Positions 1 to 64,000 of a DNA stretch of 64,000 nucleotides are shown piece after piece. Every line of letters starts with the position of its first letter. Positions within the stretch are counted from its first letter, which is position 1. A program made the position numbers and the translations under genes. Under the pieces are notes generated by a model. That model was not told where the DNA came from. It saw only the letters and a program-made list of their open reading frames with translations, and searched no databases. This stretch comes from Zancudomyces culisetae HAW-14-8. Lineage: Eukaryota; Fungi; Kickxellomycota. The DNA is taken from positions 1,860,001 through 1,924,000 of the forward strand of contig JBNJNM010000013.1 in NCBI GenBank assembly GCA_052426225.1. Direction: 5' to 3'.

Positions 1-2041
1 TCGATACTGTTTTTATCACTCGACTTACAACGGTGTTTTGCGTAAGTATACCAAGTTTGCTTACACTTCCATTTGAGCCAACCAGAAACACTTCACTACT
101 TTCGTTGATCGATATTTTCGATACACCTAGCGAAAGTTGGGCAGGATTTTGAGTAGTTGTGCTTGTAATTGTGCTTTCATTTGCTTTAGATGTCACCGTT
201 GTTGAAGATTCACTGCTCAAATCTTCAGGAATACCTAGTGTAATCACTGAAATTAGACTCAAAGAGACTGCGGGAGAATTCAATACAACCGAGCGTAATT
301 CGGTTGTGTTTTGTGTAGATGTCTCAACCTTTAGCGCTGTGAGTGCAACAACGCTTGTAGAGGTAACACTGGTGATAGAGGTAATGGTAGTTTTATATTT
401 AGCAGTTGACAGAACTGTTAGTGTCATTTCAGGGGTGCTAGATTGAAACGATCTTGATGCAGATTTTGAAACGATGGCGTTTAGTGCTCTGCTGCTTATT
501 GAAGCGTTTTCTGTGTTGCTTGTTGAAACATTATCTGTGTTGCTTGTTGAAACATTATCTGTGTTGCTTGTTGAAGCATTATCTGTGTTGCTTATTGAAA
601 CATTATCTGTGTTGCTTGTTGAAACGCTTGATGTGTTGCTTGCTGAAGCGTTTGCTGAGCTGCTCGGCTTAACTGTCTTTGTTATAACAACGGAACGACG
701 AACAGTACTTGTTATAGTGGGGCGCAGAAGGGTTACAAATTTTGTTTCTGTAACACGCGGCAGCGATTTAGTAGTCGTTTCTAGATTTTCTTGTGCTGTA
801 GTCGATTCCCGTGCTGCAAAAATGGTTTTTGTAAATTCATTAAAAAGAGAAAGCAAAAGATTTTGGTTAACAGTATCAGCAGAGTCTGAAATAACTTCGG
901 TAGTGGTTGGTACGGTTTCCATTGAAGTACTAGTGCTACTAGAAACTTCAGATGTCATCAAAAGGAGGAGATCCTCTGACATGTCTTCTGTGCCTGTCGT
1001 ATCTGTTGCATCCGTTGCATCCGGTTCTACGGTTACTATATCTGTTGCTGTTGTTGTCATTGTAGTTGTTGAACTATCTGACGTGTTTACTGATAGAGAT
1101 CTCACACTTGCAGTATTGGATTGGCTGACTTGTTCGGTGCCTGTAGATGTATTGAGACTTCTGCTATACATCGAATTTCTTTTTACCAAGGGATGAGAGC
1201 TATAGTCCAAAGTAGTAGCGGAAGTGTGGGAGGGGGGTTTTTTATTGGGGTTATCATCCGTAGCACAATTTATATCACAAACCTCTTCCTTGTCCTCCTT
1301 TTCGTTACTCGAACCACCACTGTCTTGATTGTTGCCGAGTACGATATTTCTGCTGTTGCTTCTAATTTTTAGCGGAACATCAAGAGAATCTGAGGGTTTA
1401 TTCTCGCAATTTAAGAGGTTTAGTATTAGTTTTTTGTCCAAAGTAAAGTGGTGGCTAGTGACTTTGCTAATATCAACTCGACGGTTGTTAGTTTCATAAT
1501 CGATCTGTTTTTCGCTGTTTTTGTTGTTATCGTTATTGTTATCATTGACATTGTCTTTATTCTCAGTTTTTGATTCTTTCGTACTTGACGGCAAAAATAA
1601 CAGATTATAATCACTAGGGAAGAAACTAGTGTATTGGACAACTTTTATATAACTGTCATCACCATCACTATCGTTTTTGCTGTTAAATTTTCTCTGCTTA
1701 GTATTACATGCAACATAGTGTTGATTTACGACGTCTGTTTTTAGTGCATAACTATCCTTATTACCAACTGATAGAGTATTAAAACTCCAATTTCCACCAC
1801 CATCTTTTGTTAAAAAAAGCTCGCCAGAAGCAAACTTGAATTCAAGTATGTTGTTGTTGTTGTTGTTGTTGTTGGAAGCTCGTTGATGCTCTTGCGTCTG
1901 GTTTTCGTTCTGATATTGCACCTCGTCGTTGTCAAATATTTTATATTCAAGGCTATCGGGCCTAGACCGCAAGGTAATTATATTGCGTGCACCGCTATTG
2001 ACAGAATAAATGTTTATTATCCCGTTATTACTGTTGATCAT
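1..2041 (-). CDS. Ser/Thr-rich mucin-like hypothetical protein, 3'-truncated by the window edge (>680 aa)
   Basis: Manual translation from ATG at 2041 (MINSNNGIINIYSV...) is open to position 1 with no stop, so it is absent from the ORF track. An Asn/Asp-rich N-terminal part is followed by a Thr/Ser-rich region with 8-aa repeats. The start codon is uncertain (in-frame stop just upstream, no signal peptide seen). Confidence 0.75.
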   Translation of the reverse strand, partial: MINSNNGIINIYSVNSGARNIITLRSRPDSLEYKIFDNDEVQYQNENQTQEHQRASNNNNNNNNILEFKFASGELFLTKDGGGNWSFNTLSVGNKDSYALKTDVVNQHYVACNTKQRKFNSKNDSDGDDSYIKVVQYTSFFPSDYNLLFLPSSTKESKTENKDNVNDNNNDNNKNSEKQIDYETNNRRVDISKVTSHHFTLDKKLILNLLNCENKPSDSLDVPLKIRSNSRNIVLGNNQDSGGSSNEKEDKEEVCDINCATDDNPNKKPPSHTSATTLDYSSHPLVKRNSMYSRSLNTSTGTEQVSQSNTASVRSLSVNTSDSSTTTMTTTATDIVTVEPDATDATDTTGTEDMSEDLLLLMTSEVSSSTSTSMETVPTTTEVISDSADTVNQNLLLSLFNEFTKTIFAARESTTAQENLETTTKSLPRVTETKFVTLLRPTITSTVRRSVVITKTVKPSSSANASASNTSSVSTSNTDNVSISNTDNASTSNTDNVSTSNTDNVSTSNTENASISSRALNAIVSKSASRSFQSSTPEMTLTVLSTAKYKTTITSITSVTSTSVVALTALKVETSTQNTTELRSVVLNSPAVSLSLISVITLGIPEDLSSESSTTVTSKANESTITSTTTQNPAQLSLGVSKISINESSEVFLVGSNGSVSKLGILTQNTVVSRVIKTVS
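485..655 (-). repeat. 24-bp coding tandem repeat (VSTSNTDN-like, ~7 degenerate copies)
   Basis: Unit tgtgttgcttgttgaaacattatc repeated on the + strand. Confidence 0.85.
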
Positions 2042-3599
2042 ACTTTATTATTCTTATTAGGTTGGAAGTCCTCTAATAGTTTTGATGCGTGTCTCATAAA
2101 ATACTTAGTAACAATAATTAAAGTATATAGATATTCAAATACTAGTCGTTGGTAATATTAAGCGTATAAAAAGAGCAACATCGACCTTCAACTTTAAATT
2201 ACTCCCTTTTGCTTTTAAAAAAAAGTCAAAAAGTGCTTTAATGATATAGTTAGATGGATGGAAGAGTTTTTTTATTGTATAATTAGCATTCAAAACTTTT
2301 TTAATTTTTTTAATGGAAAACCACTCCTCGACGCTGATACCACTGTCGTCACTGTCGATGGCTTGAAAATTCAAAGTGATAGAGGTAAAGGAAATGCGTT
2401 TTAAGAGACATTTGGGGGGGATGACCAATTAGCTTTTTTTTGTGTTTCTTTTATAGCATAAGGAATATCTATTGGTGAGCTCGTAGAGGTTAGTGTATAT
2501 TCCGAGCCTGGTGTCTAAATGCTTTTGTTAAAGTAAGCAAATGAAAGCACAAATGTAGAAACAAAAACAGCAAACATGCTTTATTTATCGATACCTTTTA
2601 ACACTTTTTTTTAAATGTTGCTCAAAAGATGGTGCTATTTAAAATCATCGCAGAGTGATGAATTTTGGGTCTACGCGTGTTTATAGTATAGAGAGACTTT
2701 AAGACAAAAAATAGTATCAGATTTGAGATAGGGATGTTGAAGATAAATGGCATGTGGATATCTGAAGATTCTTTATTTTTTTTATGAGTTGGGGGTTATA
2801 GAATGCATAAATGGAAACAGAGAATACCAGTGTCAACGAGTTTATACGTATAATTTAAGGGAGTATACACACATATTGATAAATCCGGAAACGGCGAAAG
2901 ACAAGAGGAACAAAGGAACAAACGAAACAAAAATAACAAATGTTTTATTTGCAAAAGAGTGGGTTGGAATTCTCGTTTTTATTTTTTCTGACCAAAGTGA
3001 AAATAGTATCAAAAGAAATGGAGGTAAGGGGTTTACTACATTGAGGATAAAAATAGATGAGTATATCTATGCTAAGCAAAATTTAAAAAGAATAACAGGG
3101 CGGTTTACCTCGCCAATAATAATCAGGGAAAAAGAGAGCTGTACTCTTTACAAGAGCTACAATATAGGGAAATGAGGAGTGTTACAAGTACATAAAGCAG
3201 TACTCTTTTGTGTTTAAACTTCTATATTATCTATCCGTTATATGTATTAAATTGGTTTTGTTCTTGAACAGAAACCTTCAAGATAATGAACACATACATA
3301 CATACAAATTCACATACACTTCCCCCCTCCCCACACTTAATGAAAGATGGAGCATACTATCATTATTGTTTTAGAATTCATTTGGATTATATGATGTTTT
3401 AGCGCAGACACATGAACAATGGTAAAGAATGTATTTTATTGTATAGTGAGGGGATCCAAGTTATAAAATAAATAAATATTTTCTACATACATATTAAAGC
3501 CAAAGGTGGGACATAAAAAAATAAAGTGGAAGGGAGGAGGGGAGATGTGAGCAAAAGCTAGGAAAAACGAAATTGCGGAGACAAAAAAAAAAGGAAGAA

Positions 3600-6053
3600 T
3601 CAATAATTCGCAACGTTTTTGTCCAATAACAATTTGGAATTGGCAAGATCCAAGATGGTTTGTTCAACTGTAGAGTTGGCAATGAGTTTAAGTACAGTGA
3701 CAGGTTTGGATTGACCAACACGATGTGCTCTGTCCTCAGCTTGTTTGTCGTTGTGGGGGTTGAGGTCAATGTCATGGATGACAACAATGTTTGCGGTGGC
3801 CAAATTGATACCAAATCCACCAGCCTTTGTAGATAACAAAAAAATAGAAATGCCGTCACTAGAAGAGTTATTATTAAAAGAATCGATAAGCTGCTGACGC
3901 TCAGTGGTCTTTGTAGAGCCATCAAGGCGTACGTATAGATAATTCCATGACTTTAAAACAGTTTCGAGAATGTCAAGCATGGAAGTGAACTGGGAAAAGA
4001 TCAAGACTTTTTGGTTGAGGTCGCGGATGTTTGTGGATAAGATGGACTCAAGCTGGACTACTTTTGCAGAATCATAAAGGAGATGAGTAGGTAATTTGTA
4101 GGGCGCAAGTGACGAGTATTTGCGACAGTAATAATCTAATTCAAAGTCACTACACAGCTGCATATCTTGGTAAACGTATTCATAAATAGACTCTTTGTAA
4201 TCAGGTTCAGTTAAGATAAGAGAAGCCATTTTAGCCAGTTTGGAATCATCAAAGTGTGAGCGGACGAGTAGAGGATGATTTGCAATCTTACGTAGATTCA
4301 TCATTTTTGCAGTCCACGATTGAGATGTTTTAGCTTCATTACCATCTGCACTTGATGGAGAAAGTGCTAATACGTCTTCCTCTTTCTGTTTGTCAAACCC
4401 GTACATGTTGACGTGTTTCTCATACAAAGAGCGCTGGTATTCAGTCATTTCGACTTTGATTGTTTGCTGAGTTTTGGCTGGCAGGTCCTTCAGCACATCG
4501 CTTTTTCTTCGCCTTAATACAAACGGAGCTAGTAGCTTCTGCGCTTTTAAAATGTGTTTATGTTCAATCGGTAGTAGTGATTCAGGAACTGAACTCTCAA
4601 CTGTTGAGCCTTCGTCAAGCTGCACGTTTCCGCTCGAGTCATCCTTTTTTGTGGCACCTCCTTTGTTCTTAAATGCTAATTGTAGGGCACCAATACAGTC
4701 ATCAAATATCTTGGGCATAACAAACGCCAACAATGAAACGAGCTCCTGGAGGTTGTTTTGTAGTGGTGTGCCTGTTAGCAGCAATCTGAATGGCGCGCGG
4801 ATCTGCTGGAGGTAGCAGTACCTAACAGACGTGCAGTTTTTGACCATGTGTCCCTCATCTAGTATCATTGTTTTGAATGAAATTCGCCTCAACAGCGCCC
4901 TATCGGTTTTGTTGCTTGTTGCTACATTGTACGTACTTAGCAAGATGTCAAAATCAGCGCCGTACTTTTCGATTTTTAGCCCCATTCGTCGTCGCTCCAT
5001 CTGGTTTCCGTAATAGCTTCGCACCTTTAATGATGGCGAAAACTTTTTTATTTCCAATAACCAATTGTCTAGTGTCGAGGTTGGGCATATAATTAGATGT
5101 GGACCACTAATTCCTTGATCCTTCAGTCCTGTAAGAAATGATATCACTTGGAATGTCTTTCCTAGCCCCATTTCATCTGCAAGTATTCCTGAAGCCTTCG
5201 CTTTATACAGGCTGCCCAACCATGCCACGCCTTCCAGTTGAAATGGTTTCAAACTATACTCTGCATTCAGTGTTTCGCTCTGTTTTAGTTGTACTCCTGC
5301 TTTTAGTCCTTCATATTTCCCGCTGTCTTCATTTGTGTTTATCCCTTCATTTTCTAGTACGTCTTTTAGCCTTCTTGCTACCACAGAGCATTTTTCAATC
5401 ACATTGTCAATCTCTGCAAGCCCTATCACCATGTCATAATACTGTGTTACCACACTCACCCTTAGTCCTTTTGTTTTTCGTATAGTTTCTTCCAAAGCAT
5501 TGTAGTTACGAAATGGTCTGAGTTTCATTATTTCTTGTCTCTCATGTTCTGTGGCTATGGTTTGCATCACCAGCTCTTGTTCTGTTGCTTTGTTAAAAAA
5601 TTGCAGTGTAAGTTTGTCCGCGTCCACCAAGCTCTCTCTGGCTTTATACTCTCTGTCCGAATCCTCATCCTCTGACTCCTCTATGTATTGTTCTTTCCGG
5701 CCACTACCATTTTTGCTGTATTTATAACTATTGCCACCACCAGAGTTTTTATCGATATTTGTTCCAGTTGCCTGGCGTGATACGCCTTTCATGAGTTTTC
5801 GCCTCTTGTTCTCTATCCCATCGCCCCACTCCGTGCTCTGAGCTTTCTTCCCACTTTCCTCCATCAGACTTTTGCTCAGCCACCTTTCGCCATTTCCCTC
5901 CGCAGTTTCTCCTCCAGTATGTCTCTTTAATGGTGAAGATTCCAGTATTATTACGTTTCTATCACCCATTTCTTTACTTTCTTTCATTTCTATATATTCG
6001 TTTACACTTTCGGGTGTATTTGGTGCCAATACTTCTCTAGCTGCCACGCCCAT
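3600..6053 (-). CDS. FUN30: SNF2-family chromatin remodeler, Fun30/SMARCAD1 subfamily
   Basis: GILADEMGLGKT (motif I); LDEGHMVKN (DEGH variant typical of Fun30/SMARCAD1); LLTGTPLQNNL; KVLIFSQFTSMLDILE; LSTKAGGFGINL; NPHNDKQAEDRAHRVGQ. Confidence 0.9.
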   Translation of the reverse strand: MGVAAREVLAPNTPESVNEYIEMKESKEMGDRNVIILESSPLKRHTGGETAEGNGERWLSKSLMEESGKKAQSTEWGDGIENKRRKLMKGVSRQATGTNIDKNSGGGNSYKYSKNGSGRKEQYIEESEDEDSDREYKARESLVDADKLTLQFFNKATEQELVMQTIATEHERQEIMKLRPFRNYNALEETIRKTKGLRVSVVTQYYDMVIGLAEIDNVIEKCSVVARRLKDVLENEGINTNEDSGKYEGLKAGVQLKQSETLNAEYSLKPFQLEGVAWLGSLYKAKASGILADEMGLGKTFQVISFLTGLKDQGISGPHLIICPTSTLDNWLLEIKKFSPSLKVRSYYGNQMERRRMGLKIEKYGADFDILLSTYNVATSNKTDRALLRRISFKTMILDEGHMVKNCTSVRYCYLQQIRAPFRLLLTGTPLQNNLQELVSLLAFVMPKIFDDCIGALQLAFKNKGGATKKDDSSGNVQLDEGSTVESSVPESLLPIEHKHILKAQKLLAPFVLRRRKSDVLKDLPAKTQQTIKVEMTEYQRSLYEKHVNMYGFDKQKEEDVLALSPSSADGNEAKTSQSWTAKMMNLRKIANHPLLVRSHFDDSKLAKMASLILTEPDYKESIYEYVYQDMQLCSDFELDYYCRKYSSLAPYKLPTHLLYDSAKVVQLESILSTNIRDLNQKVLIFSQFTSMLDILETVLKSWNYLYVRLDGSTKTTERQQLIDSFNNNSSSDGISIFLLSTKAGGFGINLATANIVVIHDIDLNPHNDKQAEDRAHRVGQSKPVTVLKLIANSTVEQTILDLANSKLLLDKNVANY

Positions 6054-6850
6054 GGATCCCTTATATTACTGCCTTACTAATTGCTTGTATGTTGATGTTT
6101 GGTAATACCAAGTATTATTTTGGTATTGATATTATTAGCACTTTATCTCTTTGCTTTGCAGTTAATCCCTTTCACTTGTACCTGAAATTTGTCGTGCTCT
6201 GCACATTGTTTTTGCACCAGTTTACATGAAAAAAAATTTTTTTTTCATTGTGGAAACATCACTAAATCAGTTTGGCGATACTTTGACGTGTTGTTGGATA
6301 GATGAAGCATTTTATTATTCAGTAGATAAAAAACCATTTTAATTGGTGGTGTTTGTTTATTGGAATTTGTTTATGAAGCTTTTTCACCAGAATTTCACAA
6401 ATCTGTAAACATTAAACTAGAAAGCGCATCATTCACTCGAGATTAAAGTGAAGCGATTGGTTTAGTAAGTAAAAAAAATCCGCAAATAAAAGTGCTTTGT
6501 TTTCTTCATTATCAAATAAGCGCTGGTCAAAAAGCTGAACATTTAGGCAAAAAAAAAAACAAACTAAAAATGGGGACCAAACTACATACAATTTGATCAT
6601 GGTGGTTTTATCGCCTTTTTGACATCACACATCCACCGAACTTTTTATGTATCAGCTTTTGATATATTGGGATATCCATAGCCATCCGAATCCCATTGTA
6701 GAGAGCCTGATATATAAAATCCGTAGGTTACATGAGTTTTAAAATACAAACCATTCATTTATTACGAGAAGTTTTCCCCAAACTTTACTCTTTGCAAAAA
6801 AAAAGGGCAGACAATATAGCAACGATTACATATACTGAAGATAGTTGACA

Positions 6851-7937
6851 TTAATCATACATTCCATCGCTATCTGAGTTTGTCAAAAATATGTTCTCAC
6901 TTTTCCGCTTTCCCTTAGTGGATATATCCTTCGCTTGTTCATTAACGTTAGCTGTACCACTTTTAGACGCATAACCCGGTTCCACCTCTTTTGAACCTTG
7001 CCCAGAAAGCTGGGCCCAAGTTTCCTTAGAATCTCCATTGTCTTTTCTATGTTCTTTTGCTTGTATTTCTACATTGTACAGATCATCAGAGTCGTATTCA
7101 ACGTCTCCGCTCTTAAAACCGCTTTCATCTGCCTCGCCATCATCTTTATTCTTCGAATCCACTTCAGCGTCGTTGGAATAGTCGCCATCAGCGATCCTGT
7201 AGACACCACTAGCATCTAAAGTCTTGCTGTTGTTACCCGTATTTTCTGTTGTTTCTTTTTTGCCAAGAATTTCATAGCCATCTTCGTCAATATCCTCCTC
7301 CTCTTCTTCGTCCTCGTCCTCTTCAATTATTCCTCCATCGCTATCAATGGTGTTTTTGAGATTATGATTGTTGGTAAGAGATGTTATGGCATCGCGTTCT
7401 CTATTCGGCTGAGACCCCTTATCAACATTTACAATCTTTCCAATTTCTCGCTCTCTCACTCTCTCACCATCACCCATTTCACCCTCCTCATCCTCACCCA
7501 TTCCCTCATTGTCCTTTGTTTCTATATCTCCATCTTGCCCTGTTTCGTGATTTTCTTTACTAATCTCCATAAATCCTTCGTCGAGATTCTCTTCTTCCAC
7601 ATCCTCCGCCATATTCTCCTCAACATGATACATCTCCTCTTCTTTGGGATCAAATTGCGACTTCTCTGATGTTTTTCTCCATTTTAAAATCTTGTATTTA
7701 TTCACAACATCTACCTCTCTACCATCCAGCTTTGGATTTGCCCAGCCTCTCTCCCTATTTTATCAAAGTAGATTATTAACTTGAATTGATTTAAGAATCA
7801 GATTTAATTCATCTTTCCTCATAAAATGGGGGTCAATAAAAGTACCATTTATACACCGGCTCCAAAATTGCACGTCTAAGCCGTTCAGCCTCCTCGCTAT
7901 ACGCCCCCTTTACCCTATACGCTCTTCGTGTGGCCAT
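6851..7937 (-). CDS. BCL7/Rtt102-like protein with long acidic disordered tail (2 exons: 7937-7846, 7754-6851; ~331 aa)
   Basis: A GT-AG intron at 7845-7755 joins MATRRAYRVKGAYSEEAERLRRAILEPVYKW to ERGWANPKLDGREVDVVNKYKILKWRKT in frame with the 6851-7705 ORF. The KWxxxW...I(Y/L)KW pattern resembles the BCL7 N-terminus. Confidence 0.6.
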
Positions 7938-8674
7938 CGTGCCTACTTTCTTCCTATTTTATGGCGAATCTGTAACAAATACTTTATTGCACACGGAGGT
8001 ATTTACCGGAAATCTATTACAATTTGTTTTAAACTTCTTTTCACACTAAGTTCGAATCTTTCCTTTTAGATTAGTGATTTTTAATATGAGCTGATCAGAG
8101 TTGAAGTATTCAAGGATAACCAGAAATGAATCTTTACTATTTTGAAATAAAACCAGAAAATAAGTATTTGTAAATAATTGTCAACACTGATTAATAAGAG
8201 GTTTTTCCAAGTCATAAACTGCTGTGAAAAAAAATATTCAGGATTACGCCGCAAAACTACCAATTTTGGATAGTCTGTAATGAAAAAACCAAAAAGCTTT
8301 TCGTGGTACAAGAAATGTACATGTTTACAATCTCACATTGAAATGTCAGAGAATTCTGTATTATTCCGATAGGTTATTAGGCCAGGTATAACTCCATACA
8401 AAGCAAAAAGTTATAAATCTTTTCCAGCTTCCCTCGATACAGCCGTATCTCAAGCTAAAAGTTATATGTGCTAGTCTTCTCTTTATTGTTTGTTTCCTTA
8501 CAAAAATTCTACGACTATTGTTTACGTTTATAAGAGTAGTTTATATGAAAATTTAATAAAATATTGTGGTTTAAACATCCAGAATACTAGAGTAGTATGG
8601 GGATTTCACAAATTTAAATAGTGTGAGGTGACAAGTGTATGCCAGCAAATGTATGATTTAATTGGCACAACTAA

Positions 8675-10405
8675 CTATTGCACTGGACGTGATCCAAGGT
8701 TAGCGTATCTTCTACACGCAGTTCCACTTGTGGGAGCAGTTGGAGTTTCTATGGTAGGCTCCAATGCAGAAGTTGCTTCCTGTGTTTCTACTGGGATAGG
8801 AGCAGCCTCTGTAGCATCAGTGATTGGTGGTTGAACGGTGTTCGTATCAATAACCTCAGAAAATGTTGATATGGTAGGCATCAGTGCTGTAGGAGGTATT
8901 GCGGTGGTTACCTCAGGTGTTAGTAGTGGTAGTGGAGCGCTTGATATCGGTGCTGGTTCAGGGGCTGGGGATGGGGCTGGAGCTGGAGCTGGGGATAGTT
9001 CAGGAGCTGGAGCTGGGGATGGTTCAGGAGCTGGAGCTGGGGATGGTTCAGGAGCTGGGGCTGGAGCTGGAGCTGGGGATGGTTCAGGGGCTGGAGCTGG
9101 AGCTGGGGATGGTTCAGGAGCTGGAGCTGGGGATGGTTCAGGGGCTGGAGCTGGGGATGGGGCTGGAGCTGGAGCTGGGGATGGTTCAGGGGCTGGAGCT
9201 GGGGATGGTTCAGGAGCTGGAGCTGGGGATGGTTCAGGAGCTGGAGCTGGGGATGGTTCAGGAGCTGGAGCTGGGGATGGTTCAGGAGCTGGAGCTGGGG
9301 ATGGTTCAGGAGCTGGGGCTGGAGCTGGAGCTGGGGATGATTCAGGAGCTGGGGCTGGAGCTGGAGCTGGGGATGATTCAGGAGCTGGGGCTGGAGCTGG
9401 AGCTGGGGATGATTCAGGGGCTGGAGCTGGGGATGGTTCAGGAGCTGGAGCTGGGGATGGTTCAGGAGCTGGAGCTGGGGATGGGGCTGGGGATGATTCA
9501 GGGGCTGGAGCTGGAGCTGGGGATGGTTCAGGAGCTGGAGCTGGGGATGGTTCAGGAGCTGGAGCTGGGGATGGTGATGCAGCTGGGGATGGTGATGGTT
9601 GAGGAGCTGGGGATGGAGTTGGAGTTGGAGTTGGAGTTGGAGTTGGAGTTGGAGTTGGAGTTGGAGTTGGAGTTGGAGTTGGAGTTGGAGTTGGAGTTGG
9701 AGTTGGAGTTGGAGTTGGAGTTGGAGTTGGAACGATTGCAGATGACATTGGGGGTATAGCGATCGCAGATGACGTTGGAGCTCTTGAAGTTATTGGAGTT
9801 GGAGTTGGAGCTCTTGAAGTCAGTGGAGTTGGAGCTCTTGAAGTCAGTGGAGTTGGAGCCCTTGAAGTTATTGGAGTTGGAGTCCTTGAAGTCAGTGGAG
9901 TTGATGATACTGTTGGGACTTGAGGAATTGCGGATGATGTTGGTGGCCTTGAAGCTGGAGCGTTAGGTGCAACCACTGTTGTTACTGTGTTACTGTTTTT
10001 ATAATTGTATCTAATGGTTTGACACTGTAAAAATAGTGATATGGCTGGCAAATCGCTGACAAACATAGCCTCAGGATTTGAGTTGTTTCCAGCTCCATAC
10101 CTACCAGCTTCCTGTGTCAAAGTGTATGGTTTACTATCACAAAGTACTTGATAGGCGTTGTAGTTGGAAAAAATAGGAACACTCTGGTTTGTGGATCGAG
10201 CTCTTATGTTGTTAAGAGAATTTTGAATTGTGTTATAATTCACGATCAATGTATTGAATGGCACATCCTGAGTTGGAAATGATGAGTAACCTTCTGGTGC
10301 CCAAACGTACTGTTGCAGACCACCATTGGGCAAAGATGCCATCAGTATGGCCTTTGGATCATCAAATCCTGTATATGTGCTAACGGTACCACCTATTGTT
10401 GACAT
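8675..10405 (-). CDS. Unknown family member 1: ~145-aa N-terminal domain plus TSRAPTP, (PT)n and (EPSPAPAP)n Pro-rich stalk (576 aa)
   Basis: Long ORF with AAAAATG start context, a TATA upstream and clear paralogs in the window. Confidence 0.85.
8955..9730 (-). repeat. Coding tandem repeats: EPSPAPAP-type array (~8955-9600) and hexamer ggagtt x~19 encoding (PT)n (9615-9730)
   Basis: Repeat units visible directly. Confidence 0.95.
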
Positions 10406-10544
10406 TTTTTATTCTTGCTATAAAGTGCAACTCGGATGGGGATGATTATTGAAGATAAATTTAATAAGGATCTAAAGTAGGATTGTGTTATTAGAAGTAT
10501 ATATCTAATTGTGATGTATGAATATATCGAGGGAAAATGTCACT

Positions 10545-10554
10545 TATTTATATG
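10545..10554 (-). promoter_or_regulatory. Putative TATA box (CATATAAATA) of family member 1
   Basis: The same 10-mer sits at the equivalent position ~145 bp upstream of the paralog, where flanking identity has decayed. Confidence 0.6.
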
Positions 10555-13451
10555 TTCCGCTGGTGACTATGCTTTATAAAAATAGAAGAGAATCTTTTCT
10601 GATGTAGGCACACAACACTGTTTGTTAAACAACCAGATATTATGCCATAAAAGTAGTGTTTCAATATGTTGATTAATCTTGTTTTGCTTTTTTTCTTTTG
10701 ATTTGATTTGGCTTGTTCTTGTCTTTACTTTACTTACTCTCGATTTGGTTTTATTTAGTTTGATATTTTAATTAGTCCAGTACAAATTTTCTGTGTCCCA
10801 TGTTTCATTTGCTTTCTTCCATTTAGGCTATTGATGAGGTTTAAAGAATGATGTTCCTCCCCCAGATAAAAAACATCAACTCCTCGTCAAAATTTTGAAT
10901 CAAACGAAATCAATCAGCCAATACAATTATTGTGTTTTTGCTGAAATTCAAGGAGGCAGCTTTGCTTGGACATTCTTTTGTGTTGATACAGATTAAAGTG
11001 AGTTATTTTAAACCCTCCCCTTCCGTAACGGTTTAATCTAGAACCAAGACTATTGAGAAGAAGGCTATTACCACCTCCAAAATAATTTCTAGTGTGTTTA
11101 TGGTTTTTAAAGTACCCACTCGATTCCTATTTTTTTTAACTTGACTTATCATAAAGTACTCTGTTCTTTTCATTTCTGTTTTTACCATATGAGTTTCTTA
11201 CCTATTTAATAATTCTATTGTTTCAGAGAGAAAGAGCCCTTGATAAAGTGGATAATTCTTTATCCACATTATATTGAATTGGCTAAAATCAAAAACACAA
11301 TTACTTTTTTTCAAAAAAAAAAGAAAACCACTCTACCTATTTAGCAATAAGTGCGCAGAAGTTTAAATAACTATTTATATACGTACACATATATATATAT
11401 ATATATATGAAGCGTGAATTTTGACAGTCTGCTAATAAAAGTTGTACTAAAGATATAAGGCTAGACAAGCTTCTAAAGACATAGATATGCTTATACGTCT
11501 AAGCCCAATTAGGGTGTTAAGTATACACAGTATCAATGGCGTTTGCAAACACACTTTGTACTAGTGCACCTTTCCGATGTAGACAATTGATCTCAATATA
11601 AAACATATAAATGTATACTGTACTAAGTATGCCAAAACTTGTTAAATGGGCTTCATCTACTCCCGAGAAATTTCATATGAAGGGTTTTTGTATTTCACTT
11701 TAGCGAAAGTGTGACCCAAGAAGGCTGTGTATTCGCTATAATGAGCTATTTGTAGGTTGTTTACAATGGATTTGAAAATTTGCTTTGTGGGTAGTCCTAT
11801 TAAAGCCAGCTAATTTTTAGAGATTAAAGGTAAGTCTTAAGATAAAAATAAGATTCTCAAGAAGAAATGTTGGGGCTGATCATGCTTTTGTGTTTAGTGT
11901 GGAGTGTATTCTGGTCGAATCAATCAATATCTCACAACAGGCAAGTTTATTATTTACCTAGACTAGGTTAGTCAAGCAGTAGCCAGGATGAGAAGAGGGG
12001 ATGTGTGATTAAAAATAGAAAAAAAATACCTACACCATCTAAACTTGGTAGCATTTGACAATTAAAAACGAGAGATAGATTGTGGGTATCATCTACTCGA
12101 GCCAGTACAGGTATATGACCAATACATTTTATTTTTCTTGATATACTTGAGTATATTAATAAATACTGTGGATCCCGCCACCCCCCCCCTCCATATGGAA
12201 ATGTTGCAATACTCGGCTAATAGGTCTTTAATACCATGATTATCCGTCATATAGCTTTAATTTCATGTTATGCTGACCCGAATTTGAGTATGCATTCTAG
12301 CTAAGATGAAGATTATCCAAATTGCTCTGTCCGTCATACCATATGTCAGGCGTTAGCATGGCTCAACTTTTACCGCATTTTATCCTTTTCATTTTTGCGA
12401 TATGATGATAAAGATCAAGTAGCACAAACTGTAACTGGAATTAAATCTATTCACACAGTTAAAAGTACATCACCGAGAATTCTGCTTTAGTATATTTTGG
12501 CTTTTGAAAAAAAAGCCTAAAGCCGAGTTGCTTAATTTTACAATTATAAAAAGCGTACAGCTAACCTTGTGGTAAATATAGATACATTTTACTACATTCT
12601 CAAGCCAACATCCTTGAAAACGTAATTTTTACAAGCATATGTATGGAAATAGATGCTTGAATGTGTTTAAAATTGTAAAATTTGTACGTTTTTTACTCCT
12701 AAAAAAAAGAAGAGATTCTTGGGTAGGAACTACAATACCTGGATGTTCTACTCCTGAACCCACAAAGTGTTTTCCAAGCTGTTTTTTTTATTAAAAAAAA
12801 GATAATAATTGGTGATATGATACATACCGCCAACTTCCAGTCCAAGTTGATTTTCCAGCCCACTGATTGTTGGGATTAAATTAAAAAATATTACTTTTTT
12901 TTTTATAAACTTTTGTAGGGGTGTTAATAAAACAATACTATTAATATCAGGAACTATTTGGGGGGGAGGGGCTTATTCAGGAAAATGAAAGTCTACTTCT
13001 CAAAAATAAAGTACTTGATACACGAACTAAAGAGTACTTAATAACAAAGAGGGGAGGGCTAACTGGACCAGCCAACTCTAAAGTATTTACCGGTTATTGG
13101 AATAGATTTTTAGGTGAATAATTGTTGTTTTACATCACTAATTAGCGGGGTGCTGGGTTGAATACAAAGCCAAAGTTAATGGCAAGCTTTAATATTGAGC
13201 TCTACAAAAGTATTAAAAAATTATTAAAGATATGGAGAAATGTTTGGCTACTAATTGATGTATAAATTAGCAATACTTTTAAAGGAACCAATTATTCGAA
13301 AACGGTCTTTAACCAACATCTACATACTAATAGTGTATATGAAAATAATAACTTTACAACAAAACAAGATAACCCCCAAATCTAATAAGCAACAATAAAC
13401 TGACTAATTTGGGAAACTACCTTGAGCGTTGAACACACAGTTGATAAAAAT

Positions 13452-13461
13452 CATATAAATA
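13452..13461 (+). promoter_or_regulatory. Putative TATA box (CATATAAATA) of family member 2
   Basis: Conserved between the two palindrome arms. Confidence 0.6.
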
Positions 13462-13603
13462 TGTGTGACAATCTTCTCTAGATATATTCATACATCACAA
13501 TTAGATATATACTTCTAATAGCACAATCCTACTTTAGATCCTTATTAAATTTATCTTCAATAATCATCCCCATCCGAGTTGCACTTTATAGCAAGAATAA
13601 AAA

Positions 13604-14626
13604 ATGTCAACAATAGGTGGTACCGTTAGCACATATACAGGATTTGATGATCCAAGCGCCATACTGATGGCATCTTTGCCCAATGGTGGTCTGCAACAGT
13701 ACGTTTGGGCACCAGAAGGTTACTCATCATTTCCAACTCAGGATGTGCCATTCAATACATTAGTTGTGAATTATAACACAATTCAGGATACTCTTGATAA
13801 CATTAAAGTTCGATCCACTAATCAGACTATTCCTATTTTTTCTACTTACAATACCTATCAAGTACTTTGTGATAGTAAACCATACACTTTGACACAGGAA
13901 GCTGGTAGGTATGGAGCTGGAAACAACTCAAATCCTGAGGGCATGTTTGTCAGCGATTTGCCAGCCATATCACTATTTTTACAGTGTCAAACCATTAGAT
14001 ACAATTATAAAAACAGTAACACAGTAACAACAGTGGTTGCACCGAATGCTTCACCAATTTCGACGGTACCAGTATCATCAGCAGTTCCTATAACGTCAAC
14101 ATCGTCAGTAATCGCCATAATATCATCACCAGTCCCAGCTCCAGCCCCAGCCCCTGAACCATCTCCAGCTGCAGCTCCAGCTCCGTTACCAGCCCCAGTT
14201 GCGTTACCAGCCTCAGCCCCTGAACCATCTCCAGTTTCAGCTTCTGAACCAGCACCGATATCAAGCGCTCCACTACCACTACCAACACCTGAGGTAACCA
14301 CCGCAATACCTCCTACAGCACTGATGCCTACCATATCAACATTCTCTGAAGTCTCAGCTTCAGAAGAAGTTTTGGTAGCTAATGAAGTAGCTGAGAGTTC
14401 ACCAACAGTGGGTGTTCCAATAGTGATTGATTTCGTTGAAGATACCGGTGAACCAGTCACACTTACTGTTACAGAGGTCTCGCCTATATCAGTACAAACA
14501 CAAGACACAACTGTAGTGTTACAGCCAACTATAATAGCACCTATTATTCCGGTGTCACCGAACACGTCCACAAGTACAACTGAATGTGGAAAATACGCTA
14601 ACCTTGGATCACGTCCAGTGCAATAG
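13604..14626 (+). CDS. Unknown family member 2: same N-terminal domain with shorter Pro/Ser/Thr/Glu stalk (340 aa)
   Basis: N-terminal 147 aa nearly identical to 8675-10405; same C-terminal [10 protein letters not shown]. Confidence 0.85.
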   Translation: MSTIGGTVSTYTGFDDPSAILMASLPNGGLQQYVWAPEGYSSFPTQDVPFNTLVVNYNTIQDTLDNIKVRSTNQTIPIFSTYNTYQVLCDSKPYTLTQEAGRYGAGNNSNPEGMFVSDLPAISLFLQCQTIRYNYKNSNTVTTVVAPNASPISTVPVSSAVPITSTSSVIAIISSPVPAPAPAPEPSPAAAPAPLPAPVALPASAPEPSPVSASEPAPISSAPLPLPTPEVTTAIPPTALMPTISTFSEVSASEEVLVANEVAESSPTVGVPIVIDFVEDTGEPVTLTVTEVSPISVQTQDTTVVLQPTIIAPIIPVSPNTSTSTTECGKYANLGSRPVQ

Positions 14627-15065
14627 TTAGTTGTGCCAATTAAATCATACATTTGCTGGCATACACTTGTCACCTCACACTATTTAAATTTGTGAAATCC
14701 CCATACTACTCTAGTATTCTGGATGTTTAAACCACAATATTTTATTAAATTTTCATATAAACTACTCTTATAAACGTAAACAATAGTCGTAGAATTTTTG
14801 TAAGGAAACAAACAATAAAGAGAAGACTAGCACATATAACTTTTAGCTTGAGATACGGCTGTATCGAGGGAAGCTGGAAAAGATTTATAACTTTTTGCTT
14901 TGTATGGAGTTATACCTGGCCTAATAAATTATTATAAAAGCAACTTGTATTTAGAAAAATAAATATTAAACTACCAACTGATAAGTCAGAAATCATAATA
15001 AACTATAAATGAATACTTAAAACAAAACAATGATAAAATTTTTTTACACAAGGTCACATCACAAA

Positions 15066-17003
15066 TCAAGTTTGGCTTCTGCGGGTCTTGGAAGATCGGT
15101 TTCTCTTTGTCTTTGTCTTTGTGTTGGTTTTCTTTTTTCCACGAGAGTTAGAAATATTGATAGATCGAGGAGTAACTGTTTTAACTGTTACTTCTGTTAC
15201 AGTATAAGTCTTAATGGTAGTAGTTGTTGTTGTAACGGAAGTTGTTGTAAGCGTAGTTGTGGTGCTTGTGGAAGATAAAGATGTAGGTAGAACAGTTCCA
15301 GTTATAGTTCCAGTCTCACTAGCTGCTGTAGTTGTGGTTACCAAAACTGATGATGTTGGCGATACCGCAGATGCCAATGTTGTTGATAACACTGATGATA
15401 CCGGAGATGATAGCAATGTTGACGTTGGTATTGATAATGTTGATGGTGTTGACGATGTTGACGATGTTGACGATGTTGATGGTGTTGATGGTGTTGATGG
15501 TGTTGATGGTGTTGATGGTGTTGATGGTGTTGACGATGTTGATGTTGATGATGATATTGATGATGTTGACGTCAAATCAAGTGTATTGATATCTGCATTT
15601 GGGAAAACAAACGTTGTATCAATGTTTCCAAAAGTATATACATAAGTTAGCGTTTGACACTCTAGTAGTTGTGAAATAGTAGGAAGATCTTCTACAAAGT
15701 AGCTTTCCGCATTTATATTTTCTACTGTTCCATATCTTCCCAACTCTTGAGATATTTGACGGTTTGTCCCATCACATGTTATTTGGTACTCGTATGTGTT
15801 TGAGAATATGACTTGAGTAGAGTTGTTAGCTCGAAGTTGAATACTGTCGAAAGTGTCTTGAATAGTGTTATAGTTTACAATACCTACATCAAAGATAAGC
15901 TGCTGGCTGGGTATTGCAGTATAGCCGTTTGGAGCCCAGTTGTATTGAGGTTGACCATTAGTATCTAGGCTGGATACTAGTACTGCATTCGGATTGCCGA
16001 AACCGGAATACATATTGAGAATTCCTCCAACAGGAGAAGAACTGGGTGTTGCAGTTGCAGTTGTAGTTGTAGTGGCGGTTGCAGTTGCAGTTGTAGTTGT
16101 ACTGGCGGTTGTAGTAGCGGCTGTAATAGTAGTTGTTGTAAGCGTAGTTGTGGTGCTTGTGGAAGATAAAGATGTAGGTAGAACAGTTCCAGTTATAGTT
16201 CCAGTCTCACTAGCTGCTATAGTTGTGGTTACCAAAACTGATGATGTTGGCGATACCGCAGATGCCAATGTTGTTGATAACACTGATGATACCGGAGATG
16301 ATAGCAATGTTGACGTTGGTATTGATAATGTTGATGGTGTTGACGATGTTGACGATGTTGATGATGTTAATGATGTTAATGATGTTGATGTTATTGATGT
16401 TAATGATGTTGATGTTATTGATGTTAATGATGTTGATGTTATTGATGATGATATTGATGATGATAGCAATGTCGACAATGACGATGTTGATGTTGATGAT
16501 GTTGATGTTGATGGTGTTGATGATGTTGACGTCAAATCAAGTGTATTGATATCTGCATTTGGGAAAACAAACGTTGTATCAATGTTTCCAAAAGTATATA
16601 CATAAGTTAGCGTTTGACACTCTAGTAGTTGTGAAATAGTAGGAAGATCTTCTACAAAGTAGCTTTCCGCATTTATATTTTCTACTGTTCCATATCTTCC
16701 CAACTCTTGAGATATTTGACGGTTTGTCCCATCACATGTTATTTGGTACTCGTATGTGTTTGAGAATATGACTTGAGTAGAGTTGTTAGCTCGAAGTTGA
16801 ATACTGTCGAAAGTGTCTTGAATAGTGTTATAGTTTACAATACCTACATCAAAGATAAGCTGCTGGCTGGGTATTGCAGTATAGCCGTTTGGAGCCCAGT
16901 TGTATTGAGGTTGACCATTAGTATCTAGGCTGGATACTAGTACTGCATTCGGATTACTAAATCCTGTGTATGCATTTACTATCCCACCTACTATACCTGA
17001 CAT
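15066..17003 (-). CDS. Unknown family member 3: two copies of the domain, each with a Ser/Thr stalk, and a basic C-terminal tail (645 aa)
   Basis: Shares the GG.V..YTGF, QY.WAP.GY, VNYNTIQ, YQ..CD, QE.GRYG, FV.DLP.IS..L.CQT and PNA motifs. A CTAAC branch site (17034-17030) and AG (17017-17016) suggest an intron just upstream of the ATG. Confidence 0.85.
   Translation of the reverse strand: MSGIVGGIVNAYTGFSNPNAVLVSSLDTNGQPQYNWAPNGYTAIPSQQLIFDVGIVNYNTIQDTFDSIQLRANNSTQVIFSNTYEYQITCDGTNRQISQELGRYGTVENINAESYFVEDLPTISQLLECQTLTYVYTFGNIDTTFVFPNADINTLDLTSTSSTPSTSTSSTSTSSLSTLLSSSISSSITSTSLTSITSTSLTSITSTSLTSLTSSTSSTSSTPSTLSIPTSTLLSSPVSSVLSTTLASAVSPTSSVLVTTTIAASETGTITGTVLPTSLSSTSTTTTLTTTTITAATTTASTTTTATATATTTTTATATPSSSPVGGILNMYSGFGNPNAVLVSSLDTNGQPQYNWAPNGYTAIPSQQLIFDVGIVNYNTIQDTFDSIQLRANNSTQVIFSNTYEYQITCDGTNRQISQELGRYGTVENINAESYFVEDLPTISQLLECQTLTYVYTFGNIDTTFVFPNADINTLDLTSTSSISSSTSTSSTPSTPSTPSTPSTPSTPSTSSTSSTSSTPSTLSIPTSTLLSSPVSSVLSTTLASAVSPTSSVLVTTTTAASETGTITGTVLPTSLSSTSTTTTLTTTSVTTTTTTIKTYTVTEVTVKTVTPRSINISNSRGKKKTNTKTKTKRNRSSKTRRSQT
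15241..16955. repeat. Intragenic direct duplication (15557-15995 = 16517-16955; 15241-15470 ~ 16132-16361)
   Basis: By eye the ~440-bp block is identical at offset 960, and the second block at offset 891 shows one mismatch. Confidence 0.95.
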
Positions 17004-17938
17004 AATTTTGTACCTCTATATTATATTTGGTTAGTTATTTTCAACTAAGTGCTGTTTGATATATTAAGATGAGTTCAATATATATTTCTTTATGGACTTA
17101 TACACGTTTTCTGATTTTTCACCTTTTATGTTGTAGTTTTTTTTATTCGCTATTTACTGATCCACTCATTGGGTAAATGTATTTTTATTTAAACACCCCC
17201 CACTCTCATTAACTTTTGCCCTTTTTTATACTTTGTTCACTAAATCGTAAACCTTGCATTTTATTGCTGGTTTTTGTCTTTAAATAGCCACCATTTTTAT
17301 CTTTAAGACATGGTTAATTTATTTCGTAATAACGGATGGCTCAAAACTTATCCTTTAGTAATTAGTTGGTAAACTTTCGTTGAGTATTTGAGCATGTTTT
17401 AACAATTTAAATGGTAGCTATGTTGCCTTTTCCCTGCGCTAGCGCATAAAAACGACATTTGATAATATCATCCAGCTTATTTTCTGTTAAACTTTAACTA
17501 ATAGCAATCAGACTAAAATAACAACGTCCACATCTGCACCCCCTAATCCGTCTAAATTCTTTTTTGCCATACTCACTTCTCTTTAACTCTGCAATTCCAA
17601 ACGCCCTTATTCTCAACATGAGCACATATGTTTTTTATTTCATGTTTGTTTGGACATCAAAGTCATCGTTGTGATATGTTGTTATTGAGGTTTTAAAGTC
17701 TCAAATTTTTACAGGGATATACTGAAGTTTTCTCATTATGAGCACATGCCAACATTGGCAGCGCCTTACAACATTTTTACACATCCATTTTTTGTAATTA
17801 CCTCTCGAATCCTGCTATTATGTAATTTCATTTTCTTTCAAATCTAGAGCTATTATTATTCAGATAAATTGGGCTATAACCTACTAATTAGCAGCTCTAC
17901 TTATTTTTTGGAGGGTGATAAAACATAAAACGCCAAAA

Positions 17939-19043
17939 ATGGGAACAAAGATTGGAAACCTTTTCAGATCGCGACTTCTCGATCTTTTGCACATTGTGGT
18001 ACTTATCGGATTTGTCTTTTTGGTGAAGGAATTAGTTCCCCAAAGGAAACGACTGTTTTTTTTGTCAGACCAAACGATTTCCTTTCCTCATACGAATCCG
18101 GAAGAGCAATTGTTTCCTGAATCTGTGATGGTTTTTTTGGCCTTTATTTTTCCACTATCAGTTATCTTTGCTGTTTCATTCTTTAACGGCAACAGAAACA
18201 TCGCAATCGACGGGGCTATAGGTAATTGTGCAATTCCTCGATTTCTTTAAACGAATTAACATGTTCTCGTATTAAAATAGCTCTAGTGTTTGTACATTTA
18301 TATAACCAATTCTTTACTGAAATTCCGAAGGTAAAGGCCCCTATTTTTGTCTTATTTTATGCTAATTGATACGACTTTCTTTACTCAAAAATCACTAACA
18401 TTTCTCAACATTTATTAGAGGATAGTGGGGAGACAGAGGCCAGATTTTCTTTCGAGATGCTTCTATGGGAATAAAGATAAAATTCCTCAGGAGGACCACA
18501 AGTTGCATAACGACTTTGTATGTACAAACAACAATAAGTCAATGATAAACGAAGGATACAAAAGCTTTCCTTCTGGGCATTCTTCTGGTAAGCCTACGCT
18601 TGGCACTTATTTGTGTGTTACTTAAAATCATGCTAAGTATAATTGTGTCTGTATTGTATTTAGTCGCATTTTCTGGAATGGTTTTTTTGTCATTGTTTTT
18701 GTCATTCCATTTTGGAGCCAGGATTCTAAAGGGTACCACTTACAAGATGACGATTATATTGTTTCCAATTCTCATCGCAATTATTGTTGCAACCTCAAGG
18801 ACAATAGACTACTGGCACCACTCTGGGGACGTGCTAGCTGGATCAGTAATTGGGATTTGTATGGGAATTTATGGATATAAATATCATTATTATTCGTTGA
18901 GAATTGAAGAAGCAAAAGACTTTTCTGATGATGCACCTCCTGGCAACATCAACCAACATCATCAAGGCTATGAAGAGCTTTTGGATGAGAGTAGTGAACT
19001 CAGAGACCTTAGCAATAGCGCAAGCGTCATAAATATGCACTAG
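17939..19043 (+). CDS. PAP2-family lipid phosphate phosphatase, Dpp1/Lpp1-like (exons 17939-18221, 18281-18330, 18419-18587, 18664-19043)
   Basis: The spliced product restores the three PAP2 motifs: KRIVGRQRP (KX6RP), SFPSGHSS and [12 protein letters not shown] (SRX5HX3D). Hydrophobic segments and GT-AG introns. Confidence 0.92.
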
Positions 19044-20135
19044 CGCTCGCGAACACAGACGAGAATGTGTAAACATACCTAAACTCATCGAAGTTGATAT
19101 ATTACCCTTTTTTGTACTTCCACTATTTTTTTCAATCTCAGTATGCCTTAAAAGCTCTCGAGAAACGATCTAAAAACCAGTGAGTAAATTTCAGACACCT
19201 GTGTCCCTTATACCACGAAAAAAAAAACGTTCAGCTGCTTTTATATCTTTTTTTATATTTCATACATTCTTGGTGATTGAATGCTCATACTTTATGGTCA
19301 CACTGTAAACGCGCGTATGACGTATCCAAACACCTGGAATCTGCCTGGTTATATAAATTAAACCATATTTTGTATTGCACTTTTGCCTGCGCTTTAGCTC
19401 CCCCTAGTTTACTAAAATAAACTATACATATCACATCACGCTATTCATTTTTAATGGCCTTTTATACAATCACTATCAAAACCACGGCCTTAAGACCTTT
19501 TGTATCCGTTTACTGGATGGAAAACTGCTTAAGACTAAAATCGGTAGCAGAAATGTATTTGATCCAGCGTTTGACTTGTACATTCACACCAGCTAGATAA
19601 ATACATCACAGTTGTCGTGATTACCTCATATACCCGTGATAACAAAAAAACACCTGACACGTAAAGTTATGGTTCTCTGAAAACGTTTTGACTACTACTT
19701 TTACAGTCATAAAAATCACGGGTCTGAACAAAACCTTGCATGCTTGCAATATTTTCGGAAATGCCAGTACCATGTTTACTTTGAACCTTGGCGCAAATGG
19801 TGAGCTGGGTTTGATCAGTATCATACACGATTTATACTTTTTTTGTATACAGATACAAAGGCTTTCTTTCCAATTACCACATCTGTTTATTTTTGTAATA
19901 ATGGTTCAGGTAAAAATCGGCTGATCTTTTTTGTATATTTAATCTACCAATATATTTAAGCGTCTTTTTTAAAATGCGAAAATGAAAAATAAAATAAAAA
20001 TGGTAAAAAATTGGTGATCTGGGGTTGATCAAATAAAGTGGAAATAAAAAAATTTTCTATTAACTAAGGAGCCAAGGAATTAATCTGAAAGAACAAAAAA
20101 ATACAACCAGGGAATCCAATCTAGAAATATATAGT

Positions 20136-21299
20136 ATGAGTGAAGGTATGAAAAAAGAAAAGAGAAAGCCGGCAGGGTTGAAATCCTCCGCTGAAAAAAG
20201 AGCAAAGGTGGATGATAATGTAAGGATGGTTCGCGACTTTGAAGATGAAAGAACAGCGACCGTTGTGTTAAAAAATGTCGAAGGGGAGAACGTGAATGAA
20301 GTCGACGAGATTGAAGAGATCTACAATAATGCATTGGAGGAAGTGGAGGACGATAAAGAAAAGGCCGTAATGTTATTGAGTGGGACAGTTCATGAATGCA
20401 ATCGAATAATCCAGACAAACGATGGTGCAAAAGACAAGCAACCTCTTCCATATAAACTATACTATTTATATGGAATAAGTCTATTTGATCTTAGCGAGCT
20501 TGATGAACCAGAAGACGCTCTCGAATATCTGAAGCTCAGTTTGGAAAGGCTTTCTCAGGCCAAAGATATACACGAAACACAGATGTGTGAAGAAAAGGAT
20601 ACAAGAATCTATGTTGGATTGGGAAAAGTAAATTTAAGCATTGCCAGAAAAGCTGAGAAGGAAAAGGATGTTATTGAATCTTTGAACTCTTCTCTGATGT
20701 ACTTTAAAACTGCTTTTGATGCGCTCGAAGCCAAGATATCACGCTTAAAAAGCAACGAAGAGCAGAAAAAGGAGTATACAACTGAGATATACAATATCAT
20801 CGATCTTCTGTTATTGTACTGTGAAAATAATCCTATCTTTGAAGCGATTGAATGTTGTTCCGAATTTATCACACAAAAACTGGAGGAATTGAAAAAAACT
20901 ACCAACACATATGAGCCACATTTTTTTTCTGCGCAGCTTCAATGGTGTTTGGCATTGTATTACCTAAATTTGCTAGATCAATCTGCCACAGACGATGACA
21001 AGGATGAAGGCCACGATGAACATCAACGTCTAGCGTTGGAGAAGCTTGAAATGGCCGAAAAGCACTTGAATAGCTGTGTAAAAAGCGCTGCCGACCCCGC
21101 CTCCTTGCCTCGTGAAACGTATATTATGTTTGGTGAAGTTTTGTTGAATAAGGGGAATTTGCTTTCTGACTCTGGAAATACAGAAGAAGAACAATACAGG
21201 CTTGCTGCGAAAAAATTCAAAATGGCCATAGATATTTCGGCAGGCGACACTGATGGTCTGCCTGAATACGTTTTGGAGTTCGTTGAGGAATGGTTGTGA
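20136..21299 (+). CDS. ETT1: Ett1/Nro1-like protein (enhancer of translation termination / negative regulator of Ofd1)
   Basis: N-terminal KRKPAGLK and LLSGTVHECNRII resemble the Ett1/Nro1 KRPLGL and GVIHECDRLL motifs; helical-repeat acidic body. Confidence 0.7.
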   Translation: MSEGMKKEKRKPAGLKSSAEKRAKVDDNVRMVRDFEDERTATVVLKNVEGENVNEVDEIEEIYNNALEEVEDDKEKAVMLLSGTVHECNRIIQTNDGAKDKQPLPYKLYYLYGISLFDLSELDEPEDALEYLKLSLERLSQAKDIHETQMCEEKDTRIYVGLGKVNLSIARKAEKEKDVIESLNSSLMYFKTAFDALEAKISRLKSNEEQKKEYTTEIYNIIDLLLLYCENNPIFEAIECCSEFITQKLEELKKTTNTYEPHFFSAQLQWCLALYYLNLLDQSATDDDKDEGHDEHQRLALEKLEMAEKHLNSCVKSAADPASLPRETYIMFGEVLLNKGNLLSDSGNTEEEQYRLAAKKFKMAIDISAGDTDGLPEYVLEFVEEWL

Positions 21300-22982
21300 T
21301 CTCTGCGTACCTTCTTATTTTATCGCTTTACTAACTTTATTTACTTTTTCTCGCGAACTATCTAAAGCGAGGTTTTTTGTCTTTTTATTTGAAACACCGG
21401 TCAGTTTTCTTTTGTAAACGCACGATTTCTTCACGCATTCATTCACTAATATTATATTTGTTTTTTTAGCTGTTCCTCTTGGTACTAGCATTTTTCTTAA
21501 CTATTTTAGACGCTTTGAACTAAAACCTAGCCCTTAAGAAAGAAAGATGTGCAAATATATACACACTAGATGTGGTCGACCTCTTGGGCCACTATGTTGA
21601 CTAGTCTTGTAGCAAGGCCAGGTTTAGTTTACGTTGACCTATGAGATATAGTTGTTGGTTATTTTTATCTCAATAAAGTCGCTCAGATGTGCTCAACATC
21701 CAGCTGTTTGTATTTACTGAACAATTGATCAAAAATGCAACTCCTAGATAAAAAAAATGTTAGGAAATGTGTTAGGTTATATTCTTCACTAGAATACCAC
21801 AGTTCTACAGCCATTAGCATTTTTTTTCAAAATAAAAGTAACGCGCTGAAGAAGAGTTCCTCAACCACCCAAAATAACGCGGAAGGAGGCTATAAAGAAC
21901 TCACATCTTAAATAATACTCGAAGGGGTGTAAACTGTTTTATGACATAGAGTCTCTTCCACTTCCCTCGGCTTGGGAAAGCTCTAGTAAGAGCTAGCCAT
22001 AGGCTGAAAGAACCACACATGCAAATTGATTTGTCACCCGAATTACATTTTTTATTATTAAACAAGCACAATGTTTTCAGGATGCGCGCTTCAGAGGGTA
22101 TATGTTGTATTTATACATTTGTGTAGGGATACATGATTGAGTTTCTATTAAGCTAACATTTACAATTGGGCTGTGGCTCCCAGACGCTACTTATTTTATT
22201 CTATTAAAATTCTTACAATCAACCTAACCACGTAATTGAAATGTTGTGAATATAACAATATCACTTATGGTTTTAGTGGTAGTTTACTAAAGTTCCTGTT
22301 ATTACCATAGTTGAGCTAGCCAGAAGGGTCTGGAATTAAAGTGGGTGTCAAAATGTTTTGAGAATCAAAAGCTTAGGCTCGGTTCTAAAATGGATCTGCA
22401 GCTAATAGTTTTAGAGAGTTTACTGGATAAAAAATTCTCCAAAGCGTTATGCTTTTTCAATTTTAATTTAAAAGGAAAGTCAACAACCACAACATTTGGA
22501 GCTAGAACGGATGTGATATTGCTAATGCATGTTGGTGGAAATTAAAATTTGCGCTATACCAATTCAAAAAAACGGATTTACAACTGCTAGACTAGAACAT
22601 TTGCGTTACACTTTATTTTTTTTTGCAAATGTAATAGGAATAATAAAACAGCTGCCAGGGAAAGGTGGATGAGGCGGATTTTAATATTCTCACTACAGTG
22701 TTCTGCAACCCATTATACCAAAAATATGAAAAGAAAAGTCATCGTTTTGCCTCACACTAGTGCATCGCAATTATGGTAATTTAATGATCTACTTTGTAAA
22801 CTAAAATAATGGATAGTCATAATTATACACAAACTATTTTTCTTAAATAGGGTACTAGAGAAATATAAGGCTAACTTAATAAAAACCTTGAAAAATATGC
22901 TGTTAGATTTTTTATCCAGATAATATAGAAATTTCCTTAAAAATACAATCTATAGACGTATACTAGACAAGGGCATTTAAAT

Positions 22983-25900
22983 ATGATTAAACATGTTTTG
23001 GGGGCGTTGATGGTCACATCACTATGTTTAGCAAGAAGTAATGTAAATGTACACAATGATGGCTCCGCATATAACCAGCCTAAATGGCCCAGCGACTTTG
23101 CTGACCTATATGATCTCGATGATCGCGATATGGCTAGTAGTGATTCTACGAAATACACACTCAAAGCGCCGAAATTCGAAAGTTCAAAAGGTATAACAAT
23201 ACGAAACGGAAAATTTTTCCGGAGGGATATTTTTAAAAGCAAGCTTCAGAGTACCAACAAAAAAATTAAAAAATATAATGTAGTAAAAAACAATGTTAAT
23301 GTTAGAAACTACGAGCAAAAGTGTACTGGTATGGATTGCAAAATAAACTTTAGATTGAACTTACAAAACAGTGGAGGTAAGTTTACTGACCTTTCGACGG
23401 CTATGATTATGACACAAGCATATGGCACAACTACGGTACCTATTAGAAAAAAGGTTTCGAGTAATGACAGCAAAAAAACTTTAGCAGAGTCTGTGACTCC
23501 CGTAATAGCTAATAGAAATACTAGCAGTAAACCCCTAAACACAAATGTAATTAGAAAGTGCCGGAAGCTAAAAAAGATTGATGTGCATATTTCATGTAAC
23601 ATACGAGATACCTTGGTATGCTCCAATATTACACCAACAGCAGATACTGGTAGCCAAAATACATCGATATGTTCTTCAACAGAGAAAAGCAAAAAACCAA
23701 CATGTACTACTAGTATTACAGTTACTCGTACCACAACTACAACCACCTCAACTACTAATTTAAACAAAACAACACATACATGTACAAAAACTATGGAGAA
23801 AACCACATCTACCACTACAGTTACAAGTAAATGTCCTAGCTGGCTAACTTCAATAACCAGACCAACTAGACCAACTAGACCAACTAGACCAACTAGACCA
23901 ACAAGACCAACCAGACCAACCAGGCCAACAAGACCAACAAGACCAACTAGACCAACAAGACCAACCAGACCAACCAGGCCAACAAGACCAACAAGACCAA
24001 CAAGACCAACAAGACCAACAAGACCAACTAGACCAACAGGGCCAACAGGACCAACAGGACCAACAGTCTCGCCTTCTTCAACAACCAGAACCAGACCAAC
24101 CAGGCCAACAAGACCAACAAGACCAACAAGACCAACAAGACCAACAAGACCAACTAGACCAACTAGACCAACAAGACCAACTAGACCAACTAGACCAACT
24201 AGACCAACCAGACCAACCAGACCAACCAGACCAACAGGACCAACAGGGCCAACAGGGCCAACAGTCTCTCCTTCTTCAACAACCAGAACCAGACCAACCA
24301 GGCCAACCAGGCCAACCAGGCCAACCAGACCAACAGGACCAACAGGACCAACAGGACCAACTAGACCAACTAGACCAACTAGACCAACTAGACCAACTAG
24401 ACCAACAGGACCAACAGGACCAACAGTCTCGCCTTCTTCAACAACCAGAACCAGACCAACAAGACCAACCAGACCAACAGGACCAACAGGACCAACAGGA
24501 CCAACCAGACCAACCAGACCAACCAGACCAACCAGACCAACAAGACCAACAAGACCAACAAGACCAACTAGACCAACAAGACCAACTAGACCAACAAGAC
24601 CAACAAGAACAACTAGACCAACTAGACCAACTAGACCAACTAGACCAACTAGACCAACTAGACCAACTAGACCAACTAGACCAACAGGACCAACAGGACC
24701 AACAGGGCCAACAGTCTCGCCTTCTTCAACAACCAGAACCAGACCAACAAGACCAACCAGACCAACTAGACCAACAGGACCAACAGGACCAACAGGACCA
24801 ACAGGACCAACAGGGCCAACAGTCTCGCCTTCTTCAACAACCAGAACCAGACCAACTAGACCAACTAGACCAACTAGACCAACCAGACCAACCAGACCAA
24901 CCAGACCAACCAGGCCAACAAGACCAACAAGACCAACAAGACCAACAAGACCAACAAGACCAACTAGACCAACTAGACCAACTAGACCAACTAGACCAAC
25001 TAGACCAACAGGACCAACTAGACCAACAAGACCAACAAGACCAACTAGACCAACAAGACCAACAGGGCCAACAGTCTCGCCTTCTTCAACAACCAGAACC
25101 AGACCAACAAGACCAACCAGACCAACAGGACCAACAGGACCAACCAGACCAACAGGACCAACCAGACCAACCAGACCAACAGGACCAACAGGACCAACAG
25201 TCTCGCCTTCTTCAACAACCAGAACCAGACCAACTAGACCAACTAGACCAACTAGACCAACCAGGCCAACAAGACCAACAAGACCAACAAGACCAACAAG
25301 ACCAACTAGACCAACAAGACCAACTAGACCAACAAGACCAACAAGACCAACTAGGCCAACTAGACCAACTAGACCAACTAGACCAACTAGACCAACTAGA
25401 CCAACTAGACCAACTAGACCAACAGGACCAACAGGACCAACAGGGCCAACAGTCTCGCCTTCTTCAACAACCAGAACCAGACCAACAAGACCAACCAGAC
25501 CAACTAGACCAACAGGACCAACAGGGCCAACAGTCTCGCCTTCTTCAACAACCAGAACCAGACCAACTAGACCAACTAGACCAACTAGACCAACTAGACC
25601 AACTAGACCAACTAGACCAACAAGACCAACAGGGCCAACAGGACCAACAGGACCAACAGGGCCAACAGTCTCGCCTTCTTCAACAACCAGAACCAGACCA
25701 ACAAGACCAACCAGACCAACAGGACCAACAGGACCAACAGGGCCAACAGTCTCGCCTTCTTCAACAACCAGAACCAGACCAACTAGACCAACTAGACCAA
25801 CTAGACCAACCAGACCAACCAGACCAACCAGACCAACCAGGCCAACAAGACCAACAAGACCAACAAGACCAACAAGACCAACAAGACCAACAAGACCAAC

Positions 25901-27935
25901 AAGACCAACTAGACCAACTAGACCAACTAGACCAACAGGACCAACAGGACCAACAGGACCAACAGGGCCAACAGTCTCGCCTTCTTCAACAACCAGAACC
26001 AGACCAACTAGACCAACTAGACCAACTAGACCAACTAGACCAACTAGACCAACTAGACCAACTAGACCAACAGGACCAACAGGACCAACAGGGCCAACAG
26101 TCTCGCCTTCTTCAACAACCAGAACCAGACCAACAAGACCAACCAGACCAACAGGACCAACAGGACCAACAGGGCCAACAGTCTCGCCTTCTTCAACAAC
26201 CAGAACCAGACCAACAAGACCAACCAGACCAACAGGACCAACAGGACCAACAGGGCCAACAGTCTCGCCTTCTTCAACAACCAGAACCAGACCAACAAGA
26301 CCAACCAGACCAACAGGACCAACAGGACCAACCAGACCAACAGGACCAACAGGACCAACCAGACCAACCAGACCAACAGGACCAACAGGACCAACAGGGC
26401 CAACAGTCTCGCCTTCTTCAACAACCAGAACCAGACCAACAAGACCAACCAGACCAACAGGACCAACAGGACCAACCAGACCAACAGGACCAACAGGACC
26501 AACCAGACCAACCAGACCAACAGGACCAACAGGACCAACAGGACCAACAGGACCAACAGTCTCGCCTTCTTCAACAACCAGAACCAGACCAACCAGGCCA
26601 ACAAGACCAACAAGACCAACAAGACCAACAAGACCAACAAGACCAACAAGACCAACTAGACCAACTAGACCAACAAGACCAACCAGACCAACCAGACCAA
26701 CCAGACCAACAGGACCAACAGGACCAACAGGGCCAACAGTCTCGCCTTCTTCAACAACCAGAACCAGACCAACTAGACCAACTAGACCAACTAGACCAAC
26801 AAGACCAACAGGGCCAACAGGACCAACAGGACCAACAGTCTCGCCTTCTTCAACAACCAGAACCAGACCAACAAGACCAACAAGACCAACTAGACCAACA
26901 AGACCAACAAGACCAACCAGACCAACCAGACCAACCAGACCAACAGGACCAACAGGACCAACAGGGCCAACAGTCTCTCCTTCTTCAACAACCAGAACCA
27001 GACCAACCAGGCCAACCAGGCCAACCAGACCAACAGGACCAACAGGACCAACTAGACCAACAGGACCAACTAGACCAACAGGACCAACAGTCTCGCCTTC
27101 TTCAACCAGAACAAGACCAACCATTCCAACAGAGCCAACAGAATCACCTTGTTCATCATCCAGAACAAGACCAACTAGACCAACTAGACCAACAGTCTCA
27201 CCTTCTTCAACAACCAGAACAGGATCAACCATTCCAACAGGGCCAACAGAATTACCTTGTTCATCGTCCAAAACAAGACCAACCATTCCAACAGGGCCAA
27301 CAGAATCACCTTGTTCATCATCCAAAACAAGACCAACTAGACCACCTTGTTCAACATCAAAAACAAGAACAAGAACAAAATCTTCTTCGAAAACCAGAAC
27401 AAGGCCAACAAGACCACACATAAGTAACACTTCAACTGCGCCAACAATTCCATGTATTTCCTCATCAACTAGAACAAGCACACCATGTGGAGGAAAAACA
27501 AGCATTTCGATTCCTTCCACACTATCTTGCGAAAGAACACCGGCCTTTACATCGCAATATACATTCGTTACTGTAATCAAACATCCCAAGCCATGCGAAA
27601 GTCACAAAAATAGCATGTCTGCCACCACTGATCTTCGCGACATATCATTAACTACCATGCCTACTCAAACATCAGAGAATTTCATTAGCTACACAAGGGT
27701 AGTCGATATTGATACATCAAGAGGAAATAATAAAGACTCGGGTTACATTGAAGTTCCAACGGAATACGATTCAGGTAGTTATTATAGCAGGTTTACCAGT
27801 AACACGACTACACAGGCAACTGCTACCCATGTACAACAAACAAGTAGTGTTAAATACTTTTGTAAATGTAACTGCAAGTGTTACAAATGTGCTGATAAAC
27901 CGACTTCTGTTAGTAACTGCTCAACTCAAAAATAG
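22983..27935 (+). CDS. Secreted 1650-aa protein with a giant (RPT)n/(GPT)m repeat array and Cys-containing termini
   Basis: Signal peptide [17 protein letters not shown]; uninterrupted 4.95-kb ORF; variation within the repeat is mostly synonymous (act/acc/aca, aga/agg, gga/ggg), supporting this frame. Confidence 0.9.
23856..27420 (+). repeat. Hierarchical minisatellite: 9-bp units (agaccaacH / ggRccaaca) punctuated ~22 times by a 27-bp VSPSSTTRT spacer; degenerate after ~27110
   Basis: Directly visible. Confidence 0.97.
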
Positions 27936-28690
27936 TATCTGTGATTATCATTAACTTTAATTTAACCAAAACAATCAACCTTCATTACAATATTTTACAT
28001 GTTTAATCAAACTAAAGCCTCTAAATGTGACATATATAATTAGAATACACTTTTAATGCCTATGCGCAGTCTTCTCTTTTTTGATAAGATGCAACCTAAG
28101 ATTTAAATGGTCGTTGCAGCCATATTTGGTATACTAAAATCAAATAATCGCAAGGGCATATACTAGTTTTACGTTTATACGATTTAAATAAATTATTTTA
28201 AAAGATATATATGCAGAAAAAATGCAACTAAGCATCCACTCAAGCCTAAGCATCCCAACCCCCAATCTAGAACACACCCCCTCTCTCTTTATTATAGTTC
28301 TATTCAAACTGAGATTGGCTATGACAAGGCAATCATGGCTGTTTTTTACATATAACTATCATTTTAAAAATCTTACTAATTCCGCTGACGGTCCAGGATT
28401 CCAGAGCACCATGACTTTTCATTTATCTTTGCTTTTAGTGAAATCATCTTGGATGGTGAAAAATAAGAAAGTATTTATTTTATGGGATTTAGCGCATAGG
28501 GGCAGGACAGAGCCACCAATGGCTATTTCTCAAATTTTAAATCATGTGCAAAAAATTTTTTGACTTTTTTTTTATTTTTGTCCAAAATCATAAATATGGT
28601 GGGATATCAAAATATCAGGGCTGTAAAGACATATATAAATTAAGCAATACCAATAGACCATTTGCCGGTAAAAGCGGTTAAATTAGAAAA

Positions 28691-29995
28691 ATGAGTTCGA
28701 GGTACTCGAAAGGAATTTTTTTGGCACCAATGGTTCGGATTGGCACTCTGCCAATGCGATTGCTTACACTAGAATACGGAGCAGGTACGTTACCAGCCAA
28801 CAATATTAACAGCATTTGATAGTTTGTAGGATTTTGCTTAAGCTTTTCACGCCTGTTTTAGAAGACATATTTTGAATATTTGGTTTTATAAGTTTTGGAG
28901 ATAAATGGCGTGATTGGATAACATGTAGTGCAAAATATACCCCAATATACATAGATTTGGTTTGGTCACCAGAGACAGTTGATGTGAGTTTGATAGGGGC
29001 GACAAGAGTGGAAGGTAACTATTGTGGATTTCTAGGAAAGGGGAGGATGTAAAGTGGTACCTCCTGTGGCTAGCACATCTTCAAGTCATTAGCCATTTTT
29101 GTTGGTAATGAAGAATATTCTTTATTTTGGCTATACTGATACATACTTGAAATTGAAAAACTGTGTCTATATAGGTGAAGATGGAGTGGTTTTGTTTGTT
29201 AAGAACTCTAGAGTAATGTTTTCATGTCATACTAGCGAAAAATCCAAGTTGATCTTGCAATTGGGGAGTAGTGATGCCGAAACGGCAGTACAAGCGGTGA
29301 AGGTGGTAGAAAATGATATTTCTGGGATTGATTTGAACTGTGGATGTCCAAAGAGGTTCTCGATGATTGGCGGAATGGGTGCTTCGTTGTTGCGACCAGA
29401 AAATCAACACAAGCTGTTGTCGATACTACAGAGTCTGCGTGAGGCATATCCACACATCCCAGTAAGTTGCAAGATTCGGTTGTTGGATAGTACCGAAAAT
29501 ACAATTGAACTTTTGAACAAAATAATTGGCCTGCCGGTTCAGATTGCAGCGATTACTATTCATTGTCGGACTGTAGCTATGCGCAGCCGGAGTAAAGCGC
29601 TGTGGGAAGAGTTTACGAAAATTGTGGAACATTTCAAAGCTAACAAGCATGAAAACATGCCAAGTATAATTATTAATGGGGATGTACGAAGTTTTCAGGA
29701 CATTGACCAAATTAGGACATCGACGGGGGTTGGGGGTTTGATGGTGGGTCGAGGGATCTACAACAATATGAATATATTCACGTATTATAACAAACATATT
29801 GATGAGAAGCCAGACCGGTTTGAAGTAGCTAAAAAATATCTTGAATACGCAGTCCGGGTTGACAACATCTTTCAAAATACAAAATATACAGTGCTTCAGG
29901 TTTGTATTTCGGGTAGTAATGATAGAGAGAGAAGAATAATTGCAAAGCTGACTAAAGCAAAGACCAACGCAGATCTACAGGATGCATTTGACTAA
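28691..29995 (+). CDS. DUS2: tRNA-dihydrouridine(20) synthase Dus2/Smm1 (exons 28691-28784, 28955-29014, 29175-29995)
   Basis: Spliced N-terminus [32 protein letters not shown] is the Dus2 signature; also GIDLNCGCPKRFS, GGMGASLL, SCKIR, TIHCRT, INGD. Confidence 0.93.
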
Positions 29996-30334
29996 AGTCT
30001 GTGGAGTTAGGTAGGGAAAGAGCGCTAAGTGTGATTGATGGTATTGTGGAGGCATGTGTGGGAAAGTGGTGTGCTGGCTTTGGCGACCCTGTTGTTATGA
30101 GAAGAAAGTTGGTGATGAGTGGTGATGGTATTACTGGGGAAATATATTGAAACACCATTTCTTCCGTTTGAGCTTTTTTAGAGATGCTTTTATTTTATTT
30201 GTTTTTGTATATAAAAAGTTATAATTCATCAACATTTACCATTATTTAAGTTTAAAAGGGGTGCGACAGGATATTGTAAATAAATAGATTTTGAATAAAG
30301 ACTTTAACGAAACAAAGGAGCGTCATCAGTCGGA

Positions 30335-30353
30335 GGGGGGGGGGGGGGGGGGG
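30335..30353 (+). repeat. Poly-G tract (19 G)
   Basis: Homopolymer run. Confidence 0.9.
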
Positions 30354-32998
30354 CACTATGAATAGTATTAATACAGATGAAAATAAAAATGAAAATGAAA
30401 ATGATGGGCAAGAGGTTGTATTATACGTACATGTGATTCGTTTTGATGAGTTTTGTGAAATATGAGTATTGTGTTTTCACTTTTCTATGTCGAACATTGT
30501 ATGTATTTGAAAAGAGATTGGATTTTTAGATAAAGAATGGCAGTACGATTATTATTGTGACCAAAGTGTAACGAAAATGAGATATTGAGACTAGGTTCTT
30601 GCGATTTCTTTTTCATCTCTTCTTTTGTTTTCATTAATAATTTGGTAGACTTGTCAATAATGAGTCTAAACTCGGCAATAAATAAACACATGAATAAAAG
30701 CCTGATAAAAAAGTTGTATGATGTGTGTGTGTTGTAGAGGTGACGACGGAGATCATATATCCCGTACACTTATAAAAACTTGTAATACAAAGAAATCAAA
30801 ACCAGTAGAACAAGATGTGAATGAAAAACAAAGCAAAACAAAGCAAAAAAGGATAAGTGCACAATCACCTTTGCTTTTAGATGCTGTCTTGTAATATGTG
30901 GTGTGTGAACAATGAAGAGTATAAGAAGGGTTGTCCATGCTAGAATAGGGCAATAAAGTATGGAGAAAAGAAGTAGAACATTAGGGATAGATATGAGAAT
31001 GAGAATGGTGCTTAAGAGTTTACAACTATAGTTCTTTTTCTTATAGTGTAGATTAGTTGGTAGTTTTGCGAGGGGATAAGAAGGGGATATCAAGCAAGAA
31101 GAAGGAGGTTTTGGCCATATATCTGGTGAAATCGATTGATCAACAAGAAAGGAATTCGTTATATCAAGGGTAGTCAGGTCAAGTAAAAGGGGAGCGGGGG
31201 TGTGTGGCGGGTTTGGAGAGATAAAAATAAGAACGAGATTTTAAATTCGGAGTTTACGATTTGAAATTCCATAATTCTCTAATGATCAAATTAAAAAAGC
31301 ATTATAAAAGTGTTGAAATCCCTCCTTTTTGGCTTTTTTTTGCTGGGATTTTCAATTGTTGAAATCTTTTTATCTTTTTCACACAAATAGTTGTAATGGA
31401 GAATAAAGGAATGAAAGTATAAAGTAAAAGAAATCCTACTCTCATTACCCATTACCCATTAATCCATACCACCACCACTACCAATTTCTTGGACATCCGT
31501 TTACTTTAGTTTAATGGTTATTGGAAGAGAAAAAAGTTGGATAAAAATGGTCGAGTATATTAATTCTATTCCAGATTATAAAATTTGAGAATTAAAGCAT
31601 ATCCGTTTTTTTTTTGCATAACATATTATTTGATTTGCTTAATATGAAAAAAAGTTGGAGGAACAGGGGGCTAGGTTCCAAATCCATTTGCTGAAGTAAA
31701 AAAAAGAGAAGGCAAAAAATTGAAGAAAAAAAGATGAAACAATTCTTACAAGGGAGTAAAGGTAAAAAGGTAGGTTGGTGGTTTCCAAGTTTTGGTATAA
31801 AAAAAGGATTTACTACCAGAAAAAAGAAAAGGGGAAAATAAGGGGCGGGGGGATAATCTAGGTCGGGTTGGTAAGAAAGAAGAATAAACTGAAAAATTAG
31901 TTTTTTTTTTTCCTTTTATTTGTTTTTGCATGAAAAAAAAATAAAGTGATAAACGAGAATAAAGGTTGTAAAGCTTGTCTTTGGAGATTAAAAAAAATTT
32001 TATGGATCTGTTAATAAAGGCATAATCAAAAAAAAAAGGAATTGTAATAATAATTAGCAAAAGTAAATAAATAAATAAATGGTAAATTACAAGGTATTTA
32101 TGGTAATAATTAGAGGAAAAAATGATACGAGATATATATGGTAAACATGTAATATAAAAGTATCAGGAGACACAAAGGAAATGGATATGAGGGAGGAAGT
32201 GCGTGCGGATATTAACGGATTAAAAGATTATATCTGTGAACAATAGTGGGGTGGGGGGGTTTTTTTTTATATGATAATTTCCATGTGTTTTATATAGTTT
32301 GGAATTTTTAGTTATTTGTAATAACGAAAACAAACATTAAAAATGATTTGTAAAAAAAAAAATTTTTTTATAGATAAAAAAACTATAGAGATCTCTTAGT
32401 TTTAACTGTAATTTTATATCATTTGAAACTGTTTGGAATAATAAAAAAACAAGGGAAAAAATAAGAATTAATGAATAAATAAATAAATAAATAAATGAAA
32501 ACTAATAAAATATATGGAAAAAAAAAGTATACAGGAACTAAAAATAAAAAAGTTTGATTGTTAATAGCTGTAGCTATTTTTTTTTTAATATTTTGATAAA
32601 GGAACAACTATAAAAATTAAAGAGACAAAGGTAATTTTTGCAGTCCAGCTTTTAATACTATTTTATCTTTTACATCTTTGTGAGGTTTTTTCTTCTTCCT
32701 TGTACAATAATAGTATATTAAATACTAGTAAACGAGGGGTGAGGAGAAAAGAAAGAAAAAAAAAGAGGCAGAGAGAAAGAGAAAGAGAAAGAGAAAGAGA
32801 AGGGATATCCTATTATAGTAATAAAGTATAGCGATAAAATAATGACAAGACGATAAAATTTGGAATACAGGGACCAAACAAAAGAGCATTTAGAAAGTTG
32901 CAAAAAAAAAAGAATAAATAAATTCGAATTGTCTTTGTGGAAAAGCAAGAAATAAGAATAAAGGAAATTAAACAAGACGATTAAGAAGAAAAAGGCAA

Positions 32999-35900
32999 AT
33001 GTTTGGGATAATAACAAGAATATCGACGAAAAGGCCGATCGAGACAATAACGGTGGGGCTTGTGGCGGTGGTGTTTATGGTGTTTGCGTTGTGGACGGCG
33101 ATCCGAGACGACGAGTTGTTCCAGAAACCAAATATGGAGATACCGAAGCATCGGCTCCGGTACTCGCTAGAAGGGGAGAAAAAGATGGAGTATAAGGGAG
33201 AAGAGGTATGGAACAGAGAGGAGGATAAAAGAGACGAGAAGAATAAGATGCGAGGACAAGTAGAAGTGTTTTTGGTGGCTGTTAGAGAGTTGGGGGCGTT
33301 TAGTCGTGCGGGAGTATTGCAGGTGGAGCAAGTTAGGAGAGTCCGGAAACTGGATGAGAAGATCCGAGGGGTTTTGGAGCAAGAGGGGAAATATGGGTTT
33401 GAGGAAGTGTGTGGACGGGAAGAGAAGGGAGGAGAGTGTTTGACGCTGAAGGCAGTTAAGGAGAGCGAGGTGTTGGCAAGAGATATGGGGGTGCGAGGGG
33501 TAGTAGAGCAAGGAGGAGAGTATTTGCTGCAGGATGTGCGGAATAATGCGCGGGGAGAGATAAGTGGTGCGCAAGGGATGTTGCTTGGATATGTAGTAAA
33601 CACGACAACGGTGGAGCAGGAGCAGCGAGGACGAAGGTGGTGGCAGAGTGTGGTTGAGCAGGTGGAAGAGGTGCAAGGGCAGTGGGAGAGAGAAGAGGGA
33701 GGACTAGGGGAAAGTAGGGAGGTTGGACGAGCAGGGTTTCCATGGGTAGCAGTTGTGGGACAGAATATATTGTGGAGGATTGAGGAATTGGTGGGACGAG
33801 CACGGGGGAGTGAGATAACGATGGTGGTGATTAGTTATGCGGTGGTGGTGGCAATGTTGGTGCAGTTATGTACGACGATGCGGAAATACGGATCACGGAT
33901 GTGGTTATCGATAGTAGTTGTATTACAACATACGTTTGGAGTAGTAGTGACATTGGGGATAGTGAAGTATATAGGGTTGCGGGTAGAGAGTGTGATGTTG
34001 ATAGAGTCACTTCCATTTTTGATAATAGTGAATGGGTTTGATAAACAGATAGCATTGGTGCGAGGGGTAATGTTGGCAGCGATGCAAGATACAGGTGCAG
34101 TAGGAGGGGAGAACAACAAGTCAAAAGCGATAGTACAGGCGCAGGTGGAACGAGGAGTGGAGAATTCACGGAATCAGCTGATAAGAGACTATGGGTTTGA
34201 GGTAGCGGGGCTTTTGGGTGTATCGATGAGTGGGGTGGCAGGGTTAAGTCATTTTGCGATGTTTTCGATGATATATTTATTATTAGACATGATAATGACG
34301 TTTACGATATTTACAAGTACGCTTACATTGAAACAGCAACTTGTAGAGGCACGAAAGGTTCAAAAGCAAATGAAGAAGATGCCGCAAATAAATGGAAGTG
34401 GAAATGAAAATTCAAGTATTAGTACAGAGGCAGAGACAGAGACAGAGACAGAGACAGAAACGGTGACAGTACAAACGTTATTGAATGATGCATCGAAGCA
34501 AGACGCGCAGTTAGTATCGAGGCTTAAAGTGTTTGTATTGGCAGGATTTTTGTTGTTGAATTTATTGGAGCTTAAATTACCATTCCAAATGCAATACGAA
34601 CCAACAGAGGCAGCTAGAGAGATGGTGGTAGCGGCGGTAAAGGTGCAATCAACAGGGGATATGCGACTTGATGTATTGGTTCGGCCATTGGTGGAGAGAG
34701 TGTTGGGAGCATCAAGGGCACAGAGTATAGTAGTAGGAATTCCAATACAATATTTTGTTAATGGAATGGGAATAGGAATGGGAGGAGGAGGGAAAAGTAT
34801 TGGAGTAGGAGTTGGAGTTGGAGTTGGAGGAGGACAGACAGCGTTACTAGTTACATTGGGATTGTTAATGATATCTATTGGATTTAATTTGAGTTGGTTA
34901 TTTTCAGGAGTTGGAGATATAGTCAACAAATATTATACAACAAGTCAATTAACAGATCATATAACATCATTAATGAGAGAAAGTAATAATGGAGTTAGTA
35001 ATAATCATAGTCGAACAAATAGTAACAGCAGTAATACTAACAATAATGGTAATAATAATAATAATAATGGGGGAGAAGGAGGAGGAAGAGGAGAGAAAAA
35101 GGAAGCAACTCCATTAGTAAGTTTATATTCAGTTCCTAATCCTCAACCATACATTTCAACAAAAAAACAGCAACAATTAAAAGAACAACAACAGTTGAAA
35201 GAACAAAAAGAAGAGCAAGAAAGAAGACAGCTAAGTGAAGAAACAACACGTGATCCAGCAGTCTGTTTGGCTCTGCTAAACAAGAGCGGCCCACAATCAA
35301 TCAGCGACACCGAAGCGATGGTGTTGGTGCAAAAGGCGATGCTGCCGGGGTACATGCTAGAGGCCAAGCTCAAGGACAGTATGCGAGCAGTAAAGATTCG
35401 GCGGATGGTTACAGCACACAGTGTGCGCCACAAAAACAAGAGCGGAGGAGCCGAGTCGATGGCATCGCATTTGCCGTATCAGCACTACGACTATTCAAAG
35501 GTAATTGGTCAGTGCTGCGAGAACGTAATTGGCTACATGCCCATTCCTGTGGGCATTGCAGGCCCACTGACGATTGACGACGAGTCGCTGCACATTCCAA
35601 TGGCAACGACCGAAGGTGCTCTGGTAGCTTCGACATCGCGTGGCTGCAAAGCCATCTCGTTGGGATCTGGCGCCACCACTGTCCTGGTGAACGATGGCAT
35701 GACTCGCGGGCCGTGTGTGGAGCTGCCGTCGTTGCGCATAGCCGCCGACCTAAAGGCGTGGCTGGACTCGCCGCTTGGTTTTGCGGCTGTCAAGTCGGCC
35801 TTTGAGAGCACGTCGCGGTTTGCCAAGCTGTTGTCGCTGAAGACTGCGCTGGCTGGCCGGCTGTGCTATATCCGTTTCAAGACATTTACGGCTGATGCAA

Positions 35901-36952
35901 TGGGAATGAACATGATTTCCAAGGGGTGTGAGCACGCCCTCTCCCTTATTGTCGACACTTTTCCCGACGCCTGTGTTGTCAGTGTCAGTGGAAACTACTG
36001 TACCGACAAAAAGCCTGCTGCCATAAACTGGATCGATGGCCGTGGCAAGTCTGTAGTTGCCGAAGCTGTCATTCCTGCCTCCATTGTTTCCTCCGTTCTC
36101 AAAACCTCTACTGATGCCCTGGTTGCCCTAAACACCAAAAAGAACCTTATTGGCTCTGCCATGGCTGGTTCCCTTGGTGGCTTTAATGCCCATGCCGCCA
36201 ACATCCTTACTGCCATCTACCTAGCCACCGGCCAAGACCCCGCCCAAAACGTTGAATCCTCCATGTGTATCACCCTCATGGAATCCACCGGCCCAAACAA
36301 CGACGACCTGCGGATCTCTTGCTCCATGCCTTGTATTGAAGTTGGCACCATTGGTGGCGGCACCTCTCTTGCTCCGCAAGCTGCCTGTCTCGATCTACTT
36401 GGTTGTCGTGGCCCTCATCCTTCTTCCCCTGGAAAGAATTCCCAGCGTTTGGCTCGTATTATTGTTGCTTGTGTTATGGCTGGCGAGCTTTCTTTATGCA
36501 GTGCTCTTGCTGCTGGCCATCTTGTCAAGTCTCATATTTCTTTAAACCGTAAAAAGAAACAACCTGGTACTCCTCTCAATACTCCTACTGCCAGTCCTAC
36601 TCTTCGTCCTCATAATACATCTATCTCCACCTCTGCCTCTACCTTACCTCCTCATCCTACCTCTCCTTCTTCTTCCAACCCTGCTTCTTCCGATCCTGCT
36701 TCTTCCTTACCTTCTAATTTACCTCTTCTTCCAGAGTCAATTGATTCAAATGCAAAGCGTCTTAATGATAACAATATTATTGCTAGACCTGCTGCTCTTC
36801 AAGTTGCTCTTGAAAACTTGATTATGGAATCCTCTGCCTCTATTTCCACCTCTCCCGATCCTAATTCTAATCCTAATCCCAATTCTAATTCTACTCTGAA
36901 ATCAAAATCAAATTCACGCCGTAGATCTGTATCACATGCTCCTACCAATTGA
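32999..36952 (+). CDS. HMG1: HMG-CoA reductase, class I, with sterol-sensing membrane domain
   Basis: [70 protein letters not shown]; N-terminal RPIETI and transmembrane region with ESLPFLII. Confidence 0.98.
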
Positions 36953-37536
36953 TTTTTTTTTCTCATTTTCTCATTTTCATATTTTCCCGATTTTTTTAAT
37001 TTTTTATCCTTTTATTTACTTTTTAATCACATGTACAAAAAAAATAAATAAACATTATTCATCTTTTTTATCAATGTTCCTTTTTCTATACATCCTCTCC
37101 TCTCCCCTCTCCCCTTCTCTTTTCCTCCTACTCCTTCTCCTCTTTTCCTCCTTCTCCTTCTCCCCTTTGTTTTATCTAGTATATTTTATTGGTTAACCAA
37201 AATTAATTGTATTTTATATTTTCATATTTGAAACATAAAAACAAAAAATATCATTGTTAAAATTGGTTTTATATGTGTTTGCAAATGTTGAAAGTTGTTT
37301 CTTTTTTTTTATTTTCTTTTTTTTTGGCTAAAACGTGTGGCTTATCTAATTTTAAAGCACTGTTCTTCCTTTTATATTATACATTTATGCATATATATAA
37401 ATACAATTATTACCATCACAACTATTACCATTACCATTACAACTATTAGTATTCTATTACTATTACACTAAAGAAAAAGAAAAAAGAAAAAATATTTATT
37501 AATTAAATAAAAAAAGTGAAAAAGTGAAAGCGAGAA

Positions 37537-39195
37537 ATGGCAAGTTTTAAATACTAGTAACAATAATAATTATACAAACAGATAAATATGTAATAAACTT
37601 GTATAATAATTTATAACAATAACAATAATAAGATTATTATTATTATTATTTTTTTTTAGGAGCCACAAGCCAAATCAATACTAATAAATGAATTTCCGGA
37701 ATCCAAATTCAACACCAAACACCTAGTTCTCAACCGAACCCGCGCACTCAACGCGCTTGACCGGGAAATGTTGGATACCATCTATGTGTCACTGGACACC
37801 TGGAAGGATGAGCAACGTACACCCACCGTGCTGCTCCTGTCTTCATGTGCGCCACGGGCGTTTTCTGCGGGCGGGGACGTCGTAATGACGCAGAAGCTGG
37901 GTGGTAGGGAAGCCGGGATGTTTTTCCAATACGAGTATGGGATAAACCACTACCTTGCAACGCTACAGGCCAAGATTCCCGTGATTGCCATTATGGATGG
38001 TACGACTCTGGGTGGCGGTGTCGGGATTTCGTTGCATAACCGGTTCCGGGTGTGTACGGAACGTACGTCGTTGGCGATGCCTGAGACACAAATTGGGTTT
38101 ACTCCGGATGTCGGTGTTTCGCATTTTTTGGCTAGTTGTGTCGATGGTGGGTTGCCCTTTGGCGCTTATATGGGACTCACTGGAACCCGCGTACATGGTG
38201 CTGATGTCTTTTACCTTGGTTTTGCCACTCATTACATTCATTCCTCGTTTTTACCCACTCTTATTGATATTCTCTCATCACCCAATCCATCAATTCCTGG
38301 AAGCAATAATGAAAACAATAATGTTGAAGTGTTGGATATTCTAAATCATTATTGTCAACTATCCTTGAATATGAATTCCAAGTCGAATTCGGGTTGTTTT
38401 AGTTTACAATACCCTGCTCGTGTAATGAACATTATTGACCACTGTTTTTCCCAACCCACCGTAGAACTTATTGTTCAATCCTTGCAATCCACCCGTTTGA
38501 ACACCTCTACAAACGACCAGATTGTTCACGATTTCCTGTCACAGACTCTTAAATTACTATACAATATGTCTCCCACATCAATGAAAATTACTTTGGAAGT
38601 ATTACAACGAGCATCCGCAACCCACAACAAACTAGTCGCTGATTCAAGCAGCAGTAGCAGTAGCAGTAGCAATAGTGGTAATAATGGCGGATTCGGATTA
38701 ATCGAGGCACTTGTGGTTGAAGCTAGAGTATGTCCAATGATATGCTTACACTCATCCGATTACAGAACTGGAGTACGACACCTACTAATTGACAAGAAAA
38801 AGGATCGTCCTGTATGGAACCCCGATACTATACAAGAAGTTGATATCTCCAAAATGCGATCGACATTTTTCGACATCAAGGACCCATCCAACTACCTGCC
38901 ATATTGGTTAATCGACCCAGAGACCACAAGGGATGCTCTGAGTGGGTATAATTTATACGCATTGCCTACACAGGCCGAGATTTTGGCAGAGATTCAGGGC
39001 CCCTTTATCAATGCACGCAATCGCGATCATAAACATTTGGTACGTGGCGTTGGGTATGCTGATGTCATTGAGTACTTTGAAAAACTTGGTTCTTCAAACC
39101 CAAGATTTGATATTTATAAGCGGCCTGGACTCATTCAAAAAATCTGGTTTGTATTGAGACGTAATTACTCGGATTCTTTTGATAGTAAATTATAA
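37537..39195 (+). CDS. 3-hydroxyisobutyryl-CoA hydrolase-like (HIBCH/Ehd3 family) with C-terminal PTS1 (predicted exons 37537-37539, 37660-39195)
   Basis: LNRTRALNAL (upstream of the track ATG), RAFSAGGDV, MDGTTLGGGVG, AMPETQIGFTPDVG, SPTSMKITL, GVRHLLIDK..PVWNP; ends in SKL. The first exon is inferred. Confidence 0.9.
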
Positions 39196-39253
39196 AACAT
39201 TTTAAATATTTTAAACACTTTTTTTAAAGAAAAATATATAATTAAAATTAAAA

Positions 39254-42200
39254 TTAAAAGGTAAAGTTTGAATAGTAATGATCAAAAAGTATTCCAACTT
39301 TTGGTAATAAATGAGTTGGTACATTACCAAAACTACTAGATAGTAATAGTGATGATGATGATGGTATTGTTTTTGTTGTTGTATTGGTGTTTTTATTTAC
39401 AACTTGGGGTTTTTGATTAGAGTCCAACTGTAATGATGAGGAAGAATCTTCATAATTTTCTTGTTCTTGTTCTTGTTGAAGAATCATTTTACCAAGATTG
39501 TTGGCTAGTGAGAGGGATATATCGGTTTGTGAAGAAATAGATTTAGTACTACCCATAAACAACAACCTGACATTATTGTTATTTTTGTGATTGTGGGATT
39601 TTGATACTTCCATGCCAACTAATAATTGATCATCAAGTTGTCTTTGGGAATTATCAAATGGACAATAAAGATATTTCAATGAGGATTTGACCTTGCTGGT
39701 ATTTTTGTTAATGCCGCCATAATTAAAAGTGGTTATAAGAGAGAATGGAGCATTTCTTGAATATACAGCAATGAGATTGTTTTCAATAGATTTTGAAGAT
39801 CCACAACTATTACCGAGTAGTACCAAAATGTTTTTACTAGTAATTTCAAGATCCAATATATCACCACTGTTACTGTTACTGTTACTATTAAAAGCAGTTT
39901 GTGGTAATACTAATCTTGTTGGGTTAAGTTTTTCCATATCCAAAATATTAACCAGTTCTAATCTCTGCTTTTCATTACCAAATGAACCTTCCAAACATAC
40001 CAACACATGGGTCAACGAAACAAATCGAATATTTTTTATCACGCCATTATTGCCAACACTATAGTAGAACGAATCCATCAACAACTCGCAATCTACACCT
40101 AGTTGTGTGCTGTCTACAGATACCGAATACAACGAGACTTTGTTGAGATATATTGGTTTGCCATTTGAATTGCTTTGAATAGTATAGTATACCAATAATG
40201 TAGAATTATCAGGGCTACAAGCAAGGTTAATACTAACCAAATCAGTATTATTGTTATTATTTGAAGGAGTTGTAATAGTTGGATCAAATACTCTAATACT
40301 TTTACTGTATACCCAACTCTTTCCATTATCGATACTAGTAAACATTCGAATATACCCATCCTTTCCGACACTTACAACGACTCGATTATCCAAAATTTCC
40401 AATCCAGTCATTAAATTGCCCAAATGAGGATTATCAAATTTACTAGTCATTTCTATTTGCTGTTCTCTTTTGTTGCCGGCTGAAAATACATTTAATTTCC
40501 ATATTTTCATGCTGGTTTTGTTGAATTCCTTGCCCTGTCGATTCTCAAATGTCACCATTATCTGCTTGTTCTCGCTAATTCGCACCAGTTCCAGCTTTGG
40601 TTTGTTCCCTCCTGCTCTTCCTCCTTCCTCTCCTGAGATTGTCGTGTATCCACTAATTACCAACTCTGCAATCTCTTTATCTTTACCTACATCGTATAGC
40701 TGAATTGTTGCATTATCTCTATTAGTATTTACCAATACCATTGATTGATCCCTTCTATCCTTATCATCATCCTTAGCGTTATCATTATCCTTATTTTTAT
40801 TTTTATTCTTATTGCTTTGATTTTCACTACTATTGTTGTTGTTTTCTATAATTAATTGTGGTTTATTATATCCGCTTCCAATTCCAATTCCACTTCCATT
40901 AATACTACTAATTGCTCCAACTACTCGGTTTGCTTCCATCAAATCATAAATGACAATCTTATTATTCGACAAACTTGCCACCAAAAACCGGTTGCTTGAA
41001 CTCAACTCTATTCTCTCAATCTTGCTATTCAACCGCGCCAAAAAGTCCTTGTTGACATTGCTGTTATTGCTGTTACTAACACTGTTCACCAAACTACCCG
41101 CAATCTGCCATATCACTACCACACCTTCTTCACCTCCACTATACAAGTATCGTCCATCACTACTCAACTTCATTGCTCCTACCCCCTGTGCATGCCAATG
41201 CATACTCTTCACAACTGTTGGCTGTTGTGGAATCGCTTCCTGTGCCGTTATCACCATAACATATATCTTGCCCTGTGTATCTGATACTGCTACCATGGTT
41301 GCCCCGCCACTACTTGCAAGTGCTACTTGGTTTATCTTTTTATTTCCTTTACCTTTTCCTTTTCCTGACCACCATTCCACAATCTCATCTCTCTCTTGTT
41401 GATCTCTTTCTTTCTTCATTCTTATTACTTGTACCTTTTCATCTTGTGTAATCACAACCATCACGTTTCCTTTAACTTCCATCTTTAGAACTTTTTGTTC
41501 AAATCGTGCTACTTCTCTCTCTACAACACTATTCTCTTTAACTATATGGAATTTCGATATTATATATACTCTCTTCTCTTGTCCTTGTCCTTGTCCTTGT
41601 CCTTGTCGCATTTTTCCTATATAGTAATATACTGCTCCTCCTCCTGCACCCTCATACTCCTCTGCTTCTTCGTGTACAAACACTGGTTCATATTTTAACT
41701 TTGTCTTTAGTTTCAGTCCTGCCCTTTCTGTTGAATTTTGAACTTTCCCATTCACTAAGCCCAGATCTCGCTCTCGATCTTCGCCCTCATATTCCTGTCT
41801 CTGTCTAAATGTATCATATACTCGAACCTTTTGATCCCTGTAAACTACTACCAACTGTTTTTTGCCTCCTTTAACTTCACGGCTCACTGCTCCCACTATC
41901 CTCTTGTTCTTCCCACTCACCTCACCTTCATTATCACCTCCTCCTTCTCCTTCCTTGATCTCTATTTGACGCTCTCCTATGCTCGCTACCTGATCTCCTG
42001 TCTCCATTGAATATACATCTACCTTATCTTCTCCCTTTCTAACATACATGTACTTTTCATCCCTTGTAATCTGTGGCTTTCCTGTTATTTTGCCTCCAAT
42101 TGTTCTGACTATTCGTAATTTCTCTCCCTCAATACTCTTCTTTTTATTCTTTCCTTTCCCCTTTTCCTTCTCTTTCTCCTTTTCTTTTTCCCTTTTCTCA

Positions 42201-42478
42201 TCAACCTTCGACCCAATAGCAGCATCAATATCAATATCAACTTCCATATCCATATCCATATCCCGATCCCGATCTCGGTTTCGATCTTTCTGCTCTTTTA
42301 CGTGCTGTATTTCTTTAGTCTCTTTTACCGCCTCACTCTTTTGTTTTGTATTATCCGTTGCTTTTATTACAAACCGCTCACCTCCTGCTCCCCCAACCTT
42401 TCTCCTTGCTCTCTCCCGTTTTTTCTTATTGATCGCTTTTTTCTTTAGCTGTTCCTTTGTATCCGGTGCCATTTCCAT
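39254..42478 (-). CDS. UTP17: WD-repeat t-UTP ribosome biogenesis factor Utp17/Nan1/WDR75
   Basis: MHWHAQGV...DGRYLYSGGEEGVVVIWQ...KDFLARL and C-terminal PTHLLP..LF match Nan1/WDR75 hallmarks; many low-complexity insertions. Confidence 0.82.
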   Translation of the reverse strand: MEMAPDTKEQLKKKAINKKKRERARRKVGGAGGERFVIKATDNTKQKSEAVKETKEIQHVKEQKDRNRDRDRDMDMDMEVDIDIDAAIGSKVDEKREKEKEKEKEKGKGKNKKKSIEGEKLRIVRTIGGKITGKPQITRDEKYMYVRKGEDKVDVYSMETGDQVASIGERQIEIKEGEGGGDNEGEVSGKNKRIVGAVSREVKGGKKQLVVVYRDQKVRVYDTFRQRQEYEGEDRERDLGLVNGKVQNSTERAGLKLKTKLKYEPVFVHEEAEEYEGAGGGAVYYYIGKMRQGQGQGQGQEKRVYIISKFHIVKENSVVEREVARFEQKVLKMEVKGNVMVVITQDEKVQVIRMKKERDQQERDEIVEWWSGKGKGKGNKKINQVALASSGGATMVAVSDTQGKIYVMVITAQEAIPQQPTVVKSMHWHAQGVGAMKLSSDGRYLYSGGEEGVVVIWQIAGSLVNSVSNSNNSNVNKDFLARLNSKIERIELSSSNRFLVASLSNNKIVIYDLMEANRVVGAISSINGSGIGIGSGYNKPQLIIENNNNSSENQSNKNKNKNKDNDNAKDDDKDRRDQSMVLVNTNRDNATIQLYDVGKDKEIAELVISGYTTISGEEGGRAGGNKPKLELVRISENKQIMVTFENRQGKEFNKTSMKIWKLNVFSAGNKREQQIEMTSKFDNPHLGNLMTGLEILDNRVVVSVGKDGYIRMFTSIDNGKSWVYSKSIRVFDPTITTPSNNNNNTDLVSINLACSPDNSTLLVYYTIQSNSNGKPIYLNKVSLYSVSVDSTQLGVDCELLMDSFYYSVGNNGVIKNIRFVSLTHVLVCLEGSFGNEKQRLELVNILDMEKLNPTRLVLPQTAFNSNSNSNSGDILDLEITSKNILVLLGNSCGSSKSIENNLIAVYSRNAPFSLITTFNYGGINKNTSKVKSSLKYLYCPFDNSQRQLDDQLLVGMEVSKSHNHKNNNNVRLLFMGSTKSISSQTDISLSLANNLGKMILQQEQEQENYEDSSSSLQLDSNQKPQVVNKNTNTTTKTIPSSSSLLLSSSFGNVPTHLLPKVGILFDHYYSNFTF

Positions 42479-43466
42479 TTGCTTTTTTTATTCTTGTGAT
42501 TTTCTTTTGTGTACCTCTTTTTTATTTATTATCTATATAACTATTTCCTTTATTTAAAAAAAAAAATCTAATTTGTCTTTGCTTTTCTTTGATTATTTAT
42601 TTCTTTGTTCCTACTCTATAATCCTTTCTCTATATACAATTTGCAAATTATAATTTTTGATATTTTCTCTTTTTTTTTTCTTTACAAACAAATCGAAAAA
42701 GTTTAGTATAAAAAAATTTTTTTTTTATATTCATATGTACATACATACTCGTTGTTTAGTGTAAATAAACTATTTACTATATACATAAAAAAATTTTTTT
42801 TATTTTTTTATAGTTTACCTACTTTTCTAGTGGTAAATATAAATATTCATGTTTATTGGCCGAGTTGCTAAGGATCAGAAATCACTTTTTACTTTTTTTC
42901 TTTATTTATTTGCATTATCAATGTATTTTGATATATTTCGATCTATATTCATCTATTAAAATACTAGTGTTACTATTATCACCCCTTTCAAGAAAGAAAA
43001 TAATAATAATAATAATATTCATGTTTTTCTTTTTAGCTGTATTTACAATCCGAGTTTACTATAAACATAAAAACTTTACACTTTTCCTCTCTCTTTCCCT
43101 CCCCCTCCCCACTTTCACATATTTCACTTACATTTATATCATAATTCTTAGTTTATGGGTTATCTTTTTCTTTATTCAAGATATTGAAACTTAATAACAA
43201 TTGTCCTCAAACTTTCTCCTTCTCCTCCTCCTCCTCCTCCCCACCCCACTTCCCTTTTTCATTTCTACTTTACTTACAAAAATTTCTTTGTCATCAACTT
43301 GATTTATTCTGAAGAATATAAAACTAAAATAAAATAAAACTAGTAAACCATTTTTGTTTGCTTTTAGACTATTTTTTTGGTAAACATATAAAAGTAAATT
43401 ATGTATGAATCAAGTAAAATACTCAAAAAGAACGAGATATAATTCTTATTAACCAAAAGATGTTCA

Positions 43467-43841
43467 TCAGATTGGTTCATTTTTTCTTGGCACTTCAAGT
43501 AAATAGCATTCTACACTGCCATCGGGTATACTAGCACATCCAATGCTAGCTGCTACATCTGTAGTTGTAGTACTACCTGGAGGATATTTACTTGTGCATT
43601 CGGCCCATACACCAACCCCCCCTTCAACAACGCTTGCACCAGTGTTTGAATCAATAGTTCCATCAGCACCTTTGTATGGTTTGCAGGCTATCTCTGATGC
43701 AATACCATCCACGTTTATAATAATCTTATGGTTTTCTGATTTTGCATCACTTTTCTCGAGAATAACACCAAATTTTGACTGTGCTGAGTACATAAAACCC
43801 AACCCCAATAATCCCACTGTCCATTTGATGCTTTGAATCAT
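43467..43841 (-). CDS. Small secreted Cys-containing protein (124 aa)
   Basis: ATG at 43841 in AAAAAATG context; signal-like MIQSIKWTVGLLGLGFMYSAQS; 4 Cys; GC-richer than flanks; probable 5'-UTR intron ~43962-43870. Confidence 0.75.
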   Translation of the reverse strand: MIQSIKWTVGLLGLGFMYSAQSKFGVILEKSDAKSENHKIIINVDGIASEIACKPYKGADGTIDSNTGASVVEGGVGVWAECTSKYPPGSTTTTDVAASIGCASIPDGSVECYLLEVPRKNEPI

Positions 43842-45884
43842 TTTTTTTATCCCCGTTATTTTCAAGTTTCTATTTCACAAAATATTCACAAATATATATT
43901 TAGTAAATATCACCAAACTGACCATACATTGTAAGTATAATAAAACATCAAGGATAACCTACTTGTAGAGTGAAAATCGATTTACTGCTGATATAATAAA
44001 TACTTTTTTTCAATTGTATCTTTATTAATAGTTAATATAAACAAGAGCTATGAGAAAAGTTAGATCAAAAGAAGAGAAAAGAAAAGGTGAAAATTAGCTC
44101 TGTACTTATGTGTTTTTCTTGATTAACTTATATTCTTTCTTTTTCGTTGCTTTCCTTAGCTCCTACTTCTTCTATTACCACTTTTCTCATTTCTCACTTT
44201 TCTCACTTCACATCCCACCCCCCAATGCTTTTTTTTTTTCCACTAGGTGCATTTTTATTTTCGGTTTATTGCATATTTGTTTATATGATTCTATATTAGT
44301 CACTTTTAACCTTCAACTTTTCCCGCTTTTCAAAGAACTTTTTTATATTATTTTACCCATACCTTCCTACTTTGTTCACTTTAAAATATCATTTTGAATA
44401 TTACCGGCATATTTGCTGGTTTTTTTTTCTTTTTTTTTCTTTTTTCCAGCACAAACAAAGCTGTAATACTGTAATATTGGTAATATTTATTTGTCCGTTC
44501 CTCTTTCGTCACACACTTTTGTCCATTTTACTCCACTTCTCACTCATTCACCTATTTATCTATTCATCCTCAACTATGTAATATTTATATGCACAATTCT
44601 GCACAAGAGATCAAATACAAAAACTAACGTGTTAAAGCTTGCACTACATTGATAGTTTCACCCAATTTATTTTACCCTCTTATCACTTCCTCCCGTTTCC
44701 TCCTTCTTCCCCAAAAAAAGTATTGGCTTGTATGTACTCTTTTCCTATTTCGATATTTCATTTTGGTAATTTAGACGCAAGGCATTTCTTCAACCCAAAC
44801 TTTGCATACTTTTATACTATGTAAAAAACAAAATTATTTTTTACATATTCCTTTTATGATTCTCCTTTCTAGACTATTTGGGGAATTTTGCTTGTTAGTT
44901 TGTTTTTTATTTTCCACCCTTTACACAACTTTTCTTATTTGTTTGTTTGTTTGTTTGTTTGTTTGTCTTTTTTAGTCAGAATTATCATCTGTTAGAGCTA
45001 TTGCGAGTGTATCTTTCAGTTTATTAACAGCTTTTAATTTTGATTCATCCAACTTTATTGACCATAATAAAATAAAATAAATCAAATGGTGTCCAGTATT
45101 TTTATTTTTTCATTTCATTTTTAGACATATTATGATATATTACTACATTACAATGAAACAGACTGGCCTGGTTTTGTTCTCAATTACCGCTTGCCTATTA
45201 GTTGGAAAAAACTTTGCACCTCTATCTCTATCTCACTCTCCCCACCCCCCACCTCCCAACAGTGGAAAAAATTTTAAAATCATCTTGCACCAATACACCT
45301 TGCTATTCTATCACTTATAACGTTCTTTTTCTCACCCGTTGATTGCCATCTTGATGCCTTAATTCTCAAGATAAAAGATATCCTTAAAAATACTGTAGAA
45401 AAAAAAAAGAGATAGAGAGGATGAATTATACACTCTTTTCGTATACTTGAGCAAGGAGGAGGAGAAGAGATCTTTCTTTTGAGTTCAATTTTTAGACATT
45501 TGGTATTACCAACCATATCAATAGAGAATGGGTCTGTTCATTGTCTGGTATTCTGACATTTCCCAGCACCTTAAAAACAAACATCTACTATTTTAACCCG
45601 TACCTGTGTACCACTGCACAACCACCACATCCATACACTCAGCAATGTTAATTAACATCTATTAATTATCAAATGTACACATTTGGGTTTCTACCATCCT
45701 TACTTTTTTTAAATAAAGCTGAACTGTGTTTATTAGCCAAAGATCGCAAATAAAAGCTATGGGAAAATAAAATAATACTCAAATAAACTACTCGAATCAC
45801 GTTGAGCACCAATGTTGTCAAATCCCTCAAAAAAAAATAAAACAATGTGCCTGTGGTCCATCATTAATTACGAGTTTTTTACTA

Positions 45885-46193
45885 TTAACTTTGAGCTATG
45901 TTACAGCAGAATTCTCCATTTTTATCAGTACATATAATAGGAGTAGGATGAGCAGCCCGATTACATGTATATGTCTTTATACTATTGTCGGCAGTCTCTC
46001 TACACCCAGTTTTAGGATCAGTATTAACCGGATCAGAACATTTAAATACAGTGCTAGCGCCGTTGACATCCAACTTAAGTCTATTAACAGGACCATTAGA
46101 AATCTCTGGGACGCACGAAAATCCGTCTTTAGTTTCTGCGACAACGTGATGGGCTACGCCAACAAGTGCCAATAGATACGAGGCGAATTTCAT
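45885..46193 (-). CDS. Small secreted Cys-rich protein (102 aa, 7 Cys)
   Basis: Signal peptide MKFASYLLALVGVAHHVVA; AAAAATG context; TATAAATA at 46373-46366. Confidence 0.85.
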   Translation of the reverse strand: MKFASYLLALVGVAHHVVAETKDGFSCVPEISNGPVNRLKLDVNGASTVFKCSDPVNTDPKTGCRETADNSIKTYTCNRAAHPTPIICTDKNGEFCCNIAQS

Positions 46194-48318
46194 TTTTGGT
46201 AGTTACAGGTGTTGCTTTTCTCTTTCTTGTTTGCTTGCTTGCTTGATTGCTTGTGATTAGACACCCTTTGGTTCTTCAGAAAATACCTAAATATTTAGAA
46301 GGAATAGTGTTTAGAGAATACTTTTAAAGTACAAGAGGAAAGGAATGGTGGTGCTAAACTGGACGTATTTATAGTGAAAAAGTTACAACTTTTTTTTATT
46401 GTTCACTGTACTTGTAGAAAATACTTTGAATTACTATTATTTGAAATGGGAAGTAGAAAGTGGGAAGAGGGGGGGGGGAGGGGGTATCTTGCCAAAAGAG
46501 TAAGTATCGGATAAAAGCACAAATATTTTTCCGTGAGTACAACATAGACGCAACATACATGCAGCTTCTTGCCTAATTAGAACAGCAAATACTTGTAATA
46601 TTCACCATTGGTGCATTTTCCGACTTTTTTCTCTCTTTTTCTCTTTTTCTCTTTTTCCTTTTCTTTTTTATTTTAAAGTAAAAGAAAAGGAAAGACTTAG
46701 TGTTCTAGTGTGTAGTAATAGTGCATATAAAATAAATTTATCCGTTATTCAAGTTTGAAGAGTAGGAAATAAATGAAAAGAAAAGAAAAGAAAACAAAAA
46801 AACACCAACTCAACAAAATAAACATTTACGCATGTTGGTACCTATTTGTTTTATTTGTGCTTTCTTTTTAATTAATGTCCCAACGCATGTTATAGGAGCC
46901 AAGAGAAGACATTGGTTGATGTATACAGTGTGTATGGCAAACTCATGGAGTATCGTACAGCAAACAGAAAATAGTCATCAACAAATAACCCAGGCATAAG
47001 CCCCCTCCCCCTCCCCCTCCCCCTTCCCCTTCCCCTTCCTTCCCCAAGGTTTTGTATTGTAAACTTAGGAGTGTGATATTTTTTCTTTTTTTCTCTCTGT
47101 TCTACACTCTCTTCTCCCCTCCCTTGCTTCCTTCCTCTCCCTAAAAAAAAAAAAGTAAATTCCATAGTCTGCTTCATCCCCAACCAAACCCAACCTGGTT
47201 TAAACTAACATCGTCCCAATTTGATATATCATCCGAAATTTATTACTCCTAAAGAACTTTCTTTGGACTTTATTTTTTTGATCTTTCTAGTCAGTAGTCC
47301 AATGGATATACTCACACACCTAAAGAAAAAAAAAGAAAAAAAAAAGTACTATTGTACCTATTTTCGGTTATTAACCCACTTTCCCAACAAACAAACTTGC
47401 GCATCGGCTATGTATTCAAATATAAGCTGTATGCATTGTAAAGTCTGTTTGTCATTTACTAACCAAACCAAACCAAACCAAACAAAACAAAACAAAACAA
47501 AACAAATTATTCCTACGTAAATAGTAAGTATTTATCCTTTTTGCATTCCAAAATTGTCATATCCCAACAAAAGTTTTTCTAAAAGTACTTTTTTTACTTT
47601 ATCACTTTCAATTTATCTGTAAATGAAGTTGACACTACTCTGCAGCTTTGTTTTATGTTTTTTGTTTTTTGAAGAGATGGGATGGGATAGTGAGAGAAGA
47701 AGAGAGGAGGAGGGGGGGGAAGAGGAAGAGAGACCCATACTGTATGAATATTTATCTAATTAAGGTATGCCATGCCATCGAGTTAATAAAAATGGTTGGG
47801 GTTGAGTATTTCTTTTAAAAAAGAAAGATGAGGGGAGTGGAGCGGAGGGGATGGTAATTATGGTATTGAGTGAATCACTTCAATAAGCTAAAAATAAGAC
47901 GGGGAAATTATGCGACAAGTGAAACATAAACATTGACGTGTTCTGAAATTCACTGTACACCTAGTGGTTAGGGAGGGGAGAAAGAGGAGGAGGAGGAGGA
48001 GGAGGAGGAGGAGGAGAAGGGGGTCTTCAACATTTCTGGAAGATGGTTAACAACAACAAAGCGAGGGGAGGAGGCGGGGTTCAGAGGTACAAATTCCAAT
48101 ATAATATGCGATTCTATTGATCTAAGGCAGCACCTTTTTGTTAAAAGAGGACATGTGCATTTGGATTATTTCTCTAGCTTTGATGTGTTGGTTGAAGTGA
48201 CGTACTCCCCCTCACAGGTTCGATTTTCAAACATGTTTTGTTATCCATACATCTTTTCACACTCTTGATTTACTTGCCATTGAACAAAAGTATGATTTTA
48301 AATTTATAAGAAGAGGCA

Positions 48319-48374
48319 GGGGCAGGGGCAGGGGCAGGGGCAGGGGCAGGGGCAGGGGCAGGGGAAGGGAGGGG
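48319..48374 (+). repeat. (GGGGCA)7 plus further G-runs, G-quadruplex-capable
   Basis: Directly visible. Confidence 0.9.
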
Positions 48375-48701
48375 ATGAGTTCAATTTTTAAGTGTCATAA
48401 ATCGAAAATGAAATGACAGATTTTTGTTGCTAATTAAAATAAAAATAAAAAATAAATAAAGTTTGGACCATTTACAAAAGCAAGGGACATGGGAACAACA
48501 GCAAAAGGTGTGATTATCAAACCAAATACACATAGTTTATAATTTATAATTTATAAAATAAAAATACCAACATGCATCAGGTACTTGTTGCCCATAAATA
48601 TATCTAGAGATCTAAATTTATAAAGACAAGAGTCGAAAAAGTTTGGGACGATAAATAGAGGAGGGTCCTAGAGACAATTGTATTAGAATAGTATTTCACA
48701 A

Positions 48702-50153
48702 ATGAAGACACGAAGACAAAAGAGAACAGAAAATTTGGGAGAAAAGTTAAGTGAAAACGAAAACGAAAACACTAACGAAAATGAAAATGAAAATGAAAAT
48801 GCAGACGAAAATGAAATCGAAATCGAAAATGCACCTCAAGACCAAAGGCAAATCCAAATGCATGAGGTTGGTAAATTGAATAATTTGCAAAATGAAGCGA
48901 CAATAAATAGGCCGAATCCTACAGTGGAGGAGAACAGCGAAGAATCCGTAAATATAAAACCGGGTAGCAAAAGGGTAACAGTTCAGAGGAATAAAGGGGG
49001 TGTGGTTAAAGTTGGAGCTGAGAAAAGTATTCGAAGGCGTAAAAAATCCGACAAAGTTGTGGATACAAACACAAATGATAATACAAATAAGAGTGGAGAA
49101 GAGGAACAAGAAAGTTTGGATATAGCATCGAAGAAGGGTCAGGTGAAAAAACCACGAAAACGGGTAAATAAAGAGGGAGAGGGAGTGAAAAAGGGAGTGA
49201 AAAAGGGAGTGAAAAAGGGAGTGAAAAAGGGAAAGGATGTGGGAAAGAAGGAGATGAATGAAGAGGATGTGGTGGTGGTATTTGGTCCTGAATTGGCAGA
49301 ACCAACTGGTGAACCATCCAAAAGCACAGTGCCTAAAGGTCGAAAGTCAAAACCAGCGGTTAAATCAAAGGTAAAAGTTACAGACACGGATAAAAGTGTG
49401 GATACATTATCCACCACACAACCAGAAGGAGAGGGTAACGATACAGGATTGAGTAAAAAAAGAAAAGTGAGTGTGGCAGGGAAAGCAAGGAAAAAGACAA
49501 AGACAAAGACAGATTATCAAGAAATAGCTATTGAGCAGGGAGAATTCATACAGGAGCAATTGTTAGCGATGTATAAACAGAGGCTTCCTGGATGTTTTAA
49601 CAGTAGCAGTCGAGCTGAGGTTGAAGGAGGAGTGACGGAGAATGTAGAGAAAGAGAAAGGGAAAGAGAAAGAGAAAGGGGGGACGGGAGGAGAAAGAGGA
49701 AGAGGAGGAGGAAGAGGAAGAGGAAGAGGAAGAGGAAGAGAACGAGGACGAGGAGGAGGAAGAGGAGGGAAAAAGTTGGTATGTGGGAGGGAGAATGTAC
49801 AATTTATAAAGAGTGTTTATGAGAGGGGGAGCAATGGTAATAATGAAAGTGATGGGATTGAAAGTCTTAACCAAGAGGCGATAATACAAAATGAAGCGAT
49901 GAAAAAGGCACTGTTTGCAGAACATGTGACAGATTTAGAAAAGTCAGATTGGTATCCAGAGTTTATAAATGTTTTAAAGTGGGCATTTGAAACGAATGCA
50001 CAGGAAAATAGTAATAATAATAATAATAGTAATAATAATAATAGTGGTGATGGTGGTATAAATCAAGAGAGACCAATCATAAGTGATAAAGTTAGAGAAA
50101 AAATGATCAAGAGTTTTATTAACATCAACAAAATCATCAAAAAGAAAAAATAA
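48702..50153 (+). CDS. Hypothetical Lys/Glu-rich low-complexity protein with RG repeat, probably nuclear (483 aa)
   Basis: Long ORF; basic NLS-like clusters, (KKGV)4, GRGRGRG tract and short helical C-terminal region; no family recognised. Confidence 0.75.
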   Translation: MKTRRQKRTENLGEKLSENENENTNENENENENADENEIEIENAPQDQRQIQMHEVGKLNNLQNEATINRPNPTVEENSEESVNIKPGSKRVTVQRNKGGVVKVGAEKSIRRRKKSDKVVDTNTNDNTNKSGEEEQESLDIASKKGQVKKPRKRVNKEGEGVKKGVKKGVKKGVKKGKDVGKKEMNEEDVVVVFGPELAEPTGEPSKSTVPKGRKSKPAVKSKVKVTDTDKSVDTLSTTQPEGEGNDTGLSKKRKVSVAGKARKKTKTKTDYQEIAIEQGEFIQEQLLAMYKQRLPGCFNSSSRAEVEGGVTENVEKEKGKEKEKGGTGGERGRGGGRGRGRGRGRERGRGGGRGGKKLVCGRENVQFIKSVYERGSNGNNESDGIESLNQEAIIQNEAMKKALFAEHVTDLEKSDWYPEFINVLKWAFETNAQENSNNNNNSNNNNSGDGGINQERPIISDKVREKMIKSFININKIIKKKK

Positions 50154-50164
50154 TAAAGAACTAT

Positions 50165-51808
50165 TTACAACGAGATGTCTTGGTCGTTGCAAGCGACTTT
50201 GAATTCAAGTTTTCCAGATGAAGATATAAAGACAGTCAGGTCAACATTGTCAGTATCTGAATCGGAGGATGAAGGAACAGAGAACTCAGCAATTAGAGGA
50301 GCAGATGAATCGGGGACGTAGCGGGGAGCGGAAGAGTTATCCTCAGCTGAGTCATCTTCATCGTCGGATTCAGAGTGTGGAGGCTGGTACAATGAACCTT
50401 TGCAGACGGCAAAGTGGTGGTTGGCGCCGTTCTTGGGGATGGCAAAGGAGAACTTCTTGACGAATGGAAGTGGAGAGTTTCTTGGGACCAGAGGATGGAA
50501 CAAGGAGTCGGCAAGCTTCAGACCAATTGGGTAAGAAGGCGACGAGCGGGCAGAGATGGCGGGGTTGTGGTCGTTGTATGCGGCCAGTTTGGAAGAGCCG
50601 ATGGCAATAGCCTCGTCACATTCGATGCTGTGAGATTTTCCTTTACCAGAGCCAGAGCCAGAGCCAGAGTCAGCATTTTGGGAGGAGGTTGCTGTTGAAA
50701 CTGAGGCGTAAGGGAACAGAGCCTTGACTCTGTTGGCCAATTTGGGGATTTTACAACTTCCTCCAAGCAACACAATTGAGTCTATTTCTGATCTGTTGTA
50801 GCTGTATGATTGCAATAGTGTGTCGATTGTGTCAATGAGCTGGGTGTACAGCTTGGCAGATAGCAAATCAAATCTTACTCTGGTAATGTTTGCTGAGAAA
50901 TCGACTCCGTTGTCAAGTGCCTCAACAAAACAATGTGCTGTGGTTGAGAGCGAAAGTGTGTGCTTGGCGTTTTCTACTGAATGTTGCAGTTTGATTGTGG
51001 CTCTGGTTGATGTTGGTGGTTGCTTGTGCAAGTAGTTTGTCAACACCTTGTCAAACTCCTCTCCACTAACCTTGTCAGTGACCACTGTTCCGATTTCGCT
51101 CACCAACTCGCCTACTGTGTAAATACTAACTGCTGTCTTTGTTCCTCCCACATTTACAACAAGTACGTTCTTGGTGTGTTCCTTGTCTGCTGCCAACAGT
51201 TTTTGTCCTCTAGTGCTGCTGACTATTCCTGCTGTCTGCTCGTCAACCAATTGTGCGTTTGGAATATCCAACTCCTTGCACAGCTGTTGCATCTGCTCTC
51301 TTTGCTTACTGTTAAAGTAGCTTGGGACTGAGATTGCTACTCCTGCGATCTTCTTGGTTTCTCCTATATACTTTGTTACCACCTTGTAAAGGTTGTCAAT
51401 ATATTCCTTCATTATTTGGTATACTGTGTACTCCTTTCCGTTGATCGTATATCCTAGCTCCCCTGTTGTTGCAAGTCTTTGCAATTTACAAAACACACTC
51501 TTGCTTTCTTTCTCAATAGCTGCGTCTTGGGCCTCCTTCTCTGTTATTCCCAAGTAATCTTTAAACTTCACTACTGTGTTTCCACTGTTATAAGCGCTCT
51601 GGATCTTGGCCTGACTTCCGAATACCACTTCCTCTTCGTGTCCCTCCTCTTCCTCATGGTCTTTGGTGATTCCTATATACAATGGTGTTTTGTGCTCTCC
51701 ATCATTGTTGGCTATTACGTGGCTGTCTCCCTCCCGATCGCTTATCGCAATCACGGTATTGTATGTTCCAAGACTTATACCCACATATACATTTACTCTT
51801 TCCTGCAT
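50165..51808 (-). CDS. SSZ1: Atypical ribosome-associated Hsp70 (Ssz1/HSPA14)
   Basis: Degenerate Hsp70 ATPase motifs GISLGTYNTVIA, VIANNDGEHKTP, AISVPSYF, LLGGSCKIPKL; truncated substrate-binding domain without lid. Confidence 0.85.
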   Translation of the reverse strand: MQERVNVYVGISLGTYNTVIAISDREGDSHVIANNDGEHKTPLYIGITKDHEEEEGHEEEVVFGSQAKIQSAYNSGNTVVKFKDYLGITEKEAQDAAIEKESKSVFCKLQRLATTGELGYTINGKEYTVYQIMKEYIDNLYKVVTKYIGETKKIAGVAISVPSYFNSKQREQMQQLCKELDIPNAQLVDEQTAGIVSSTRGQKLLAADKEHTKNVLVVNVGGTKTAVSIYTVGELVSEIGTVVTDKVSGEEFDKVLTNYLHKQPPTSTRATIKLQHSVENAKHTLSLSTTAHCFVEALDNGVDFSANITRVRFDLLSAKLYTQLIDTIDTLLQSYSYNRSEIDSIVLLGGSCKIPKLANRVKALFPYASVSTATSSQNADSGSGSGSGKGKSHSIECDEAIAIGSSKLAAYNDHNPAISARSSPSYPIGLKLADSLFHPLVPRNSPLPFVKKFSFAIPKNGANHHFAVCKGSLYQPPHSESDDEDDSAEDNSSAPRYVPDSSAPLIAEFSVPSSSDSDTDNVDLTVFISSSGKLEFKVACNDQDISL

Positions 51809-52804
51809 TTTTGTTTATAGTCTTTTTTTTTTCTCTCGAATGTTTTGATTTCAAGTGTTTTTTTTATTTAAATAATTTTCTATTAAAGAGTGTTTTATTT
51901 TCTTGCTTTACAAAATATTGGATATACAAGTTGTTGAAAAAAAAAAACCTTTACACACACACTTACACACTCACTTGCTAACTCGCTCACTCAATTCATA
52001 CACACACTTTCTCTATCTACCCTATCTTGTGTAAGCTTTTTAAAGTTTACCAAAAACAATAATAAAAAAAATTTTTTTTTTCTTTTTTACCTGCAAAATG
52101 CTTGCGAATTGCGGAAATAAAATCATGGTGATCCAATAGTTAGTGTCCTTTATAGGTCAAAAGAAGGAAAAAAAATTTTTTTTTTCGATTGTTTTTTTTT
52201 TTTCGCTTTTCACTTTACGCTTTAAAGTATTTTTGTTTATTAATTTTTAGATTTATTAGAGATCATCAAGTTAATGTTTTTGGGGAGGTATGAGGGAGAT
52301 GTAGGAAGGTGTAGGAGGGAGGTGTGGGGGAAAGGAGAGAGAGAGAGAAAGTATTTGGTTTCTTTCTGACCAAATAATTCTACCTACAACCAATTTGTTG
52401 AAAAGTAATGCAACTTTTATGACTCAAAAATTCAAGAATAAAAATATTAAAAAATTTTTTTATATATTTTTGGGAGAGGAAAAAAGAGAGAGTTTTGCCA
52501 AAAAAAAAAAGACAAAAAAAAAAAGAACCAGAAAATTGAGTGGAAATCATTTTTACGTGGTTATAGAATTATATTATACGTGTAATATACAAAGTTGAAT
52601 ACCAACTACAAAAAAAATACTAAATAATAAAAAATAAAAAAAATAATTTAAAATCAAAAAAATATATACTATCGGTTATATTAACTGTTTGTTGTATATA
52701 CTTGTTACTAAATCAAATTAACAATTTTACTATCAGATCTTCACTTCCCTTCCCCCTTTCTCCTTCCTTTATTAAGATTTTATAATAAAAGCACAAAATA
52801 CAAA

Positions 52805-53303
52805 ATGATTATTCCAGTTCGTTGTTTTACTTGTGGTAAAGTTGTTGGTAACAGATGGGAATCGTACTTGGCCTTGTTACAACTAGACTATTCAGAAGGG
52901 TAAGCCTTAAAATTTCTTTTTTTTCTTTTTCTTTTTGTAAAACATTCCTTGTTTAATCATAATATCGGTTGCGAAGGAAATTATATCTTTTGTGAATCAT
53001 GTTTAAATCCACAACTTTGTTGCTTTATTTATACTGGTAATAGTGATGCACTTACCGCTCTGGGCCTCAACAGATACTGCTGCAGACGAATGTTGTTGAC
53101 CCACGTTGATTTAATTGAAAAGCTACTACAATACAATCGTAAGTAAAAGTTTCGTTTTTATACTTTTTACTATTTTGATCTGATACTAGCCATTTATTTA
53201 TGGTTGAATCGATGAGTGAAATTTTACTATATATACATTGGTTCTTGTTCTTTATTAAATGCAATCTGAAAGATTGGATAAAAGCTCTTTGAAAAAAAAA
53301 TGT

Positions 53304-53341
<38 letters not shown>

Positions 53342-53564
53342 ATGTAAAGAGTACATGTTTTTGATGTACTCTTTTTTTTTTTTTTTTGCAACAAAAACGA
53401 AAAAATAAATATTAAACATTCTAATCTCTATAACGAAAAATTTTGCTTTGTGTACCTGCAATCTTGTAGCTTACGAAAAAGTCCAAGTTTCTGAAATCGG
53501 GCTTTCTGCTGACCAGGCTGGAGCAAACTACGATCTCCTCCAAGTAAAACAAGAAGAACAATAG
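52805..53564 (+). CDS. RPB10: RNA polymerases I/II/III subunit Rpb10 (exons 52805-52899, 53044-53138, 53470-53564; 94 aa)
   Basis: [15 protein letters not shown]...[26 protein letters not shown]; GTAAG donors and TAG acceptors. Confidence 0.96.
53301..53338 (+). repeat. (TG)n microsatellite in RPB10 intron 2
   Basis: Directly visible. Confidence 0.9.
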
Positions 53565-53577
53565 ATTTTACAAGTAC

Positions 53578-54043
53578 TTACAAGAGCTCGATTTTTTCCT
53601 TGAATTCTTCAATCTCTTGCTTCTTGATAACTGTGTAATATGCCACACTAGCCAATAATGACCATGCTACATACTCAACAATGAACCATTTGTCCTCCCT
53701 TTTTTTCTGGCGCTCTAGCTCGGCTATCTTTGCCCCGTTTTCGCCTTGAGCCTGGTTCTGGTTTCGTTTCTTTAGCAGTCTTATAGTTGTATAGTTTTTC
53801 ATTTCATAATTTGCCTAGTAATTTGATTTATATTCATATATTTTAGCTTGTTCCTTGATTGTTTTTAGAAATAAAGGATATGGATATGGATATGACTGGA
53901 ATTTTGTGCCACTACACCTCACTCCCAAAAGTGTATCTTTAAACATGAATTCAAGTACAAATACAAGCACAAGCACAAATTTCCATCGACTAGTATAAAC
54001 TTACATAGTTTCTTATTCCAGTTCGTTTTATTGCGTTGAACAT
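53578..54043 (-). CDS. Small single-pass membrane protein, possibly mitochondrial (exons 54043-54005, 53814-53578; ~91 aa)
   Basis: MFNAIKRTGIRNY followed by a GTAAGT donor splices in phase to ANYEMKNY...; basic N-terminus, one hydrophobic helix and charged tail; 3' end uncertain. Confidence 0.55.
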
Positions 54044-56649
54044 TTTTTCTCTCAATCAAAACTTTTCTCTTTTTTTATTTTAGCTATTATCTTTAATCTT
54101 GTTTTATATATTTGTAGCTGTATGCTTCCAGAGTATTTTTTAGTGGATTCGATATACTATTTTCTTTGTAACTCGAGTTGCTAATCTTTCGGAATACTCC
54201 TTATACTCATCTTTTTCAATTAATTTATCTTTATTTTTATTTTTATTGATTGTCAAATTATATTGTAATAGAAAAAATTTTATACTATAGCTCTTTTTTT
54301 TCCCCCTCCTCCCCCATTAAATTAGCAGTTATTTAATTGATATATTAACATTGACGAGTAGGTATAGTTAAAACATTGCATAGATTAAAAAAGACTCGTA
54401 AAAAAAAGAAGCATAAATATGCTCAGTAAATTCAACACACTGGATAACACAACACTTATACCAAAAGGAAAAGGTGTCACAACCCGGTTGAAACTGGGTT
54501 TTGGTGTATAAAGAAAGTACCATTCTGGTTGTAAAGGTATCCCCTTAGCTACTTGATGCACCATTATAGCATTCTTGAATGACTTTATTTGTATATCTAG
54601 AAAAGTTTTTATTTAGTTAGTTGGATAATATAATCCATGATAACAGTTGAGTTGTGATTTTAACTTTATAAGTTTTACCCAACACTGTTTAACTCGAATA
54701 TCACAGTTAACATAATGGTAATACTCGGTTTGGTTGGCACTTTAACACATGCTCTGATTTCACCAAGCGTATTTTTCCTGATGTAGTACATCCTAATGAC
54801 CCAGAGTATGTTTTGTTAAAAGCGATTACTAAGCATGGTGACGAATATACAAATACACCTATGCCGTGTTTTAAAACACGTTTTTTTTTCTTTTTCTTTT
54901 TCTTTTTCTTTTTTTTCTTTTTCTTTTTCTTTTTTTTTCGCAACTGATGAGCTTTTTCTTGTTTATGAGACACTTTCAATTTACAAACTGCAGAAACTCA
55001 AAGCAGAGTAAGCTTGTTTAGGTGGCGAGAAAGGTGGCGGGGAAAAGCGGAAGGAGTGTTCTGTAATGCAATATATTTGGAAAAAAAAATGGCGGTTGAT
55101 TGCCAGTACCAAAGAATACAAACCATTTTTATCCCGAAATATGTAGCGGTGTACATCCTTAGCTTAACTTTTCCTCTTCTCTCCTTTTCATTTCTTGTTT
55201 TTTATTTTACGAATGTTTTGGTACAACAGGCATCTTTTTTTTTATATAGGCAAAAAGGTTTGTAATACTTTTCACATATATCATCTTCAGGAGAGGGATT
55301 ATATTAATTTCTCTTATCACTTATCATGACATTTTATGACAAATTACAAAGATGATGTCTTTTTTTTGGGGGGGAGAGGTGAGGGCGTATTATTACTATC
55401 ATAAAAGCTAATATGGGCAGGGAAACTTTGTTGGTGGGAAACAAAAAACGCGGCTTTTACTGCAGAAAAAACTACACCATCTTGGTTCATATATTCACGT
55501 TCGCTTATCAGCAAGCATCCATTCACTGGCCAAAATATACCTGGATTTTTTTACAATCAAACAATTAGCTAATCGACACAAAACAAAAATCACTGAGGTC
55601 TAACAATCTCATTATCCTTCTTTTCCAACTGGCTCATCGTAATCCAAGCCATACATTCCCAAGCAGTACAGATAAATGGATGTTTGTGATTTACTCGCTC
55701 AGCGACAGAGGGTGTCCATCTACACTTGTCTTTATCTTGGAACTTGATGATGGTTGCAAATACAATAAGGTTGCTTACATATTACAACTAAGCTTTAACC
55801 CACAGCAAGCAAAAAAAGAATGGTGTGTTTTTATCATGTTCCGTTTTTTTTTTAGTAGTTAGTTGGTGATGGGTACCTTCAGCTGATAAATTAATTGTTT
55901 CACTGACCATACTAACGCTTTTGCGTGGCAAAAGGTTTTAGAGGAATGATAAAACCCATCATCACTTTGCCATTGCCTTGGTAGTTTTTTTTTTTTGTCA
56001 AAACGTGAAAATTATGAGGGGGAGAGAAAGGGCGATCGTTAATTGGTTGTTCTTTTGCATATGAAAGTTTCTGTTCCGCTTTTATAAGGGGGGGGAGGGA
56101 GGGGGAGGTGAGCAAAGTTAAAATATTACTATTGACAAACTGATAACGAAATGTATGGCTGTGGAAATTTTTGCATTTAGAGTGCTACCCATTAAGATCA
56201 AAGCAAAATTGGTGTTTTGCGTCTGGAATGTGGTCAGTGTTACTTTTCTTGAGAACTGCACGAAAAAAAGAATCTTATGCTAGTTTTATTTGCAAACTAC
56301 CTTGCTTGAAACCTGTTTTGCACTCATTCTTCCCCCCCAAATATTTTCATTTGACTAGCCCAAATAGAAACTACAATCAAGACAAATTTCTTTTGGTTAA
56401 TATGCAAAAATCATGTTCTGTAACTGCATCTTCTAATCTAGTTTCTTACATTTATTGTTTCAAATGTATATAAAGCTTGGATTGTCCAATTTGAATAACG
56501 AAAAAAAAAAAGTAAAAAGCTTAAAAACAAAAGCATAAAGAAAAACTCACAAAGTATATCTGTACGATAGAGTTTATACCTTTTTTTCATATCATAGGTC
56601 ACAGATACCGTATAGGATTAAAGAATACCTTGTTCAAGATAGTGTAAAA

Positions 56650-58416
56650 ATGCTTAGCACAGAGGCAGCCGAACAACGTGAATTCGCTGAAAAGGTTAAC
56701 CAGGTCAAAGCCTGGTGGAGCAGTCCCCGTTTCCAGCATATCACTAGACCATATTCAGCAGAAAGCATAGTTTCCAAGAGAGGAAGCTTGCAAGTACAGT
56801 ACCCATCAAACGAAATGGCCAAAAAACTACACGCACTTCTCCTAGAACACAAGGCAAACAAAACCTCATCAACAACTTTTGGATGTCTTGATCCTATCCA
56901 AGTAGCTCAGATGGCGAAATACCTTGATACTGTATATGTATCTGGATGGCAGTGCTCCTCCACTGCCAGCACCAGCCACGAACCAGGACCAGGTAAATTA
57001 TTTAACTTACATATTTTTGTAAACCCAAATATCCTGGCCCTATGAAGTTTTTTTTTATATTTCTTTCATTCCAGCTCCCTCTCTTTGCTCATACACTAAC
57101 TTGGTATGCTCAAAAAATGTATACTTTATCTAGATCTTGCTGATTATCCTATGGACACTGTTCCAAACAAGGTCGAACACCTTTTCATGGCCCAATTGTT
57201 CCATGACCGCAAACAAAATGAAGAACGCTATAACATGACACCAGAGGCTCGTGCTGGATCAAAGAAAGTCGATTTCTTGAGACCAATTGTTGCTGATGCC
57301 GACACTGGTCACGGAGGAATTACAGCAGTTATGAAGCTAGCAAAGATGTTTGTTGAAAGAGGAGCCGCTGGTATCCATATTGAAGACCAGGCTGCCGGTA
57401 CAAAGAAATGCGGTCACTTGGCCGGAAAAGTATTGGTTCCAGTGTCAGAACACATCAACCGTCTTGTTGCAATCCGTGCTCAATTCGACATTATGGGCAC
57501 TGAGACAGTTTTGGTTGCCAGAACTGATGCTGAAGCAGCCACTCTGATCACCAGCAATATCGATCCACGTGATCATCCATTCATTTTGGGTTCAACCAAC
57601 CCAGACCTTCAACCTTTGGCAATCTTGATGAGCGAAAAGAACGCCCAAGGTGTATCTGGAGCCGACTTGGCTGCTATCGAGGCTGAATGGTTGAACAAGG
57701 CTAACATCATGACATACCAAGATGCTGTATCCACATGGGCCAAGAAAAACAATGCTCCACAAAGCACTATTTCTGCATTCAGGGCCAACGCCATCAAGCT
57801 GTCCAATGCTGACGCAAGAAAACTAGCAGCATCCACCTTCGGCTCACGTGTCACCACTGAAGTCTTTTGGGACTGGGAGATGCCAAGACCACGCGAAGGA
57901 TACTTCCGCTACCGTGGTGGAACCAAGGCCTGTATTATGAGAGCCATTGCATTTGGACCATATGCTGACCTCCTCTGGATGGAAACCGAAAAGCCCGTTT
58001 TGGCCCAAGCTACTGAGTTTGCCAACGCAGTCATTGCAGCACACCCACACATTCTTCTTGCATACAATCTATCACCCTCATTTAACTGGGATGCTGCTGG
58101 TATGAATGACAAGCAAATTCTAGAGTTCTCTCCTGAATTGTCTAAGCTTGGCTTTGTATGGCAATTCATCACACTTGCTGGTTTCCATGCCACAGGGTTG
58201 TCAACAGACGTATTTTCTAGAGACTTCAAGAAGCGTGGAATGTTGGCATATGTCGATGGAATTCAACGCCAGGAAAGAATCAATGGTGTTGAGACACTTT
58301 CACATCAAAAATGGTCAGGTGCTGCCTATGTTGATGGACTTATGGCCTTGTCGTCTGGCGGTGTATCTGCTACCTCAGCTATGGGTAAGGGTGTTACTGA
58401 GTCCCAATTTAAATAA
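56650..58416 (+). CDS. ICL1: Isocitrate lyase (exons 56650-56992, 57134-58416)
   Basis: [14 protein letters not shown]|DLADYP across the intron, [13 protein letters not shown] catalytic loop, [10 protein letters not shown]; WQFITLAG is ICL-type rather than methylisocitrate-lyase-type. Confidence 0.97.
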
Positions 58417-59321
58417 TCATTTGGTTTTCCCGCTCTTTCCTTTCCTTCCCTTTATCCTAGTATTTTAACCCACAAAGTGTTTCAAGCTCTGCCGTGTTTT
58501 ATAATATAAATTTAACAACAATAAAATTTATAAACCTTTGTCTAACTAATACGCATTGTATTTTCAATTGATTTGTCACGTAAAGGTATAACATGAGTTG
58601 TTGGATTATAAGGAATATGTTTAGGTATCCTATCTGATACAGAAAAAAAGATCGAGTGGAGCCACATATAGGCAAGTTGTATAATTGACTTTTTGTGGTT
58701 GTGTTTCGCTAGCTCAAAACCAAAACATATTTTTCTTGATGGTAAGTCGTGGATTAAAAGTTTGAAGATCATTCCTGAAACTATATATTTTTAAAAGCAG
58801 TAAGAGCATAAAGGACGGATGATAAAGGATATGAATATGAATATGGGAGCAGGGAGCAGGGAGCAGGGAGCAGGAACAGGAACAGGAAGAGAAAAAACCC
58901 ATTGAACCAACGCCCTGTGTGTATAGAGGTTCCTAGGGGGGCTGGAGCGGAATTGACTAATATACTAAATAGGGTAATTTTGTAGGATTTTCTGTGATTT
59001 TTATTAAATAGGGCCACTGTGCAAAAGAAATTTGATTTCTCTTTTTATACTTTTATTTTCTCGTGACAATTCCCTAGCAAATCATTTAAAACATCATTTA
59101 GAATATACCCGGTAATTTTGTACTAAACTAGAATAAAGTGTACATATTTTTATATTCATTTCGTTTTCGTCACCGTAAAGTGTATATGTGGGAATAATAA
59201 GTATTAGCAAACGATCTTGATCTATTCTCTAATGAAACAACAATAGTACTCCGCACAATAGCGCTATTTACACCACCGAGCCGTTTATCCTTCTAGTTAC
59301 GAGAGCTTGCTGGATGCCAAA

Positions 59322-60731
59322 ATGGGGCGTTTTCTTGGCAAAGCAAGTACACCAATAATCACTTTTTTCCTTTTGGGCTTTCTACTTTATATGACACTGA
59401 ACAAGAGCAAGATAAATGCGGAGTTAGCAGACAATATGGCGAAAATTTTATTGGACTCAGGAATAGAGTACCCAGATTCACACTCGAAATTTAAACGATT
59501 GGATAGAAGGGAAAATTTGGCAGACAATGCTGCTAGTTGTTATGGAACAGGGGATTTTAAATGGACTTTTGGATCCCAGATGATTGCGTTTTTTTCCGTT
59601 CTTATAGCGGGTGGAGTAGGTGCAATATTTCCTGTTTTGATCAAAACCACACGAGTTTTCCGTGTGCCTGTTGTAGTAATGGATATTAGCAGGTTTTTTG
59701 GTATCGGCGTGATTTTTTCTACAGCGTAAGTAACTTTTTGTTTGTTGGGTTTCTGTTCTAGTATTATACTATAAATATACCTCATCTTTAGTGGCCCGAT
59801 TATAACCCATTCTTCTATATTCTAACATGAACGCCTTGATACTTTTAGGATGGTACACATATTCACCTCTTCACTGTCACGTCTAAAAGACGTGTGTGTT
59901 AGGCCGGTTTTGGGAAATTACGCTCATTATTCTGAAGTGTTGTTTATTTTGTCGATATTCCTTATGCATTTGTTTGAACACTTGATGGTATTGTACCTGT
60001 CCGGTAGTGAAAGCATGCCACATTTACAAACAATAGAAATTACAGAAAAAGAAACCGCTAATTCACACAAAAATGAATTTTCTCGTAATAATGCAATCCT
60101 AGGAGATGCTGCCGTATTAGAGCTTAAGACTGACTGCACCTATAAAAACACTACGGATTCAGATGACATTGTACGCCAAAAGGGTTTAGGTAGTGGAGCA
60201 AACTCTGGTCATGGACATGGTTTGCGGTTACTCGACAGCAAACGTAAAAGGGATATTTCATCATATATTCTAGAATTCAGCGTTTCCTTCCACTCTGTAA
60301 TTGTTGGACTCACAGTTGGTATGACATCAGAGTCTACCGCCAAACTCCTGGCCATCGCGCTTTCATTTCATCAATTCTTTGAAGGAATTGCAATGGGTGA
60401 AAGACTGGTCGATTTGTACAGCAATTCCAAAAAACACAAGCTGATGTTTGTTGGTGCAGCGGTATATATGTTTTCAACGCCATTGGGCCAAGTAATTGGA
60501 ATGTCTATTCACTCGTCATTTGCTCCCAGATCACCATCATCGCTCATCGTCCTCGGGTTTATGGAGGCCATATGCTCGGGTATTTTACTCTATTCATCTG
60601 TGGTAGATCTTATTCTTCCGGAGTTCAGCTCACGGGATTTTTTGGAAATGCGTAACTGGCGTAAAATCTGCTGTTTTTTATCAATGTATCTAGGAACAGC
60701 GGGAATGTCTATTGTTGGGCATTGGGCTTAA
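59322..60731 (+). CDS. ZIP-family zinc/iron transporter, Zrt1/Zrt2-like (exons 59322-59725, 59849-60731)
   Basis: RFFGIGVIFSTA|MVH across a GT-AG intron; HGHG loop; LEFSVSFHSVIVG; LSFHQFFEGIAMG; C-terminal GHWA. Confidence 0.94.
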
Positions 60732-61222
60732 TACTTTATGCTTGCTTCATATACAATGTTTTTATGAAGAACAAGCATTGAGTGTAAAAGGAAAAGTATT
60801 CAAGTATACACAAACTCCATCCTATATCCGATTCTTTCATCTCTTCTGCCACCCTTATCTCGTTTTTGTACAATAATAGCATTGTTGGTCTTATAATCAT
60901 CTCAAATCTCTGCACAGCATTTTCCTAACCAATTTTCAACCTAATTTTCATGTACAATCATGTTTTTGTAATTTTTTCATCATCTCAATCAAAAATCAAA
61001 GTCAAAATTAGTTCCTTTTTTTGGGAGAAGGGGGAGAGAGGAGAGCCAAGATTTCATGCTTATTAATACGTAGTACCATTTAAACTACGATTACTAATAA
61101 TTCTTTAAATGTTAGAACTTTACCTTTTTTTCAGAAACTTAAACCTCAATATATTTCAATATATTTAGTTACCACATTGACTTTCACAAACTATCCGGAT
61201 CAACTTGAAGTTATGTCTTATC

Positions 61223-61835
61223 ATGAGCCATTATTTTAAATTACTAGGAAAACTAGAGAGCACTCTGGTATTGCCAAAATCAAGATTTACGTTCGAACAC
61301 TCCCATTGCGTAAATGAGTATAAAAGAGGCATACGTCACAACTCTACAAATGGTACTTTTCAATAATTATACTTATAATGACATATCTAGAAGAGAAATG
61401 ACAAAATCCATAACTTTGATAAATCATACCAGCAATAGGTTCGAAGATTTTCCCTGACCTACGGGATGAAAAAAACGTAAAACACGAGCTAGAAAAACTA
61501 CCACTAAAACCCACATTGCCTACTTCTGAAATGTGCTGCATGAGGTAATGCATTTATTATACCCTGGTGTATTTTATAAACTTTTTTTTTTGCTTTGATT
61601 GCACCCAACTAGAATTTTTATTTTGATTAGTGCTTGTAAAAATTGTGTGTGGAACATATACGATCTCGATCTTGCAAAATTCCAAGCAGAGGCACGAAAT
61701 CTAAGAACTGAATTCTTGAGGCAAGGAATTAATGAAAATCAGATACCAAAAATGCTTAACGAAGCCGAGTTACAAAGCGAAATAGACCCATCTATTGAAG
61801 CTTTTAATGCATTGATAAGGAAGCTGAACGAATAA
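61223..61835 (+). CDS. Oxidoreductase-like domain protein, OXLD1/PF09791-like (exons 61223-61352, 61433 or 61439-61544, 61631-61835)
   Basis: The spliced product gives PLKPTLPTSEMCCMSACKNCVWNIY, matching the CCxSxCxxCVWxxY motif; N-terminus may be a mitochondrial presequence. Confidence 0.8.
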
Positions 61836-63588
61836 AACTGATTTGTAAAGATACGACTGGATGCTTTGCACTGTCTTTCAATCTAAATTCTGCCATGCTT
61901 TTTCTTTGTTTTATACAAGAACGCGTACTTTTGTGTGCACAAATTATACACTGATAACTGAGTGGTCTATACTATCTTAATACCAGCAATCGCATTTACA
62001 TTTGCTTTTATTTGAAAGTAAACATGTAAGTCTGGATGTACTCAACTCATCGGTCGCAGTTTGGTACATTCAATCTTGCCTGTTTGTAGCTGTGTTTTTA
62101 CTGGAGTTCTACTCCTACAACACTGCATAAAATTGTTTAAAGTTGTGGAATCATGTTCTTACAACATTGAATAATGTAGACTGCTGGATACACCATCTAT
62201 GAAGATTCACAAAAATAGAAATCTGTCGGATTTGATGATAGTATACTAACATTACTACGAACCAGTTGAAAATGAATCTACTCTTTTTTGTAGAATTAAA
62301 CTATGTCGTAGTATTTTTGTAGTTTACAACTCTGTCTTTTTCAATACAAAAACCATCTTTCTTCCTCTTCTTTTTCCATCCCTGCATGTTTTTTTGTCAG
62401 TTTAATCAAGTATTCGACATCTCGTGTTCTATCCGACTAGAAACTCACACGTTCACTAAAATCATTGTGCATCCAAAAACATTTCTCTCTGATCCATTGG
62501 GTGTGTTTTACAAAGAGTGAAGTTTGTAGTAAAAAGGAGCGTCACATTTGTGTTATATTCGATGTAACACATATTTCAGTGACATGTCCAGCCAGCTATG
62601 GGATCGCTGAGTTATTGAAAAAGAGTGAGTAGAGAGGATACCACTTCATATAGACGACCAATGTTTGAAGTTTTTGTGATACCACACAGGATACTGTTTG
62701 GTAAAGATTCTTTTTACTGGTGTATAATAGCAAGTGTTTTGTTGTAAACACTGCCAGTGAATCAATTTGGATACCGCTATCAAAGTCTGCTACTGGGAGT
62801 ACGCATTTTTTAAACAACCAGTTTGAACCCTATCTGAAATATACACTGCAACTAAGTCATATATAAATCACATGTATGTGTACTCGTATTAATTGAATAC
62901 TGTGTTAATAGAAAATTCAATCAAAAATGGCAAACTGAATAAGATAATTTTTTGTATTAAAAAATCAGCTAGTTGAAATTGATAGAATTTTTGAATGGAT
63001 TTAAGGTAGTATAGCCGAAACACCTTTTAGGATTTAAAAGAAAATCAATGATTCCCATTATCCTTTTACTATTCTTATTCTATTTAAAAAAGGGGCTTTA
63101 TGGTTTTATCTACACCATTAGCTAAACACTAATGGTGGTTAAATTACTGGTAATTCTGGTTGTCAAACCCTACATAAAAATTCTCCTTTTCAACTGAACT
63201 GATGATCAACCTTGAATATTAGACATTAATCACCAAAATTCAAGTTTGTGATTTTAGTAAACCATAGATATGTTTGTTTTGTGAATACGCAGATGTTCAC
63301 TAGCATTCAGGACGTTTGTGCTAAATTAGAGTATAATCTGGTAAAAGCCAAATGCATAGCTATATGTATGTGAAACTGTGGGAAATTATGCTCGCACTTG
63401 GATATAAAAAGGGGTATCCGCCCTTCTGAATCCATGCCTACTTCAAGAAAAAGTAGCATTTACACAAAGAAAGGCATTACACAAGTCACCATTGCTAGAT
63501 ACAATATTCCTACTAGTCGAACTTGTTTTGGGTCAAATTTTTACACCATTATCATCTTTTTAGCATAAATAAAATACAGAAATAAAAA

Positions 63589-63897
63589 ATGTGCTTTGAA
63601 TGCTGGGGCCACCAAGGATATGGATGCTCACCCTTCAATAGAAACCATTGCAAGAGCTGCCATTATGACTGTTGTGGGTATGGCCACGACCATAAAGATG
63701 AAAAGCCAAAGGAGTCATCTATAGTAAAAAAATCTGACACATGTGAAGGGTGCAGATGGAGGTATGACTGGTGTAGCTGTGAACACACTCATGTTGCGAA
63801 AAAAGAGAAAAAGGAGGAGAAAGAGAAAGAGAAAGAGAAGAAGCCCAACAAAGATTTTTCTGAAGTTATCAGAATCAACGTGAACATTGTTTACTGA
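63589..63897 (+). CDS. Small Cys/His-rich protein (102 aa; 11 Cys, 7 His)
   Basis: AAAAAATG context; TATAAAA at 63403-63409; GC-richer than flanks; CxxC, CC and CxC motifs. Confidence 0.75.
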   Translation: MCFECWGHQGYGCSPFNRNHCKSCHYDCCGYGHDHKDEKPKESSIVKKSDTCEGCRWRYDWCSCEHTHVAKKEKKEEKEKEKEKKPNKDFSEVIRINVNIVY

Positions 63898-64000
63898 TTT
63901 TCTCGACTGATCCTAAAAACCATGACTTGAGCGCATAGCCAAGGGAAAGTGATCGAAAAGAGTGAGAAAGTCTAATCACAAGCGCGGAATTGACCGACGA

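Follow-up and report, generated by a model that had tools for sequence, protein, structure and literature searches.

We found a family of three intronless genes, encoding four copies of a head domain of approximately 148 to 150 aa, in Zancudomyces culisetae HAW-14-8, within a window of 64,000 nucleotides that is the whole stretch of DNA analyzed. By sequence searches this three-gene family has so far been found in Zancudomyces only, and on present evidence it remains an uncharacterized orphan. It is species restricted, under selection, and variable in copy number, and it combines an adhesin-like architecture with a lack of export signals, which would mean either that an early-diverging fungus exports a wall protein by an unconventional route or that these proteins represent a novel kind of intracellular tether. 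The domain itself, of approximately 148 aa, is well delimited, with boundaries that are clear and four naturally occurring sequences, and is explained neither by the databases searched nor by structure prediction.

Gene cluster and head domain

The initial annotation had placed four copies of the domain in three clustered genes, and the coordinates and ORFs were as it claimed. The features of the cluster are as follows.

8675-10405, minus strand: gene 1 (g1), 576 aa, head at aa 1-150 (ORF list)
13604-14626, plus strand: gene 2 (g2), 340 aa; head, short Pro/Ala/Ser/Val stalk, C-terminal module
15066-17003, minus strand: gene 3 (g3), 645 aa; head, Ser/Thr stalk, head, Ser/Thr stalk, polybasic tail
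9956-10405, minus strand: head copy 1 (g1), from the alignment; E 4e-89 against the family profile
13604-14053, plus strand: head copy 2 (g2), from the alignment and family profile
16551-17003, minus strand: head copy 3 (g3a), aa 1-151 of g3, from the alignment and family profile
15585-16034, minus strand: head copy 4 (g3b), internal, about aa 324-474 of g3, from the alignment and family profile
17016-17105, minus strand: putative 5'UTR intron of gene 3, 90 nt; GTGTATAAGT ... TAACTAAC ... ATAG
10406-10560, minus strand: promoter and 5' leader of gene 1, approximately 155 nt homologous to those of gene 2
13449-13603, plus strand: promoter and 5' leader of gene 2, a mirror copy of those of gene 1
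8369-8733, no strand: outer inverted-repeat arm, gene 1 3' end plus 306 nt downstream
14568-14932, no strand: partner arm, gene 2 3' end plus downstream sequence
10539-13470, no strand: unique spacer of 2.9 kb between the divergent genes 1 and 2

Alignment of the four heads gave 68 invariant columns. The g1 and g2 heads were 88% identical to one another, and each was 45 to 46% identical to the g3 heads. The motifs listed initially (GG-x4-Y(T/S)GF-x2-P, QYxWAPxGY, VNYNTIQ, IFS-x4-YQxxCD, QExGRYG, FVxDLPxISxxLxCQT, and PNA) were found in all four copies, as were the two Cys residues described as invariant, C89 and C128. The invariant Asn73 opened an N-x-S/T sequon in four of four heads. Each copy matched the family profile with an E value of about 1e-89, a likeness far beyond chance. 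Compact and strongly constrained, the head started right at the initiator Met in each gene. Because the internal copy, g3b, begins with ...PVGG immediately after a Thr/Ala linker, the domain start can be placed approximately 2 to 5 residues before the GG and is the same in internal and N-terminal copies. Charged residues made up 10 to 11% of the heads (4% K+E) and N/S/T/Y/Q/G 49 to 50%, a composition outside the range from the 5th to the 95th percentile for windows of 150 aa, although the argument is statistical and its reference is ten neighboring proteins only, membrane proteins among them. Spurious long ORFs from low-complexity DNA were also seen on both strands of this region (for example, 8838-9602 and 15994-16605, both numbered on the plus strand).

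Stalks, tails, and predicted lack of export signals

Each head had initially been assigned a different linker, and the amino acid composition agreed with a head carried on variable low-complexity stalks. Their length was 190 to 426 aa and varied among paralogs and between strains. The g1 stalk was made up of P (37%), A (19%), S (12%), T (12%), and E (7%), with P+A+S+T+E at 87%, and the order of this protein was head, Thr/Ser/Pro segment, (PT)n, an array of the (PAPAPEPS) type of approximately 250 aa, and a unique C-terminal module of approximately 90 aa that was common to genes 1 and 2 only. The g2 stalk was a mixture of P/S/V/A/T, and that of g3 was dominated by T (34%) and S (28%; S+T 62%). 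Judged by composition, the stalks are mucin-like or linker-like; they are fast-evolving spacers. Near the C-termini of g1 and g2, a Cys adjoined Arg-Arg or Gly-Lys, while the g3 tail was polybasic (11 K/R among the last 25 residues) and might just as well serve as an NLS or bind membranes.

The three products are predicted to be leaderless, with no ER signal, transmembrane (TM) segment, or GPI signal, and hydropathy values upheld the initial annotation on each of these points. The maximum 8-residue Kyte-Doolittle (KD) hydropathy in the first 38 aa was 1.9 to 2.0, the maximum KD19 was 1.25 to 1.57 with no TM-grade segment, and hydropathy averaged over the 20 C-terminal residues was -0.65, -0.78, and -2.54, the tails being polar or basic.

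Possible roles of the cluster proteins

By analogy, we tentatively favor the reading that these proteins have a structural role at the surface, in a wall or spore layer, and are exported without a leader, as is Isp3 of Schizosaccharomyces pombe. Taken together, the head composition, the Asn73 sequon, the two Cys residues, and the mucin-like or linker-like stalks appear to be of an extracellular type. As surface proteins, they would leave the cytoplasm leaderless, in the manner of Isp3. Their head would then attach to a polymer of the wall or to itself, with the stiff or glycosylatable stalk as a spacer, and the other end would be held by the basic or Cys tail, either ionically to acidic wall polymers or by a thiol or acyl link. 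Against such a role, GC3 was 27 to 33% in the cluster genes versus 45 to 48% in HSP70, ICL, and HMGR, and these low values do not suggest highly expressed structural genes. The self-assembly and the spore-wall or extrusion-apparatus role put forward initially are speculative.

The spore coat protein Isp3 lacks a signal sequence and retains its N-terminus; it undergoes palmitoylation and assembles with itself over chitosan at the surface of the spore (PMC4019487). It thereby offers a mechanism whereby a leaderless protein can become extracellular. Isp3 and the cluster proteins are alike in being lineage-restricted fungal proteins without a signal sequence. Isp3 nevertheless ends as a surface layer, with a Cys-dependent lipid modification (PMC4019487). 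The likeness proposed here is a functional one only. Isp3 is a small protein and, to our knowledge, has no long stalk. Like the cluster proteins, the Als/Flo/Epa adhesins begin with a globular head, which is carried on a Ser/Thr/Pro-rich repeat stalk that varies in length; they also share with them clustered paralogs and repeat and copy variation driven by recombination. However, the signal peptide at the N-terminus and the GPI signal at the C-terminus of these adhesins are absent from the cluster proteins, and the cluster heads match none of the adhesins' Pfam domain families; known adhesin domains (PA14/GLEYA, Als Ig-like, and Flo11) gave no Pfam match even at E values up to 10. The cytoplasmic fungal lectins (ricin-B/beta-trefoil, galectin, and actinoporin-like fruit-body proteins) resemble the cluster heads in being leaderless domains of approximately 150 aa rich in aromatics, Asn, and Gly. 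They carry no stalk that we know of, and the cluster heads differ from them in lacking a lectin Pfam match and in having two predicted helices (in models with a pLDDT of 41 to 42).

Among the gut symbionts of larval mosquitoes, black flies, and midges, Z. culisetae is the model species, and our search of the literature found nothing molecular on its holdfast or on the wall and appendage of its spores. If true, the surface-layer reading would provide a first handle on the attachment and persistence of Harpellales in mosquito guts and the first molecular component known for trichospore coat or appendage or for holdfast material. The fully specified proposal, that a globular domain born in the Zancudomyces lineage, or diverged beyond recognition there, forms a leaderless, nonclassically exported surface layer of the fungus, with these structures as candidates, is unlikely to be correct in all its parts.

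The main alternative, which we consider possible but doubtful, is that the proteins are intracellular tethers or scaffolds, cytoplasmic or nuclear, whose head has an organelle or a complex as its partner or binds to itself. The Pro- or Ser/Thr-rich region would then be an entropic or rigid spacer, of which the Woronin-body tether leashin is an example, and the polybasic tail of g3 or the Cys/Arg tails of g1 and g2 would bind acidic membranes, be S-acylated, or act as an NLS. Such a location is consistent with the lack of a signal peptide, TM, or GPI signal in three of three genes, with the polybasic C-terminus of g3 and the Cys beside Arg-Arg or Gly-Lys in g1 and g2, and with the ordinary GC3 of the cluster genes. 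It fits less well with the head, whose composition (4% K+E and 50% N/S/T/Y/Q/G) is not what soluble cytosolic domains among the neighboring proteins typically show and whose sequon is conserved, or with stalks that contain 62% Ser+Thr and (PT)n arrays, which are typical of secretory-pathway proteins. A species-restricted, copy-variable family would also be unusual for a core cell-biological tether.

Upstream sequence and start codons

It is improbable that these genes encode conventional adhesins, secreted and anchored in the wall, with a signal-peptide exon that has been overlooked. The in-frame TAA reported ahead of genes 1 and 2 was located at -6 to -4 before each ATG. An upstream intron had also been suggested for gene 3, and a plausible 90-nt intron (17016-17105, GTGTAT...ACTAAC...TAG) does lie there, but it opens no N-terminal extension: the upstream frame contains stops and no Met, whether spliced or unspliced, so the putative intron adds no coding sequence. 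Homology upstream of g1 and g2 ended approximately 155 nt before the ATG, at a TATA box (CATATAAATA, at about -150 in the gene 1 promoter). That 155-nt leader was without an ATG in gene 1, and the sole ATG of the gene 2 leader, at -143 in the TATA box region, was missing in gene 1. Between the paralog groups, ATG-TCA was kept despite otherwise unrelated upstream DNA, and the start codons chosen here agree with those annotated in GenBank for strain COL-18-3.

Both a strict scan and a permissive GT/AG enumeration were carried out for an upstream signal-peptide exon, and neither gave a credible candidate; the permissive enumeration yielded chance-type candidates only, with long introns and none consistent between genes. 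Signal-like mini-ORFs of this kind did occur upstream, one of them at 11867-11971 on the plus strand, 1.7 kb before gene 2. However, all of them would require introns of between 270 nt and approximately 2 kb, as well as acceptors inside the conserved head, and none is common to genes 1 and 2, where homology ends so close to the ATG. A GPI-type C-terminus, expected of a wall-anchored adhesin, is also lacking. The in-frame stops before every ATG, the conserved ATG-TCA, the shared leader of approximately 155 nt without a common ATG, and the internal copy in g3 together argue that there is no upstream coding extension.

Searches for relatives and fold predictions

The domain had been put forward as unrecognized, and our searches were in accord with this, giving no above-threshold Pfam match, no PDB sequence match, and relatives from the same species only. 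A profile built from the family and searched against 1.84 billion (1.84e9) representative proteins, like a word-based protein search, returned only OMH82652.1 and OMH82651.1, the counterparts of these genes in another strain of Z. culisetae. In its own 27-Mb genome, the profile found the four copies and no further one. No match was obtained in the metagenome, prokaryote, and viral contigs scanned, an ESM Atlas feature search with both paralog groups gave no usable match, and the family was absent from the syntenic Fun30-Nro1 interval of Smittium culicis. Orphans of this kind are common in poorly sampled fungal lineages. The housekeeping neighbor Nro1/Ett1 was 35% identical to its ortholog in Smittium culicis, the only other taxon matched in the Nro1/Ett1 search. 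With whole proteins and isolated heads, Pfam gave only subthreshold matches, to PNPOx_N (g3) and EntA_Immun (E 0.87). The sole NCBIfam match, to seadornavirus VP2 (E 0.05), and a match of the family profile to TubR among PDB sequences (E 1.2) were both taken as chance.

AlphaFold2 was run twice, with 4-row and 6-row alignments and different query copies, and gave pLDDT values of 41.3 and 41.8. Both of these low-pLDDT models had the same mixed order, b-b-(b)-a-b-b-a-b-b, in which the two helices are amphipathic. The beta-rich, lectin-like head proposed initially was therefore not borne out, as both models, unreliable as they are, were mixed alpha+beta, and no lectin family was matched. When the second model, which is too poor to interpret (pLDDT 41 to 42), was compared with the PDB by Foldseek, nothing was found at E values up to 0.001, and the best TM-score was 0.25.

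That the head is a very divergent FMN-binding split barrel (PNPOx-like), and hence a cytosolic small-molecule-binding module, has little probability. PNPOx_N (PF01243) showed a weak local likeness to the first approximately 85 residues of both g3 heads (E 0.016 and 0.032; 15 to 16 bits; profile positions 9-80), a P-x-A-x-L/V-x-S/T-x-D-x-x-G-Q-P motif resembled residues 47-64 of E. coli PdxH, and the strand/helix order predicted in the models with a pLDDT of 41 to 42 was compatible with such a fold. However, the bit score per head is below the Pfam gathering threshold of 28.1 bits, the 24.4 bits (4e-5) of the whole g3 protein are the mere sum of two near-identical copies, and the g1 and g2 heads had no match. 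An hhalign comparison with E. coli PdxH, a weak test with a single-sequence target, aligned 18 columns with a probability of 1.3%, the PDB search with the family profile returned no PNPOx chain, and PF01243 had no match genome-wide in this genome at E values up to 0.1. A PNPOx_N identity, subthreshold, confined to g3, and reduced by hhalign to an 18-residue motif, was therefore rejected. With the failure of this only lead in the profile check, the initial statement that the head lacks a significant match to a characterized domain held.

Selection, duplication, and strain variation

For the g1 and g2 heads, dN/dS was 0.30 at a dS of 0.13, and for g3a and g3b it was 0.15 at a dS of 0.11, which points to a real and not very recent duplication. 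Between the paralog groups dS was saturated and dN was 0.46, yet 68 columns were invariant. All three ORFs were intact in both Z. culisetae strains, with OMH82651.1 as the gene 2 ortholog. These values indicate that the heads are under purifying selection and that the genes are real coding genes. Although low-complexity DNA here yields long spurious ORFs on both strands, the dN/dS values of 0.15 to 0.30, the positions invariant despite saturated dS, and the intact ORFs already refute, as far as sequence can show, the notion of chance ORFs or decaying, nonfunctional duplicates in a repeat-rich region.

The arm at 8369-8733 was 98% complementary to that at 14568-14932. The spacer at 10539-13470 contained no ORF of at least 60 aa and had no Rfam match; it was single copy in the genome and is not a repeat or transposon. 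The same residue pair was found in g1 and g2 within a strain, D16/A36 in both genes of one strain and N16/S36 in both genes of the other, which is a sign of gene conversion between them. Genes 1 and 2 arose by inverted whole-gene duplication, with arm-to-arm gene conversion. Direct repeats D2/D3 lie inside gene 3 at a spacing of 891 to 960 nt, and further growth of the cluster came from stalk repeat expansion and a doubling of head plus stalk within this gene. The stalk differed by a 6-nt indel between strains, and g3 had two heads here and one in the other Z. culisetae assembly. Gene conversion, stalk indels, and variation in head number are typical of the dynamics of surface genes.

Anatomy and selection of the head-on-stalk genes

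The family comprises three intronless, clustered genes:

8675-10405, minus strand: g1, ORF of 576 aa
13604-14626, plus strand: g2, ORF of 340 aa
15066-17003, minus strand: g3, ORF of 645 aa

The long ORFs seen on the opposite strands result from the repeats. A ~150-aa segment (the head) opens each of the three proteins and is repeated in g3 at about aa 324-474, and alignment of the four copies (g1, g2, and g3a and g3b, the N-terminal and internal copies of g3) gave 68 invariant columns with no internal gaps. The g1 and g2 heads were 88% identical to each other and 45-46% identical to the g3 copies. All motifs named in the initial annotation were found in this alignment, both Cys residues that it had called invariant were so across the four heads, and Asn73 was likewise invariant, with an N-x-S/T sequon starting there in all four. 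Charged residues made up 10-11% of the heads, Lys plus Glu only 4%, and Asn, Ser, Thr, Tyr, Gln, and Gly 49-50%, a composition beyond the 5th and 95th percentiles of 150-aa windows from ten neighbouring proteins.

The low-complexity stalk behind the head differed in composition from protein to protein, as had also been described. That of g1 was Pro/Ala-rich (37% Pro, 19% Ala, 12% Ser, 12% Thr, and 7% Glu) and contained a (PT)n run and a ~250-aa array of the PAPAPEPS type, that of g2 was a short mix of Pro/Ser/Val/Ala/Thr, and that of g3 was Thr/Ser (34% Thr and 28% Ser). A ~90-aa C-terminal module was common to g1 and g2 and found nowhere else in the genome.

Nei-Gojobori estimates for the heads gave a dN/dS of 0.30 for g1-g2 (dS 0.13) and 0.15 for g3a-g3b (dS 0.11); between the paralogue groups dS was saturated and dN was 0.45-0.48. 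These dN/dS values of 0.15-0.30, together with ORFs that were all intact in both Z. culisetae strains, HAW-14-8 and COL-18-3, rule out chance ORFs or decaying duplicates. The orphan domain family is genuine and well delimited, and its leaderless head-on-stalk architecture is unusual.

Evolution of the cluster

Genes g1 and g2 are a whole gene unit duplicated in inverted orientation. The inverted arms at 9956-10538 and 13471-14053 were 95% complementary, those at 8369-8733 and 14568-14932 were 98% complementary, and a unique 2.9-kb spacer separates g1 from g2. At residues 16 and 36, both genes encode D16/A36 in HAW-14-8 and N16/S36 in COL-18-3. Variants of this kind, strain specific yet common to g1 and g2, are a hallmark of gene conversion between these arms, and the comparison indicates a short tract of conversion at the arms' 5' end within the palindrome. 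The strain differences in g2 cluster within ~100 nt of the CDS start (window 13604-13770 versus 4103-4270 of L005, the COL-18-3 contig), and in that 5' stretch g2 of each strain matches g1 of the same strain.

Gene g3 arose when a ~0.9-kb head-plus-stalk unit was doubled, and the dS of 0.11 between its two heads excludes both an assembly artefact and a very recent event. The g3 of COL-18-3 is, in the short-read assembly of that strain, a 302-aa ORF with one head (L005:5570-6478, minus strand; LSSK01000620.1), owing either to collapse during assembly or to a genuine one-head allele from unequal recombination. This head resembles g3a, from which it has one synonymous difference, and is fused to a g3b-type stalk. 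Between the two strains, dS was about 0.01-0.03 in the cluster genes. A counterpart of the cluster was found in GCA_001969505.1, where the same three genes adjoin the same Nro1-like gene. The PacBio-HiFi assembly of HAW-14-8 is reported as 27.2 Mb in 26 contigs (PMC12611240), and the same paper names BioProject PRJNA1254182 for the transcriptome of this strain.

Distribution of the family

The initial annotation had recognised no Pfam family for the head, and this held: neither the whole proteins nor the isolated heads gave an accepted Pfam match above threshold. No NCBIfam model matched the family, its profile found no relative among PDB sequences, an ESM Atlas feature search with both paralogue groups found none, and a word-index protein search found none outside Z. 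culisetae. A HMMER profile search, which had been proposed as a check, returned from 1.84 billion representatives one cluster only, that of the Z. culisetae proteins OMH82652.1 (partial) and OMH82651.1. Metagenome, prokaryotic-genome, and viral contigs, scanned by pattern and tblastn, yielded no relative, and the genome itself (27.1 Mb, 25 contigs) contained these four head copies only. At the available resolution, these searches indicate that the family is lineage restricted. Orphan families are common in poorly sampled lineages.

Nro1/Ett1 orthologues from Smittium culicis were present in the protein collection, and since they are only 35% identical to the Z. culisetae protein, the nearest sampled relative is distant enough for a fast-evolving family to have diverged past detection. 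In Z. culisetae, Fun30 (3600-6053) and Nro1/Ett1 (20136-21299) lie head to head and flank the cluster at a distance of 14 kb from each other. Their S. culicis counterparts lie tail to tail, 2 kb apart, on two contigs (L010 and L011) in which hmmsearch and tblastn found no family member. The orientation thus differs between the genera, so that an inversion or insertion accompanies the cluster.

Possible functions

We infer function here, as distinct from the observed anatomy, selection, evolutionary dynamics, and lack of relatives. The skewed head composition, conserved sequon, two invariant Cys residues, and mucin-like or linker-like stalks, together with paralogue clustering, copy and repeat variation, and gene conversion, conform to what is usual for surface proteins of fungi. 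Classical adhesins, however, are defined by export signals, which were looked for in g1, g2, and g3 and were absent. [quoted passage not shown] Because of the surface-like traits without export signals and the Isp3 precedent, we rank first, as a tentative choice, the reading that these products are leaderless structural proteins of a surface or spore layer. The initial annotation was confirmed in what it observed and partly supported in how it interpreted it.

Ranked close behind, and likewise tentative, is a tether in the cytosol or nucleus that would bind membranes or nucleic acids through its basic or Cys tail. The C-terminal module of g1 and g2 closes with a tail beginning C-(R/G)-(R/K), and g3 ends in a polybasic tail; the surface-like traits listed led us to place the surface or spore-layer reading ahead of it.

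Predicted fold of the head

Two AlphaFold2 runs gave pLDDT values of 41.3 and 41.8, at which a Foldseek search is uninformative. Both models contained the following elements:

head residues about 20-37: two strands
head residues 57-73: helix
head residues 77-103: long hairpin
head residues 112-127: helix
head residues 130-148: final hairpin

The sequence of both predicted helices has amphipathic i/i+3/i+4/i+7 hydrophobic spacing. With low confidence, the models and this spacing favour an alpha+beta domain over the beta-rich, lectin-like fold proposed initially. PNPOx_N, the one lead at family level, was rejected: each g3 head scored 15-16 bits, under the 28.1-bit threshold, g1 and g2 gave no match, and in hhalign the similarity to Escherichia coli PdxH shrank to an 18-residue motif (probability 1.3%). 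That the head is a divergent split-barrel ligand-binding domain is a minor option and very improbable.

N termini and upstream sequence

The N termini (MSTIGG... and MSGIVGG...) are not hydrophobic, and hydropathy revealed no transmembrane-grade segment or hydrophobic C terminus in the three proteins, in agreement with the earlier report of no leader, transmembrane helix, or GPI signal. The in-frame TAA reported just upstream of the g1 and g2 ATG was seen at -6 to -4. Homology upstream of these genes stops ~155 nt from the ATG, just past a common CATATAAATA box, and in the leader that they share g1 has no ATG and g2 has a single one, inside the TATA region. The in-frame TAA, this homology limit, and the lack of a common ATG therefore exclude a common upstream coding exon. 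In g3, a convincing 90-nt leader intron with an ACTAAC branch site is predicted at 17016-17105, and the upstream frame, spliced or unspliced, has stops and no Met. ATG-TCA is kept between the paralogue groups, the DNA further upstream being otherwise unalignable, and the internal g3 copy starts where the N-terminal copies start.

A missed signal exon, which would supply a conventional leader and was named initially as the finding that would overturn the leaderless reading, is a minor and very unlikely option. Permissive enumeration of all GT...AG joins did offer candidates, but with introns of 270 nt to ~2 kb and acceptors within the conserved head, and none was common to different genes; this and the upstream frames left no credible exon. 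The upstream sequences argue strongly, if not finally, that the proteins lack a signal peptide.

Two further ORFs were noted. One of 34 codons in mid-spacer between g1 and g2 (11867-11971, plus strand; MLGLIMLLCLVWSVFWSNQS...) is signal-peptide-like, and the CAG|GCAAGT that comes after it could be a GC-AG donor. This ORF does not fit as an exon of g2 and may be due to chance or represent exon 1 of a small gene missing from the annotation. The other, between g3 and Nro1 (17915-18250, plus strand), has a hydrophobic segment, and a 128-aa gene is called there in the other assembly.

Follow-up and report, generated by a model that had tools for sequence, protein, structure and literature searches.

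The Balbiani-ring proteins of Chironomus show a constant block in alternation with tripeptide subrepeats, each 9 bp long in the DNA. Their genes appear as “hierarchically repetitive” in the reference list of PMC2114959. Another dipteran protein, Sgs3 of the Drosophila salivary gland, is a proven bioadhesive, with Cys-bearing ends and charges that are thought, respectively, to cross-link the threads and to keep them extended (PMC6352337). Sgs3 paralogues carry KPT arrays (about 23–65 copies, found in D. pseudoobscura and D. eugracilis) or arrays of PTR, PTE, and PTV (about 71, 42, and 22 copies, found in D. ananassae Sgs3b) (PMC6352337).

We analyzed a 64,000-nucleotide stretch of fungal DNA (the window) that contains a gene with a long array of Arg-Pro-Thr tripeptides (the RPT-array gene). 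The first-pass annotation had tied a role in attachment to the condition that the organism be an insect-gut fungus. The window also encodes an isocitrate lyase that is 100% identical to a protein of Zancudomyces culisetae (Harpellales), a symbiont of the mosquito-larva hindgut, and the organism thus is such a fungus. A Mucoralean affinity was rejected, CotH being absent.

Anatomy of the RPT-array gene

The gene and its parts occupy the following positions of the window:

22983..27935, + strand: complete coding sequence without introns (ATG start, 1,650 codons, and stop)
22983..23033, + strand: signal-peptide-like N terminus (aa 1–17; likely cleavage after Ala17; heuristic call from hydropathy and the −3/−1 rule)
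23034..23858, + strand: basic N region (aa 18–292; pI 9.8, 9 Cys, 5 N-glycosylation sequons, Thr-rich last 60 aa)
23859..27089, + strand: tripeptide array (aa 293–1369, 1,077 aa; 299 nonamer units, 21 higher-order units)
27090..27422, + strand: degenerate older units (aa 1370–1480; [12 protein letters not shown] plus spacer variants, 4 Cys; TRF period 54)
27423..27932, + strand: non-repeat C region (aa 1481–1650; 10 Cys, pI 8.7, without hydrophobic tail)
27861..27890, + strand: [10 protein letters not shown] cluster (aa 1627–1636)
23309..27589, − strand: antisense ORF of 1,426 aa (TTG start; spans the array and its edges only)

Frame +1 is the sole frame open across both non-repeat flanks, the other frames carrying 2–34 stops. 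The antisense ORF is open because the repeat is stop-free, and we rejected it as a gene, the minus frames being closed in the flanks. The predicted N terminus consists of K3/H4, a 13-residue hydrophobic core (aa 5–17), and small residues at −3/−1 (C-L-A, followed by Arg), features that by this heuristic call bear out the proposed signal peptide. Hydropathy revealed no other hydrophobic segment in the 1,650-aa protein, neither a transmembrane segment nor a hydrophobic C-tail of the GPI type.

The basic, Cys-containing N region of ∼290 residues and the acid-free tripeptide repeat of ∼1,080 residues were both found as first annotated. The array is built from 216 RPT, 1 RTT, and 82 GPT units, with 20 VSPSSTTRT spacers between the higher-order units, and uses only the residues T, P, R, G, S, and V; Thr makes up 33% of its 1,077 aa, Pro 30%, and Ser 6%. 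It lacks D, E, and K as well as F, Y, W, L, and M, and the stretch without any D or E reaches from aa 273 to 1383. Arg occurs 237 times and precedes Pro in 216 cases, so that trypsin-type sites of the array are limited to the Arg-Thr bond in each of the 20 spacers and to the single RTT unit.

The first annotation had also described a polar order of units. A terminal GPT ahead of the next spacer is indeed strict (21/21 higher-order units), but “RPT then GPT” inside the units is only a tendency, because 8 of the 21 show more than one RPT-to-GPT alternation. This polar RPT-GPT-spacer order is a plain outcome of block duplication from one ancestral unit. Eighteen of the 20 spacers are an identical 27-mer, and the longest exact repeat inside the array measures 178 bp; the near-identity of the spacers indicates that the array is either young or homogenized. 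Variation among the 299 units is confined to two synonymous third positions, the first base that distinguishes Arg from Gly, and one Pro-to-Thr change. As such variants spread by duplication, the synonymous-only variation reflects few independent mutations.

The mature protein contains 23 Cys, all of which belong either to the termini or to the degenerate units at the 3′ end; some spacer variants in the latter carry Cys and Glu (ESPCSSSKT type). The annotated C-terminal cluster lies near the end of the protein but does not form it, 14 residues following aa 1636. Single-sequence AF2 models of the N and C regions reached pLDDT values of 35.5 and 32.6, respectively; with flank models of such low confidence, cross-linking domains are proposed from the cysteines alone.

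Relatives and other XPT arrays

The RPT-array gene is single-copy and lineage-restricted in Z. culisetae. All 156 forward-strand matches to (RPT)3 in the 27-Mb genome lie within it, and no paralogues were found in the genome. The N region has no relatives among the proteins of 907–2,887 aa in a set of 5.8 billion, none of any length among 1.84 billion representatives, and none in the JGI metagenomes; the C region has none among proteins of 907–2,887 aa. Neither flank matches a Pfam family at E ≤ 0.1 or, significantly, a PDB sequence (E ∼ 0.2, noise). The spacer 27-mer has no match in metagenome contigs, look-ups found no gene on record for the exact product of the ORF, and a search for the string RPTRPTRPT in 8.4 million papers returned no match. 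A feature search (Atlas) with the C region gave a sole match, the mucin-like viral glycoprotein G of RSV (0.77), which is compositional.

With no known orthologue, conservation gives no argument for function. As no sequence relatives exist for the N region in these sets, or for the C region among proteins of 907–2,887 aa, convergence fits better than transfer, in line with the first annotation, and transfer from the dipteran host was rejected, similarity being found to nothing.

Further secreted proteins with X-Pro-Thr (XPT) arrays are encoded in the genome, comprising (GPTSPT)n in a protein of 920 aa, (DPT)∼85 in one of 511 aa, and runs of KPT and APT. Like the RPT-array protein, they keep the X-Pro-Thr register, prefer the codons CCA-ACA/ACT, and possess a signal peptide, and the (GPTSPT)n protein is likewise punctuated into higher-order units, whereas the flanks are unrelated. 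In these other secreted proteins, XPT runs act as stalks or interdomain linkers, and paralogues swap KPT or SPTGPT at one position. The RPT array is the only one with Arg, and the longest and only strongly cationic one among the XPT arrays examined; it is one extreme of an XPT linker/stalk theme that is common in this genome. Many other secreted low-complexity proteins are also encoded, which weakens any specific assignment.

Comparison with described secreted proteins

The likeness to Sgs3 is closer than first claimed, given the Sgs3 paralogues with KPT and PTR arrays (PMC6352337). RPT is PTR in another register, so the repeat type is common to both proteins. Both combine a signal peptide, a long O-glycosylatable basic-Pro-Thr tripeptide array whose copy number varies quickly, and Cys-bearing ends. 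In contrast to the Sgs proteins, in which Thr/Pro-rich repeats with Lys or Arg at regular intervals follow almost directly after the signal peptide, the RPT-array protein has 275 non-repeat residues in between, and its gene lacks the phase-1 intron in the signal peptide known from the Sgs1/3/7/8 family (PMC6352337). Its C region is roughly 280 aa long, compared with about 50 aa for the conserved Cys-rich C terminus that Sgs3 has in common with Sgs7 and Sgs8. The C region gave no Pfam match and no relatives among proteins of 907–2,887 aa, a range that lies above Sgs3 itself (about 200–600 aa). The fungal protein is 3–8 times longer than its insect counterpart, to which it is unrelated in sequence, and its array has no acidic units, whereas D. 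ananassae Sgs3b mixes PTR with PTE.

With gel-forming and other secreted mucins, the RPT-array protein shares central Pro/Thr/Ser tandem repeats between Cys-containing termini, and dense O-glycosylation and an extended chain are expected for both. Its backbone is strongly cationic, unlike the neutral backbone of mucins; O-mannose in fungi carries no charge unless it is phosphorylated. A gel-forming mucin proper was rejected, because no VWD, C8, TIL, or cystine-knot domain is present (no Pfam match at E ≤ 0.1). Judged by array composition and the predicted signal peptide, the protein is a mucin-like (PTS-repeat) secreted protein in the broad operational sense.

Hierarchical repeats, secretion, and an aquatic dipteran setting link the RPT-array protein to the Balbiani-ring proteins. 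The latter, however, have Cys-bearing constant regions of ∼30 residues and subrepeats that mix basic and acidic residues, whereas the 9-residue spacer of the RPT array contains neither Cys nor acidic residues. No sequence similarity to Balbiani-ring proteins was found for the N region (any length) or for the C region (proteins of 907–2,887 aa). A fungal GPI-anchored adhesin of the Als/Flo/Epa type was rejected as well, for there is no hydrophobic C-tail and no Pfam domain, and the N-region model is unfolded.

Possible roles of the array

We consider the product to be most likely (probability about 60%) a secreted mucin-like glycoprotein with an extended polycationic XPT stalk of ∼1,080 residues that serves the fungal surface, be it the holdfast, the hyphal wall, or the trichospore appendage, as an adhesive or as a matrix polymer. 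The signal peptide would route the protein via the ER and Golgi, where the ∼420 Ser/Thr of the array may become O-mannosylated; this predicted modification is plausible, eight loci for PMT O-mannosyltransferases being present in the genome. Pro at every third residue and charge repulsion would keep the chain extended, with a contour length of ∼0.33 micrometre if the array takes polyproline-II geometry. The Cys of the termini and degenerate units could form disulfide links to the protein itself or to other surface proteins, and the ∼237 guanidinium charges would bind anionic partners, either surfaces or polymers (e.g. gut cuticle, polyanions of the wall, or bacteria).

Trypsin does not cut Arg-Pro bonds, and because 216 of its 237 Arg sit before Pro, the array suits a trypsin-rich gut and is predicted to be intrinsically trypsin-resistant. 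Its chemistry also fits the habitat in that Arg, present without Lys, stays charged at the pH of ∼10–11 that prevails in the larval anterior midgut (PMC12616018). The proposed glue-type build holds, with signal-peptide features, a P/T/S-rich repeat array, and Cys-bearing ends, and a putative holdfast or appendage role is plausible. The proposed silk or fibre gained no support, as no fold and no β-forming or crystalline motif was found, and Thr phosphorylation likewise gained none, no Fam20C-type kinase having been found in a search run without a positive control.

The same array could instead be a non-adhesive stalk of the wall or coat, that is, a hydrated, protease-resistant glycoprotein brush on the thallus or spore that acts in the gut as a spacer, lubricant, or shield, with a charge that is incidental or serves wall assembly. 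This would agree with XPT runs being plain linkers in other secreted proteins (e.g. KPT or SPTGPT in the paralogues), with the protease resistance of Arg-Pro, and with the lack of chymotrypsin-type residues. Yet an array of 1,077 residues that carries 237 Arg without any counter-charge far exceeds a linker, and neither Pfam nor AF2 detected globular domains to connect, so that we regard such a stalk as unlikely. A component of the holdfast glue would be a spore-stored polycation, released at extrusion and paired with (DPT)n or another polyanion through complex coacervation. The sporangiospore of Z. culisetae secretes its holdfast substance within 90 s of a potassium/pH shift (PMC13062954), a fasciclin-domain protein is the sole glue candidate proposed in the genomic literature consulted (PMC5954228), and it is well established that polymers of opposite charge can form coacervate glues (PMC11730373, PMC6982270); moreover, the genome encodes the secreted (DPT)∼85 protein. 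However, the two genes are unlinked (RPT on contig C13, DPT on contig C11 at 2762702–2764237) and share no flank homology, and the charges are unequal (about +237 versus about −85), which leaves this role distinctly unlikely. We rate as quite improbable a holdfast glue of the Harpellales that is made of two halves, the (RPT)n polycation and the (DPT)∼85 polyanion from its unlinked gene. Both would be packed into the sporangiospore, to be freed by the potassium/pH shift during gut passage, after which the complex coacervate would wet the hindgut cuticle and then set on it in seconds. The model for this is sandcastle-worm cement, to which the likeness, by pure analogy, lies in separate, oppositely charged secreted polyelectrolytes and in an organism that sets an underwater glue within seconds of an ionic or pH change; DOPA and phosphoserine are absent from the RPT/DPT pair, in contrast to the cement.

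Proline-rich antimicrobial peptides (PrAMPs) contain Pro-Arg-Pro motifs, are short (<40 aa), and are cut from their precursors at defined sites. A precursor of antibacterial or microbiota-shaping Pro/Arg-rich peptides would be cut by host trypsin at the spacer Arg-Thr bonds, which together with the one RTT are the only sites on offer, into ∼22 cationic fragments of 27–84 residues. Some known antibacterial peptides are rich in Pro and Arg and carry O-glycosylated Thr (PMC11678341, PMC10449632), and the gut microbiota shifts upon colonization with this fungus (PMC7393158). Nevertheless, we rejected membership among the PrAMP precursors, because the defining Pro-Arg-Pro is absent, the array reading P-T-R-P, and the only dibasic site is the RR at aa 80–81 in the N region. 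Because neither Kex2 nor dipeptidyl processing sites separate the units, because the fragments would be far longer than known PrAMPs, and because dense O-mannosylation would probably block the spacer site, a peptide precursor is very unlikely. A young, unexpressed, or functionless ORF, in which a recently expanded coding microsatellite happens to stand open in an orphan gene, would account for the near-identical spacers, the predicted disorder of both flanks, and the failure to find relatives (for the N region, and for the C region within the range of 907–2,887 aa), the N region occurring in no recorded protein even though collections do contain other proteins of Z. culisetae. This reading is nonetheless highly improbable, as ∼570 non-repeat codons stand open in one frame around an array of 3.2 kb, against 2–34 stops in the other frames, a proper (heuristically called) signal peptide is present, and the length changes of the array are all multiples of 9 nt. 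Short-read assemblies break or collapse such arrays, but the genome matches a 48x PacBio-HiFi assembly (PMC12611240), which makes an assembly artefact unlikely; as both the 3.2-kb array and its 178-bp longest exact repeat are far below HiFi read length and the reading frame runs unbroken through the array, the chance of a collapsed or inflated repeat is practically negligible.

Even as an ordinary wall stalk, the protein would document that an early-diverging fungus has a linker “grammar” of XPT units, with R, G, S, A, D, or K as X. Judged by its sequence, the gene shows a basic-Pro-Thr tripeptide design that appears to have been reached independently of Drosophila Sgs3, in a fungus living inside dipteran larvae. 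If the pairing of RPT and DPT proteins were true, it would be a fungal glycoprotein counterpart of sandcastle-worm cement that survives pH 10–11 and trypsin. The adhesive by which trichomycetes fix themselves to the hindgut lining within 90 seconds has so far been described by microscopy alone; the RPT-array gene is a concrete, chemically unusual candidate for this attachment glue, and the complementary acidic XPT protein in the same genome makes the glue question directly testable.

Reading frame and array of the RPT gene

The RPT gene consists of a single open frame for a predicted secreted protein and is organized as follows:

Window 22983–27935 (+): RPT ORF, 1,650 codons, uninterrupted
aa 1–17 (+): signal-peptide-like start with K3/H4 followed by a hydrophobic core of 13 residues, with C-L-A ahead of the likely cut
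aa 19–292 (+): basic N region (pI 9.8), 9 Cys, 5 N-glycosylation sequons, single dibasic RR at aa 80–81
aa 293–1369 (+): tripeptide array
aa 1370–1480 (+): degenerate units
aa 1481–1650 (+): Cys-rich tail, 10 Cys

This intact frame and the array anatomy confirm what the first-pass annotation had observed. In the non-repeat flanks (292 and 281 codons), frame +1 alone is open, with 2–34 stops in each of the other five frames, and every length change in the array is a multiple of nine bases. An antisense ORF of 1,426 amino acids has a TTG start and lies wholly in the stop-free repeat; it was regarded as an artefact. The gene is single copy: searches of the own genome (27.09 Mb, 25 contigs) with the N region, with the C region, and with repeat DNA lead to this locus alone, and a degenerate (RPT)3 pattern gives 156 forward-strand matches across the 27 Mb, all of them inside the gene. 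The published HAW-14-8 assembly is based on PacBio-HiFi reads (27.18 Mb, 26 contigs, 48x, largest contig 5,239,357 bp; PMC12611240). An assembly artefact is unlikely, because the 3.2-kb array is much shorter than HiFi reads.

The predicted mature protein has ∼177 kDa (unglycosylated) and a pI of ∼12, with 318 Lys and Arg versus 36 Asp and Glu. The tail contains a 10-residue cluster at aa 1627–1636, and the protein ends 14 residues further on. Because this C terminus is polar, no GPI signal was found, which argues against a GPI-anchored adhesin, and outside the signal-peptide-like start the hydrophobicity is too low everywhere for a membrane span. The first ∼62 mature residues (aa 18–81, window 23034–23225) carry 9 of the 20 acidic residues of the N region. 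This acidic stretch, which terminates at the only dibasic site of the protein, may be a propeptide removed by Kex2.

The array comprises 21 higher-order units, each starting with RPT and ending with GPT, with 20 VSPSSTTRT spacers between them. The rule proposed earlier, that GPT stands ahead of every spacer, holds in 21/21 cases, and in eight of the units the RPT-to-GPT alternation occurs more than once. Its 1,077 residues use six amino acids in all; Asp, Glu, and Lys are absent. The 299 nonamers (216 RPT, 1 RTT, and 82 GPT) represent only 11 DNA types and vary at four positions: position 1 (A/G) decides between Arg and Gly, changes at positions 3 and 9 are synonymous, and position 4 shows one C-to-A change. 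This pattern fits selection on the peptide, though weakly, since independent mutations are few where duplication spreads the variants. An identical 27-mer is found in 18 of the 20 spacers, multi-unit blocks recur whole, and the longest exact internal repeat spans 178 bp; the array is therefore young or homogenised by unequal exchange.

The RPT-GPT-spacer polarity is the expected product of block duplication from one founder unit. The degenerate 3′ units read RPT-IPT-GPT followed by ESPCSSSKT-type spacers, and the founder likely resembled them. Judged by sequence, the amplified VSPSSTTRT spacer would be an ESPCSSSKT-type version without Cys and acidic residues.

Relatives, analogues, and genomic setting

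No relatives of the N region were found among proteins of 907–2,887 amino acids, among 1.84 billion representatives of all lengths, or in metagenomes, and none of the C region within proteins of 907–2,887 amino acids, the length range covered. These results favor convergence over transfer, as had been proposed. Pfam and PDB searches of the flanks gave no match, and AlphaFold models made from single sequences show neither flank folded (pLDDT 35.5 for N and 32.6 for C). The same collections do contain other Z. culisetae proteins, so that the searched public proteome apparently never included a model of the RPT gene.

The closest functional analogue is Drosophila Sgs3 glue. Sgs3 paralogues carry KPT arrays of ∼23, 33, and 65 copies, and a D. 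ananassae paralogue carries PTR, PTE, and PTV arrays of ∼71, 42, and 22 copies; the Cys-rich ends are thought to cross-link threads and the charges to hold them extended (PMC6352337). The RPT protein shares the basic-Pro-Thr arrays and Cys-bearing ends, in line with the glue-like architecture suggested before. In contrast to the Sgs3 family, whose members are defined by a phase-1 intron in the signal peptide, the RPT gene lacks this intron, and its long flanks showed no relatives in the ranges searched, so that it was not assigned to the family. Membership tests for gel-forming mucins (with blank Pfam searches), Balbiani-ring proteins, and PrAMP precursors were likewise negative. We file the protein, by its sequence, as a putative cationic X-Pro-Thr (XPT) mucin-like secreted protein.

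The neighbors in the window are fungal housekeeping genes (Fun30-type SNF2 helicase, Nro1, HMG-CoA reductase with sterol-sensing domain, Ehd3-type hydratase, isocitrate lyase, ZIP transporter, and Dus). A Zancudomyces culisetae protein matches the isocitrate lyase ORF at 100% identity, followed by Furculomyces (75%) and Smittium (70%), which bears out an insect-gut fungus as host. Two further ORFs, at window 8675–10405 (−; 576 amino acids) and 48702–50153 (+; 483 amino acids), have no Pfam match and contain internal simple or 24-bp tandem repeats.

Other XPT arrays and modification enzymes

XPT runs recur in the genome, where a four-unit PT-X pattern gives 1,001 matches versus 256 for the control; APT runs are also present. 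The loci examined are listed here with the PMT-family O-mannosyltransferase examples:

G000:C6:44362–47124 = L024:4362–7124 (−): (GPTSPT)n protein, 920 aa, secreted
G000:C11:2762702–2764237 = L035:4702–6237 (+): DPT protein, 511 aa, hydrophobic N terminus
G000:C14:85195–86676 = L036:3195–4676 (+): KPT-linker paralogue
G000:C14:114370–115851 = L037:3370–4851 (−): KPT-linker paralogue
C21:2058450–2059181, C21:2111773–2112504, and C11:4841913–4842650: PMT loci

The (GPTSPT)n array, which carries no charge, is broken up by STGPT/SPTSPT units in a hierarchical style like that of the RPT gene. The strongly acidic DPT protein has ∼85 Asp-Pro-Thr units without interruption, flanked by a basic N region of ∼150 amino acids with RRR/KR sites and a tail rich in Tyr that contains a CC pair. 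The genome has no other (D/E)PT array, as all 64 pattern matches fall at this locus; in charge, the DPT array mirrors the RPT array on the acidic side. The KPT-linker paralogues on contig C14 are near-identical, secreted two-domain proteins of 493 amino acids, inverted with ∼29 kb between them, and differ in linker copy number (5 versus 9). On contig C6, a third paralogue (L025:2691–3938) has the SPTGPT-type linker SPTGPTSPTGPT in the equivalent position. The RPT, DPT, and GPTSPT proteins have flanks that are unrelated to one another. XPT runs thus recur as a general stalk/linker theme, and among them the RPT gene is the cationic extreme and the longest of those examined.

Eight PMT loci are present (open frames of 704–869 amino acids), which is many for a filamentous fungus. 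The two on C21, in opposite orientation with 53 kb between them, may be a recent duplicate. A Fam20C-type secretory kinase was not found in the genome in a search that had no positive control, leaving the proposed Thr phosphorylation unsupported.

Proposed working of the RPT protein

Most likely, the protein is secreted, densely O-mannosylated, and remains extended. A polyproline-II helix rises 3.1 Å per residue, so that the array in this conformation would span ∼330 nm. The 23 Cys of the mature protein, an odd number and all terminal, could join molecules to one another, and the 237 Arg of the array would pack positive charge very densely, allowing the protein to bind an anionic surface or polymer.

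Arg directly precedes Pro in 216 of the 237 cases, and Arg-Pro bonds are not cleaved by trypsin. The only trypsin-type sites in the array are the spacer Arg-Thr bonds and the one RTT unit. This pairing and the absence of Phe, Tyr, Trp, Leu, and Met from the array fit a gut habitat. Arg is also the only basic residue in the array, all 49 Lys of the protein being located in the flanks. In larval mosquitoes, the anterior midgut has a pH of ∼10–11 (PMC12616018), and the Arg-only array fits such an alkaline habitat because Arg is still protonated there.

The first-pass interpretation stands in part: host, glue-like architecture, and convergence are retained, whereas silk and phosphorylation are unsupported, as is any specific site of action (holdfast, appendage, or other). 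[quoted passage not shown] Oppositely charged polymers can form coacervates (PMC11730373, PMC6982270). By its chemistry, the RPT protein would be an attractive holdfast candidate, possibly forming a coacervate with the DPT polyanion.
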